Origin: Vitrella brassicaformis CCMP3155
Taxonomy: Eukaryota; Protista; Chromerida
DNA: 64,000 nucleotides
Reading direction: 5' to 3'
Assembly (NCBI GenBank): GCA_001179505.1
Contig: CDMY01000423.1
Coordinates: 1 to 64,000, forward strand
Shown: one piece after another, positions 1 to 64,000 of the stretch
How positions within the stretch are numbered: position 1 is the stretch's first letter
Layout of the letters: every line of letters starts with the position of its first letter
Made by a program: the position numbers and the translations under genes
The notes under the pieces: model-generated
What the model saw: only the letters and a program-made list of their open reading frames with translations
Told to the model about the DNA's origin: nothing
Database searches by the model: none

Positions 1-1792
1 ATTTTCGGCACCATCAGCGCGATTCACCACATGCACCTCACCCTGTAAGCCACATAGTACACAACACCACACGGCAAACATCAACTCGCACACGTGCGTA
101 CCTTTCCAGGCGCCGCCCACGTGCGTACGGCACCCCAGGTCTGTATCCGCCTGAGGTGCGCCACTCGTTCGACTGCCAGGGCCAGCGGTAGATGGTTGAC
201 GCCTATGGGGTGGGGACCATCCTGCTCGACTGCCTCAAGTACACGTGCTTCCCCCCCATCCTCCCCCCCGACTACGTCGCAGCGACACGGTACGGCCTGG
301 TACGCACACGGGCAGATAGTATCTGGTTCGAGAGACGAGACACCGACGAGACTGCCTACCTCCCGGCCTACATACCTATTTGCACGTGTGTGTGTGTAGC
401 CAGGGTCCAACAATGGGCTGCGTGTCTGATCTCCCGACTGACCTTCATGGTGACGACAGCTGTGCAGCTCAGCCGAAATCATGGTCTTGCCCAGGGAGAG
501 AGAGAGGCGCACCTCTCTCGAACATCTAAGCTCGCAGCTTGAGGGAGGGAGAAAGGAGGAGCCTCGTCCCGAAAGGAGTAGAGAGAGTCTCAGAGAGATG
601 CTTCGCGAACCGCCCAGACGTAAGCCACATAGTACACAACACCACACGGCAAACATCAACTCGAAGCGACATGATTGTGTGTATCGACCAGAGATCTCTA
701 CCATCGGGACCTGAAGCCCCAAAACATCATGGTCGCGGTACGGTGGGAGGACAAGGTGGCGCGCGGCGGCCAGAAGGTGAGCTGCCCCGTGGTGGCTGAG
801 GTCAAGATCCTCGACTTCGGCGGGGTTAAGTGCGACCGCCTCGGGTGCGCAAAGTGCAAAACACCCATCACACATACATACGCCGCACACACACACACAC
901 ACACACACACATGTAGCTGCTCTGTCATCTGTGCGCGTGTGTGTGTGTGTGTGTGTATGTGTGTTTGTGTCCCTTCCTTGACAGCATGTCGCCATTGGCC
1001 TACGGTACGTTCACCCTGTTTCCGCCCGAGGTCAGGGAGTCGCGCGACCGCCGGGGTCAGTGGCCCCAGGTGGACAGCCACGGCATCGGGACGGTCCTGT
1101 TCGACTGCCTCCGCCTCGCCTCCTTGCCGCCCTCTCCCACCTGCAGTGCGTCCCAGTACATCGCGCAGACACGCTACGACCTGGTACGCTCTGGCCGCAC
1201 GACAAACCGATGGAGACTCTCACTGCATGAACACCTGCGTGTCCGTGTCTGTGTCTGTGTGTCATTCATGTGTTGATTCATGCAGCCCAGGATCCTCGGG
1301 TTGCCGTTTGGCGAGGACGTCGATGACTACCCTCACATGGTGACCTCGGCCATCCAGCGCCGTATCGATGAGGAGATAGCCAAGGTCCACAGGGAGTGCA
1401 TCGTCTGCCGGCCGAGAACAACCAGAGCGAGGCGTTCAAGGTCCTCCTCGGGGTCGCGTCTCTCTGCCTGCGGGCCGACCCGGCACTCCGCTCGACGCCC
1501 TCACAGGTGTGCAGCATCCGCACATAAATGGAGACACTCACACACTGACCCATTCGGTGTCTGCCTGCAGGTGCTGCGTGAGCTGTTCACAGCATCTGTG
1601 CGGGAGCCCCCGTGCGACCGCGACTTTGCAGCGGTGGCTGTGCGAGCTCGTACGTATGAGCGCACTGCAGGTATGTCTCGCTCGCACTGATCCAGACATG
1701 TAGCAAGGTTCTCATGTCGCTTGTTGCGTGTATGTGAATCTATGTCTCAGCCCATCGCCGCCTACATTTTATATTTCCGCGTCTGTTTCTAG
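1..1792 (+). CDS. Divergent Ser/Thr protein kinase (type A, copy 1), 5'-partial, multi-exon
   Basis: Exons ~1-44, 692-844, 985-1182, 1285-1505, 1571-1670. Catalytic loop YHRDLKPQN, VKILDFG, and YGTFTLFPPE (APE-like). GT-AG junctions keep frame. Last exon uncertain. Confidence 0.85.
45..663 (+). repeat. 44-bp exact direct repeat of an intron 5' end (45-88 and 620-663)
   Basis: gtaagccacatagtacacaacaccacacggcaaacatcaactcg is present at both positions. Confidence 0.95.
110..619 (+). pseudogene. Degenerate duplicate of the kinase subdomain VIII-XI exons, inside intron 1 of kinase copy 1
   Basis: 110-299 reads YGTPGLYPPEVRHSFDCQGQR*MVDAYGVGTILLDCLK...RYGL, paralogous to 985-1182 but with TAG at 189-191. 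MVTTAVQL at ~447 parallels MVTSAIQR. Confidence 0.75.
845..984 (+). repeat. Example intron with (CA)n in the 5' half and (TG)n in the 3' half; pattern recurs across the window
   Basis: Direct reading: gcacacacacacacacacacacacacacatg ... gcgtgtgtgtgtgtgtgtgtgtatgtgtg. Confidence 0.9.
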
Positions 1793-2005
1793 CTCAACGA
1801 ATGCACAGCGCTTAGGGTTGTCCACCTCGTACGAATGTACAGTCTTAAGCCCTTAGGTACCACCCCCGGCCTCTCGGTGTGTGTCCGTTCTTGTCCTCAG
1901 GCCCACCCACGCCATCCAGGAAGAGCCCACCCACACGAACGCCGCCCCTCTCTCTCAGATAGCACTTCACCAGACGTGCAGCACCGGCGGCAGTAACAGG
2001 AGGGC

Positions 2006-4172
2006 ATGGTGGCCGTAGAGACGGCCGAGCACGCTGCCAAGGGGACGACGGCGATGGAGATAGAGAAGAAGGACGAGGAAGAGGTCAAAGCGGCAGGAAG
2101 ACATGTCGGCACCTGCACCACCCTTAAGAATGGCGCGCCCCTACGAGAGGGTCCAAGTCGACCCACTCGGCGAAGTAGCAGGTTCGCACAGTTACTCATG
2201 CAATTTGCACTGCCTGTGCAGTCGTGGACGTGTCTGTTTGCTGTCCATGTATGTGTCAGGCTGCAGAGAGGCCCAACAGGCCGACAACTGGGACCCGTCC
2301 CCCTTCCCCATAGACCTGCCGCCCCGCCTGACAGCCATCTATCGGCTTCTGCACTCGGCGGCGGACGAGCTGCAGACCATCAGCGGCGGAGTGGGAGGGC
2401 TGGACGAGTTCATCGAGGACCACTGGCTGGCAGCCCTGGCTCGAGCGGCATGGCAGGCGTCGCCCAGGAGGGACGGGCAGAAATTCCTACGCGGCCTGCT
2501 CTGCCGCCTGAGCCATCTCATCAGCGTGCAAGCACGGTAAGCAAGAATTATACAGAGGAAGTCCACACATACACATACCATAACTCATGGTGTTTACTGA
2601 CTTTCCGTGTGTGTATCAGCCCATCGTTGCCTTCATTTTATATTCCGGTGTCTGTTTCTCCGCAACGAATGCGCAGGGGGGCAGGTATGCTAACTTGTGC
2701 AGGAGGGCTCTAGCGATAGATCGCCACTGCATCAGGTAAGCGTTTCAATGATGGGCCGTCAACCCATGTGTGTACAACACAGCATTCCATATCTCGTCTC
2801 AATGCGTGTGTTTCAGGTGTGCATCGGTTCGCCGCCGACCAGTGCAGGCAACTGGGCGTGCCGGTGGTAACGCAGGGCAAGGGCATTGGCCGCCGGTTCC
2901 TTTGGCGGCGGCCATATGTCAAGTACGGCGGGCCACTCCAGGAGGAGCTGATGAAGGGGATGCGGGACATGGGCGGACGGGCACCGATCGTGTCTAACGT
3001 GCATGAGACGATTGACCTGTATGGGTAGGTATACGGCGGGGCAGGAAGGAAGGGAGATAGGAGGAGCCTCACACACAATGTGTGGGCCATTGCTTGTGTT
3101 GCAGGCCGGGCCGTGATGTTCAAGACGCCCTGCGCGGAGTACACGGCCAACCGCAAGCCGCCATCGCAGTTCGGGGTCGGCGAGTGGGACGAGGGCAGGT
3201 GGGAGAAGCAGAAGCTCCTCACTGTCCTGAACGAAGCACGGTAAGCAAGAGCTACACGAAGGAAACCACACGCGTGTGCATCCATGTGTTGAATCAGGGT
3301 GCTGGGCCATGTACGAGCGGCGGGCCGGCATCAGGGCATTATCGGCATCAGGGCGGTCCAGTTCTGCCTAGATGGCAACGGCCTGTACATGGACAAGGCT
3401 GCTGGCTCGCCGCTGAATGAGGCAAGCAAGTGATCCGCTGGACGTACGGGACAGCATCCCATCTCTGTCCCGTGTGTGTGTGTGTGCAGGTGTTGTTTGC
3501 TGAGGACGGGGGCGTGCCGAGCCGCGTCGGCCGAAGGCAGCGGTTGGGTATCATCCGACAGCTGCTGGAGGCCGTCGCGTTCCTCCACCAGAATGGTGTC
3601 ATCTACCGTGACATGAAGCGACATAACAGTGAGTGGGCAAGGGAAAAGCAACGACGCTGTGATGTGTCATGTGTGTGTGTCTGTTGGCGTCCGGCTGTGT
3701 TGGTTGCAGTTATGTATGACGCCAAGACCGATGCGGCCGTCCTCATCGACCTCGGGTCTGCGGCGGTGCTGGGGGAGGGCAAGTCACTGATCGACACCAG
3801 CGGCGGGTCGGCAGTGACACCCCAGTACCAGCCGCCTGAGCTCCCTCACTCCTCGTGGCGCCATCTGCAGCCCGACGTGCCCCCCGACGGCCTGATGAAC
3901 ATGGCCAGCGACATCTGGATGGTGGCCAAGACGGCCGTCGAGATCGTCACTGGCCATTTCGTCAAGGGGGGAGACACCGACGGCAGAGGCGAGGCCATCG
4001 ACGCGCTGCCGACCATCCCGGCCACTTCTTCGCCGCTGCCATCACCAGGGAGGAGAAGCCATCGTTGCTTACATTTTATATTCCGCTGTCTCATCGCCTA
4101 CAACCCATGCACAGTGGAGCAGCAGAGGATACGAACGACCTGCAATGTGATGCCCCCACTCGACACGTCGGC
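2006..4172 (+). CDS. Divergent protein kinase (type B) with an uncharacterised helical N-terminal domain, multi-exon
   Basis: Exons encode DLPPRLTAIYRLL...FIEDHWL, VMFK (subdomain II-like), VIYRDMKRHN, VLIDLG, YQPPE and SDIW. Includes a probable GC-AG intron at 3422-3489. Both ends uncertain. Confidence 0.8.
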
Positions 4173-4599
4173 AGGTATGTCTGTGTCAGTCAGGGACACA
4201 CATCAAGATCCATTGTTGTCCGGACTCACTCCTGTGTGTGCATGGCATGCAGGCGGCGGACTGGTGGCCAAGACACCCACTACTGGGTGTCTTGGCAGAC
4301 TGCCCACTGTCATCAGCCCCATTCATTTCGAGCTATTCGCCGTCCAGTTCCATCACCCTGACAGGGACCAAGACGGACACAGAGGCGGGATTCTGCTTTT
4401 CTTCTGCGAGCTTCAGCTCTCATATAAAAGAACTGCTGCTGCCGAAGCTGCCATGTCGTCGCGTAATCCCATGATACTGCCTAGTTCACTGCACCCGGCC
4501 CAAGGTGCGTAGGCAGGGCAGGCAAATCGACTGCACTGACGGATCCCAACTTCTGGAGGTGTTGTCTGTCCGCTGCACTGCAGGCCGACGAGCGGCCGA

Positions 4600-5039
4600 C
4601 AACGCCGAAGATCGTGACGGCGAGCCGTTTTGGCACCCGTCCCATGGCACTGCCGCCGAGCTTGCCGGCACTGTACCGGCTGACCCACGAGGCGGCCCAG
4701 CTGTTCTGCAAGGACTTTATCCAGGACCACTGGCTGGCCTCGTACGAGCAGCCTGGCAGGCGCCCGACCACTGGGGAGGCCGGCGTTACATCTGGGGGCT
4801 CCTGGAGCACCTCAGCCGGCTGATTAGTCTGCAGCGGGCAGCGGCCGACGTCTGTAGAGGCCTGGGGGTGCCGGTGGTGAGGGATGAGGGGAATGCGGCG
4901 GTTCTTGGCCGACACAGACCACATGATTAAGGATGGGGCGCCGCACCAGCAGCGCCTGATGCAGAGGATGGGGGATGGGTGGCGAGCAACAGCGCCGGTG
5001 GTCGCCAGTGTCATGCACGCACACAACATAGAGGCGGGT
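4600..5039 (+). pseudogene. Frameshifted copy of the type-B kinase N-terminal domain
   Basis: LPPSLPALYRL..DFIQDHWL / GLLEHLSRLISLQRAAADVCRGLGVPVV / RRFL..KDGAPHQQRLM align to 2290-3020 but lie in three different frames. Confidence 0.75.
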
Positions 5040-5205
5040 ACGCGTTCGATTGTCCTCTGTTTCGTTGCATGCTGTTATGAATGGGTTGGTTTCTGTGTGT
5101 GAAGGTGGCGTGGTGGTGAGGAAGGCGTAGCCTACACGGCCGACCGACAGACACGACTCGACGCCATCATGGCCGACAGACCGTGGGACCCGGCATGTTG
5201 CGTCG

Positions 5206-7363
5206 GTGGAGCTGCCGACCGTCGACCTGCATCTGGTGGACTTCCGGTCCAGGCACCGGCGTCATGAGCTGGGGCACGTGTGGGACAGCGACATACGGAT
5301 GGTCATCAAGAAGTGGCACTTGCTCTCGCCAAAGGTACGTCAGAGAGACAGAAGAATTGGACGCGTGCATGCTGGCCGATCGTCCATTGTGTTGTGCGTG
5401 TGTGTGGCCAATGCACAGAGGTTCCGCTGGCGACCCCCTGCAAGAAGATGCGTCAGAGCACCTTCCGGCTGCTGTTGTACTGTACCAGCGGCGGCTCGGC
5501 TGTCAGCCATCACCATGGCGCTGACTGCTAGGCCCCAACCAGGCCGACCAAGTGATGAGCACGGCCAGCGACGGGCGCATTGTCGGTAGGTCCACTGAGC
5601 GACTACACTCATAAGTACACGCGAGACACGTGCTAATATATTCTCCTGCCGATTGTTTTGGTTGTGTGTCTCAGCCTATACATCGCCGCCTACATTTTAC
5701 ATTCGGATGGCTCATCCGCCGCAACCATGTGTGTGCCGCTCGACATGGCCGAGGGTGCTCGCCGAGTCGACGAGTCGACATGTGTGTCAGCTGTTCGTGC
5801 GCCGGGCGGACGCACCCAAGGATGGCCGCCCCCACAGGAATGCGCGGTTTCTGGCTGTGAAGGTGGTGCACATGAGCGCGTATGGAGGATCCCGCAGCCT
5901 CCTCAAGGAGAGGGTGAGTGAGTGCACACATCACGCGCGCACACATGACACGAGCTCTCTATTGTGTGGGTGTGGGTGAGCAGGCTCGTTGTGAGTTCAC
6001 GCTGCAGCGTCGCGCCATGACCGCTTGTACGACGCACTCGTACGAGCTGGCGATGTCTACAGATGGGTCGCGCGCCTTCATAGTGAACGAGTACGTCATG
6101 GGGTTTACACTTGGGCAGTTCCTCCACACGCGGTATGACACAAACACATACACACACACACACACCCCTACCTTCCCACACACCATTCCCACACTGCACC
6201 TCCTGAGAGTGCACTTGAGGAGTTAGCAATCATCATCGTTAGCCTGTTGTCGGCCGTGCAGCATATGCATCGGACCCTGTACGCCACGCCACACACATCA
6301 CCACAGAACAGGACACGGGCAACCATCAACCTGTCCTGACATTGCGTGTGTGTGCAGGGGGCTGTTCCATCGCGACATCAAGCTCGAGAATGTGATGTTG
6401 AGCACCCGCTGGGAGAAGAGGCGGACGCTGCGCGGCACACTGGTGTGGTGCCCGACTGTGGTGGAGGTGAAGCTGCTGGATTTCGGCGCCGCCAAATGTG
6501 ATTTCCTCAAGTGCGCAGCCCACCCAACACACACATGAATGTCCCCTCATGACATGAATGGCGTGGTTCCTCTGTCTCTCTGTGTGTGTGCGCCTTCCTT
6601 CAGCAAGGCCCCCGTTACTGGGGCACGCCTGGCATCCCTCCGCCTGAGGTCCGCTTCTCGTTCGACAGATCGAGACAGTGGGCCCAAGTCGATGGCCATG
6701 GCGTGGGCTGCGTGCTGTACGACCTACTCCGGTGCGCGGCGCCCGTCATGTCACCATCCAATGACTTCATCTCGCGCAATAGATACGACCTGGTACACAC
6801 AGACAGTGCAGAGACGCATACATTGCCATACACGTGTTTCCTCCCCCTTGTATGCCTGCTGCTGCGCGTGTGTGTCATCCATGCAGCCGCGCATCTTGGG
6901 TTTGGCGAACGGCGTGGACGTGCAGAACTGCCCCGACATGACCACGGCCCGCATTCAGCGGTCGATCGACAACGAACTGGAGAGGCTGCGCAATGCAGGC
7001 TCGATTCTCGGCGCGAGCCAGAAGGCGCAGCTCGAGGTCTTCATCGATGTGACTGCCAGCCTGCTCCAGGCCGATCCGATGCTCTGCGCGACGCCCTCAC
7101 AGGTGTGTAGCGTAGCGTACACACGGCAACACGCTGATAGATAGATGCACACACTCACTTGGACACTGACCCACTGGATGTCTCTGCCTGCCTGTATGCA
7201 ATCTGCCTGCCAAACCTGCAGGTCCTGTCATCTCGGCTGTTACGCAGCCTTCGCAGGACGGTTTTCAGAATTCAGTGAACGGGCCATTGCTGCCTACATT
7301 TTATATTCGACGAGGCCTCTTATCGACCTTATTACGCCTCTTATTACGCTTTTGCACGCGTAA
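5206..7363 (+). CDS. Divergent Ser/Thr protein kinase (type A, copy 2), multi-exon; 5' end uncertain
   Basis: FLAVKVV (II), FIVNEYVMG (V), LFHRDIKLEN (VIb), KLLDFG (VII), YWGTPGIPPPE (VIII). Exon structure matches copy 1. Confidence 0.85.
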
Positions 7364-8028
7364 TATGCAGATGGATGCAATCGATTGATGTCGCAGGACA
7401 CAGACAGAAGGAAAGGCAGGATCGTCGGGTTCGTCATGTCAGTGAGCATCCAAGCCATGCAACCCACACAAACCACGCACACGTGCAGCAAGTCAAGCCA
7501 CCATTTCCCCCTACCCCGATGGGTGGATGGATGGATGGATGGATGGATGCAGACACGGTGTGCGTATGTGCGTATGCGCATGTGGGTGTGTGAGCGAGAC
7601 GTCAGTAAACGAGGGAGACCAAACCACCCTGACCAGTGAGTTCATTTGTTCAAGCAGGTCCACCGACCACGTATCGACAACGACAAAAACACTCAATCTG
7701 TCAGACACATCCCATGGCCAATGCACAGCAGCGGCCTCCCTGCGCCCGAACAGCTGCACAAAACCGCCGCCCCCATCTCCGCGCGAAGATGGGGGCGGCG
7801 GTGTGGTTCAGCTGTTCGCATGGAGGAAGTACGCACACTCATTGGCGGACAGACATCCACCAGGAAGACAACCTTTTTCCCCACACGACCATACACACAA
7901 CACTGACTCCCGGGCAGGATGAGGGTCCTCACATGGCAGAGAACGACACGAAATCGGCGGCCTGTCTGGTCCAGACATGCCTTCGATTTGTTGAAGGTCT
8001 CTGACAGGCGAGGAGCCCCATCAACCAC

Positions 8029-8069
<41 letters not shown>

Positions 8070-8884
8070 CCAACAACACCTATCGGCAAGTCGTGTATCG
8101 CCCCCCAACACACGCCCACTGCTGATGTGGTCCCCTCCCGTGGTTGCGGTCAGGGTGCTGCTCGCCAAGGAGAACCACAACAAGACAAAGGCATACCTCA
8201 TAGAGCCGCACAGAGTCGATCGATCAGATAGGCCTCCGATTCGTTGTCGGCCTCTCTCGCGAACACCTTCACCGCCACGGCACACGGACGAGCGCGTGGA
8301 TATATCTGAGCAACTTCAAGTTCATATCACCACAAGCCACCACCCCCACAAGCCCGCCCTGCCGCCTTCGTGTGAGCCCCGGACACTGAGGGAATGGACA
8401 CCACACACACACAGCCAGCGAGAAAAAGAAATCTCTCTTCTCGGCGACGAACCGCTGCCAGCCAGTCCTCCCTTGTCTGCCGCCTCACTGCTCGTGCGAT
8501 GTCACTCCATGGGGGTGAGATGGGTGCATGGGCAGCTCAACAGGGCCGGGATGGGGCGGCTCGTCGTCGTCGTCATCGGGTGCGCCTTGCCGCCTCCAGA
8601 TCTTCGAGATGTGAGAGATGCGGCCGCCTCTTCGATGAAATATGAGTTGATCTGGCCAACAAACTCGGCTGTACGAGTCAGTTAACGGCTGTGGTGCGAT
8701 GTAGTGTAGGACGGGAGATGACGCTTTCCTCCACTTCCTTTTGCGAGCTTTCCGTCCCTGAGCTCGCCCCTTTTTCGGCGTTTTCAAGCAGCGTGAGTGC
8801 CCTGGGACGCTGGTGTGCCAAGCAGATGGATAAACGATGACATTTGGATGACATTCCATCCATCTGTGTCTGTGCTTTCGTGTC

Positions 8885-11365
8885 AGCGTTGTTTGAGTCA
8901 GTGGCTCCGGAGGGCAGGCTCATCGTCAACTGCTGCCCGGAATCTGCTGGCATCTGCCAGAGGTATGTCGGTTCAACCGCACACTGATGGGATGGATGGA
9001 TGGATGGATGGATGGCGTGGATGGTGCAGGTGGGCGGTAGCTTGCGAGATGTTTCAGACGACATAGCCGAGCATCACATAGAAATCATGTCTGAGAGGGA
9101 CACACAGGTGAGGCACCAGGCAGCGCAAAGGTGTGATTGTGCCATCGCCTGTTGCTGCCGGTTTCTCAGGGGCAGAGCCGTGGTTTGGCGGCCTCAGCTG
9201 GTGGTGGTGCTGGTGGCGGTGGTGGGGAGGAGGAGGACAGTGTAGCTGCGGCCGATGGCGAAACGGTGAGACCGGCCAGAGGCAATGACAGACAGACAGA
9301 CACACTCACCCCTGTCGCTCCCTGTGTGTTGTGCAGGTGCTCATGTTGGTGATGCCCTTCTTGCCGCTCCACATCCTCGTCCCTCTTCCCCTGCGGCTGC
9401 CCAAGAGCGCCAACCTGCTGTGGGAAGAGGCGGCAATCAGCCACACACGGCTCTTCATAGACTGTGCAGCCAAAGCTGACGACCAGTACTGGCATTCGCC
9501 GACCGAGGGCCGCGTGTTTTGGCAGCGCATCCCCTCCCTCTTCGTCAAGCGCGTAGCGGCACGGCTCACCGGCCTCACCGAGATCACCCTCTGCCACCCT
9601 CCGTACCCCCCTAGGTGGGGTACTGACGTGTTGGTCTCCGTCATTGAGACCACGGCCGCCCCGCCCGCCCAGCCCGACGCACAGGCAGACGCCAGCCGGC
9701 TGGAGACCATCGCATTCGAGAAGGTGCAGCTGAGTGAAGCGGATCAGCCGCTGAAGTGGCAGCATCCCACTTTCCCTCCCCTCGCCGAGCCCCCCACCAT
9801 CTCTCTCCCGTCGCTCAAGGCCGTCACAGGAGCCGCCGGAGAGCATGGTGTCCTGGCCGACAGAGGGTGGAGGGTGCCGTCACTAGAGCGCCTGGAGCAG
9901 CAGCGCTGGCGTGCGGACCAGTTGGGCCGCTTCATCAGCTCGTCACGGTCGCTGCAGCACGTCGGCGGGAGTCTGTCGGATGATGGGTGGGCCAGTGTGT
10001 TTGAGCGCATGCCTGAGGCCGCTGCTGGACAGCCCGGGCCACTTGCACGTCTGCAGAGTATCGGCACCATCGAGCTGCGCGACAATCCTGAGGCGGCCCG
10101 TGAAGCGATCGCCAGACTGCAGGTACGCAGCCAGCAATGGATGCCGTTGGTGCAATATAGGTCACGTCTGGATGTGATCTTCCTGTGTGCAGGTGGCACT
10201 AGCGTCGCGTGGCTCCCGCCGGTCGCTCACTCAGCTGAGCGCTGCGATGAGCTTTTACAGGTTCGACAGCAGTGTCCTTCCCCTCATGCAGTCCCTCGAG
10301 TCGCTACACAAGACGTGCTGCAGAGCCGACGCCCCAGTCGTCTTCGAGGGCCGATGGGTCACCAACTTCGACCTGTCGCTCTTCTACAGCGACGACCTTC
10401 CCGCCAACCCCTCGCCCCTCTTCAGGAAGGCCATGCAGGCGGCCGCACAAGGAGCAGACTGGGTGGGCTACGTCATCAGCGAGCACAACCTCACCGACCC
10501 CGTCGACAGCCCCAGCAAGGCCGCCATCGATGTCGTCGAGAGCCTCACGTTCAAGAGGGTGACGACTGTGGCTGTCCGTAATGCCATGGCCTTTGTCCCC
10601 CCTCCCAACATCCCGTCACCCCGTCCCACCATCATCAACCACCTGCAGCAGTTCCCACGCATCGCGGGATTGCTGTACATTGGCAGCCATCTGGGCGGTG
10701 AATCGGGTCGGCTGCTGGCACAGAAGATGCCCACTGAGTTGAGGAACGTGGAGTTCGGGAGCGCTGTGAGCGCACAGGACCGAAAGGCCGTGTTGGAGGG
10801 GCTGGGCAAGGGAGGCAAGTGCGCGACGTCAATGTCGGTCAATGGGGGCCAATCCCCGAGAAGATCAGGCTCACGGACGGCCCCTTCGACGGCTGGTCGT
10901 CGGATAGCTTCCCCTTGATTCACACCATAGAGATGCCCCTATGGGGTACGCACGCACTCACATGGAGGGTGGTTCAGCTTACGTGTGCATCATTGCCGTG
11001 TGTGTGTGTGGTGTTCCTCAGTGTTCGACGAGCTGGATCCCTCTGCTGCTGCTAAGACCATCCGCAAGGGCATCTCGTCCGTCGTCGGTGCCGTGCGAGG
11101 CCTGGAGTGTTTCTCAGTGCGTGTGCAAGGCGACGGGGCCGTTCACGACGCCCTTGGGCAGCTGCTCCCAACCGGCACGATGACCGGCTCCAAGACGCCC
11201 GGTCAAGCCAAGAAGGAGCAGCCCCACTACCTTCAACCCACCAAGTCGTCGTTAGCGAAGGTGCAACAGGCCAAGAAGAAGGGCACGATGATTGGCTACA
11301 GCTTCACCATCGACGCAGAGGACCTCGGATGGCAGATTGAGGTGACTGCAAGGCGCCTCTCTTAG
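8885..11365 (+). CDS. Lineage-specific hypothetical protein (resembles a large Vitrella paralog family), apparent 1-nt frameshift near 10813
   Basis: Long ORFs 9331-10121 and 10192-10813 are joined by a GT-AG intron. Coding continues in another frame (VRDVNVGQW...GPFDGWSSDSFP), then a final exon ends IEVTARRLS*. Family assignment is from memory, not a search. Confidence 0.65.
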
Positions 11366-12320
11366 AGGGTGAGCGGCAACAGGCAGAGCACTGCATCCAT
11401 CGCCCTCACAATACGAGTGTGTGTGTGTGTGTGTTCAGGTCGTGTGTCGAGCCAGTCGTGACACAACAGCACCGTGCCGTAGCACTCACATCCCATCCGT
11501 CTGTGTGTGCGTCTGTATAGCTGTGTGTATGTCTGTGTGCATAGAGGGAGGGTGCGTCGGTGTGTACCGCATGGCTGCTTCGTCGATGGATGGATGACTG
11601 GATGGGTGGGTGGATGTGTGCAGACACGGCGTGCCTGCAGTCCTGCGTCTGTGCGTCTGTTTGCCGGCAATTAGCAGCAGGGAGTGAGGAGGTCTTACAG
11701 GACACATTTTTGCCAGCATTTTGCCCAACTGTTGGCAAAATGTGTGCCTATTGTCCTGCTCGCTTTCTGCTGCTGCTCAGCCGACCCTCTCTCCCTGTCT
11801 CTCTGTCTGGAAGCAGAGGGCACACTGCCGGCAGACAGACGGACCGACGGGCTGCATGTCGGCGTGATGGGTAGAGTGTTGGACGGATGGATACCTTCCT
11901 GTCTGTCTATGTTGGATTGTGCATATGTCAGTCATCTCATGTCAGTCAATGTGAGCAAACCAAGGGGACGCATCACATGAATCGCTGCACGAGGTTCATC
12001 CAATCATCCAATCGACCACCAGTCAGTCAGTCATACGTTCCTTCCCCGCTTGCACACGAGCGCACGCACCCATTCATCCATCCATCCATCCATTCATGCA
12101 CTGCACACAGTGAGTCGGCCATACACACACCGTCAGCCCCTCAGAGAGATGCGCTAGGATAAACCACCCAGCCAACCCTCTCATGACCGATGCAGCAATC
12201 CACCACCACCACCACCGTCCCGACAACAGTGTCTGTCATCCTTCTATCTATTTCTACCCCCATACTCCCACAGAGGGCGGCCTCTCTGCCCACACCCTCA
12301 CTCCTCGATCCATCCTTCGG

Positions 12321-15300
12321 TCACTCGTCGTCCTCCCGCTTGCGTTTGTTGGGTGAGCTGGCGGTGCTCTCGTTGGGGCTGTTGTCTAGCTCGTCCATCG
12401 ACATGTCGTCGATGTCAGGGGTGGCCTCTGCCGCTGCCATGGCGGCACTGCCGGCCCCGCCCTGCTGCTCCTGCTCCTGCTGCTCCTGCTGCTCCTGCTG
12501 CTTGCGCGCGAACTTGTCGATATCGGCTGCAGATACACACACACACACACAGGCGAGGGAGGTATGCACATGGGTATTATCTATGTGGGCGCGTGTGTGT
12601 TTTGTGTTGTGTTGCGTTGCGTGCCTTGCTTGAGGGAGGTGTGGGCCAGCCACTCCGCATCCACTTCGCGGTCCTTCGGGGCACTGACACGACACGACGA
12701 CAGACACACCACGTGTGAGGATCCATCCATGTGGCTGCTCTGCGTGTGTGTGTGTGGGGGATTATTCACCGATAGTCCAATCCTAGTTTGTCGAAGATGT
12801 CCTTCTCCGTCAGGCAGACCTTCGACGGGCCGACCTCATGCTGCAAACAAACAGACAGAGGGCAGGAAGGACATCATCCATCCATCCATCCATCCAATGA
12901 GTGAAGAGGTGAGGTGTGCCATGTGTGTGGTGTGTGTCGCTTCTCTTGCCTTCTCCCTGCCGACACGGGAGACGGGCACCAGGCCGTGATCGCTCAACGA
13001 GTGACCCTGCAGGACCGTGCAGCGTGCAGGACAGTTGTGGCTGTGGGGTGTGTGTGTGGGTGTGTACCAGTTTGTGTGCGTAGAGTCTCATGCTCATGTT
13101 GAAGTGCTTGGAGCCCGTGAAATACAGAATGGCAAACGCAGGCTCACGACGCTCGTAGAGCTGACACACGCACAGAGAGAAAGGAAGGAACACGCCAGTC
13201 ATGACCCTGTGTGTGCCTCTGTGTATGGCTCCTCAGTCACTTTGATGTCGATGCGTCTGTGAAGGCTATCAGGTCCCGGCAGCCGACACACACCCATGTA
13301 AGAACGACTCGTGTGCTGACGGCCCAACACACCACACACACAAGCGTATCTCTCGCCCGCTCTCTCTCTCTCTCTCTGTGCGTGTGTGTGCGCACCTTCC
13401 TGGCCCCCTTGTGTGTGTGTCTGTCGGTGAGGTCGTCCGTCAGGAAACCGCTGGAGTGCAACCTGACGCAACCACCCGCAGATTGGGGCTCCCTGCCTCT
13501 TCGTGGGATGTGGCCCCTTCCATCAGACTGACTCGTTCTTGATGCGCGTCAGCTCGTCGCCGGGCAGACTGTCGTCCTAATCGATCAGTGCACACACGCG
13601 TAAGGTGACCGACACATCACATTCGCCTGCCTCTTGTGTTTGGGTGTGTGGCGTACCTTGGGGAAGAGAATGATGTCCACGTCGCCACACGCAGGTTTGC
13701 CCCTGCAAACACACACACACACAGACAGATGGATGGATGGATGGATGGATGGCAGCCAGCGTGTCTGGTGGCTCGCTTGGCGTGTGTGGCTGCTTGCCTG
13801 CGGTAGGAGCCAGCACAGGTGAGGTCGTAGGTGTTGGGGTATAGCCGCTCAACAGCATCACGCACCGTGGCTACGATCTGCACACACAGGGGGCATCCTT
13901 CTTGTGTGTGTGTGTGTCTGTGTGTGTGTGTGTATGCGTCGTGTTGAGGTGTTGACCTGGTCTCCTTCAGCCCGGGGGATCTTCTGCGAGAACTCATTGT
14001 GGTACTTGACGCAGATCTGATGACATCATCACACGACATCATCGTGCAGATGGCCGTGTCTCTGTGTCTGTGTCTGTGTCCCTGTGTGTGTGTGGCTGAC
14101 ATGCAGACATACCCGCTGATTGAGATTGAGCAGCTCCGGGCGCCTCGCTAACTCCTCCACTGAGCGAATGCCTGAATGAACAGGTTGCAACACACCAGAC
14201 AGACACACCACACACACACACAGATGTGAATCTGCCTGAGCTCATCTGAGTGAGTGAGTGTCTGGATGTTTTCGTACCGTGTACGTTGTAGAGGTGGTGG
14301 GCGGTGACGTTGCCGATCCAGTCGACAGCCGTCAGCTTCTGCACCACTGACAACTTGGGGTCGTTCTGACAGACAAAGACACACACACACACAGGCACAG
14401 AGGGAGAGAGAGAGAAATGAGTGGCCATTGGTGTTCTCACGCACCTCCAAGTTGGTCAGACGGCTGATCTGGCCGCTCCTGATGAAGTCCACAAACTGAG
14501 TGTAAGGCAACACAGCACAGCACAGCACACCACAGCACAAGATGACATATATCGACACACGCATCCATCCATGGCTCAGCGTGAGTACCTTGTCCCTTGT
14601 CTTCTTGGACCTTCCGTCCTGCAACCACTTGAGCTCGGGGCGATCTGCAGCCAACCAGCCACCCATCCATCCATCCAGCCATCCATCCAATCAAGCGACC
14701 GAGTCTCTGTCTGTCTGTCTCTGCGTGTGCGTGTGACCGATCGAGGTCTTCCATGGTCTTTATCTCAAATTTGAGGCTTCTGAGGCGACTCGCCACCTGA
14801 CGGGCATTCCTCTGACGAAACTGCCATTGCTGATCGATGGATCAATCCACAAACACACATACACGTGCGCCCCGATACCTCGCCGCCTGACGCTGTGTGT
14901 TGCATTTGGGGGTACCTCCGTCCGCTCGGCCTCGTACCACTTCTCGAGCCTCTCAAACTGATCTATCAGCGCCGCATTGAGACGCCCACCCACAGCAGCA
15001 CCTGCACCAGCCGACCTAACAAAAATGATCCGGATATTTTTGTGCGTGTGTGTGCATGGTAGCTGTTGTGTTTGGCTCACCCGTCGTCTTGTTTGGGCTT
15101 CTTCTGGCACGCGAATTTCTCGCGCTTGGCGAGTGTGCGCACCTGCTGCTTGGTCACATTCACCTTCTGGTCCTCTGATGACCGCATACACACCCACCCA
15201 ACACGCACAGTCCACACAGCCGGTGTCATGACCGGCGCATGGGGGTCGTGTGTGATGTGAAGTGTCTTACGCAGTATGGGCGGCAGCACGATCTTCTTCT

Positions 15301-16064
15301 TGACACGTGCGGCACCCGACTCGCCAACACGCACCTGCACACGGAGATGCACATGCGCCCATACGTGAATTTGGGGCCAGCCATGCTTGTATGGGTGTGT
15401 GGAGGTGTGTACCTTCTTGTCTACGTGGGATTCCCCCTCCCCCTTCCCCTCGGTGTTGGTGTTGGGTGCCTCCAGCCAGGTGGGTGTGAGTATCTTTGGC
15501 ACGTACATCAAGTCCGACTGCCGGCAGGCCTTGCCGAACGCGTCAGACACCCAACGATTCTCTACCAGCCTGACGCCACACACACACCCATCCAACCACA
15601 CACAAGTACACTCAAGTACACACACATGCCATGCCAGTGTCCATCCGTGTGTTGTGCACACCCACACACAGCCATCAACACATACCAGGGGAGGCCCTGC
15701 TCATGCAGCCACTTGACGAAGGCGACGGGAGATGAGGAGCAGCTGGAGGGAGGGGGGCGGGGGATGGCGGGGTAGCGCTCCAGCAGCTTGGTGGTGAAGA
15801 AGGGCTTGAACTTTTTCTCGGCCCAGCCCTCGCTCAACACGATGTGTGTGGCGTCCGTCATGTCCTCGGTGATCTCGCCGCCGTTCTCTGGGATGCGCCT
15901 GGCGAAGATTTGCCGCCGGTGGTGGGTCATGTTGCTGCCCTCGTTGTGCAAATACACCCTGACGCAGTGCACACAGCAGAGCATTGTGGGGCTGGCTGTC
16001 TGTGTTGTGTGTGTGGTGTGTTTGCTCACTTGCATCCCTCAAAAATGGTGGTGTTGGTGATCAT
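12321..16064 (-). CDS. X-family DNA polymerase with N-terminal BRCT domain (Pol lambda-like)
   Basis: MITNTTIFEGCKVYLH BRCT start; spliced GSYRRGKPACGDVDII and RRIDIK (three catalytic Asp); AILYFTGSKHFNMSMR; acidic/Q-rich tail. Confidence 0.92.
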
Positions 16065-16337
16065 TGTTGTTCGTCAGCCAGCCTCCTCCTCTCGCCGATA
16101 GCTCGGACACGCAGCCGCCAACCACAACCTGTGGCCAAACGTGACGCAGGTGTGAGGGATGAGAGTGCCGCTGGCTACATCGCATCTCATGCCCTCTTAC
16201 CTACATCCCAGCAATCGCGTGACTCTTCCTTCCCTTGAATTTCTCTCCTTCAACAAAAAAAAAAATTCTCTCCTTCTCCAGCGATCGCCAGACTTCCCGG
16301 CGAGCTTAGAAAAGGTGTGCACCGTGCGGCTCCTGCG

Positions 16338-18380
16338 ATGAATGCTACCAACAACACAGATCCTGATGACGTGCCATCGACCCGCGCAACAACTCCCATC
16401 TCGTCAGCCCACAGGTCAGCAGCGAAGGATGGTTGCATCCATCCCATCTCGCCTGTGCCGGAGTGTGCCTGACTGATCTGCTGTGTGTCCATCAGGGGCA
16501 ACCGACACCATTCTCCCAATGTGTCAATGACTGTGACGCCGGTTGGATACGGCCATGTGCGGGGAGGGAGTGACTCATGCCAGAGGCTGTCGGGGCGGAA
16601 GAGGAAACGCATGTCCGCGGTACACCAGGAGGATGAGAGAGACTGTCACTGTCCTCACGTCATTGTGGCTGGTCTGTCGTCTGTGTTCACTCATGCAGGT
16701 CGAGAGGTTCTATCCCATCCGACACACGCTCTTCTCGCGTTTCGATCAAGGTGCGATGGAGGTCCTGCAGTCATGTGTGTGTGCACAGCCGCCCGACCTT
16801 TCAGTATGCATCCGATCCACTGGATGACTTTAGGCATCCAGCTGGCTGATGACGAGCAAGATGACGAGATGTGGTATTCCGTCACCCCTGAGCCCATCGC
16901 CCGCCAGATCGCCTCTCGATGCAAGACGCCCAATGGCATCATTTTTGACGCCTTCTGTGAGTGAGAGCGGGGCGCTCACAGACAGGTGGTCGCCTCTACC
17001 TTCTTGTGGTCAGGTGGTGTGGGCGGCAACGCCATTCAGTTTGCCTTTGCGGGTGATTTCGTGCTGTGCTGTGACGTCGTTGCTGGCCGCCTCGAGATGC
17101 TCAGAAACAACGCACGCGTATACGGTTAGTCAACAGAGAGGTGGAACACATATGTATGCGTGTGTGTCGGTGTGTGCACACAGGTCAGTCAGGTGGACTG
17201 GACTTAATCCATGCCGACTTCAGGACACTCAGACTGAGGCCTGGTGTGGATGGAGTGTTCTTGTCACCCCCATGGGGCGGTCTGGGCATCAGCAGTGCCG
17301 CACCTGTCTACAGCATGGGCAGCATGGATGCCGGCAACATGGTAGCTAGGGTATTCATCACGCACGGATGACGCGTGTCATGGATGTTTCAGTGGTTGTG
17401 GTGTGCAGGACGGCGTTGAGATCTATCGGTTGGCCCGTCGCATCTCCCCAAACATCGCTTATTACCTCCCTCGCAGCACATCGGTGGACGACGTCAAGCG
17501 CATGGCCAGCCTCACGACAAACAATGGCGTCGCGACATCGCCGCGCCGCCTGCACGTGGATCTGCATGTCTGTCGCGACACATACATAAGTGGCGCCAGC
17601 GGGCCTCGCGACTGCAAGAGCGGGAGGAGCAGGGAAGTCGTGACCTTCGATCACCTTGCTGCCGGTGATCTCTCCCCTCACCCACCAGCTGATGGCCACG
17701 TGCAGGTGACAAACAATGACGAATGGCGATGGAAAGTCACAGCAGTCACGTGCTATTTCGGTATGAAGGAATCGGGCAATCGGGGCCTGCACACATCACT
17801 TTGTGGTGACTTTTCTGCTGAGCAGGTGAGTATGCGCGTCGTGTCTGCAACAGTGGCCCCTTAACTGTGGAGGATGCTCTTGGGGATTTAGTCCGTGATG
17901 TGGTCCGGGTGGTGGGCGCTGACGTGCTGACGAGAGGCGTCGGAGTCAAGATGCCGCCGGTACCAGCCGACTCGGTCGACAGCGCACTGCTGGCCAATAG
18001 ACAGGTGTGAAGACGAACAGATAGCTCACAGGAGCCTCCTTTCATCTGTATGTCTATCTGTGTCTCTGTGTCTACAGGTGCAGCTACTGATGCGGCAGAC
18101 GGCATCGCGCCTCACTCACTGCCTACCAACCGCACCTGCAGCATCGTCAGACGCCCTGCCTGATGTCAGCGAGCGAGATGCGAACTCTGCTTCTGCTGGC
18201 GATGACGGCGTTCGTGCCAGAAAACGACCGCGGGTGTGGGAGGCTCTGGGGGCGAGGCTGCTGGCGCGGAGGAGCGGGATGAAAGAAGCGTTTGCCTGCT
18301 TCACCGAGGTGCAGCAGAGGCTGCGCATGATGTGGCGGAGGAGGCGGAAGCTCAGACAGACAAAACGTGACCTGACGTGA
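16338..18380 (+). CDS. TGS1: Trimethylguanosine synthase (RNA cap hypermethylase); ends uncertain
   Basis: WYSVTPEPIARQIA, DAF-C-GVGGNAIQFA (SAM motif), DGVFLSPPWGG, SPNIAYYLPR, VTCYFG. Confidence 0.9.
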
Positions 18381-18525
18381 CGGTGAGCGTGTCGATGAGG
18401 TATTGTATTTTGTTTATATGAATGTATGTGTACATTCGCGCCGTCGATTCCCTCATCGCTCAATCCGCTGACCGACTGACTCACTGACTGACTGTGACAC
18501 GCAAAAGAAGGAGTCTGTGCGCGAG

Positions 18526-20397
18526 ATGAGGCTGTCACTGCCGCTCACTGTAGCTCTCTGCCTGCAGCTATGGCTGGCCGTGACGTCTGTCGGCAAGCAA
18601 CAGCGGCAGCAGCCTGTCCCGGTGGCTCTGATTGACGAGGAGGAGGCTGCTGAGCCATCGGCGGGGGAGCTGGCCGAGATTGAGGGCAACGCAGGCGGTT
18701 TGCTCGAATCAATGACGACAGGCATCGGCACTGAGGAACGGGTAGGCAAGAGAATGATGTTGCCTGCCTGATTGATTCGACATCACTTGTGTGTCTCTTG
18801 AATGTGCGGATACATAGGCGCTGTTGGCAGCGGCGCAGAAGGAGGTCGCCGAGCAGGAGAAAGAGCAGGCAGCGCAAGAGAAGGAACTGGAGCAAAGTGA
18901 AGCACAGGAGGAGCAAATTGAAAAGGAAGTGAGATACAGACAAATCAGCCAGCCAGCCACTCATGCGAGCGAATCAATCATCTCGCTGCATGTGCGTGTC
19001 TCACAGGAGGACAAGCCGGTATCAGGCCTCATCGCCCTCCCCGACTTCCGACAGCTTGCAAGACATCATCGCCTCCGCACCGCCCCGCCGAGAACAAGAT
19101 ACGACATCGAGGCAGCCAAAGAGAAGGAGGAGAGACAGGAGGAGGCCAAGTACGCGAGGCAGTTTGGCGAGCTGATGCAGAGTGAGGACAGACAGGAGGC
19201 TGCCGCGGAGGAGAAAGAGCAGCAGCAGTCGAGGGCCAACAGAATGTCGTTTCGGCAGCTCCAGCGTCCGGTTGAGGGCGGCTTTCTTCGGATCAACTCT
19301 GCAGAGAAATTCTGCCTCGGTGAGGAGAGGATGAGAGGGAGACATGCGCATGTTAATCTGTCAAGGCGCACGAATGCATTCAGGTGACGACATCCTGGAG
19401 GCATACGGCCGCGGGAGGTAGTGTTCACTGACACCGACACTGTTCACTGACACTTGGCATCTCCCTTGCAGTGCGTCGCCCTTCATTGACTTCGACGAAG
19501 CGGAGCAGCGGTGTGCCGCCGATGATCGATGCAGTTTCTTCACTGTCGACAGGGAGAGCAACCGGACATGGATCTGCAAAGGTGTGTGTGTTTGGTCGGC
19601 GTGCACAGAGTGGATTGACGAACGTGTGTGTGTGAATTGTTCAGGGGACGGCTACTTGTCGCTCGAGCCGTTTCCTTCTGCAGTGGTCGGCGTCAGCCCA
19701 AAAGAGCTCGCCGTCGACAGGTCTGTCTGTCTGTCTCACTCAGTCACCATCGACGTCCACTGTGCGGCTGATGGGTGTATGTCGTGTCTCTTTCCAGGTA
19801 TCGCGTTGTGACCAACATGCAATCCATCTGCCAAGGAGCCAACCTCAGTCAGCCTCAACCAGTGTCTCGGTGCTCGTGTCTCTCTCTGACGTTAGTGTGT
19901 TGTTATGCAGTCGAGGAGAGGCGCAGCACAAGCCGTTCGACAATCGACATGGAAGAGGCCGCCAAGACATGTGACAACCTGCCAGGTATGAACACAAATC
20001 GCTTCTTGATGCACACATACATGCATTCGCTGCTCTGCAGACTGCACCCATTTCACGATCAACTTCAGCGGCTCGACTGCCATGCCAGCACCCCACACCC
20101 TCATCCAGCACGTCTACTTCTGCGCCGGCGACCCCATCGGCGCGCCAAACGACAGTTTCGTCACAGCCTCTCGGAGAGCCAGTCAGTCACACACACACAC
20201 ACACACAGAAAGGGGTGTGACCGATGGATGCCATGTGTTGGCGTGTGCGTGCAGCGCATTACGTCCCCGGTGCGCCTGGTGGTGCGCCGCGACCTTTGCG
20301 GCCCCGCCCCCTGCCGTGTATGGGCGTGCCTCTGCAGCTCAGAGGGCCCGTCGAAGACTCACGCGGAGGTAAAAATCAAGAGACGGGCTGCGTATAA
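18526..20397 (+). CDS. Secreted protein: signal peptide, E/Q coiled coil, two Cys-containing apple/PAN-like repeats
   Basis: MRLSLPLTVALCLQLWLAVTSVG signal; charged helix; EAEQRCAADDRCSFFTVD...WIC and EEAAKTCDNLPDCTHFTIN...YFC from spliced exons. Confidence 0.65.
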
Positions 20398-22129
20398 ATA
20401 AACGAGTGTGTGTCTCCCTTTCTGTGTGTGTGTCAGTGTACAAAGCTGGCTCGATCATCCCCCCCGACATCAACGTTGTCTACCGAAGCAAAGAGCACGA
20501 GTTGCAAGCCGCAACAGAGAAAAAGGGCAAAGCCAGCAGCGCGCACTGACGCCATGGATGATGCAAGTGACTGACTGATCATGAGTGTCCATTCCGAAAT
20601 ACACTCTGACCGCGAGCACTTACATGTCTGTTTGAGCTGATCCATCCATGCAATAAGCACGTACGTCACAATAATAATTGTATATGCGTGTGCGTAGCCA
20701 TCCCTCCACGCAGGAGAGAGCAAGCTGCTGTGGATGTGTTGTTATGGGGTTGGAGGCAACATTCTTTTCGACATGTGCAGACAGATAAAGTGGAAGAGAA
20801 CTTCTCCTGCAGTACGTATGTTGGTCAGTTTGTCTTCACATCAAATGTACGTGTAGACGTGTGTAAGCAACCAACCAGACTAAAACAAGTCCCGTCTGTG
20901 TGTATATGTTTTAGTCAACATTGAGCACACACTCTCATCCACGACACATGCATTCTCCCCTGACTGACTGACTGACTGACTGGACGCACACTCACTACAC
21001 TGACCGGCGAACACTGTAACCAGCCATCCATCCATCGAACACACACAAAAGACAGTTATCCATCCGTTTGTCTGGCTTTGCTCACACGGAGACGATTGTC
21101 GATAGATGATGCGCTGGGCTGGGTGGCTGGGCTGCTCGAGACGGTGGACGGGTGTGCACGAGCTGGGACACTCGCAAACACAGTCAGACAGACAGCACAT
21201 GGACTTGAATGTGTGTGTTTGTGTGTGTGTCAGCTTATCTGTGTGATGGAGTGAGTGGGTGGAGATTTGTCTCCAGACGCTCGCATGGATTTGCCGGTCG
21301 ATTGCTGGGCGGGGTTGTTGCTCTACTCACTCCATCTGCTGCTGGTTGATACAGACACACACAGGGAGAGACCACATGCAGTTGTTTTGTTTGGCCGGCT
21401 GGCTGTCTGGCTGTCTGTCTGTCGCACCCATTCATCCATGAATGCACTGCACACAGCGATGTTGGAGTGAGGCTTGACTGACGAACGATGTTGGTGTGGG
21501 CGTGCAGAACAACGATAGCTCTGCAGCAAACACACACTCACACAGACATATGAGTGTTTGCCTGTCTCTCTCTGTTTGTCTTTGTGCTTGACTGACGGCG
21601 CTGAGTGAGTCGTCGAGGCGCTCGTGGACGGACGTCAGCTCGGCCGCTGTTGTTGTTGCCTGGGCTGCTTGAGAAGGTGACGATCGGGATATAAGATGCA
21701 GGCAGAGATGTCAGCGTGTGTGTTCTGTTCTTGTGCGCTTTCTTCTCCCTTCTCCTGTTGTGTCGCTCCTGGGGAACGAGACACATATCGGGCACAGCAG
21801 CGTGTGTGTTGTGTTCTTTTCGTGCCCTCTCTTCGTGTGCCCTGTCTACTCCCTTCTGTGTCTCTCCCGGGGTCCGCGTCGCTTGCGGGGCCACCTGTTT
21901 GTTCTGAGGAAGGACACACATATTCGGCACAGCGATGAGCGCGTGTGTGTTCTGTTCTCGTTGTGTTCTTCCTTTCTTCTCCCTGTGTCGATGCTCCTTG
22001 GCCCGCTGCTTGAGGAGGTGAGGTGGGTGCAGTGTGGCGTTGGACCAGACGGGAGAGGCGAGGGAGGGAGGAAGAGACGGACGGATGGGAGAGGATGACT
22101 CAGTCAGTCAGTCAGTGGACTGATCGGTC

Positions 22130-22738
22130 GATCGTGTGTTTGTGATTGGTAAAGGACTCGCGATCGGCGGCCGATCCCATACACTCACACAACGTACAGA
22201 ACCAACACACGTACCGTATATAACGATGTACTCTGTCTCTCAACCGAACAGACAAAAACAAAGCCCTACGTATCGCATGTTCACCAATTGCTAAATCGGG
22301 CGCGAGGCTGGAGCGAGCTGGCATGCCTGCCTTTCATGTCACAGGGCCTCGCTTCTCCTGTCATGGAAGCCAACTGACGACATGACGTTGTGAGGCACTC
22401 AAGGACGCTTCGCATGCACTCAGTGACTGTGTGGCTCTGTGTCTCATTATGACTTTGGTCTGGGTCCGTTATGAATTGTGTCTCGTTGCTCGCCAATTTA
22501 TCGTTGCAGCGAGACACGAGGCGTTTGTACGCAATGTACAAATGGAAGCGCTCAATTTGATGTGGTACGCATATATGTGGTCACGGCGGGCGCCAGCCAA
22601 GCGCCTGCCGTCTGTCTGTTTATACCCTCCGACCGCCTCCTGTACGTTGGGGTCGGCAATTTTCAAATTGTCATTTCTGTGCACGGCACTCTCCTTTGAC
22701 ATGACTGGTTGGGCCATGCGCCTCTGAAACGTATGCGG
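22130..22738. repeat. ~600-bp direct repeat, copy 1
   Basis: Collinear with 25698-26276, with long identical blocks, e.g. tttgtgattggtaaaggactcgcgatcggcggccgatcccatacactcacac. Confidence 0.92.
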
Positions 22739-22879
22739 ACAACTGATTTTTTTCTAGTATCAATGTGTGTATCATCAATGTGTGTACGTATGTTTGACAC
22801 CGAACCATACCTGACACACACACACACAGGCCAGGCTGACTGGTATGCGCTTCCTCTTGGTGTCTGTGGCGTGGAAGCA

Positions 22880-25690
22880 GACGAAGGCTCAAACTTCGGG
22901 TTGGACCTTTCTTGCATCCTGAGGGTCAATAATTGGTCTGTACATGCCTGTCTTGGTCCATCCGTCCATCCATCCATCCATCCCAAAGAGCATGTACGAC
23001 ACGACAATTGTCGGTGTCACAGTGCATTGAGAAAAGAGGATGTCGCATCGTGTCCATCCGTCCGCAAATCAAACCAATCGTCCAAGCAGACATGTCATGG
23101 CAGCTCAAACATACTTGAATGAAAAGGACAAAACTCGTGTGTGCTTACTGACTCATACTTGTTCTCATCAAAAGCGGTCAAGAGCATCAGCACAAGGACT
23201 GGCAGGTTGCGAAAGATGATAAGATTGCCGCCGATGCTCAGTGCCAGCAAGTGCATCCTGATGACGCCCGGCTCGGTTATGCTCTTAATCAGCGGCAAGT
23301 TGGCAGAGCGCACGAGGCAGATGTAGAGCGCACCCTCGAACAAGACTCCGATCAGCACCATGATTCCCAGACCTGCTAGCCTCTCTAGCAGGTGACGGAC
23401 GGATGGAAAGAGGATCTGGCCGAGAGTGATGTTGAACAGGTCACTGAAGATGAGCACTGTCAACTCAATCAAGCTGTAGGCATGCATTTGCTGCAGCAGT
23501 GGAGGCAAAAAAAGTGTAGAATGAATAGATTTTCTTGTCTGTTGCTTTCCTTCCTTACATCGCTGAGACGCCGAAGGAATATCGGGTGATAACCAAATTG
23601 AACAACCTGAGTGGGGACGTCCAGAAACGTGCTCAAAGTCCTCATGGAATAGCGACCGGCCCCCTTGAAACTCATCATGGTCGTAGAGAGGCGGCTGAGT
23701 AGCATGACCGGCGTTTGCTTATCGCGCGTTTCCTGAGTATCTTCAGCAGTGACAGTGTCGAAGTGCCGATCTCGTACCGGCCTGCATAGGAATCGCACCA
23801 GACTTCTTCTCGCGGCACCACCTATGAGAACGAAATACGGCATGGCTAGGTCGGTAACGAAGTCGAATGATGCGAAGATCAAGCTCCACAGAAGCTGATA
23901 AGGAGAGGCATGTCCAGGAAGGACGAGGAATGGATCTGACGCGAGGACAGCGTCGATGTGCCCACCTGCGCGAAAGTAGATATATTCCATCTTGGCCTGG
24001 ACGAGCGTTGGGAAGAGTGCGAAGCCGAACGCTACAAACGCGATTGCTGGAGACGTTTGCAGGGCAGGGCCGTCCTTCAGAGAACGAACGATGCCTGTAA
24101 CTGAGAAGACACAGACCGAATACGCATGGAAACATGCGAATGTATCCATCGATCGAGTCGCATTTCTTACGGGTCGCAACAAGGGGCGACACCACGAGCA
24201 GCCAAGTGAAGAGGACGCGTGTCTTCTCGCGATCTGTTGTTGCAGTCCGGGCAAGTGGCAGGAAGTAGAGGGGTACGGCAAACGAGAGACAGATGACCAC
24301 TACAAATATGCCCCATGTCTTGAGAATATACGCCCGCTTCCTGATGATTATCTTCGAGTTGAAAGCCACTTGGCGAAAGACCCTGACAGGACAGGCACAA
24401 CGACAGAGAATATGTGCTTACTATCACAATTCTGTTCTCACATGAGGGGTACGAGCACGGAAATGGGGTAATGCATGAGCGGCGCATATTTGTGGCGTTT
24501 CCGCAGGACCTCGACGTTCCATGAAGCCACGTATGGGGCAAACACAAGAAGGAAGATATACCAGGTCGTCCTCAAGCGGCGGACAGCCCCAATTCCGCTA
24601 CCCTCAGCCACAAGTAGTATCATAGTCATATAGCATAGAGCAACGATGATGCGACGAGTTACATCAAGGACTATCCCTGCTGCTCTCGCAGTCATCTTCT
24701 CGCACGCCGACCAGTATGCCAGCCACACCAGGGCCCCACAGACTGCAAAGCCGACGGCTGCAATTAGGTGGAATAAGAGTACCTGGAAAGTGACAGACCT
24801 GAAGGACTGCGACATTGTGCGAATGATTACCTTTGTAACTCTTCTAACACTCGTCCAAAGCGGCTCAGGAGTAAAGACCGCACCAACAAATGAGCCTCCT
24901 TCATATTGCAAGTCAGTCTGGAACTCCTGAAACGAGGCTGCATGTCCCGCGCATGCTCGGAATTCATTCACTTTTTCTTCGAGCTCCACCTCCTCTTTGC
25001 GCAGCGCTCTCCTGCCTTCTTCTCCGTCCTCATGATAGACAGCCCCCTCTTCTGAGTAGGTTTCTGTAGGCAGGCCGCAGGTCACGTCGTTGGTCCCAGT
25101 GGCGCCTGTGCTCTCTGGGTCAATGACATGCGCCTCGCCGCTGAGAATATCTGCTGGTTCATCGCTGACTTTCATGACGTGTTCAACGTCGTGTTGCGGT
25201 TGAGCGGCGGTGAGCTCCGTGGTCCCCATCTCGGGAACAATTCGATCATCCTGGGGGCTCCCTGGGGGCTCAGTCTCCGCGGGCAACTTCAATTCCCCCC
25301 GGGATGATGCACCGGCTTCAGAGCCCTTTACATTCCAATCGGACTGAGGTCCCGAGGAACTGGTCCTCTGATGTGTACAGTACGGATGACGACAGCCCTC
25401 AGCGGCAAACAGCCGCGACCACCGCTGAGGGCTGGATGAAGGGGGGTTAGACGCATGGGCACGCCAAAACTGCACGAGGATCTTAACTGGCTCATGTCTG
25501 TCTGCAATGTCGTCTCTGTCCGCGTCTTTTCCCTCTGCAGCTACTGCGCCAAATTGGAGCAGCGGCAATTGAGCAGCGGTGTGGATGTTGATCTGCTGGT
25601 GCAGATGCTCGCGAAGCAGAAGGCCCCCGACACGGCAAGGCTGTTCACAAAGGCATGCAGGATGAGCAGAGATCCATTCATCGGGTGTTG
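22880..25690 (-). CDS. Multi-pass membrane protein of unknown function, long exons; start and stop uncertain
   Basis: Long ORFs 24438-25853, 23743-24369, 23469-24281 and 23095-23508 join in frame through GT-AG introns. Many hydrophobic helices and an acidic/Pro-rich N-terminal region. Confidence 0.7.
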
Positions 25691-25697
25691 ATGGGGA

Positions 25698-26276
25698 GAT
25701 CGTGTTTGTGATTGGTAAAGGACTCGCGATCGGCGGCCGATCCCATACACTCACACACCGCACGTACGTACAGAACCAACACACACGATGCGATGTACTC
25801 TGTCTCTCAACCGAACAGACAAAACAAAGCCCTATATATCGCATGTGCACCAATTGCTAAAGCGGCCGCGAGGCTGGAGCAAGTTGGCATGTCTTTCATG
25901 TCACAGGGCCTCGCTTCTCCTGTCATGGAAGCCAACCGACGACAATTACCTTGTGAGGCACTCAAGGACGCTTCGAATGCACTCAGTGACTGTGTGGCTT
26001 TGTGTCTCATTATGACTTTGGTCTGGGTCCGTCATTGATTGTGTCTCGTTGCTCGCCAACGTATCGTTGCAGCGAGACACGAGGCGTTTGTACGCAATGC
26101 ACAAATGCGGGAATTTCGCAGAACCGCTCAAATTTGATGTGGTACAATGTGGCGACTGTGGGCCAGGCCAGCACCTGCCATCCACTTGTATCCTCCAACT
26201 CCTCCCTGTAGGTGTCAGAATTTCTGTGCACGCCATTCTTCTTGCGTGACTCGTTGGGCGTCTGAAACGTATGCGG
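25698..26276. repeat. ~580-bp direct repeat, copy 2
   Basis: Collinear with 22130-22738; both copies end in ctgaaacgtatgcgg. Confidence 0.92.
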
Positions 26277-26837
26277 TCCAATAAACTTCTACTCAGGCAC
26301 ACGTTGTCAGACAACGAACCAACTGAGGATAAGTCCCGTTTGCGTGGCTTCGTTGCAGGAGTAGACACTTTTTTGCCCCTATGTACAGCTCCTCGTGGGG
26401 CTTGCCCCCAAGAAGCGTCACGCACTGACCACTCTGCTGGTGGGTGAGATTGAGAAGGGGCACTCTCAATACCCTCAAGCCCAAGGTGCGGGTGCGGGTG
26501 CCCCTGCTCACAGTGACACACCAGCAGAGTGGTCAGTGCAGTGGGCCTTTCAGTACCTGTGTCACTTCCATTTGACCACGTCCGTGCGTATGTACAGCAG
26601 CACTCAAGGATGCACACAAGTCTAGACATCTATCTATCTACGTATCCAGGCCGGCCATCACATCATGCATGCAATGCATTCTGTCCCCCCACCAGAGAAG
26701 TGACACTCACTAGCCATCCATCCATCGATCCATCCATCTATCCATCCATCCATCGATCCATCCATCACCCAATTAAGGAAGAATGCGGGTGTGGTGTGTC
26801 GATGTCACCAGATCGATGTGCATGTGTCTATGTACAG

Positions 26838-29800
26838 TCACAGCGGCAGTAGATCGTCGCCGAGCTCGTCATCACCCCAGTCGTCCTGCAACACAACACT
26901 CACACACTCATTTGTCGCCCACCCACACCCGCCTCCCCATCGATGGATGCATCCATAGCGCGTGGGTGCATGCTTACGTCCTCAGCTCTATTGCTCGCCT
27001 GCAGCCGCCGCCCACCTGGCCTGCACACACACAACCAAACATATGGCGGCGTGTTTGTGTGTGTACACATGTCTGCCGAGTGTGGGGTGCTATGTTACCT
27101 GTCCTGTGGCACGGGCCCCTCTTCCTCGTATAGGGGTCGGGGATCGACGCCCTGCTGACCTGACACTGATTGATGCCACACACGAACAAAGCCAGCCCGG
27201 TGGACAAATGCACAGGGGGCACGGTCTGTGTGTTTCGTATGGTGCTCGTCTCGTTCACTACTTGTGGATTCCTCCCGGCCGTAGGCGACCCCACGCTGCG
27301 AGCACCCACGCAACAGCACACAAACCGTGTCAAAAAGGGCACCCGCCTCTTGTTCTCACTGTTCGCACTGACCTCAGTGCTATCTCGAAGCGAGCTGGGC
27401 ACACACACACACACACGCACGGACACACACCAAGTGTGTGTATGCACATCCACGTGTGTGCTGTCCTGTGCCGATGACCCACCTGTCAGTGTGTCTGGAG
27501 AGTGGTGCAGGGGCAGGCTCTGCGTGTGTGGGTGGTGCCGCTGCGGTGCCTCCCTCCTGCTGCATGCGCTCCAGCTTCCTCAGTTTGACAGCATACTCCT
27601 CGTGGTCCAGACCCAAGTCGCGCAGCAACGTTAGCAGGTACCGCAAACCTGACAGACACATACAGTACATAAACAAACAAAAAGATTACAAAAAGCTGGC
27701 GATGCGATGCGATATATGCCGTGGGTGTGGCTGCGTACATTCGATGTCGTCTGGGCTCTCCCTGTGAATGTCCTCGTAGATCTTCAGAGCCTGCTCATTG
27801 TGACCTGACCCACGTGGCCACACACAAAGAAAGAATGACGGTGGAAGTGAGTGAGATCCATCCGTCTTTGCTCACCCATTCGTCTGTAGCACGATGCGAC
27901 CATGAGCCTCCACCGCGAGTTGCCGCCCTCTATCTGGGCAGCTCGCTCGAAGAACTGAATGGCGTTCTCGTACGCCTGATGGATGTGTGTGGGTGTGCGG
28001 TGGGTGGAGGGATAGACGGGCGCAGATGAGAGAAGGTAGACAGACAGGGATGCACGCCCACCCACCCCCCCTGTTTGCCACCCACCTCCTGTTTGACGAA
28101 GTGCACGCCCAGATACGCGATGACGTCCAGATTGGTGGGCCAGTACCTAACACACACACACACACACACACGGATGGATGGATGGATAGAAAGACACACC
28201 CCCAATGCACTCATTGCAATGCATGGAACACCCTGAGCACCACACCACGGCCGCTTAGACACGCACCTGTATGCCTCCATGTAGTAGTGATACGCCTGTG
28301 CCTCGTCGTCCATCTGAACATACACACACACACCCGTCAGTCAGTCAGTCCATCCCATCATTCCGTCCTCAAGCCGGCACAGCACTTACGCTTGCGAAAA
28401 GCTGCCCCAGCCGTGCGAGTATTTCTGGGTCTGTGGGTCGTGTCTTGGGCGACACCAGCAGGGAGAACCACTCGACAGCCTTGCTAGGATGACCGATGCG
28501 GTGACACAGATCGCCTGCAGTGCAGCAGACAGACAGACAGCGAGAAATGGCTGGCGGCTCCATGCATGGCCATGCTGTGTGTCGGTACCGTGGTGGGGTG
28601 TGTGTCAGTGTATGTCAGTGTACCGAGCTGGTAGAGTACGTCTGGGTGCTTGGGGAGGATCGAGTTGAGCTTCTCGAAGGCCTGCAGTGCCTCGTGGTAC
28701 CGCTCGATGCTCTTGTTGACCAAACCTGACAACATACATCACACAAATCCACACACGGACAGCAGTCCATCTGTTCTGTGTGTGTGTGTGTGTACCAAGG
28801 TTGTAGATGGCCTCAACGCAGTCCGCCTCGACGCCGATTGCCTCTAGGAAGAGCTCCTTGGCCCTCTCGTACTCCTCGCACAGAAACAAACAGTTGCCCT
28901 TATTCACCTTACACACGAGTACACACACACACACGCATACACACACTATATGTGTCTGTCTGCACATATCAGTATCTGTCTGTCTGCAGATATACCAGTG
29001 CCCGCGCATTGTAGCGGTTGGCCTTGACCTGTGTTCGGTGGGAGGGAGGGAGGGGGAAGCAAACAGACAGGCACACACATGACGAGCGGGCATCAGGCAT
29101 CGAGCAAACGCGTTTGGTGCCCTGACGCACCGCGAGGTCAGCGTATTTCTCGGCCTGGTTGTAGTCGCTCTCGAGGAAGTAGATGAACGACAGGTTGGTC
29201 GCCGTGCGGGCCATCAAACTGGGGTCCTACTCACACACACACACACACACACACAGAGAGACATAGGGACATGTCCGCAGGCAGACAAATGTGAGTGGAG
29301 CCGGCTAGCTGGCTCAGCTGACTGAGCTGACCTTTTTCTCGAAGGCCTTGAGCGCATCGATGGCCTGATCAAACTCCTTGCGACGCAGAAAATACGACGC
29401 CTAACCACCCAAGAACACAACACACACACGCATACGGAGCAGCTGTCGTGTGTGCAGTGCAGTGCCTGCCAGGTGTGGCCACACTCACTCACTCACTCAC
29501 TCCACCGACTGACCTTTGCTATCTCCATTTCGGATGCGATGCCGGGGAATCCCTGTGCCTTGAGGACCTCACACACCCAATCGAAGCCCAGCGGGGGCCG
29601 CTCTATCTCTGAAGGCAGGCAGGTGCAGACAGACGCAAACACGCAGCTGGCTGGTGAGGGAGAGAGAGACCCGTGCAGTGCCGTGCCGTGCTGTGCTGGC
29701 TGCGGCCGTGGGTGAGGGGGTTACGTGGCGCGGTGAGCTTGGCTGCATTTGCGATGTACTTGAAGGCCTGGTGGGTGGATGGATGGATGGAGATGGATCC

Positions 29801-31959
29801 AGACAATGCATGTGCCCGTGCGTGTGCTGTGTACACGTGTGTGTGCATTTCTTTCCTGACTGACCTCCCTTTTCCTCTTTTTGATTTCCTCCTTGAGCGG
29901 GTCGTCGCTCGGCACGTGATCTGACGCACACACGCAGGGCAGGCACACCGATGGACCAACGGGCCAACATATATATTGTGTGCGTGTGGATGCAGGGCCC
30001 TAGCACGTCTCACCTTCTCTGCCGGCGTCATTGAGGTCCTCCAGGTCCTCTTCATCCTCCTCCTTGGCAATCAAGATGTGCAGACACACACCATATGGCC
30101 ACAGGCACATGAGGAAATCCAGACAGACAGACAGACAGGCAGGCAGGCAGACAGACTCACCTCGAGGCCCTCCTGCTGGATCGACAGCAGCCTGGTGAAC
30201 CCTGACCACACACCACACGACGACGGCATGTCCGCTGGGCGCGGCGCGTGCGGTGCGCACCGCATGCAGCGCACCTTGTTTCAGCTTGTCCTTGTCTCCG
30301 AGTGCAAAGTAGCACAGCAACAAGTTGAAACCTGTGTGTATCGTATCGACCAAACCAAACCAAAGCGGAGGAAATGGTTGCGTGTCGTCTGTGTTGTGTT
30401 GTGGGATTGTTTGCTCGCATCGCATACACACGTAGGATACGCACCGACCGGTTTGGAAGTCTGGGTTGCCCTGCATGATGTTCTCGTACGCGTCGATGGC
30501 GTCGCTGAACTGACCCATACGGAAAAAGGCGTGGCCGATGTTACGCAGAATCTTGTACCTGCACACACATACACATACACGCACACCAGATGGCTGGCTG
30601 GCGGGTGTGTGTGGTGCGTGGTGTCTGGTGTGAGCGCACCCACCGGATTTCTTTGCCGGTGTTTGGGATCTGGTCGAGTGCCATTCTGTACATTTTGATG
30701 GCCGTGGGGTACTTCTGCTGGGCGTAGTAGATGTTGCCCATGTTGACGCGCAAACGACCTGCACACACACAGACAGACAGAGAGAGAGAGAGAGAGATCC
30801 ACTCACGTGTGTGTTGGGTCTGGTCCGTGCACCGGGCGGCCTGCTGACTGACTGACTGACCGCTTTGTGGGTACTGTTTATTCTTGACAATGTTGGTGTA
30901 GGTGGTGAGTGCGTCGGGGTACTGCCCACAGGCCTGCTGCTGATTGGCCAAGTTAAACAGCACCTGTGGGTGGCATGCATCACACCACACCACACACAGA
31001 GGGAGGGGAGTGGGCAAGCAAGTACATGTGCTGTGTGTGCCGTTCGTTGTCTGTGCGACCTACCTACCGAGTATGTGAGGTCGACGTTGATTTGGTCCGC
31101 CAGGTTGTGCGCCTCCCGCTGCCGACACAAGTGACGCTCCTTCTTGACTGTCACACCCCATCATATATTCCACACACACCACACATGGACAGACACCCCA
31201 TTTATTCCAACCACCCACCCACTGTGTGTCGTTTCGTGAACGGAGTGCGACTGGCTCACCGGCGTCTTTGGCCTTCTGCAGGGCGTCTGTGAGTCGACCC
31301 TGCTGGTTGAGCATGGCGCTCTCCTCGACCAGTGTGTGGCAGTCGTTCTCCAGCTGCCGGAACCGCTCCTCAGCCGTGGGCTCCTTCTTGGCCTCCAACA
31401 CACCACCCCTCACTGATAGCACCATCACATGACACACACTACAACATACATCAGCCATTCTCATCTATCTCTTCGCTCACACTCAGACGTTCGTACTTAC
31501 ATTTTTCCTGCACAGTTGCGAGTTGCATCCCCCCCTGTGCCTGCGTCTTGGGCCGCACACCGCTGGCGGAGTAGCCGGCGGCCCTGTTGCTGGTCATGGG
31601 CCTGGCGGTGCCCTCCGGCTGCTGGTAGGCAGAGGCCGTGCCGATACGCATGGCGGTTCCCAGAGGACGGCCGGTGGTCCGCATGTAGCTAGAGGGGGGA
31701 GGCTGACTCTGATCAATCCGACCGGTTCATCCACACACACACACACACACAGACATACACACAGACTTCTTGCTTGTGAAAGGCCTTTTCTTTCCCGCGT
31801 GTGATCTTCTATCTGGGTGCGGTGCATGAGGTTCGGCTACCCACCCACCTGTACGTGTTGGAAGTCATATTCCTCCTGCTGCTTGGCTGCGGTGTCTGCT
31901 GGGCCGGGGCTGCCGAAGCCCCGAGCCGCAGAGGAAGATGCCGTCGTGCTGCTGAACAT
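26838..31959 (-). CDS. IFT88: Intraflagellar transport protein 88 (TPR protein), multi-exon
   Basis: ARPMTSNRAAGY, ALQKAKDA-KKER, VLFNLANQ, RLRVNMGNIYY...AIKMYRMALDQ, WRLMVASCYRRMG and C-terminal DDWGDDELGDDLLPL* match IFT88 hallmarks. Confidence 0.95.
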
Positions 31960-32136
31960 GGATCTAACGCAGATCTACACCTACCAACTTTCGTCAACTC
32001 TTCGGAAGAAGCCAAGCGCGCACTGATGTGCAGATCTCCTGAAACCGCTGCCGCTGTGCAGATCTCCCAGGGGACCGAACCCCTGGTCCTCCTACTCCCA
32101 TCTTGACTGAGCAGCAGCAAAAGATCTGTCGTCCTT

Positions 32137-35100
32137 ATGTGGGGTTGGTTCACTCTCATTGTGCTGCCCATCGGCATTGCGTTGCTGGCGCTCAACTATC
32201 AACAGGAACACGTGAGTACGTGACTCAATGAATGACGGGAGAGATCTCCACGACATTCACCCTGTTGTTGATCTTCTCTCTGCTCTGCTCTGTGTGTGCT
32301 GTACTGTGCGGGTCTGCAGAGGCCGAACTACCTGGGGTATGAGCCGCTTGACTTCGCTGGCTACTGCATTTCACTGGCGGCCAAGCCCCTCATCAAACTC
32401 TTCTATGCGCAACCCAATCTAAACAACCGCACTATCACTGTGAGAGCGGACAGACAGACACCCATGCATCAGCTGACACACGTCTGTCTGTCTGACCTGC
32501 CCTCTGTGTGTCTGTCTGTATGTGTCATCTATTTCGTTGGGTAACATCCATCAATCAGCTGGATGGCTATGGCTTGAGGGACACTGTGACAATCCTTCGC
32601 ACGGAACACGGGGTGCCCTTCATCGAGGCCAAATACGGTCAGTCAGTCAGTCCGCCAGCGCACACGGATGAGTCCAGCTGCAGTGTGTCGTGTGTGTGTC
32701 TGTCGTGTGCCGTGTGGTTGATTGTGCGTGATGGGTGCATTACAATGCAGAGACTGACGGTTGGTTCGCCCAGGGCTTCATGCACGCCACCGACCGCCTG
32801 TGGCAGATGGAAATGAACCGACTCGGTCGGTGAGCCGCGCGTTAAGCCGTGTGGTCTGACCACCTTCTGATGATGTGATTGTGTGTGCTCACTTGTGGGT
32901 GGGTCGATCAGTGATGCAGGGCAACATGTCCGTCATGGTGGGGGAGAAAGCCATCACAGCCGACCATTGGGCGAGGTTAGTCTGTGTGTGCCTCTGACAG
33001 TGTCCGGAGAAAGATATGTGCTGCTTGCGGTGTGTGTGTGTGTGTGTGTGTGTATGTATCAGGCTGTTGGGCACTTATGAGTTGGCCCAGAGGGACGCTG
33101 CGGCCATGTCGGCAGAGGACCACGCCATCGGGGATGCATACACACGAGGCGTGAACGCCGTCCTTGATGACATCCGCGGCAAGGGGTCCTTCGCCAGGCT
33201 GCCCCTGGAGCTGCTCATCCTCGGCCACACGCCGCAGCCATGGACCGTCGCAGACAGCGTCGGACTCGCAAGGTTCTACTCCTTCCAGCTCTCGCGAGGA
33301 TGGGCTTACGAGCTTTTTATGCGGCGATTTGAGAACGAAGTCAGAGAGCTGGCCCAGGAGCTGGTGCCAAGACATGACGCACGAGTGCCTTTCGTCAACG
33401 AGTACGGAGCCCGTCCGGCGCTGTTCGACCAGAATGGCCAGCCCATGTCGCTGCCCGAATACCCGCAGATCGCAGAGTGGGCCACATTGCCTTTCCACTC
33501 TCTTATTGCGGACTTGGAGGCGGCTGCAGGGGGCAAGGCAGCACCATCACCGCCGCCAGCAGCAGGCAAAGTGGATACTGCTCATCTGGACGGGATGAAC
33601 ATCGGTCTGGGGGATGGCTCGAATGGCTATGCTGTCTCGGGCAAACACACGGCGAGCGGCAAGCCGATGCTTTCGGGTGATCCCCACCTGGCTGCATTGC
33701 GGCCGGGATTCTGGTACCCCAATGCGGTCAAGATGGGCTCTCAGTGGACATTCGTGGGCGCGTCAGCCATGGGCATCCCCGGCTGGTTTGCCGGGACGAA
33801 TCGGCATCTGGCTTTCACGCCCACAGTCAGCTACATGGACAGCGAAGACGCCTTTGAGATCTCCCTGGGCACCGGGCAGCACAACGGCAGCTACCTCTAT
33901 GCCGGCAAGTACCTACCCATTCGCAGCAAGACGGTGGAGCTGAATGTTAAGGGGCGGCAGGAGCCGCAGCAGCTGCAGCTGAGATACACCCACCACGGCC
34001 CGCTCGTGAGCGACGCCTTGCCCGAACTGGTCAACATCACGCAGCTCGACAGCGCCACACGTGCCATCGCGTTGCGGTCGGGGTCTCTCCTCTCGCCCTT
34101 CTCAGTTTCATGCATGCGCGACCTCGCCACGGCCAAGACCTGGCGTGAGCTTGACAAGGCCATGCAGGAGCTGAAGGTCACCCAACTGACCATGGCCTTC
34201 GCCACGGTGGATGGCGACATTGGTGCCATCACCAGCGGCGACCTCCCGAAGCGGTCGAGGCCGGCGAGCCTGCGGGACGGCAGTGACCCTCAAGACGAGT
34301 GGACGGGCGTGGTACCGCATTCGCAGCTGCCTGGACAGGTGGTCAATCCTGAGAAGGGCTATGTCGTCATTGCCAACCATTTCACAGCCGCCAATGCGAC
34401 CGATGTGTTGGGCTTCGGACAGCTGAACGGCTATCGGGCAGCGGCCATCGAGAGGCGCCTGAAGCCGCTGCTGGGCAAAGTGACAGTGGATGATCTCAGG
34501 GCCATCTTCACCGATGTGTGGACTCTCGGAGGGCACAGCTGGCGCAAAATGGCGAACAACCTGCTGGCCGAAGGGCCTTCCCCCTGCTTCCCTTATGTGC
34601 GTGAGGATGTCTTGCCCAAGGCGCGGGAGCTCTTGGCCAAGTGGAACGAGGAGATGAGCAGCCCGGCGGCCACCGTCTACACTGTGTGGAAGGCCGCGGC
34701 GACGTCCCGGCTGCTGGTGTCCTCTGGCATGTCGGCCGAGTCAGTGGCCTTCTTTCGTGGCGCCTTTCCCAATCGGCTGCTCATCCAGGCCAACGAGCTC
34801 TTCACACACGACAAACACACCCTGCTGCGGCTCCTCGATGGCGAATCGGCCTCCGGCTTGGTCAGCAAGGCCGGAGGCCGGGAGAGCGTTCTGTGCGGGG
34901 CCCTCAACGAGTCGTGGGCTTTCCTGGAGAGCCAGTACGGCAACGATGTGGCCGCGTGGGCGTGGGAGAACGTGCATGCCTTTCCGAGCACTCATGCCTT
35001 CTACCCCCTGCCACTGCTGCGGTGAGTGACATGACAACACACACAGGGAGGTCGTACCGCTCTCTCTCTCTCTCTGTGTGTGTGTATGTCTGTGTGTCAC

Positions 35101-35527
35101 TCAGGCACATATTCTCTGGGCCTCCCCAGCCTGGATATGGTGACGAGGACACAGCGGCACCGGCAAAGGCTTCCATCAAATGTCCGTCCGTCGTACACTC
35201 ACTCACCGACGCACCAAACCGACACACACAGCCATGTGCCTGCACGTGTGCGATGCAGATGAGGAATCGTCTTTGAAGGACGAGTTCGGTCGGCCAGTTG
35301 ACAGAGCGAGTCGGTTCGTGGGCGGCGTCTTCACGCCCTCTTTGCGCATGGCCATCGACTTGGGCAACATCAGCAGCTCTCGGTGGGCGCTGCCCGCCAG
35401 TGTATCGGGCTGGATTGGCAACAGCTTTCAGGACATCGGTGAGGCTTTCCAACAGGGGCAGCTGGTCCAGATGCCGTTCGAGCCGTCCTCTTTTGAGCCG
35501 GCCGAGACCTTCACACTTGGCTCGTGA
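32137..35527 (+). CDS. Penicillin acylase / acyl-homoserine-lactone acylase family Ntn hydrolase (peptidase S45) with N-terminal signal or anchor
   Basis: MWGWFTLIVLPIGIALLAL leader; GVPFIEA; FAQGFMHATDRLWQME; beta-chain start G|SNGYAVSG..SGKPMLSGDPHL; YTHHGPLV; VIANH. One ~1.96-kb exon (33063-35021). Confidence 0.93.
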
Positions 35528-36010
35528 GAGTGAGTGTCACACACAGTGGCGGTTTTATGCGTAGGCTGTTGGTCGTGTGTGTGTGGGTCTGAATGAGTGT
35601 GTCACCTACCTCAAGGTGGGCCGTTTCCATCAGGATATCAATCATGTATGGGAGACCCCCACACACATGACATGTAGGTGATGTGAGACGTGTGTGTGTC
35701 TTTTTCATGGTGTGTGTGAGCGATACGTACGTATTAGGTGACTTACTGGAATATGTTCGCATTGGCGTGTATGTGTATTTATGTCCCTTTATTCACGGTG
35801 TAAAGCCATGCCAACCGACTGTTGAGTCAGATCTGGCGAACAAATGCCATTTCCTGGCCGCGGCCAAAGAAATCCACGGCCGTAAAACGAGCCCTGAGCG
35901 ATCCGCCTCGGCTGGTCGAAGGCCGAAGCGACGGTTGTTTGCGCAGACTTTGGTGCGTGCGCCGACTCCCGCGAGCAGATAGACTGAACGCTGCCATCCA
36001 CCCACCAGCC

Positions 36011-36425
36011 ATGACGAGGGTCAAGAAGTGGTACTCAGTGCGCTACCACGAGCGGTGGTGCTTCCAGTCTGCAAAGGCGTGCAGAAAGCTAAGGGAGGGG
36101 CTGGTCAAGGTGGAGGGGGACAAGGGAGGGGGCCTCCTTCTCACGGTGACGCTCTACGAGGCCAAGAAGGGGGGCGGCAAAGGCCAGATGCTGGGAATGG
36201 ACCATCTGGACATCAGGAAGATGAAGGAGTGCCGGTACGGATATATGCATGCACACAGCACAGAGCCCACGGGCCACGATGTATGCATGCATGGTTATTT
36301 GCAGAGTGAAGCACATCCGCAAGCTGGTCAACCAGGGCAAGTGGAAGGTGGACATCGACAAGGACGACGAACTGTCGAAGGACGAGGAGCCCGACTCCTC
36401 CGACGACGAATGCGAGTACGAGTAG
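36011..36425 (+). CDS. Small two-exon hypothetical protein, basic N-terminus and acidic tail
   Basis: Exons 36011-36234 and 36305-36425 splice in frame: MTRVKKWYSVRYHERWCF...KDEEPDSSDDECEYE*. Confidence 0.6.
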
Positions 36426-36943
36426 CTGCTGCAAGGGGAAAGGCAGAGGCAGGGGGGACATGTAGCTCTGCCGGTCGGACACACGTAGATAATGAGATAG
36501 ATCCCACAATTCCGTCCACTTCCTCTGGCTGGCCGGCGGGCTGGCTATCCCTATGTCTGTGTGATGGGATGGCTGCTGCGAGCGAGCGTTGCGACATGCC
36601 ACAGAGAGAGAAACGACACCTTAGACTCGGCCATCCTCGTGCATGTGGAACACTCGACACTCCCTCGTGCATGTTGAGGACACGTGAACGTCAACGCTGC
36701 ATGTGTTATGTTACACTCAAGCAGGTGCGTGGCTTGGAACACAATCACAGGGCCGGGGCCGCTGGTTTGTCATATCCCAACTCGACGCATGTGTTGACCT
36801 CACTCGCACGCGCCATGCACTGTCTGTCTGTCCTTCTGCGCCCACACACCAATGCCGCCCGGCAAACCCCTTCCACCCATCCATCCATCCATCCATTCAT
36901 TCCTCTGCCCGACCGTCCCTCATCGCCCACGACGTGTGTCCCG

Positions 36944-37196
36944 TCATGCGCTGATCTTGATGGTGAGTATGCGGATGTCCTTGTAAGGCCGGTCCTCGCC
37001 GTCCGTCCGAACCTGCACAAACACAGGCCAACCAACACCAACAGCCCTTAGTGCCGCTTTCCAGACAGCCAGCCGATGTTAGGTACATTTTCGATTGCGT
37101 GGCAAACGTCCATTCCCTGCACCACCCGCCCGAACACCGTGTGCTTGTTGTCCAGCCACGGACAGGGAACCTGCCCACGTCAGCCACACAGCACAT

Positions 37197-37228
<32 letters not shown>

Positions 37229-40200
37229 GGGGGCATAGAGGGAGCAGCCCAACCACACACACGTCCGTCCGTGTGTGTGGTTGTGGCCGCACCGTGGTGA
37301 CGAAGAACTGCGAGCCGTTAGTGTTGGGTCCTGCGTTGGCCATAGAGACGGTGTATGGCCTGTCGTGCTTGAGGGCCCGATGGAACTCGTCCTCAAACTC
37401 ACCGCCCCATATCGACTCACCTGCGGACGGACGCAGAGACAGACAGACAGACACATGGATAATATGGGATGGACGCGTGCGTGTGCGTGTGTGTCTGTCA
37501 CGCCGTGTGTCCTCACCCCCAGTGCCATCTCCATTAGGGTCGCCTGTCTGCAGCATGAAGCCCTTGATCACGCGATGGAACAGACAATTGTCGTAATAGC
37601 TGAAATCACACACACACACACACACAGGGATAGGGAGAGATAGGGAGAGGTCGTGTGGCTGTCTGCTTTGCTACTGACCCGTTCCGCGAGTGCACAGTGA
37701 AGTTCTCCACTGTCCTGGGCACCTCCTGAGGGACGGTGGATGGATGGATGGATCGATGGGCGGGTGACAACACAACATACACACACTTGTGCATTGCATG
37801 GAGGTCCCGGTTGCTGTCTGTGGGATGCGTTGCGTTGCGTGCAGCTTGTTACGTTTGGGAAGAGCTTGACGACGATGTCCCCGACCGTCGTGTGGATGGT
37901 CGCCTGCTTGCCCAGCCGAATCTCACCCGTGTCAATTCCTATCAGATGGATGGATAAATCATCAAATCAACACACCATACATAAGACGTGATTGAACTGG
38001 GCAGCTGTACGTCTGTCTGTCTGTCTGTCTGGATGGATGGATGGATGGATGGCTGACCTGCCATGGCCTGTGCCTCTTCCTTGGTGGGCTTCTCGTTGAA
38101 GATGTCGCGGCTCTCCTTGACCGAGTCGGGCGGCTCGCGACGGCTGAACAGGTAAAACCTGACAACAACACGCAGCCAACACAAACACAGAGATGCGGCA
38201 ATTCAGTGGACGTGCTGTACTGTGCTGGCGTAGGGATGTTCGCCGACCTTTGTCTCTTGTATGACGAGCAGAATAGGATGGGGTCAGCGCTCTCCTGCAC
38301 AATGCGGTCGCCACTCCCACTCATAATCGCACCCGTGGCCTTCTTCTGCACACCGCACGCACACACAGCAGTGATTGCAATGCAGTGTAGCAAGTGACAG
38401 ACCTTCTGTGTGTGTGGAAGTGTGTGTGGTTTGTGGTGGCTGGGTGGGTGGCTGACCCGCTGCGGTTTGCCCTGGAAGAGAGCGATAGCAAGGAACCGCT
38501 CGCCGCTCTCGGGCCGACCCAATATGCGGCTCAACTGACACGCACACACACATGCCATGCAGGGAGTGATAGGCTGATGTAGTGTGGCTGGTTTGGTGGT
38601 TCCCTCCCTGTGTGGGTTACTTTACTTACGTTGTTAGTGATGATGTTGACGACTTTGATGCCGACCATGCAAGGGTAGATGAGGAGGGTGGAGCTCTCGT
38701 CGAACACTATACCCTGCAGGTAAAACGCATCAGACTTGCGCAACTCCTGGTGGACACACCACACACACCACACACACCACACACACAGGGGGAGGGGCAT
38801 TAATGGACTGCATGGCATGTACGTGTGTTTGCCTCTCTGCGTGTGTGTGTGGATTGGTCCCCTCCGTACCTTTTCGGTAGCGAGTCTCCTGCCGAAGTTG
38901 ATTTTGTCGAGGTGCAGCTGCTCCATCAGCGGGTCTGACTGGGCTGTCGTGTACATCTTCACACACACACACACACACACACAAATCCATACCATACACG
39001 CCAGCATCTCGTCGTCACGGCTGGCCTGCCCGGCCTACATCGATGCTCTCGTCGTATTTGCGGATCATTTTGCCCGTCGACAGCCGAAACACCCGCAGAT
39101 GGAAATCTGTTCAAACACATCAACCACCAGTAAGGGAGTGCCCTCCCCTCCCTTCCTTGGTCTGCGTGTGTCCGGGGTGTACGCGTACCTTCGCACAGAC
39201 ATGCAAACAGGTTGCCATCAGGACTCACGGTAAGCGAGAGCGCGTGTGTCTTGCTCTACACACACACACACACACACGCAACACTTAAACGACCCATTAC
39301 GCGATGCCTGCCCTCCCTCCCTCCACCCATCGCACCACCCAACTCACCTTGAGCAGTTCAAACAGGTCTGTGTCGCTCTTGAGGGTGAACTGGATCCGCC
39401 CGCCGGTGCTGGCCGGTGTGGGCAGCTGAAGTGTGTCGGGGTCCCACATCTCCAGCCCACCCGACTTGTCCGCCGACACCACGCAGTGCAGTGCCGGCAC
39501 GTAATGCAGCAGGTGCACCGCCTTCATGTGACGCTCGAACACTCGCAGTGGAGTGCCTGAGGGGTCCGTGGCCGTCACCAGACGCACCTTCGGACACCCC
39601 TTCTCAGATCTGCACACACACAGACAGGTGTCTAAGGTGGATGGATGGATGGATTGCATGCTTGTTTCTTTGTCTTGGTGTGGGCTGGGCTGAGCGTGTG
39701 ATTGATTTCTACTATCCATACATGGCGACAACGGGTTCGGCGGAGTCCCTCGGGTGGACGAATGCCAGGGCCAGTGGGGTGAAGTCAAGCTTCATCATGC
39801 ACGTCATGTCTGACGTGAAGCAAGCAAGGAACACCAAACCACAGACCAAACCACCGCATGCCATGCCACCCACCCACCCACCCACCCACCCACCACACAC
39901 GCACAACGAACGAACACTCTCATTCTTGCTCTCCTGGGTTACCGACCGAAGTTGAGTATGTCGAAGAGTTTGAATGCGTTGTCGGATCCGACGCTTCCGA
40001 GGTAGATGCCGTCGGACGAGACGGCCATGGCGAGGAGTGCGCCAATGTGGGCCCTGAAGTGCTTGACAAACTCGATGCCCTCGTAGCTCTTCTTCCAAAA
40101 CTTGATGTGCCCGTCGGCGCTGCCCGTCATCACAAACTCTACCTCGTTGCTCGCACACACTGATATATGGACATGAGAGCACGGTAAACCGTGTTGTGTT

Positions 40201-40728
40201 TGTCGTGTCGTCCGTCCTCTGCCTGCCTCCCTCCGTGGTTACCTACCTACCGTGTGTGATGGTTTGTCTGTGCATGTAGCTCTTCTCGTACATGTCACAC
40301 GTCGGCAGGTTGTCCAGGTAGACCTGCTCGTTCACCGCAACTGCACCACACATGACCACAAAAGCAACAAACCCAGCAACGCCAGGATGCACTCACTGCA
40401 CTCAATTGTCATGATGATAACACTGCGTCAGTCAGTCAGTCAGTCACCTTTCCGCTTCTTCTTGGCCGGCTGTGGCGGCATCGGCATCGGACCTGACAGT
40501 GTGTCAATCAACACAACGACAACCAGCGCAATGACAGACAGACAAGCACACTCACACACGTGATACATACACATCACATCACTGACCCAAGTCATCTTCA
40601 TCGCCGCCACCTGCAGGCGGATCCAGATCTGCCCGCTCCGAAGTCCCATTCGCATCATCAGCTCCATTCTGATCTTCGTCCGCCGCTGCTGGAGGCGGCA
40701 GGGGAATGTCAAACGAGTCGTCTGCCAT
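36944..40728 (-). CDS. PPWD1: WD40-repeat cyclophilin (peptidyl-prolyl isomerase)
   Basis: [96 protein letters not shown]. Confidence 0.96.
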
Positions 40729-40915
40729 GCCTGCACCGCTGCACTCTCCCTCCCGTTGAGCTTTGCCTCTCAGCGATTTCAGGGAGCACCCTAGGCGGCT
40801 TGCATACTTTGCGAGCTTAGCCAGCGAAGAGGGGCAGGTCAGTATTCACTGACGAAGGGATGGAAGAGGACGAGAGGGACTCAGATGATCAAAGGGAAGT
40901 AAGGGAGCACTCTTG

Positions 40916-42674
40916 ATGGATTTCGACGAGTGGTTCCACGCAAGATTGGACAGACTCACAGAGCCCGACTTCGACGCACGCAAAGGTCAGATCCAGCCGT
41001 GCAGATGTCCGCCACGCTCTCTTGCTGAGTGTGCTTCCCTGTTATTGTGTGTGCAGGTCCGTCGCCCCGTGTGATTCCCCATGTGACGTTTGTCGTGAGC
41101 TACGCCGCCAGCTGGGCGTTTGCCTGCTGCCTGCTGCACCTGTACGACGATGTGCCGCGGGAGAGGACGGGGGCGTCGTCCTATGAGATCATCGCCTTCA
41201 ATATCGCCTGCTTCATCATGCTCCAGATATTCGTCATGGAGGTCAGCCAGCCAGCCAGTCGGCCCGGTGTGTGGTTCGTTATCCCTCCCTGTGTCTGGAC
41301 GCCATTGAAATGTGTGCGTGTGTGTGTGTGTGTGCAGCTGTTCCCGGTGATATCGCTGATCTTCAGTCTGCAAAAGCGTCCGGCCTTCAACTACCTACAC
41401 CTGAAGCTCAAGCAGGCCACGCTTAACCTGGGTCTCCTGTTGGTGGGCATCTGCTGCTACGCAACCCTCATATGCAACTCGTGGCCCGTCTTCATCGACC
41501 CCGTCACCGGCAACCGCCTGTACGGCGCCCGCCTGATGGAGTGGACCGTCAGCTGCCCACTATCCATTTACCTCACCGGGCGGCTCACATTCGGCCGGCC
41601 GCTGAGCGTGGTCATCAAACCCATGGCGTGTATGTCGCTGTCCATTCAGCTGGCACTCGCGTAAGCTTAGCAGGGAGGCCATGCCATGAGTGGCTGAGCA
41701 CCCATCCCCTTATATATCTCGGTCTGTGTCCTTCCCTGTGTATTGTATGTGCAGGGCGACGCTGCTGCGTCCGTCGTGTTTGTGGCTGCGGTGGGCCTTC
41801 GGCGTGCTGCCTCTGTGCTGCTTCCTGGGGGCGCTTCACTACATGCTGGACTTCCTAGTCAAGACCAAGACCAGGGAGCCTGGTGACGGAGAGGCCGATG
41901 ACGCGTCCAGCAGCGACGGCAGTGGCGCGGTGGACGCGTCTGTGGCGCAGCATAAGCCGAGGGAATGGGTGAAGAAGACCATTCTCGGCAGCAAACTGGG
42001 AGGATGTAAGTCGACAGATAGACGAACAAGGGACAACACAGTCCTGGAGGGGAGGGGGTGGTGACTGACTGGCTTTGTTTGGGGTGTGGTGTGTCGCAGG
42101 GACGCTGTGTGCGATAGTGTTCCATCTCACCTTCCTGGGCATCATGCCACCTTGTGTGGACCAGGTAGGTCACTTGACTTGCACCGCACACACATATCAT
42201 GATGGATGCAAATACACAGACAAGCTTTAACACCAGCTGGTGCATACGGGGTGTGTGTGTGTCACATGTGTCAGATTTTGTATACTGTGTTTGATGCGAC
42301 GGCCAAGTTGGTGGAGTGTGTGAGTCAAACGGCCCTCCGCACCACAGAGTGGGATGCCTTGGTCATGCAGGTTAAGATGGTCCAGCAATCAGCCCACAAC
42401 GGGTCAGCCACTGACCGCACGCACACTAACACGAAGACACCCACTTGACCTTCCTCTCTGTGTGTTGCATCCCATCCATCTCTTGCATATCAGTCCGAGC
42501 CCCGAGATGGCTGCCCGTCTGGAGCTGCACCAGAGCAGGAAGGACGAGCTGGAAGACAGGGTGCTGCTGTCACACCTCAGGGACCGCAGCACATCCTCCT
42601 CGCCCGAACGGCTGTCCACCAAGAGCGGGGGATTCAGACGACCATGCCCGCCAAGGGACACACTGCTGCTGTAG
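40916..42674 (+). CDS. Microbial (type 1) rhodopsin with an extra N-terminal TM helix (8TM), 7 exons
   Basis: Exons 40916-40985, 41057-41241, 41338-41660, 41755-42005, 42100-42164, 42275-42402, 42494-42674 splice in frame via GT-AG. Helix C GARLMEWTVSCPL, helix E LRWAFGV, helix G LYTVFDATAKL (retinal Lys). Confidence 0.9.
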
Positions 42675-43968
42675 CTAGAAGGGGAGAGACAAGAGGGAGG
42701 GAGGGGTTGAATGGGGGTTTTGTCTGTCTGTCCGTGTGTCGTCCCTGCCCCTGCCCGTGTCCAAAGGAACGAGGCTGATCCATGAATGGATGGATGGATG
42801 GATGGATGTGGACGCGGGTGGGTGGGGGGCGGCAGAAATGGCCGGCCGTTTTATGGGAGCGGGTGAGAAAAAGACGGAGGAGGGATGGGGGACGGGCCTT
42901 ATCGCTACTGTTGCGTGTTTACATGTGTGTGTGCGTGTCTGTCAGCTGTGGCGAAGGAGGGAGGGAGGGAGGGAGGGAGGGAGGATGGGGGAGAGGATGG
43001 CGCTGTCTTGAGCGGTTACTCACTATTGTGATGTCTCGGCAGCGCTGTGCTGTATAGTCTGAGAAACACAGAGGAAGAGAAGAGAGAGATGGGCACCCGA
43101 TAGGTACCCGCTTGCTTGCCTGCCTGTCTGCCTGCCTGGCCATCTGTGCGGATGAGAGAGGAAGCGGGGAGGTGCGGTGCTCTGTGTGTGTGTGGGACCG
43201 ACCACACACGCACACGTATTTGTAACAGCTTGTGTCAGTGGGTGAGCCGCTGGCTGGCTGGCTGACTGGCCAATGGACAGATTGTCCATTCAGCCAGCCA
43301 GCCAGCGGATGGATGATGAACTGCCTAATGCTGTTTGAATGACGAACTCTTTCCCCTTGCCTACCGATGGATGACTGGATGGATGACTGGATGGATGGAT
43401 GGATGGCATTTTTGCCACAGCCTGTGGGCCTCTGCTGTGGCGTGCGTTTGAGGTGCATGGAATTTGCATGTCGTGGACTCAGGTGTGCGTGTGTCTGCAT
43501 GCATGCCTGCTTCGTGCTGCACGGGTGCGTTGGTGCGTCGGTCGACTCGTGTTTTTGAAACAAATAACTCTCACACAACGCAGTAATTCAGTTCATATCA
43601 ATGTCTTATACATGCCGACATACACAGCACGGCCGTCTCTCATCTCACCCTCATGAAAGAAAGCCTATGCAGACAAACGTCACGTGACGTGTTTGTTCGG
43701 TCAGCCACGTAAGAGAGCTCACTGATCGATCTCACACAGACGTCTCACACCACAGCACAGCCACGTACCTATTCATTGCAGTGTGGGCACCGCCACATTG
43801 AGAGCGAAGAAATACCACTCGCAGGCAGGAAAGTAACACGGGTAAAACCTCCACGCTAGCTACCACCGTCTGCCTGTCGGTGTGTTGTGTCGGTCAGACA
43901 TCATCAGGGTTGGTTGCTGCTTCTCTCTAGCCATCCAATGGCATCATATGATGGCAATGTTGGTCTCT

Positions 43969-44838
43969 CTATCCATCCTGGGGGTTTGGCAAGGAAGCAT
44001 CATCGGAAGAAGTTGGCACAGCAGCATACTGTGCGGAGGCGCCGTTGCCGGCGGCCGCCTGTCTTGCCGCTTTGGGTGGAACCGGGAAACAAAAGGACCA
44101 AGTCGCCATCCCGATTACACACGCTGGTGAAATAATCCCCATCCACAGAGTGCCCAGGGTTTGATCACAGGCAGCTCCATGCAGGCTGCCCGATTCACTG
44201 TCGAAGCACCAGGGATGACTGGTGAAGCTCCACCACCAGAAGTGCCCGATGATGGGAATAGGAATGGCCACCGTGTAGATGGAGAAAGTGACGACATTCC
44301 AGGGAGAGCTCGACAGACCATGATTCCACTTGCGGTGCACCGAGAGCCCGTAAGGGACAATGGCTGCAAGCATCAGCAGGGTCACGACGCCAATAGAGGC
44401 GTGGATTGCCCCACTTCCAGCGATGAAATCTCGCCACACAGCGGCCGCCTCTTCGTTACTGTGGTCGACAAGCCACGCGTAAGACGCCTTGCAATTGCAG
44501 AACTTCGCGTTATCGCTATAGCGACTGACGCTGCACTGCTCAAATTCCTCTCGACCAACGAGCGATTGTGCGACGCTGTGCGGATCACATCGAGTGGCGT
44601 TTCTGCCAGGCACGAGCTCCATAGAGAGACTGTAGGCCGAGAGGGTGTAGTGCTGCTTCACCTCCACATATGCGCCCTCGTGAGATGCGAAGCCACCACC
44701 AGTCAAGCGGTCGGAAAAGAGGGGAAGGGTGAACATGACTGCAAGGATGATGGCTGTGAGATAAAACAGGCCGAGTGCCTCATTCAAGACGTCCAGCGCT
44801 TCCGACCTGAGCCACTGGGACCTGAGAAGGAACATCAA
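43969..44838 (-). CDS. Four-TM membrane protein with Cys-rich first extracellular loop (claudin/PMP22-like topology); possible short upstream exon
   Basis: Uninterrupted 289-aa ORF with four hydrophobic segments, four Cys in loop 1, and a Cys pair in loop 2. Confidence 0.7.
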   Translation of the reverse strand: MMFLLRSQWLRSEALDVLNEALGLFYLTAIILAVMFTLPLFSDRLTGGGFASHEGAYVEVKQHYTLSAYSLSMELVPGRNATRCDPHSVAQSLVGREEFEQCSVSRYSDNAKFCNCKASYAWLVDHSNEEAAAVWRDFIAGSGAIHASIGVVTLLMLAAIVPYGLSVHRKWNHGLSSSPWNVVTFSIYTVAIPIPIIGHFWWWSFTSHPWCFDSESGSLHGAACDQTLGTLWMGIISPACVIGMATWSFCFPVPPKAARQAAAGNGASAQYAAVPTSSDDASLPNPQDG

Positions 44839-45551
44839 ACGGACAAGGCGTGTGATGAGTGACGCATGAGGGGGATTCTCCCCTTCTTACATCGTGAGCC
44901 ACTTGTGAGCCACGGGGATCTTCGCAAGAATTATTGGTTGGAAGCCGAGCGTCGATCTTCGCAAAACTGATCCGAACCCTAGCGCCTCCGGTTCCCACAA
45001 CGCTCTCTCACGCGCTCACGTCAGGCGATGGAGTGTCCTGGCCAAAGGAGGTAGATGTTTGCCCGGTGTGGGCGTCATTCCTCTGTTGTCGCTGCCTTCG
45101 TGGCAAAAATGGCATCCATCCATTCATCGAGAATGGGGCGGCAAGGCGGAGAAGACACTTTCAAGAGCCCATCCTTTTTGGCATCTAATTGTGGAATGAT
45201 GCACCGCATGGAGTGTGGTTTGGGTCATCTATCTGATCAGTCGGCTGGCTGCCTGTCTGTCTGTCTGTCTGTCTGTCTGTAGAGAGACACATACAGACAG
45301 ATGGATGGATGGGACATTTCCTACCTCTTCATTCGATTCACGTCTTCCACAATACACACAAAGTGAATCCGCAGTCGACACTGTGACACTGCTTTGCTTG
45401 CTGTACATGCTATCTATCGACATAGACATGCACTCGACGCATGCGCAAAGATACTGCACCAATAACAATGGTGCATGCACGCAGACAGAAAACCGAGATG
45501 ATCGTTACTCACAGAGGCGTGACGACGAGGCCATACATACAGAGACATACA

Positions 45552-48500
45552 TTAAGTGAGTACGATGGCCACTCCCCTTCTGGCCCATCTGAGCGGGTCG
45601 CTGGCCGCAGTGGGCAGCGGCAACATCATGACAGGCGTCTCCCGCTTGTCTGTGTTGGTGTACACAGGGCACTCATAAGACTGATATGCGATAGATGAGA
45701 CAGCAAGGGAGATGGAAGACGCCTGCCTGCTGGCGGCAAACGGGGCAGCAGCCTTCCTCAGCTGTGGTCTGGGCGACTGTGAGGGGGAGGGAGTGGGCGG
45801 CTCATCGAAAGTCACTGCCGACTGTCGCCCTTGTACGTGCCTGCTCTGGGCGAGCGACGTTCTCCGCTTGGCAGCCTTCTCGAAGAGGGCTGCTGTGGGT
45901 GAGGAGGCCTCCTCGGGGGTGGGGGAGTGGGGTGGCTGCTGCTCCCCTCGTGTGAAGATCGACTTCCTTCTTTGCACGGGGGGAGATGGGGAGAGGCCAG
46001 CGGGGGGCGGTACGAGCGTCACACGACGGCCACTAGTGGCTGTGGCCCTGACAGAGAGACACACACAGTAGGGATGGGAGACATCGGTGGGTGGATTACC
46101 TACCTGCCGTCCATCATGGCGGCGACGGTGTCGGTGGCAATCTTGACTCTGCTCGTCGAAGACTCGGCCTCACTTCGCTGTACCGACGAAGCCATCGAGG
46201 CGAAGGCCACTGGCTGCCGCCGGGCGCCATGGAGAGAGGCTCTTGAGCTCTTGCCTGTGATGGAGCTCTGTGGGAACCGATCGGGCATTGAACTGTCGGC
46301 AGTGACAGATATGGGGAGGGGCAGTGATGAGGCATCGGCTGACGTGATGGAGATGTGCACAACGGGAAGGGTGGACTCGAGTTGGCGGGGCCGGAGCTCC
46401 TCCAGCTGATAAGTGTGGGGGTCCCACCTGGCCCCCTGCAGGGTCAAGCCGTGCACAAAGTAGCCATCACTTGGATGCTCCGCTATGGCCATGGTGGTCG
46501 TGACGGTGTGGTGCATCTGCACACGCTCCACAGGAAGCTGCAGCCTCATGGCCTGCGTCATGACCATGGCCTTGACGAGCCGCGACGGACTGAAGAGGGC
46601 GCCCAGCCAGAAGGAGGGCGGCTCGTAGCCGAGGTTAGTGCCCTGGGGGTCCCGCAGCGCGGCCCACTGGCTGATCCACGACACCCGGGCAGAGAGGGCG
46701 GCCAGCCAAGAGGCCAACGACGGGGGCGGATGGAGAGGGTAGGGAAACGAATGAGAGTACCTGCAACAGAGGAGGCAGACGTTTTCGGCTCTGGCTGTCA
46801 GTGTGTCTCGCGCACTGACCATAATTTTGGGAGCTGCTGGTTGGCGATTCTGTCAATGAGTGTCTCGATTGGTTCTGTGAGGCTCTCTGTCCGGCCGTGT
46901 AGGGCCTCCAGCGCCTGGTGGAGACTGTCGCTCATCAGCTGCAGCAAACTGTTGTACCGATCCACCTGACGAAGGCGGAGACACAAGTAAGTATACCGCA
47001 TAACAGCCCTCGAGGCATTCAATACCTCTGCGAGCAGAGCCACTGCAAGGCCGTTGACGAAGCTGGTGGTGCCCTCTCTCCTGGGCCACATGCGTCTGTC
47101 CTCCTTCTGTATCCCGCCCGCTGCCACCGACGTGTCTGCCGCCAGCGAAGAGGACGACGCATTGCTGGGCTGACGCCTGGGCCTCTCCGCAACGATGCTG
47201 GCCTTCTTCTGAATAATCGTGCTGCGCTTCTTTCGAAATGGTCGTGGCGAGGGGGCGACCGACGGGGTATCTTGTGTGTCCCGCTTGGCATCGTCAAGCT
47301 GCTTCTGGCTCAATCGCCTTCTCGGAGAGCCTTCAGTGCTCTGTGCAGCAGCAGATGGGGCCGTGGGCACTTTCAGGACGATCTTTGCGGGCAAAGAGTC
47401 GAGGACCCGCTGGATGAGGGCGGCTATTGAGGACGGGCGAATGGCGTGGACTAATGTCTTCTCGGTGTCGTGTTGCTCGTGAGTATGCATCTCGGCGGAC
47501 AATGTCATGAATGGGCCATGCTCCGACGAAGGCTGCAGCGACGCGAGTGAGTGGAGGAAGCCCACTGTGTTGGAGCGCTCGATGGCGAGAGCAGCGTTCG
47601 GATGGAGACCCAACAGCTGATACGTACAAATATATACGGACACTTCGGCGCAGCTATTACCCTCTCCTATTCCTTTCCTGCGCATCGCATACCCTAGGGT
47701 CGTCAGCCTCCGGCCATTTGTTTGCCATGTTCCTCATCTCTTCCACGCCCCATGTCGCCAGCTCAGCCAGCGGCGGCAGGCAATACACAGCAGATGACAC
47801 CTCAGGCATCAGCGACAACCAGCTGGTCGACGAAGCGTCCGACAGATTGACTATTTTCGGTTGCAGGACAAGTGCCACGAGTGATGCGAGGCATCTGGTG
47901 TCGATGGCGTCAGTGAGCCGGCCTCCGTAGTGCAGTGTGGACAGCACGATGCGAAAGGCGTAGACAAGGGACGGAGACAGCAGGGACGGCGGCGTCTGAA
48001 GAGACAGGGGTCATGGGACATAGCGCGGTATCTCGATGCTTACCTGTGCGGCGCTTTGCTTTGAGAGGAATAGAAGTGAGGCGTTGAGGTCGCTCGCCTG
48101 GAACTGATATGCAAAATTGAAACCCAGCGACCCGTAATGACGGCGTTCCTGGAACACAGACATATGTCAGCATCCAAATGGCAAAGAGTCTCGTGATGCA
48201 TCTCACACACCTGTAGAACCGCATGCAGGAAACACGTAGCCATGACCACACGCCTCCAGGCGCCCTTAATCTTTCTCTCGGCGTCCATCCCACCAACGAT
48301 GCTTCCCCGCCTCTTGGCGGGCAGACTATCGCCCCACACCGACTCGGCGACGGCCGCCTCAGCTGCCCCGCTGAACGCCTCTTTGAGGCCGTGTGGCGGC
48401 TCGATAACCAGCGATCGTGAGGCAAGGATGACCGGCTCGGGGAAGCCTGGTGTTGGGAGAGACGTGAGGAAGATGCGGAAGGATGCGGGGAGGTTCGGGG

Positions 48501-51500
48501 TCTGTGCGGGGTCCTGTTGAGACGAGACGAGACATGAACGCACGCAGATACCCTTTGGCTGGCTGGGACATCGCTGACATATCTTCCCTCTTGCCTGTAT
48601 TCGGTGGATCCACTTCTCCATCTGGCTTCGCCCTGTTGGCGCCAGGTGTAGATTTTGGAGAATCACCCACGGCCCCTCGCCGCGCCCTCTCTGCCTCTTG
48701 TCCGCCCCGTCGTCTTTCCTCTTGGGATCAACAAAGCCGGCGAGCACCTTGTCCACTTTCCCTTCCTGCCCTGGCCCCATGGACAGGATCACGAGCTCCA
48801 ACCCTTTCCGTAGTGGCTCGGCTTGGTCAGTTGCACGAGCGGCACTTGTAGGCACGGCCCATAGAGGCTCATCGGCAGATGGATGCTCGTCCGCCTGAGG
48901 GTGGGACGACGCAGAGACGTCTGCTTTATCCTCCGCGGGCTGCGATGAAGGGAAGAGCTTCTCGGCAAGAGCAAGAAGGGCCTAATGAGAGACAGAGGCC
49001 GGTCACAACCTCTTGCAACGGGCTTGTGTGTTTCCCTGACCTCTGTTGGGTCAGCTCCAGGGCCAAAGACAAGCAGAAGGGGCTCTCTCGATGTGGCCTC
49101 GCCCACCATCTGCTCCAACTGAGCCGTCACGGACTCGTGTCTCCTGCCATTGCCGGCTTCTGTCCCCTTCGCTTTCTCTCCCTCTTCACTTTGTTCCTTG
49201 CCGTCGTCTCCTCCGTCCATGGCCATGAGCGACGGAAAAGCACGATCGAGGAAGCAGTGCACGGCACCGTGGAGCTTCGCGGGGAACAGGAGCGCATACA
49301 GAAATAGCTGCTCGAAGAGTGCCGACACATGCGCTGGCGAGATCTCAGTGGCTGCATCAGGTGGGAAGGGTGAGGTGGTGGGCAGCACCAGGCCCACTGC
49401 CTGACAAATACGGCCGATCTGCTCGAAGGGATCAGTGGTCGATGTGGGGGATGAAGGCTCGCCTCGTTGCTGCTGCTGTTGCTGCCAGGGAGAGAGAGGC
49501 TCGGTCACTGCTGTCATTTCCAACAGCTTCAGCGCACGCTGGTCCTCCTGTACCCATCATGAGACCACCCAAGAAAAGAGTCTGCCTCTCTTTGTCTCCT
49601 TTTTCGATCTCTTGCCTTTGTAAGTGCATCCTTCCATCGATTGGTGTTGAATATCACGTGCAGCGGCACATCCCTCAGCCAGCCGTTGGAAAAGAAAGTG
49701 GGCAGCAAAGTGACCGCCTTCCACTGCACATACGGGAAAATGGACGGATCCGGTGACTCGTCGGGCAGCTCGATGGCTGGGGGAGGGGCGTTGCGGAGGA
49801 ACGGTGACAGAGACGGCTTGGCACCGTGAGCTGACGTCCGCTGCTCTGTAATCTGCTGTGCCACCTGCAGACACACAGACAGAGTGGAGAGAGAGGGCGG
49901 GAAGTTCATTCCATTGATCGAGACTCACATACATCAATGAAGAAGCGCCATTGCGCGTTGGTCATGGTGTAGTTGCGCCGATCTGCTGGTGAGGCTGCTT
50001 TCTGCTCCTGGCCGTACACATGTGCACACAGCAGGAGGGAGAAGGGCAGCCGGTGACGCTCAAACAAACCCCTACATGAGTCAGTCAAAAAGGAGAATGC
50101 AATGCATGTAGACCCCGCTGCTTCCATCTGTTTGTGTATATATACGGACCTGCATACGTGCTGATAAATGCTCCGAGTGACCTCCCCTTTCGCCTCCATC
50201 AGTCGCACCTCCTGCGGCGTGCCCTCTTGCCTTCTCTCCTTCACATGGCGGATGGTCTCGGCAAACAGTTTCGTGACGGCTGCCAGCGAGAAGCGATACA
50301 TGTGGTCGAGCCGAGGCAGGAGGCTCACGACGTGGTAGAGAGTGGCGCCCCGCTCAGCCAGGGGGATGAACGGTCTGCGGCTTAGTGTCAGCTCTTCCGA
50401 GAGCTTCTGTGTCTCCTCCAGCCGCTGTCTGAGGGACAGATGGGTGGCTTGGGCGTTGGCCATTACCCCGATCACCTCCTGACCCATTCAGGCAGACAGG
50501 AACAGAAAGACATGAGGCTGGGTGTGAGGCGTGGGGTCATGGGTGTGTGTGACCTCATCATCGAGTATGTTCCCCTCCCTTTCGTCCGACATCACGTCAA
50601 GCGTCACGTGCTCGAGGCGCTTCAACTCGCTGTTGGCAGAATGGAGCTCTAGGGCCACCGTCAGGCGTCGCGACTCCATCTGCACCAATGCGCGAATTTA
50701 TAGCTCAGTCACGCACTGCCAAATGACAGGCAGCAAGCTGTACCTGTGGTGCCTCGCAACGGACCACCTCCGTCAGCAGCTGTTCTAGTAGACTTTCGTG
50801 AGTCACACTGAAGTTGATGACTGTGACCCGCGTCTGAATCTGAATGCACATCACATCGTGCGCCGCGTGCAGCGATTTGACTGCCTGCCACATCCATCGG
50901 TGCATTCCTTTCCTACCTCTGGCCGGAAGTCAGGCGTCGCCTGTGAACACCGCAGTGCGAGGGCGAATCCAGAGCTCACTCCCACCTCCTGACCGCCCAG
51001 CCGCACTGACCTATACGTCGTCGAGCGCTCCTTGCCCGATTCCTTCACAAATTGCAACAGGCACCAGTGTGAAATGTGAGAAGTTTCTGACTGCTCTGCA
51101 CCTCTTTCGCAGTAGGTCGGTGGTTTGTATTGCAGAGGTTGAGCAGTGGGTAAATGAGTGGCGGGAGGGGGTCTTCGCAGTCGTCCACTAGCAGGGGCCG
51201 GCCCTCAGAAAGAGCTCGCGTGATTGCCGCCTTGATATCTGCTGCCCTGGCCTTCACGCTGATGGGCCTGGCTCCATCCCTCGAGCGATACCATGACTGA
51301 CCCTGACCCTGCGCAACGAAGCAACAGGAAGCAAGTGCAGTGCGTCTCATTTTGGGCGAGCTCACCCACCTGTGGGTCGATGAGGAGTGGCCATCGTCTG
51401 CACTGTGTGGCAATGACGCTGTTCGTCAGACTGGCGGCGTCGCTGGGCAGCCCCTGCAGCTGCCACTGACACACCTGTGCATACTCGGCTGGCGAGAGGG

Positions 51501-54500
51501 ACCGGCGAATCGTCCAGTTGGACGCTGCCCGGACGTGGTGGGTCCGGAGGATCTGCAGCCACTCGGTGGTGAGGCGGTCTCTCATTTCTTGTGGAAAGGG
51601 GCCACTGGAACAATCAGGGAGAGACAGACGCACAACAACATGAGAGTAGATATATCCTTGTGCTCACACTCACATATATACCAGTATGTGAGGGTGGCCG
51701 TGGCTGCGATTGTGTCTCCGAGTAGCGTGTCCACCTGTGTGTTGAGGTCGCGGAGCTCATCTGTCCACCGCACGGCCTCGTCAGACAGCACTTCGGTCAA
51801 CTCCTGTGTGCCACACACAACGAGACGTTACTACTTGGCACCAACACGCCCGTCTTCCCCTACCCCTCTCACCCACCTGTCCCCTCTTTAGTCTCCTTTC
51901 CGCAATCTGTTTCTCTTCCCGTAGCCGCTCGAGGTCTGATTGCGTCTCGTCGTAGAGTGCCTCGAGCCCCCCCAGCCGCTCGGTCATCTCCGACAGCTCT
52001 GACTGCTTCTTCTCCAGGGCATCCTGCGCCTCATGGAGGCGCGCCTTCTGCTCCTCCAACCGCTGACGCTTCGGCTGCACCTGCACAAGGATGCCAGTCG
52101 GGGGCCAAAGTGCGGTGTGTGGAAGTCGGGGGCCCGTCGCTCGGTTGTTTGTCTGCACTCACTCTTTTGAGGACGTGTGCATAATGGTGGATTGCCCTGC
52201 ACCAGAGACATAAGGACTTGGCGGCTTGCGACTGACGCTCCACTGCTTGCGGGTCAAACTGATGCGCATGACCCAAGGCAGAGAATGCACATGCGTATGG
52301 CTTCACAGTTCAGTCCGTGGCAATCGACCTGCGGGTCGTCCAAGTAGGTCTGCAGCTTTTGAAGCAACCTCTCCGGCACGTGATCTTTGTCATAGCTGGA
52401 CACACGCAACAAACGACGCGAAAGAGACGGAATCGCCTCGTCTAGATAGATTGTGTGTCACTCACTCGAAGATTCTGCGGACGAAGTTGACGTCTCCCAT
52501 GATCTGTCGTGCAGTTGACCAGTCTTCTTTGTAGCCCAAAAGCATGCACACGCACTCGACCACAAGGCGCACAGTCGACGGCGGGTTCTGGAAGCTCTTG
52601 AGCTCCTGGATGTCCTTGCGGTCTAAACGATCCACTGCTCGCTCGGCGCTGACGTAGAGACAGACAGACAGCAGGAGAGACAGACACATGCAGCGAGTGC
52701 TCGTGTCGTCCTTCTTCCGTACCGTTCGTAGTCTCCCATGATTTCGTCGAGGTCGCTTTGTGCATCGTCTGTAATGACCCGCACTTGCTCGGCATAAAGC
52801 TGCACGTCCTTAGCCTCTTGCTCAACCACACCACGCAAACGACTCAACGCAGCGCGATTCTGGATAGGTGAGACACAACAAACGATGAGTGAGAGATGTG
52901 GAAACCACCCATCAAAGACACGCACCTCGTCCATTTTCTTCAGCAGCTTTGCGGTGTCGTCTTTCTTCGCGTCGAGTGATGGCTGCAGCGCCTCGAGCCG
53001 CCCCGAGAGGCTGAGGACCCCTTCACGCCCTGTCCGCAGCTGCTTGAGGCCCTGCTGCAGCATGCCCTTGCGGGACGCTATGAGGTCGTGGCGAGACATG
53101 AACAGGTCTGCCAACAGCACACATGGGAGTACGGCTGGAAGATCCATGCATCTGTACATGCACGACTGGCTGACCATGAAACGTCGCGAGTGTGTCGAGG
53201 AAGTCTTTCGCCGTCACACACCAATGATGCCCAGCAGAGGCGGCGTCGCCCTCGCGATCTTTCCCTCCATCATGATGGGGCGAAGTCTTGTCCACTACTG
53301 AGCCGTGTGTAGCCACCAAGGCACGAGCCACATGGCCACGCCAGCCCTCCTGAACAGACAAAGGGGATACTATGATCCGTGGCAAAGTACGAGAATCCCC
53401 GTTTGTCGGTCACCTGTAAGACAGCCACGGCGTCAGTAGGCATTTTGAAGTTTGCGAGTCGGGCGGACGCGACGTGGTGGAAGTCAAAGTGGGTCCAAGG
53501 GTCCAACCATGCTTTGTGGCAGTGAGACAGAAGGGGCGGAAAGTGCAGGCACTGCTGACGCAGGGAGGGGTGCGTCGGAGACATGCAGATGAAAAGGTGC
53601 AGGCGTCTCTTCACTCTGAATCCGACACACAGCAGTTTCTGCGTGCGAAGGCAATGCACTACTTCTCACCGTTGGTTGAAGAGCTTCATGCGTCCGTGGA
53701 CGTCTTCGTATTCGTCCAGCACCTTCTCCGGCACATTCTCATGAAGCGACTGCACGATCGAATGCACATCGTCCTGCACACAACACAACACAACACAACG
53801 CAACACAGAACAACACATACAGGGAGAGAAGCAGAATGCACCCTCTGCTAACACCTGCAGCTCCCTCCCTCACTCCCCATCCCCTACCTGCGTCCACAGG
53901 TCCACCATGCCCGTGCCTGCCAGCAGTCGGCTCACGTCTTCCCACACCATTTCCTGCTCCCCATCACCCAGATTCACCATGTGGCCATCACTCACCAGCA
54001 GCACACTCTCACACCCCTCAACCCCCGCACACTTGAGCGCCCGCCTCTCGACGTCGCGCCATGGGTCAACGCCCAGCATGACGTTGCCCTCAGGCTCGAA
54101 GAGCTTGGCCCTCAAGATGAATGCTGCCAGTCGGCAGAGGGACTTCTTGCCGTAGCCTGTGGGGCCCAGCAGCAGGGCGTGGCCTTGCGCGTGCGTGCCG
54201 ATGCGGATCAGACGTGTCAAATGGTCCAGAGCATTCGTGAAGAAGACCAGACTGCATGGATGAGGGCACGCAAGACAAACCAAACGTCTACACACGTGAA
54301 CGTGATATACTTTGCTGGCTCACCGCAACGGGTTGATCCTGCCCTGTGGCGAGAGGTTGTATTCCTCGAGGTAGTGCGCCACCGAGTTGACGACACTGGA
54401 GTGCGCCATCTCCTCATACACCCGTGCAGCCACCTCCGGCCGCAGGAATGACCCAAACCGTACCGCATGGCCCTCACCATCAGTCGGTGAGCCGTGTGAG

Positions 54501-57500
54501 GGCCGCCAGGGGGTCTGGAAGAGGCGCGCCAGGAGGGGAGTGAGAAGGTCGTCGAAGAGGGCTGTCTCCTCCTGGTGCATCAGGGGGTCCCTCAGGGTGC
54601 GGGTGGTTTCATGCGTCCACAGCCGGACAAGGGTGTCTTTGTTGGCCACAGTCTCTGGATGCGCCAACAGCAGACCCTGTGGGACGCAACAAGCCACCAG
54701 TGTGTGTATATCAGAAGTCGCTCAGCGTCACTCACGTCCATAACCCTTCTGACGTCCCTGAGAGAATACGTGTAGTGGAACTTGAGTGGCGTCGGCTTGA
54801 ACCTGTCCACGACCCCCTCGAACAGCACCGCTGTGGCCCTCACCAGAGTGGCCACCTGGGCCAGCACCGTGTTCATGAACGGCTGCTTCGGGTGCATCTT
54901 GTTGAAGAAATGCTGTAGCAGCGGCATGAAGATCTCTTGGACCTCATTCAGACCAGGCAGGGGCATGGACACCACCTGAGAAAGGGACATGCTCATGCAT
55001 CAGACAGAAGACGATGATATGTCTCTGTGCATGTGTGATGCCATCCGAACCTTGAAGTGTCTAAGGAGCCTATTTGGCACATAATGGGGGTGCTCGGACA
55101 TCCGCAGCGGGCCCTCACCCCCTAGAGCACGGGCAGTAGCCAGCACCGCCAGTCGCTCAATACGCTTCCACCCCCAAGTGCCGGCCGTCTCTGATTCACA
55201 GCGTCAAAGAGACACCATGTCATGTGGTGCACTGACGTCCCCCTCCCTTCCTACCGTTCCATGCGTACACGCCTCCCCCATCAACGATCTGTCGCAGGCC
55301 CTCGAGAGTCGGTTTGTATCCGAAGCGGTCTCTCTTGGGCAGGTTGACATCCTCAATCCATATGATCCCCTGCCGCTTGGACGCAGGCTTGAGCACATGA
55401 AAACCCTTCTTGCGCTGCACCGTCAGGCCGCCTTCCAGGGTCTTGACAAGGTGGGCCGGTGTGGACCCCCATGACATGATCGTGTCCATTGTCTGCCATG
55501 TATCGCCTCTCCTCCACTCACTCACAAGTTCACCCACAGTCCGCGTCTTGCCCGACGCCGCTCCCCCCACCAGGAGGGCGTGAGAACCCGCATCGCCCTG
55601 CTGGTCCAGGAAGTGCTTCAGCATGTGGGTGTAGCACACGGAAGTCGCGGTGGGCACCGTCACCTGCTCAAGGACACATGGAGTCTCGTGTAAAGTTTTT
55701 GCTCCCGTGTATCAGCCCTCACTTGCGTCAGCGCCTGTGCATTTGCCACGGCGGCCAGGTCTGGAGGCGATGCAAGGGCCAGCCACGGCACCACATAGCT
55801 CTCCGACTCCCAGCACACGCAGAAATCAAACACAGATCCGTAGGATGGCAACACACACCTGATCAACCAAGGAGTCACGGGGTCTTCTGCTGGACAATCG
55901 CCTCGTTCAGCCTTACTTTTCCACCTTGTCGACGCAGAGATCGTGAACTCGTTTCCTCAGACCACGCTTTGCGTCTAGCCCCCCGCCCAAGCTCCACGCG
56001 AGAGCCGTGGCGAATACGGTCGACAAGTATCGCACCTTGTCGAATGTGCCTACGCCCGGCCCGGCGCCCCATCTTTTGACGATGCGTTTGGGATCGGGAG
56101 GGTCGCTATGCGCGGCAGATTGCTGTTGCGGCAAGGTGGATGAATCGAAAATGGTGGATGAAGGGAAGGGATAGGGATCATTGGTTGGATCGGGTTTTAG
56201 CAGGGACTCCAGAAGACATAGGAGAGTGTCAAGCACCTGCAGACAATGATGTAATGATACGTCTTCCACACTGCATCGTGTTGAATCGTGTCTCCTGACT
56301 TGCATCTCGTTGCAGAGCACAGAGTGAGGGTGCAACTCTGTGCGCCAGAGGTCCAGTGCATGCGGCACCACGGCATACAGCAGCTGCGAAAACTTCTCGA
56401 TTATCTCGGGATCGATCCAGCTGCCCTCCTTCGGGGCACCACCATTGTTTGCTGCGGGTGGTCTGAGGAAGGTGTCGAGCCACGACTTGAGTCTGGGCCT
56501 CCAGAAGTCTGGATGTGCCGTGTGTGCGACGTAGACCATGCCGCACCGACTGACCGTCGCAGGCGATGCGTTCTCTAGCTCGTCCACCTGAGAAGGACAC
56601 GCGCACCTGTCTCTCGTGTGTGGTTCGCTTCCTTCGTTCGTACTTCAAAGAGAATGCCCATTGTCTTGGCACTGAGTTTGATGCGCTCAGAGTTCTCAAG
56701 GCAGAGGACCATGCTGTCATCGAGCACGGTGTTCATGTTCTCGATCCACAGAGGGTCCACCGGCCCATCAAACACCACCCACTTGACTGTCTCCGCCGGC
56801 ACACTGGCCGCCTTGTCCCTCTTGCCACCCCTGCCCGTGAGAGAGAGCGCCCCGCCCATGAAGGCTCTGTCCAGCGGCCGGCTGCCTGCTGCCGCCATCG
56901 CGCGGCATGCGAGGGGCACAATGCCGTCGCGCCATTCCAGGGACTTTGGCTCAAGACTGCCGAACATGTCCTGATCAATCATATTAATGACACATGGACA
57001 GGCGGAGGAGAGGTCTGCAGTGCGTTGCATCGCTCACTTGGATAAGGACGCTTTTTGGGTTGACCACCAGAGACTGCACCCCCCTCGCCACGTCGCTTTC
57101 TGCACTGCTGTCATCAGACCTCTGGTCTTTCTTCTGTGTCTCTGTGCCTGTCTTCCGCGTGGCATGTGTCGGTTGGGCGTGAGGGTCCTGCTGTGCGGCC
57201 AAATGATTTTGTGCGGCTGCTAGCACTCTCCACGTGGCCGATTTGCCGCCTCCTGCCGGCCCAATGAGCATGCACCCGAACCGCACACGGCAGGCTTGAG
57301 ACAGCTGCGTCAAATCAACGTATGATGGATAGCTGTGTTTCGTCAAGTCTCTCTGCTTTGATTGTTCTTCCACCTGTTCCACTTTGAGGACGGCCTCTTT
57401 TTCTGGCTGCAGTGCCAGTGCCTCGAACGCTTTGCCGATCGCGTGGCTCATCGCCTTGGGCACGACACTCCCACCGACACTCTCACTGCCGGTCGTGGCC

Positions 57501-60500
57501 TGAGTGTGTTTTAGGTGTGGGAAAGTGGCGCGGATGACGTCGTGGAATATGTGGACGTCCGTGTCGTGAAGCACGGGAAACACCACATCCTGACAGAATT
57601 ACGAGGAGACATGTATGTATGTGTTTGTGTCTTATCAGTGAGCGAGTGAGTGTCCCTGACCATGACGGCCCGCCAAATGAACGTTTCTTCCTCCTCATCT
57701 CTGGTGCCATCGCCGCCCTCACTGCTAGCCCCACCAATACTGCGGGCACTAAGAGGCGGCGAAGACCCAGACATACCCCCTACTCCTTTCACAGACCTGA
57801 ACACAACACACGGCGTAAACTTTCGCTTTCTGGCACGCTGAATGGATGCCCTGGCTTACCTTATCTTTCGTTTGTGCTCCCCAGCGCTCTTTAGTATTGC
57901 CTTGAGGGCTCTTAGTGACCAATCATAATGCTTTCGTCTGGGCAGCAGGTGCGCCAGAATGTCGACGCACGTCACCATGTGCTTGGAGAGGCCTGTAGCT
58001 GCCATGAATCCCTCCGAGAAGAGCAGCACCTCCACAATGAGGACCGAGTCAGGCTGCATCATGGCCATCGGACGCAACATCGCCTGGAAGGAAAGACGGC
58101 CACAGAGACACACAATGCTTTTTGGGAGAGATGTCCATCCAAGATTACTTTCAGGTTGTCTGGCAGCTCGGTTCTCCCCCCGTATGTGCCGCCATGAGCG
58201 GCGGGAGGATTCATGGTGACAGAAAGTCCAAAAGAGCCCCGCAGCTTTATCCGCTGGTCTTCAAAGTCACAATAACCAGCGCCAGACAGGAGGGCCTGAC
58301 GAATCTGCACCAGACCAAAATAGCAGCGCTTGTGGCACTTGTGTCTCAGGTGTGGCTACATGTCCTGACTCGATTGTCTGACCTTAAGCAGCTGCTGAGA
58401 CACGACGGACATCACCTCCACGTCAAGCCGATTGAACTCATCAAAGCAGCACCATGCACCCTCCTGGACGAGTCCATTGAGGAGTCTGCCGAGTGTGCGG
58501 TGATCGAGTCTGTCGGAGCAGTTGAAGACCAGACACGGCACACCCACTGCCTTGGCCAAATCCTTCACCGACTCGGTCTTACCTGCAGGCACATCACAAC
58601 CCATCAATCCCATCACTCGCACGCAACGCACGCCCCTCCCTCCCTCAGTCACCGGTGCCCGCAGGTCCCTTGACGCAAACACACAGGCACACACACAGAT
58701 TGATGCACGAGATGAAAGCAGAAGGAAAGGCAACAAGCAAATCCCCACCGTGAGGCACGCAGCGAGCTTCAGAGAGAACGCCTGTGTGATGGTGAGCCAG
58801 CAGCGATCCGTCAGGGGTGTGAGCACCAGCCGCGAGCACACCCCCATGTATTCGTATCCGTAGCAGATGCGGTGGTCGAGCTGCTCCACCACACACGTCG
58901 ACATGGCTATCGACGAGGCCGGCGTGCGGTGGTCGGGCGCGATGGAGAGGGAGACAGGGAGGGGCACTGGGTGGCTGTCGTCATGTGCTGGGGCTGGGGT
59001 TGGAGGCACAGACGGCAGCGCAGATGTCCAGTAGTACCGGAGACATTTGGTCCACTCAAAATCGCTCGCTGATGTCACCTGCACGAGCAATGTGTGTCTC
59101 GCTCTCGATCTCAGTCAGATGGATACATGTATTCACCTGTTTGGCGATGAGTGTCTGGGTGACATCACGATTGTGCACATCAGCAGTGATGAGAGCATAC
59201 ACCCGCAGCCGCTGCAGCATGGTCAGCGGCTCGTTGAGCAGCCGCACCAACGTCACGAGCGAGTCCTCACACTGCTTGAGCGCATTGTTGAGGCCCTCCA
59301 GCACCTCCTGCACGCTAGTGGTGGCCGACGGCTGGAACGTCAGCGCCCTCTCCACTGACTGGCACCACAGGATCTGGGATGCCACACTGATGACCTGTGC
59401 AGGTGCCTGATAGCTGAGCATCCACCCAGCTGCTGTCCTGTCAGGCTGCCCATAGCCGAATAGCGTCCTTTGCAGGGTCCGCTTGAGGCTCCTCACCATG
59501 TTGTCAGCAAGCGTCGTCAGCCACTCGTCCAGCACAAAGCGGAAGCGCACATGGATGATCGGCAGTGTCTCTCCCTCGCCAGATATGAAACCCAGTGTGT
59601 CAAAGAGAGTCGGGGAACGAATTTTGTCCTCCTCCGGGCCAAAATCCTGTCAATCACAGAGAAGGCATGTCTCTCTGTTTAGCGGCGAGTGCTTTGACTG
59701 TCAATAGCTGACCAGTCTATCGACGGCTGCGAACCATTTCTTGTGGTGCTGTTGGAGGCCTTTGGGATCACGTGATTTGGTGAGGATGTCCAGCAGCTCC
59801 TCGTTTGACAGGAAGTAGAAGCGGGGGAACGCCCTACGCTTCATCTCCACATAATCGTCCTGAATGTTCCCATATTCACTGGTGGCAACCGCGGACCATG
59901 CCTCGACTCGTGCGCAACTCCCTTACCAATTGCTTCTTGACGCCTTCGAAAGCTGTGATCATGCCCTCCAGCGCCTCACCTAGCCCCTGCTCCTCCAGTC
60001 GGTCCAGCACCAGGGGCACCAGCAGCGTCTCCTTCATGAGATTGCGCCACACGCCGTCATGGTGATTGAAGGTTTTCCCCTCCTGTATAAGCTGCCGCTG
60101 GATGTCGATAGCTGCCGCAAACAAGCCATCTAGAAAGCGCCAGAGTTTCTGGCAGTACAACCACTTGTCGATGAGGTCGTGCATGCGTGCGATGCGTGTC
60201 TGCCACAGAGCGAGGCGGTCTTGGAGGGCTTCCATGAAGCGTGACGACGCGACCGTGTTGATGAGGGTGAAGGACTCGTGGATACAAGAGATAATGTCGT
60301 CCATCGAGCCCAAGATGTAAGTCTCCTTGCCGGCACTCCTGCAGCCATCATGATGCACGTAGGCAAAGGGGATCGATCTGATTGTCTCCCCTGTCTGTGT
60401 GCACTCACTTATAATGTACAAGCGGCAGCTCTCGCCTCTCCCATATCCTTTCCACGCGGTCCAGAAGGTCTTCCAGTGAACTCTCCTGCGTCGCTCTATG

Positions 60501-63500
60501 GGCGATGCTCTGAGCGAGACAATGCAGCCAATGAAAGACATGATGATGCATTCAATCAGTGCTGTGTTGTGGCAGCCTCCGTACGATGATGGGTGCTGCA
60601 GCCTCCAGGAATCCACTCTCTACCATCTGCAGCACACTCATCAACGAGACACTGGAAGGCTCAAACCCTGTATACACATACACGAGTAGGGAATGACCAA
60701 CACGTCTCAAAGGGCATGTCCTCTGTCGTCCTACTCCACGTCTCACCGGTGCCAACATGCTGCTGAATTGCCTCCCAGTGTCGATCTGTGAGCGACCGAT
60801 TGCTCAGCGCGTCTATCAGCGGACAGCATGACTGCAACAAGCCGGAGCGGCTTTTGAGGGCAGCCACAGGTCCGCAGGGAGGCAGCTGTCTCTCAGCGTG
60901 TGAGCAGGCCAGCATGAGGGGGTGTAGGGCCTCTTGGAGCGCTGTAATGTCCACCTCGGTGAGCAGCACACACGACCACTTCTCTCTTATCAGGAGCCAG
61001 TCCGCCAATCCGGTCCACAGCTGAATGACAGGAAAGGAACGCTTGTTTGGGTGTATACAAGTCGTGTACACGTACACATATTAGTTGCGTCACGTTGTAC
61101 TTGCCTTCAGCTTAGTTGCGATGGTGTCTGCGAGAGGGGCGTGCTGAGTGATTGGGGTCACCTTTATGCGCAGGGCCTGCATAGAAGTGTGTCCGATCGA
61201 TCGATGCACTTCACTTAGACGAAGACAGGCGTGCACGTCTGGTGCCTACGTACCTCTTGGTAGCCTTGGTACTCGTGGCATTCCTGCTTGAGGGAGTCCA
61301 CCTGCTGCTTCATGTCCTCCAGCTCACGACTCTTCTCTGTGATGTCCCCTTCCTCAGTCGCATCCTCTTTCTCCAGATACTCTGACAGGTGCTGGGGCTC
61401 AGGCGCAATCTGATTCACGCCGAAACTGCCTGAGACATACCACACACACATACACACACACACATACACTCTACCATTGCTCGCTTTAGTGGCCTGTGTG
61501 TCACGTCACCATCAAGAGTCTGCAGGGTGAGATATCTGACGTCGCTAATCCGGCTTGCGATCGCGTCGAGCCTCTTGACCACTGTCGGCATGTACTCGCT
61601 AACGTCCTTGGCAAATCGGTGTGTGTTGCGGGCGACGCTGCTCCACACAAACATCATCGTGGTTCGCACAGCCCGAAGGCTTTCATACGCCGAGGTCACG
61701 CCAGCTCGGACGCTCTACAAAGCAACAACAGACAAAGTAAGTAAGCGGCGCTGATTTGGTTTGCTCACCGGTTCGACGAATATATTGTGTTCTTCCATGA
61801 CGGTGATGAGCGCATACGACTGGTTGAGCAGCGCCTGCATGTCATCGACCTGCATCTGTGCCGTCCCGAGGTACTCCATCTGCCGCACAAACGCACCCAC
61901 TGTGGACGGCGGAACCGACAGACACCCTTGGGTCGCGTCGCACCACTCCTGAATCCTATGCGTGTTCTTCCGAATGAGGTGAGGGAAGAGGCAGTGGACA
62001 CGCAGCAGCCGCGTGCACGGGGACGGGAGCAGCTGGAGCTTCATCTCGTGCAGCTCCAAGTTGATGGGGCCGATCTGCTGAGCCCAAGGGATCTTCCAGA
62101 ACTCAGTCACCTGTCCACCGAATATCTGCAGCCACGCCTTGAGACGGTGCTCGGGGTCTTCCAGCCAGGAGTCGCCATAGAGAATGGACGCCTCGTCTGC
62201 CTCAGCGGTGGCAGCATTGGCCCGACACGTGTCAACAAGGGACTCATACCATCTCAGAAACTGAGATATGGATGCGTATACCTGAGACACAGGGGGAAGG
62301 ATACACACGATACACCTACTGAGACACATACAAGAAAACATTTCCATCCATTCACCAGGCCTACCTCCGACGTGACGGTAGCAAGCGCCGCGACGTTTGA
62401 TGGGCATTGTGGGTGCAGCTCGAGCAGCGGTAGTACATCTATCATTGGCGGCTCCTGCGGGATGTCTAGTCCCCGGCCCACATGTTTGTCCCAGTCCTGC
62501 AGAAACTGATAAAATAGCTTCAGCTCTGGCAGCTGAGAAAAGCGGGGCACCACTTGCACGCACGCAACGCCCTCATCGACAGCTGACCACGGATAGGCAA
62601 GGAGAGAAACAGCATTCACTGGTGCACAGAGAGAGAGAGAGACGTGCCATCCGATTGTCTCACCTGTCATGAGGGCCACCACTAGCTCGTTTGAGGGAGG
62701 GTCGAGCTCAAGGGATGTCGGAGTTGGCGGCATCGGGTACCGAATGCTCAGCTCACTGGTTTCGCCGGTCGGCACATCCACTTTGTCTGCCTGATCATCC
62801 ATAGGCATCGCCCTCGGCCGTGCCGGGTCGGCGAATCCGGCCTTTTTGCGCACGTAACCCTCTCTCCTCTCCCACCCCTCCCCGCCCTCGGTGGCTGCAC
62901 GGACTGAATGGACAAGCAGAGAGACACGCAAGAAGAGGATCCCCCTTTTACTCTGATTTGTACCACGGACAGTGAATATTGGTGATGTCTCCGCTGCCTC
63001 CGACTCAGCTGATCTTGTCATCGCTATATGCGTCCTTCTTGACGTGTCTCTCTTGATCATCTTGCCCAGCACCTCAGCGCCCCTGCAAGATCCATGGACA
63101 AATGTCAAGTGATGGATAGCCCCTGTGCTGTCGCTTACGGAGACTCGATCTTCTGTTTTCTGTCGGTTTTCTGGTCAGCCCTTCCATACAAGTGGATGGT
63201 CTTGGGGCTAATGGTTGGCTTGTTCTGCTGGGGGCGGCTCTCAGGCAGGTTCATCAGGCGCCCCACCTGCTGCAGAATGGCCTTGATACCAATCGTATCG
63301 CTCTCCGGCTCAATGGGAGGAGAGGAAGGAAGGTCTGCAGAGAAATTCATGAACAGACATGTGATGGGTGGGGTCTCTCTCTGCACCTGGTGGGATGTCG
63401 AATACGGCTGCAAACTCCTCTACAGATTTGGCAACGAGATTGACGAGGGCTGCCGACACAAGGAACTCAATCAGGTATGCCACACGGATGTACTGCACCG

Positions 63501-64000
63501 ACAACTGCCGCAGCTGCGCCCGTTCCCAGTACGACAAATCCTTGGGCAAGCCTGCATAACGTGAGATCGGCAAATCGACAGAGACACGGCTTCGGGACCA
63601 CCTCCAGACCCTGGGTACCGAGAAGGTCGAGCAGGTCTCCCTCACATCTGATGACACTCCATCCCAGCCCCCCTGTATTCGTCACATTTCCATTCAACGA
63701 GCGTACACCACGATCATTGGCGCGTCATTCAACTACCGTCTCTCCCACCGGTCCTCTGTATGGGTGTGAGTTCAAGAGTCGCCCGTCTGCCCTGTATGAA
63801 GGGGCTGCTTGTCTCGCTGTCGGCAGCAATGTCCTCCGCTTCTTCGGGGGGCGGCAGCGGACTCAGTGTCGGCGCAGTGAGGTGCAGAGTCGGCCGCCAT
63901 GACAGCGCCTCCTGGGAAAGGGGAGTGCTCTGCAGACAGACAGACAGACAGACAGAAAGACAAACCGAGCACACACATCCACCGATGGCTTGAAGTGTTT
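45552..64000 (-). CDS. Axonemal dynein heavy chain (probably inner-arm type), many exons, 5' end beyond the window
   Basis: AAA1 GPAGTGKTESVKDLAK and CFDEFNR; KHYDWSLRALK; AAA2 [32 protein letters not shown]; AAA4 ALLLGPTGYGKKSL; RRWPLLIDPQ; WVILQNLHLA; C-terminal CPVY...ARRGVAIVLT*. Confidence 0.97.

What the first reader, a model, noticed from the sequence alone, without database searches (positions are those of the whole stretch)
40916..42674. Stand-alone 8-TM microbial rhodopsin hidden across 7 exons
Seen: the exons splice into an intact ~400-aa protein with eight hydrophobic segments. No single ORF in the track shows it whole. Helix C reads RLMEWTVSCPL (BR D85->E, T89->S, T90->C, D96->L) and helix G reads FDATAK, keeping the D212 and K216 equivalents. 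Known: an extra TM0 helix plus an EWxx(T/S)CP helix C typifies enzyme rhodopsins (Rh-GC, Rh-PDE, histidine-kinase rhodopsins) and bestrhodopsin modules, all fused to effectors. Here the ~90-aa tail is a short helical linker (TALRTTEWDALVMQVK) plus a charged S/R-rich segment, with no recognisable effector. Inference: a retinal photoreceptor of an effector-less 8TM class, possibly signalling through a partner in trans.
Basis: partly seen in the sequence, partly recalled or inferred. Interest (0 to 1): 0.85.

Follow-up and report, generated by a model that had tools for sequence, protein, structure and literature searches.

The report
Stand-alone bestrhodopsin-like light sensor gene
This alga (Vitrella brassicaformis) expresses a seven-exon gene for a light-sensor protein whose closest studied relatives are the sensor modules of "bestrhodopsin" ion channels, but it has no channel or enzyme part, so how it passes on a signal is unknown.

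Summary
Seven GT-AG exons (40916-42674, +) splice into a 400-aa protein identical to the database entry CEM11718.1 / A0A0G4FF70 of Vitrella brassicaformis, which is listed as "uncharacterized". Transcript contigs from three runs carry all six junctions. They run through the stop codon into a 3'UTR and do not splice onward.

The protein passes Pfam's Bac_rhodopsin cut-off. Its predicted fold matches solved microbial rhodopsins at Z about 25. The model has eight membrane helices, and the extra N-terminal helix (TM0) aligns with that of the 8-TM rhodopsin phosphodiesterase.

A family profile hits the bestrhodopsin Tara-RRB (7PL9) at E 1.5e-57, in both of its rhodopsin domains. The next rhodopsin scores E 0.0016. 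The Arg, Glu/Asp counterion pair and Schiff-base Lys (K309) are kept.

No effector domain was found, and minus-strand genes lie on both sides. Relatives found are three other chromerid proteins, also without a channel or enzyme domain.

This is therefore a bestrhodopsin-lineage rhodopsin without the bestrophin: a new variant of a known kind. Retinal binding and signalling through a separate partner are inferred, not shown.

The scan has already noted sister genes elsewhere in this genome (s1-231055, s1-235819, s1-235827). It has also read this same stretch in another window (s1-231069).

The parts
40838..40915 (+). 5' leader of the mRNA (at least this long). It holds two small upstream ORFs: ATG 40860 with 18 codons, whose stop overlaps the main ATG, and ATG 40885 with 5 codons.
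   Evidence: RNA contig X1 record 2 starts at 40838; uORFs computed
40916..40985 (+). Exon 1 (aa 1-24), the hydrophilic N-terminus
41057..41241 (+). Exon 2 (aa 24-85). It holds TM0 (aa 29-51, 41071-41139) and the first part of TM1.
   Evidence: TM0 aligns with TM0 of Rh-PDE 7cj3 and with Tara-RRB from profile position 42
41338..41660 (+). Exon 3 (aa 86-193). It holds the rest of TM1, TM2, the B-C hairpin, TM3 with RLMEWTVSCP (41530-41559) and most of TM4.
41755..42005 (+). Exon 4 (aa 193-277). It holds TM5, the disordered acidic/Ser-rich E-F loop (aa 231-261, 41867-41959) and the start of TM6.
42100..42164 (+). Exon 5 (aa 277-298). It holds TM6 with W277 (the BR W182 position) and the invariant F284-H285.
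42275..42402 (+). Exon 6 (aa 299-341). It holds TM7 with D305 (42293-42295) and the Schiff-base Lys K309 (42305-42307), followed by the cytoplasmic helical extension with RTTEW (42338-42352).
   Evidence: the donor at 42402 (not 42370) is fixed by the reading frame and by the RNA joint
42494..42674 (+). Exon 7 (aa 341-400 plus the stop). It holds the C-terminal helix (aa 344-374, 42501-42593) and a Ser/Arg-rich tail, and matches no Pfam family.
42675..42947 (+). 3'UTR. RNA contigs continue unspliced past the stop.
   Evidence: X6 record 14 covers 42493-42947 in one piece

Best explanation
Shown: this is an expressed nuclear gene of Vitrella brassicaformis for a 400-aa stand-alone type-1 rhodopsin with eight membrane helices (TM0 plus the seven-helix core). 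It belongs to the same lineage as the rhodopsin modules of bestrhodopsins and is not fused to a bestrophin or to any other effector. It is one of a small chromerid expansion, with at least three other members. Inferred: it binds retinal at K309. R150, E153 and D305 would form the counterion complex. It has no proton-donor carboxylate (L164 at the BR D96 position). It lacks the extra carboxylate that the solved bestrhodopsin carries at the T89 position, having S157 there, so an ordinary visible-light pigment is expected rather than a far-red one. Light-driven movement of TM6/TM7 would be passed on by the long cytoplasmic extension of TM7 (conserved L-R-x-x-E-W) and the following C-terminal helix. 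In bestrhodopsins these same segments link the sensor to the next domain. Here the receiver would be a separately encoded partner or a paralogous subunit, so the protein would act as a sensor and not as a transporter.
For: Gene model and expression: searches show the exact match to CEM11718.1 and to an MMETSP ORF, all six junctions in three RNA-type runs, and no onward splice. Rhodopsin identity: Pfam PF01036 scores 27.1 bits against a cut-off of 24.6. The AlphaFold model matches BR and SRII at TM 0.80-0.85 and Z 24-25. Eight TMs: and Rh-PDE 7cj3/7d7q align from model residue 27-29 through TM0 and the linker helix, whereas 7-TM rhodopsins align only from about residue 61. Bestrhodopsin lineage: P0001 alone hits 7PL9 at E 4e-15 over four stretches, covering both rhodopsin domains, TM7 with D..K and RTTEW. 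The three-sequence profile hits it at E 1.5e-57, and the next hit is at E 0.0016. The tail helix aligns with the post-TM7 linker regions of both Tara-RRB domains. No effector. Neighbours lie on the other strand. The relatives P0002 (Chromera, 354 aa), P0007 (Vitrella, 352 aa) and P0003 (Vitrella, 708 aa) also carry only the rhodopsin, and they keep R150, E153, W154, P159, W277, D305, A308 and K309 invariant. Published bestrhodopsins are all fusions, and their rhodopsins regulate the channel rather than conduct ions (PMC10962995, PMC12291454).
Against: There is no direct evidence of retinal binding, a photocycle or a partner. This copy is the most divergent family member, at 27-33% identity to the others. 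It has Cys280 where its relatives and Tara-RRB have Tyr (the BR Y185 position) and Ser161 at the BR L93 position, so its pocket may be altered. Its C-terminal helix is interrupted by G-P-S-P and is less conserved than in its paralogues. The structure model is only moderately confident, with mean pLDDT 64 from an alignment of 3 sequences. No neighbour is shared between this locus and the paralogues' loci that could point to a partner.
Confidence: 0.55

Rival explanations
1. It is a self-sufficient ion transporter, either a light-gated channel or a pump, that needs no partner.
For: The helix-C motif E-W-x-x-S-C-P is shared with Chrimson and other channelrhodopsins. The Glu/Asp counterion pair and the Lys are intact. 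Vitrella is known to have working channelrhodopsin-like proteins of another family (PMC10147648).
Against: Similarity to channelrhodopsins is at noise level (Chrimson E 0.22-0.36). TM2 (aa 103-130) has no Glu residues. The BR D96 position is Leu, so there is no pump-type proton donor. The specific relatives are channel-regulating rhodopsin domains, not conducting ones (PMC13739731 calls Tara-RRB 'channel-regulating').
Confidence: 0.15
2. It is a modulating subunit that pairs with paralogous 8-TM rhodopsins, as fungal NeoR pairs with rhodopsin cyclases. It would have altered light sensitivity of its own, or little.
For: The family has expanded in Vitrella, with at least four members including a head-to-head pair. 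This copy is the most divergent and has changed pocket residues C280 and S161. Tandem rhodopsin pseudodimers are the rule in RRB bestrhodopsins (PMC10962995).
Against: The Lys, the counterions, W154 and W277 are all retained. Nothing here indicates co-regulation with a paralogue, and the paralogues lie on other contigs.
Confidence: 0.17
3. The gene model is incomplete, and effector exons such as bestrophin, cyclase or PAS lie further on and were missed.
For: Related modules are normally fused. Another Vitrella family member is reported by the scan to carry PAS domains (s1-235827, not checked here).
Against: Contigs from three RNA-type runs read straight through the stop at 42674 to 42774-42947 without a joint. 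The 1.3 kb downstream holds only low-complexity ORFs of 91 aa or less, followed by a minus-strand ORF. Upstream, a divergent WD40 gene starts at 40728. The identical 400-aa ORF was called from the MMETSP transcriptome.
Confidence: 0.03
4. It is a decaying or function-less duplicate that is still transcribed.
For: It is the most divergent paralogue. No Chromera orthologue was found. It has a long disordered loop and a weakly conserved tail.
Against: The 400-codon frame is intact across seven exons. All family-invariant residues are kept. Transcript contigs have depth similar to the neighbouring gene in the same runs.
Confidence: 0.07

Closest known systems
Bestrhodopsins (rhodopsin-bestrophin fusions; solved example Tara-RRB, PDB 7PL9)
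   Same: Both have an 8-TM rhodopsin module with TM0. The sequence kinship is specific (E 1.5e-57 by family profile) and covers TM0-TM5, TM6-TM7, the D-x-x-x-K of TM7, the post-TM7 R-T-T-E-W motif and the following linker helix. Phe at the BR W189 position and Gly/Ala at the P186 position are shared.
   Different: There is no bestrophin domain and no tandem second rhodopsin. Helix C keeps Pro (S-C-P) where Tara-RRB has D-A-C or D-A-T, so the extra carboxylate at the T89 position is missing. The host lineage, chromerids, is not among the chlorophytes, haptophytes and dinoflagellates listed for bestrhodopsins (PMC10962995).
Enzymerhodopsins, e.g. Salpingoeca rhodopsin phosphodiesterase (7CJ3, 7D7Q)
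   Same: Both share the 8-TM architecture. The predicted TM0 and the helical extension after TM7 superpose over 252-280 residues at Z 24.5-25.1. Both have the E-W-x-x-(T/S)-C-P helix C.
   Different: There is no enzyme domain, and sequence similarity is only marginal (E 0.017).
Sensory rhodopsin II with its separate transducer HtrII (haloarchaea)
   Same: It is the only well-studied case of a rhodopsin that signals to a separately encoded membrane partner. It is the top structural match (Z 25.4). Neither protein has a proton-donor carboxylate.
   Different: SRII has 7 TM, is prokaryotic, and has no long cytoplasmic TM7 extension. No Htr-like partner is known or seen here. Sequence similarity is weak (E 0.007).
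Chromerid paralogues and orthologues: Vitrella CEM22193.1 (P0003), Vitrella P0007 with its head-to-head 720-aa neighbour, and Chromera Cvel_4599 (P0002)
   Same: They share the 8-TM module, the conserved residues and the post-TM7 helix. P0002, P0003 and P0007 have no channel or enzyme domain; the 720-aa neighbour was not examined beyond its rhodopsin part.
   Different: This copy is only 27-33% identical to them. It has S-C-P instead of A-A-P in helix C, Cys instead of Tyr at the BR Y185 position, and its own acidic E-F loop.

Membership tests
Microbial (type-1) rhodopsin, Pfam PF01036 | Score at or above Pfam's gathering cut-off | tested here: met
   27.1 bits against 24.6, E 3.4e-6. The relatives score 35-45 bits.
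Microbial (type-1) rhodopsin, Pfam PF01036 | Seven-helix rhodopsin fold | tested here: met
   The AlphaFold model (pLDDT 64, pTM 0.60) matches BR and SRII at TM 0.80-0.85 and rmsd 2.1-3 A, Z about 25 over 213-226 residues. This rests on a predicted model, not a solved structure.
Microbial (type-1) rhodopsin, Pfam PF01036 | Schiff-base Lys in TM7, four residues after the counterion Asp, and Arg-x-x-(Asp/Glu)-Trp in TM3 | tested here: met
   D305 and K309 align with D and K of both Tara-RRB domains. R150, E153 and W154 align with R, E and W of Tara-RRB, Rh-PDE, Chrimson and SRII. All are invariant in the family.
Microbial (type-1) rhodopsin, Pfam PF01036 | Covalent retinal chromophore and a light-driven photocycle | not testable with these tools
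   This needs expression with retinal and spectroscopy.
Bestrhodopsin | Rhodopsin module of the bestrhodopsin sequence lineage with eight helices | tested here: met
   7PL9 is the only strong PDB hit (E 1.5e-57, next 0.0016). The model has eight helices. A proper phylogeny was not possible because no bestrhodopsin sequences could be retrieved.
Bestrhodopsin | C-terminal fusion to a bestrophin channel domain (R-B or RR-B) | tested here: not met
   Pfam finds no bestrophin or other domain. Transcripts stop in the 3'UTR. There is no +-strand coding capacity before the next gene.
Bestrhodopsin | Extra carboxylate in helix C (BR T89 position), linked to far-red absorption | tested here: not met
   Tara-RRB has Asp in both domains. 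This protein has Ser157, and its relatives have Ala.
Bestrhodopsin | Bistable all-trans/11-cis photochemistry | not testable with these tools
   This needs spectroscopy.
Enzymerhodopsin (Rh-GC, Rh-PDE, HKR) | Rhodopsin fused to a cyclase, phosphodiesterase or histidine-kinase domain | tested here: not met
   No such Pfam hit. The protein ends 91 residues after K309.
Enzymerhodopsin (Rh-GC, Rh-PDE, HKR) | TM0 helix in front of the seven-helix core | tested here: met
   Helix 29-51 superposes on TM0 of 7cj3 and 7d7q.
Channelrhodopsin | Specific sequence kinship and polar or acidic residues lining TM2 | tested here: not met
   Chrimson scores E 0.22-0.36. TM2 (aa 103-130) has no Glu or Asp.
Outward proton pump (BR-like) | Carboxylate proton donor at the BR D96 position (DTD/DTE motif) | tested here: not met
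   The motif here is E153 / S157 / L164.

The most novel reading that the evidence does not exclude
The protein is one half of a split photoreceptor. A free bestrhodopsin-type 8-TM sensor would dock through its TM7 extension and C-terminal helix onto a separately encoded channel or signalling protein, or onto a paralogous rhodopsin subunit. A stand-alone bestrophin is one candidate; the scan notes one in this genome, but I did not check it. This would be the first eukaryotic counterpart of the archaeal sensory-rhodopsin/transducer arrangement, and a natural system showing how bestrhodopsin modules talk to their output.
Probability: 0.3. Interest if true: 0.75.

Novelty: new variant of a known kind. 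Interest (0 to 1): 0.52.

Why it matters
As described in the papers I could read, bestrhodopsin-type sensor modules always come welded to a bestrophin channel. A naturally free, expressed copy, part of a small family in the chromerid relatives of apicomplexan parasites, raises two points. It suggests the module can work, or at least persist, without the channel. It also offers a compact 400-aa protein for studying this unusual rhodopsin lineage and for finding what such a sensor signals to. The gene is unnamed in public databases. If the pigment is functional, it could be a small optogenetic scaffold with a helix C that differs from the far-red bestrhodopsins.

Tried and rejected
1. A first splice model used the exon-6 donor at 42370. 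It broke the frame of exon 7. The donor at 42402 restores the frame and is the one seen in RNA.

2. The search for homologous proteins with the 200-aa read-through piece found nothing, because the length filter excludes the 400-aa relatives.

3. The same tool with alignment A1 returned only two of the alignment's own members (P0001 and P0003). It did not even find P0002, probably because the word filter was swamped by low-complexity loops. It therefore says nothing about wider distribution.

4. The exhaustive phmmer search used only the N-terminal half, with an intron-translated insert, and found 3 representatives. Bestrhodopsins did not reach E 0.001 there, so absence from that list is not evidence of absence.

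5. No bestrhodopsin, enzymerhodopsin or channelrhodopsin sequences could be fetched as ids, so no phylogeny was built.

6. The original bestrhodopsin paper (Rozenberg et al. 2022) is not held. I could not check whether it already mentions unfused relatives. Searches for the accession numbers and for "bestrhodopsin" with "stand-alone" found no paper.

7. tblastn of the family against the window found no second copy.

8. The loose ends at 42721 also appear in the DNA run. I read them as a repeat boundary and not as a splice.

9. A canonical channelrhodopsin and a proton pump were both considered and rejected on sequence features (see the membership test).

Full report
**What is in the sequence.** Between 40916 and 42674 on the + strand, seven exons with canonical GT..AG borders join into an open frame of 1203 nt, or 400 aa. 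The exons are 40916-40985, 41057-41241, 41338-41660, 41755-42005, 42100-42164, 42275-42402 and 42494-42674. No single ORF shows the protein whole; the longest is 211 aa and reads through intron 2 in frame. My first model used a donor at 42370 and broke the frame of the last exon. The donor at 42402 is the correct one.

**Database identity.** The spliced product is identical, letter for letter, to P0001. P0001 is CEM11718.1 / UniProt A0A0G4FF70 of Vitrella brassicaformis CCMP3155. It is named only "unnamed/uncharacterized protein" and is also held as an ORF of an MMETSP transcript. The window is therefore chromerid (alveolate) nuclear DNA.

**Transcript evidence.** I laid Logan contigs of four runs on 40500-43600. 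Three runs held about half of the sampled words, as a spliced RNA would (X1, X6, X7). Each gave one contig carrying the joints 40985|41057, 41660|41755, 42005|42100, 42164|42275 and 42402|42494. Intron 2 lies in a masked repeat and is not listed as a joint. However, the record pieces leave 5 record letters for 101 genome letters, so exactly the 96 nt of 41242-41337 are missing. The contigs begin at 40838-40870. They run through the stop at 42674 without a further joint, to 42684 (X1), 42774 (X7) and 42947 (X6). Run X2 is DNA-like: one unspliced piece at even depth. The exon with the Schiff-base Lys is therefore in the mRNA, and the mRNA does not splice on to an effector. A loose end at 42721 also occurs in the DNA run, so I read it as a repeat boundary.

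**Gene borders.** Upstream, a divergently transcribed minus-strand gene starts at 40728. Its exons include WD40 repeats, and its own spliced contigs end at 40794-40800. Downstream there are 1.3 kb of low-complexity sequence and then a minus-strand ORF (43969-44838) with no Pfam match. Beyond that lie exons of a dynein heavy chain on the minus strand. There is no room for hidden effector exons.

**It is a rhodopsin.** P0001 passes Pfam's curated threshold for Bac_rhodopsin (27.1 bits against 24.6, E 3.4e-6).
- An AlphaFold model was built from a three-sequence alignment and is of moderate confidence (mean pLDDT 64, pTM 0.60). The helices score 70-88 and the loops below 50.
- The model has helices at 29-51, 65-98, 103-130, 148-169, 174-196, 202-230, 262-288 and 294-339. 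It also has a beta hairpin at 136-147, where bacteriorhodopsin has its B-C hairpin, and a further helix at 344-374.
- Foldseek matches bacteriorhodopsin at TM 0.80-0.85 by target and rmsd 2.5-3 A.
- VIA-align gives Z 24-25 to sensory rhodopsin II, bacteriorhodopsins and others over model residues of about 61-324.
- The two entries of the 8-TM rhodopsin phosphodiesterase (7cj3, 7d7q) align from residue 27-29, so they include helix 29-51 as TM0. For 7d7q the alignment runs on to residue 353 and includes the post-TM7 helix.
- The count of eight helices therefore rests on hydropathy, on the model, and on a superposition with a solved 8-TM rhodopsin.
- The charge distribution of the loops is mostly compatible with N-in/C-in: 5 Lys/Arg before TM0, and a Lys/Arg-rich stretch at the cytoplasmic end of TM1 and TM2.

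**Which rhodopsin.** Exon 3 alone hits one solved protein significantly: 7PL9, at E 2.9e-11, in both of its rhodopsin domains. The full protein gives E 4e-15 over four stretches. TM1-TM5 and TM6-TM7 each match both rhodopsin domains. A profile of three family members gives E 1.5e-57 (199 bits). The next entries are a fungal pump at 0.0016, SRII at 0.007 and Rh-PDE at 0.017. 7PL9 is the bestrhodopsin Tara-RRB, a rhodopsin-rhodopsin-bestrophin fusion (PMC13739731, PMC10962995). The match starts inside TM0 and runs through TM7 with its D-x-x-x-K. It continues through the R-T-T-E-W motif just after TM7 and into the helical segment that in Tara-RRB links one domain to the next. This gene therefore encodes a bestrhodopsin-lineage module together with its linker helix, but without the channel.

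**Residues.** In bacteriorhodopsin numbering the mapping is as follows.

| BR position | This protein |
|---|---|
| R82 | R150 |
| D85 | E153 |
| W86 | W154 |
| T89 | S157 |
| T90 | C158 |
| P91 | P159 |
| L93 | S161 |
| D96 | L164 |
| W182 | W277 |
| Y185 | C280 |
| P186 | A281 |
| W189 | F284 |
| D212 | D305 |
| A215 | A308 |
| K216 | K309 |

R150, E153, W154, P159, W277, F284, D305, A308 and K309 are invariant in the four family members.

Its statement that E-W-x-x-(T/S)-C-P typifies bestrhodopsins is not. Tara-RRB reads RYMEWTIDAC and RYMEWAVDAT, while Rh-PDE and Chrimson carry the T/S-C-P form.

The lack of an Asp at the T89 position suggests that the far-red state of bestrhodopsins need not apply here. 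This is inference only. The papers I could read attribute that state to a protonated counterion in an unusual pocket (PMC10962995).

Cys280 replaces a Tyr that both the paralogues and Tara-RRB keep. This copy is also the most divergent, at 27-33% identity, whereas P0002, P0003 and P0007 are 40-55% identical to one another.

**Family and distribution.**
- An exhaustive phmmer scan of 1.84 billion cluster representatives used the N-terminal half as query. It found only the protein itself, Chromera velia Cvel_4599 (P0002, 354 aa) and Vitrella CEM22193.1 (P0003, 708 aa).
- A word-indexed search with P0002 added Vitrella P0007 (352 aa, 55% identical to P0002).
- P0007 lies head to head with a 720-aa Bac_rhodopsin gene whose ORF pieces read RSMEWACSFP and DVAIK.
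- P0002, P0003 and P0007 show no significant Pfam domain other than Bac_rhodopsin (precomputed only for P0007). P0003's extra length is a loop insert and a disordered tail.
- The loci share no neighbour that could suggest a partner.
- AlphaFold-DB neighbours that align over TM0 to the C-terminal helix have accessions of the chromerid and Symbiodinium series and various lengths. This hints that such modules are more widespread in myzozoans. I could not retrieve those sequences.
- The scan's own notes list the P0003 gene (s1-231055; same 2577-letter span), the head-to-head pair (s1-235819; same 4657-letter span), a PAS-fused member (s1-235827), and this same stretch read again (s1-231069). I treated these notes as leads and re-derived only the first two.

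**How it most likely works.** Shown: the gene is expressed, the protein stands alone with 8 TM, it belongs to the bestrhodopsin lineage, and the Lys and counterions are intact. Inferred:
- Retinal binds at K309.
- There is no pump-type proton donor and no acidic TM2, so a sensor is more likely than a transporter.
- The conserved TM7 extension and C-terminal helix connect the sensor to its output in the fused relatives. They are the probable output surface toward a separately encoded partner or a paralogous subunit.

I put about 0.85 on "retinal-binding stand-alone bestrhodopsin-like rhodopsin" and about 0.45-0.55 on the trans-signalling sensor mechanism. The rivals are a self-sufficient channel or pump (0.15), a modulating subunit of a hetero-oligomer (0.17), a decaying duplicate (0.07) and an incomplete gene model (0.03).

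**Comparison and novelty.** The protein is a member of the microbial rhodopsin family: the Pfam threshold, the fold and the Lys were all tested and met. It is not a bestrhodopsin in the published sense, because the defining bestrophin fusion was tested and is absent, and the helix-C carboxylate is absent too. It works most like a sensory rhodopsin with a separate transducer, but no partner is known.

In the literature I could search, bestrhodopsins are described as always fused and as occurring in chlorophytes, haptophytes and dinoflagellates (PMC10962995, PMC12291454). No paper mentions these accessions. The founding paper was not available to me, so prior mention of unfused relatives cannot be excluded. 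I rate the finding as a new variant of a known kind, of moderate interest. It is a solid, expressed and unnamed photoreceptor candidate, but domain loss in a lineage-specific expansion is not in itself very surprising, and the function is untested.

Noticed in passing
window 40838-40918: The mRNA leader holds two small upstream ORFs. ATG 40860 opens an 18-codon uORF whose TGA stop overlaps the main start codon (TGATG at 40914-40918). ATG 40885 opens a 5-codon uORF. This may be translational control of the rhodopsin by reinitiation.
   Followed up: no
window 40579-40728 (-) and 39939-40160 (-): A divergently transcribed neighbour gene with WD40 repeats starts only about 190 bp from the rhodopsin ATG, so the two genes share a short bidirectional promoter region. 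Its spliced contigs have depths similar to the rhodopsin's in the same runs.
   Followed up: partly
window 43969-44838 (-): A 289-aa minus-strand ORF lies convergent to the rhodopsin gene. It is hydrophobic, has no Pfam match, and is of unknown function.
   Followed up: partly
window 46103-47685 (-): These are exons of a dynein heavy chain C-terminal domain (PF18199, E 1e-27).
   Followed up: partly
window 42690-43300: The 3'UTR and intergenic region is built of short tandem motifs (GGATGGAT, GGAGGGAG, GT runs, CTGCCTGC). Contigs of all runs break here, including the DNA run.
   Followed up: no
L002 5160-9816 (Vitrella CDMY01000033.1): A head-to-head pair of family members lies here: P0007 (352 aa) and a 720-aa Bac_rhodopsin gene. 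The latter's ORF pieces read RSMEWACSFP and DVAIK, so it also keeps the Lys.
   Followed up: partly
P0001 residues 67, 85 and 285 (window 41185-41187, 41239-41241, 42124-42126): Two Glu residues in TM1 (E67, E85) and a His in TM6 (H285) are invariant in the four chromerid proteins. E85 also aligns with a Glu in both Tara-RRB domains. Buried charged residues of this kind are unexplained.
   Followed up: no
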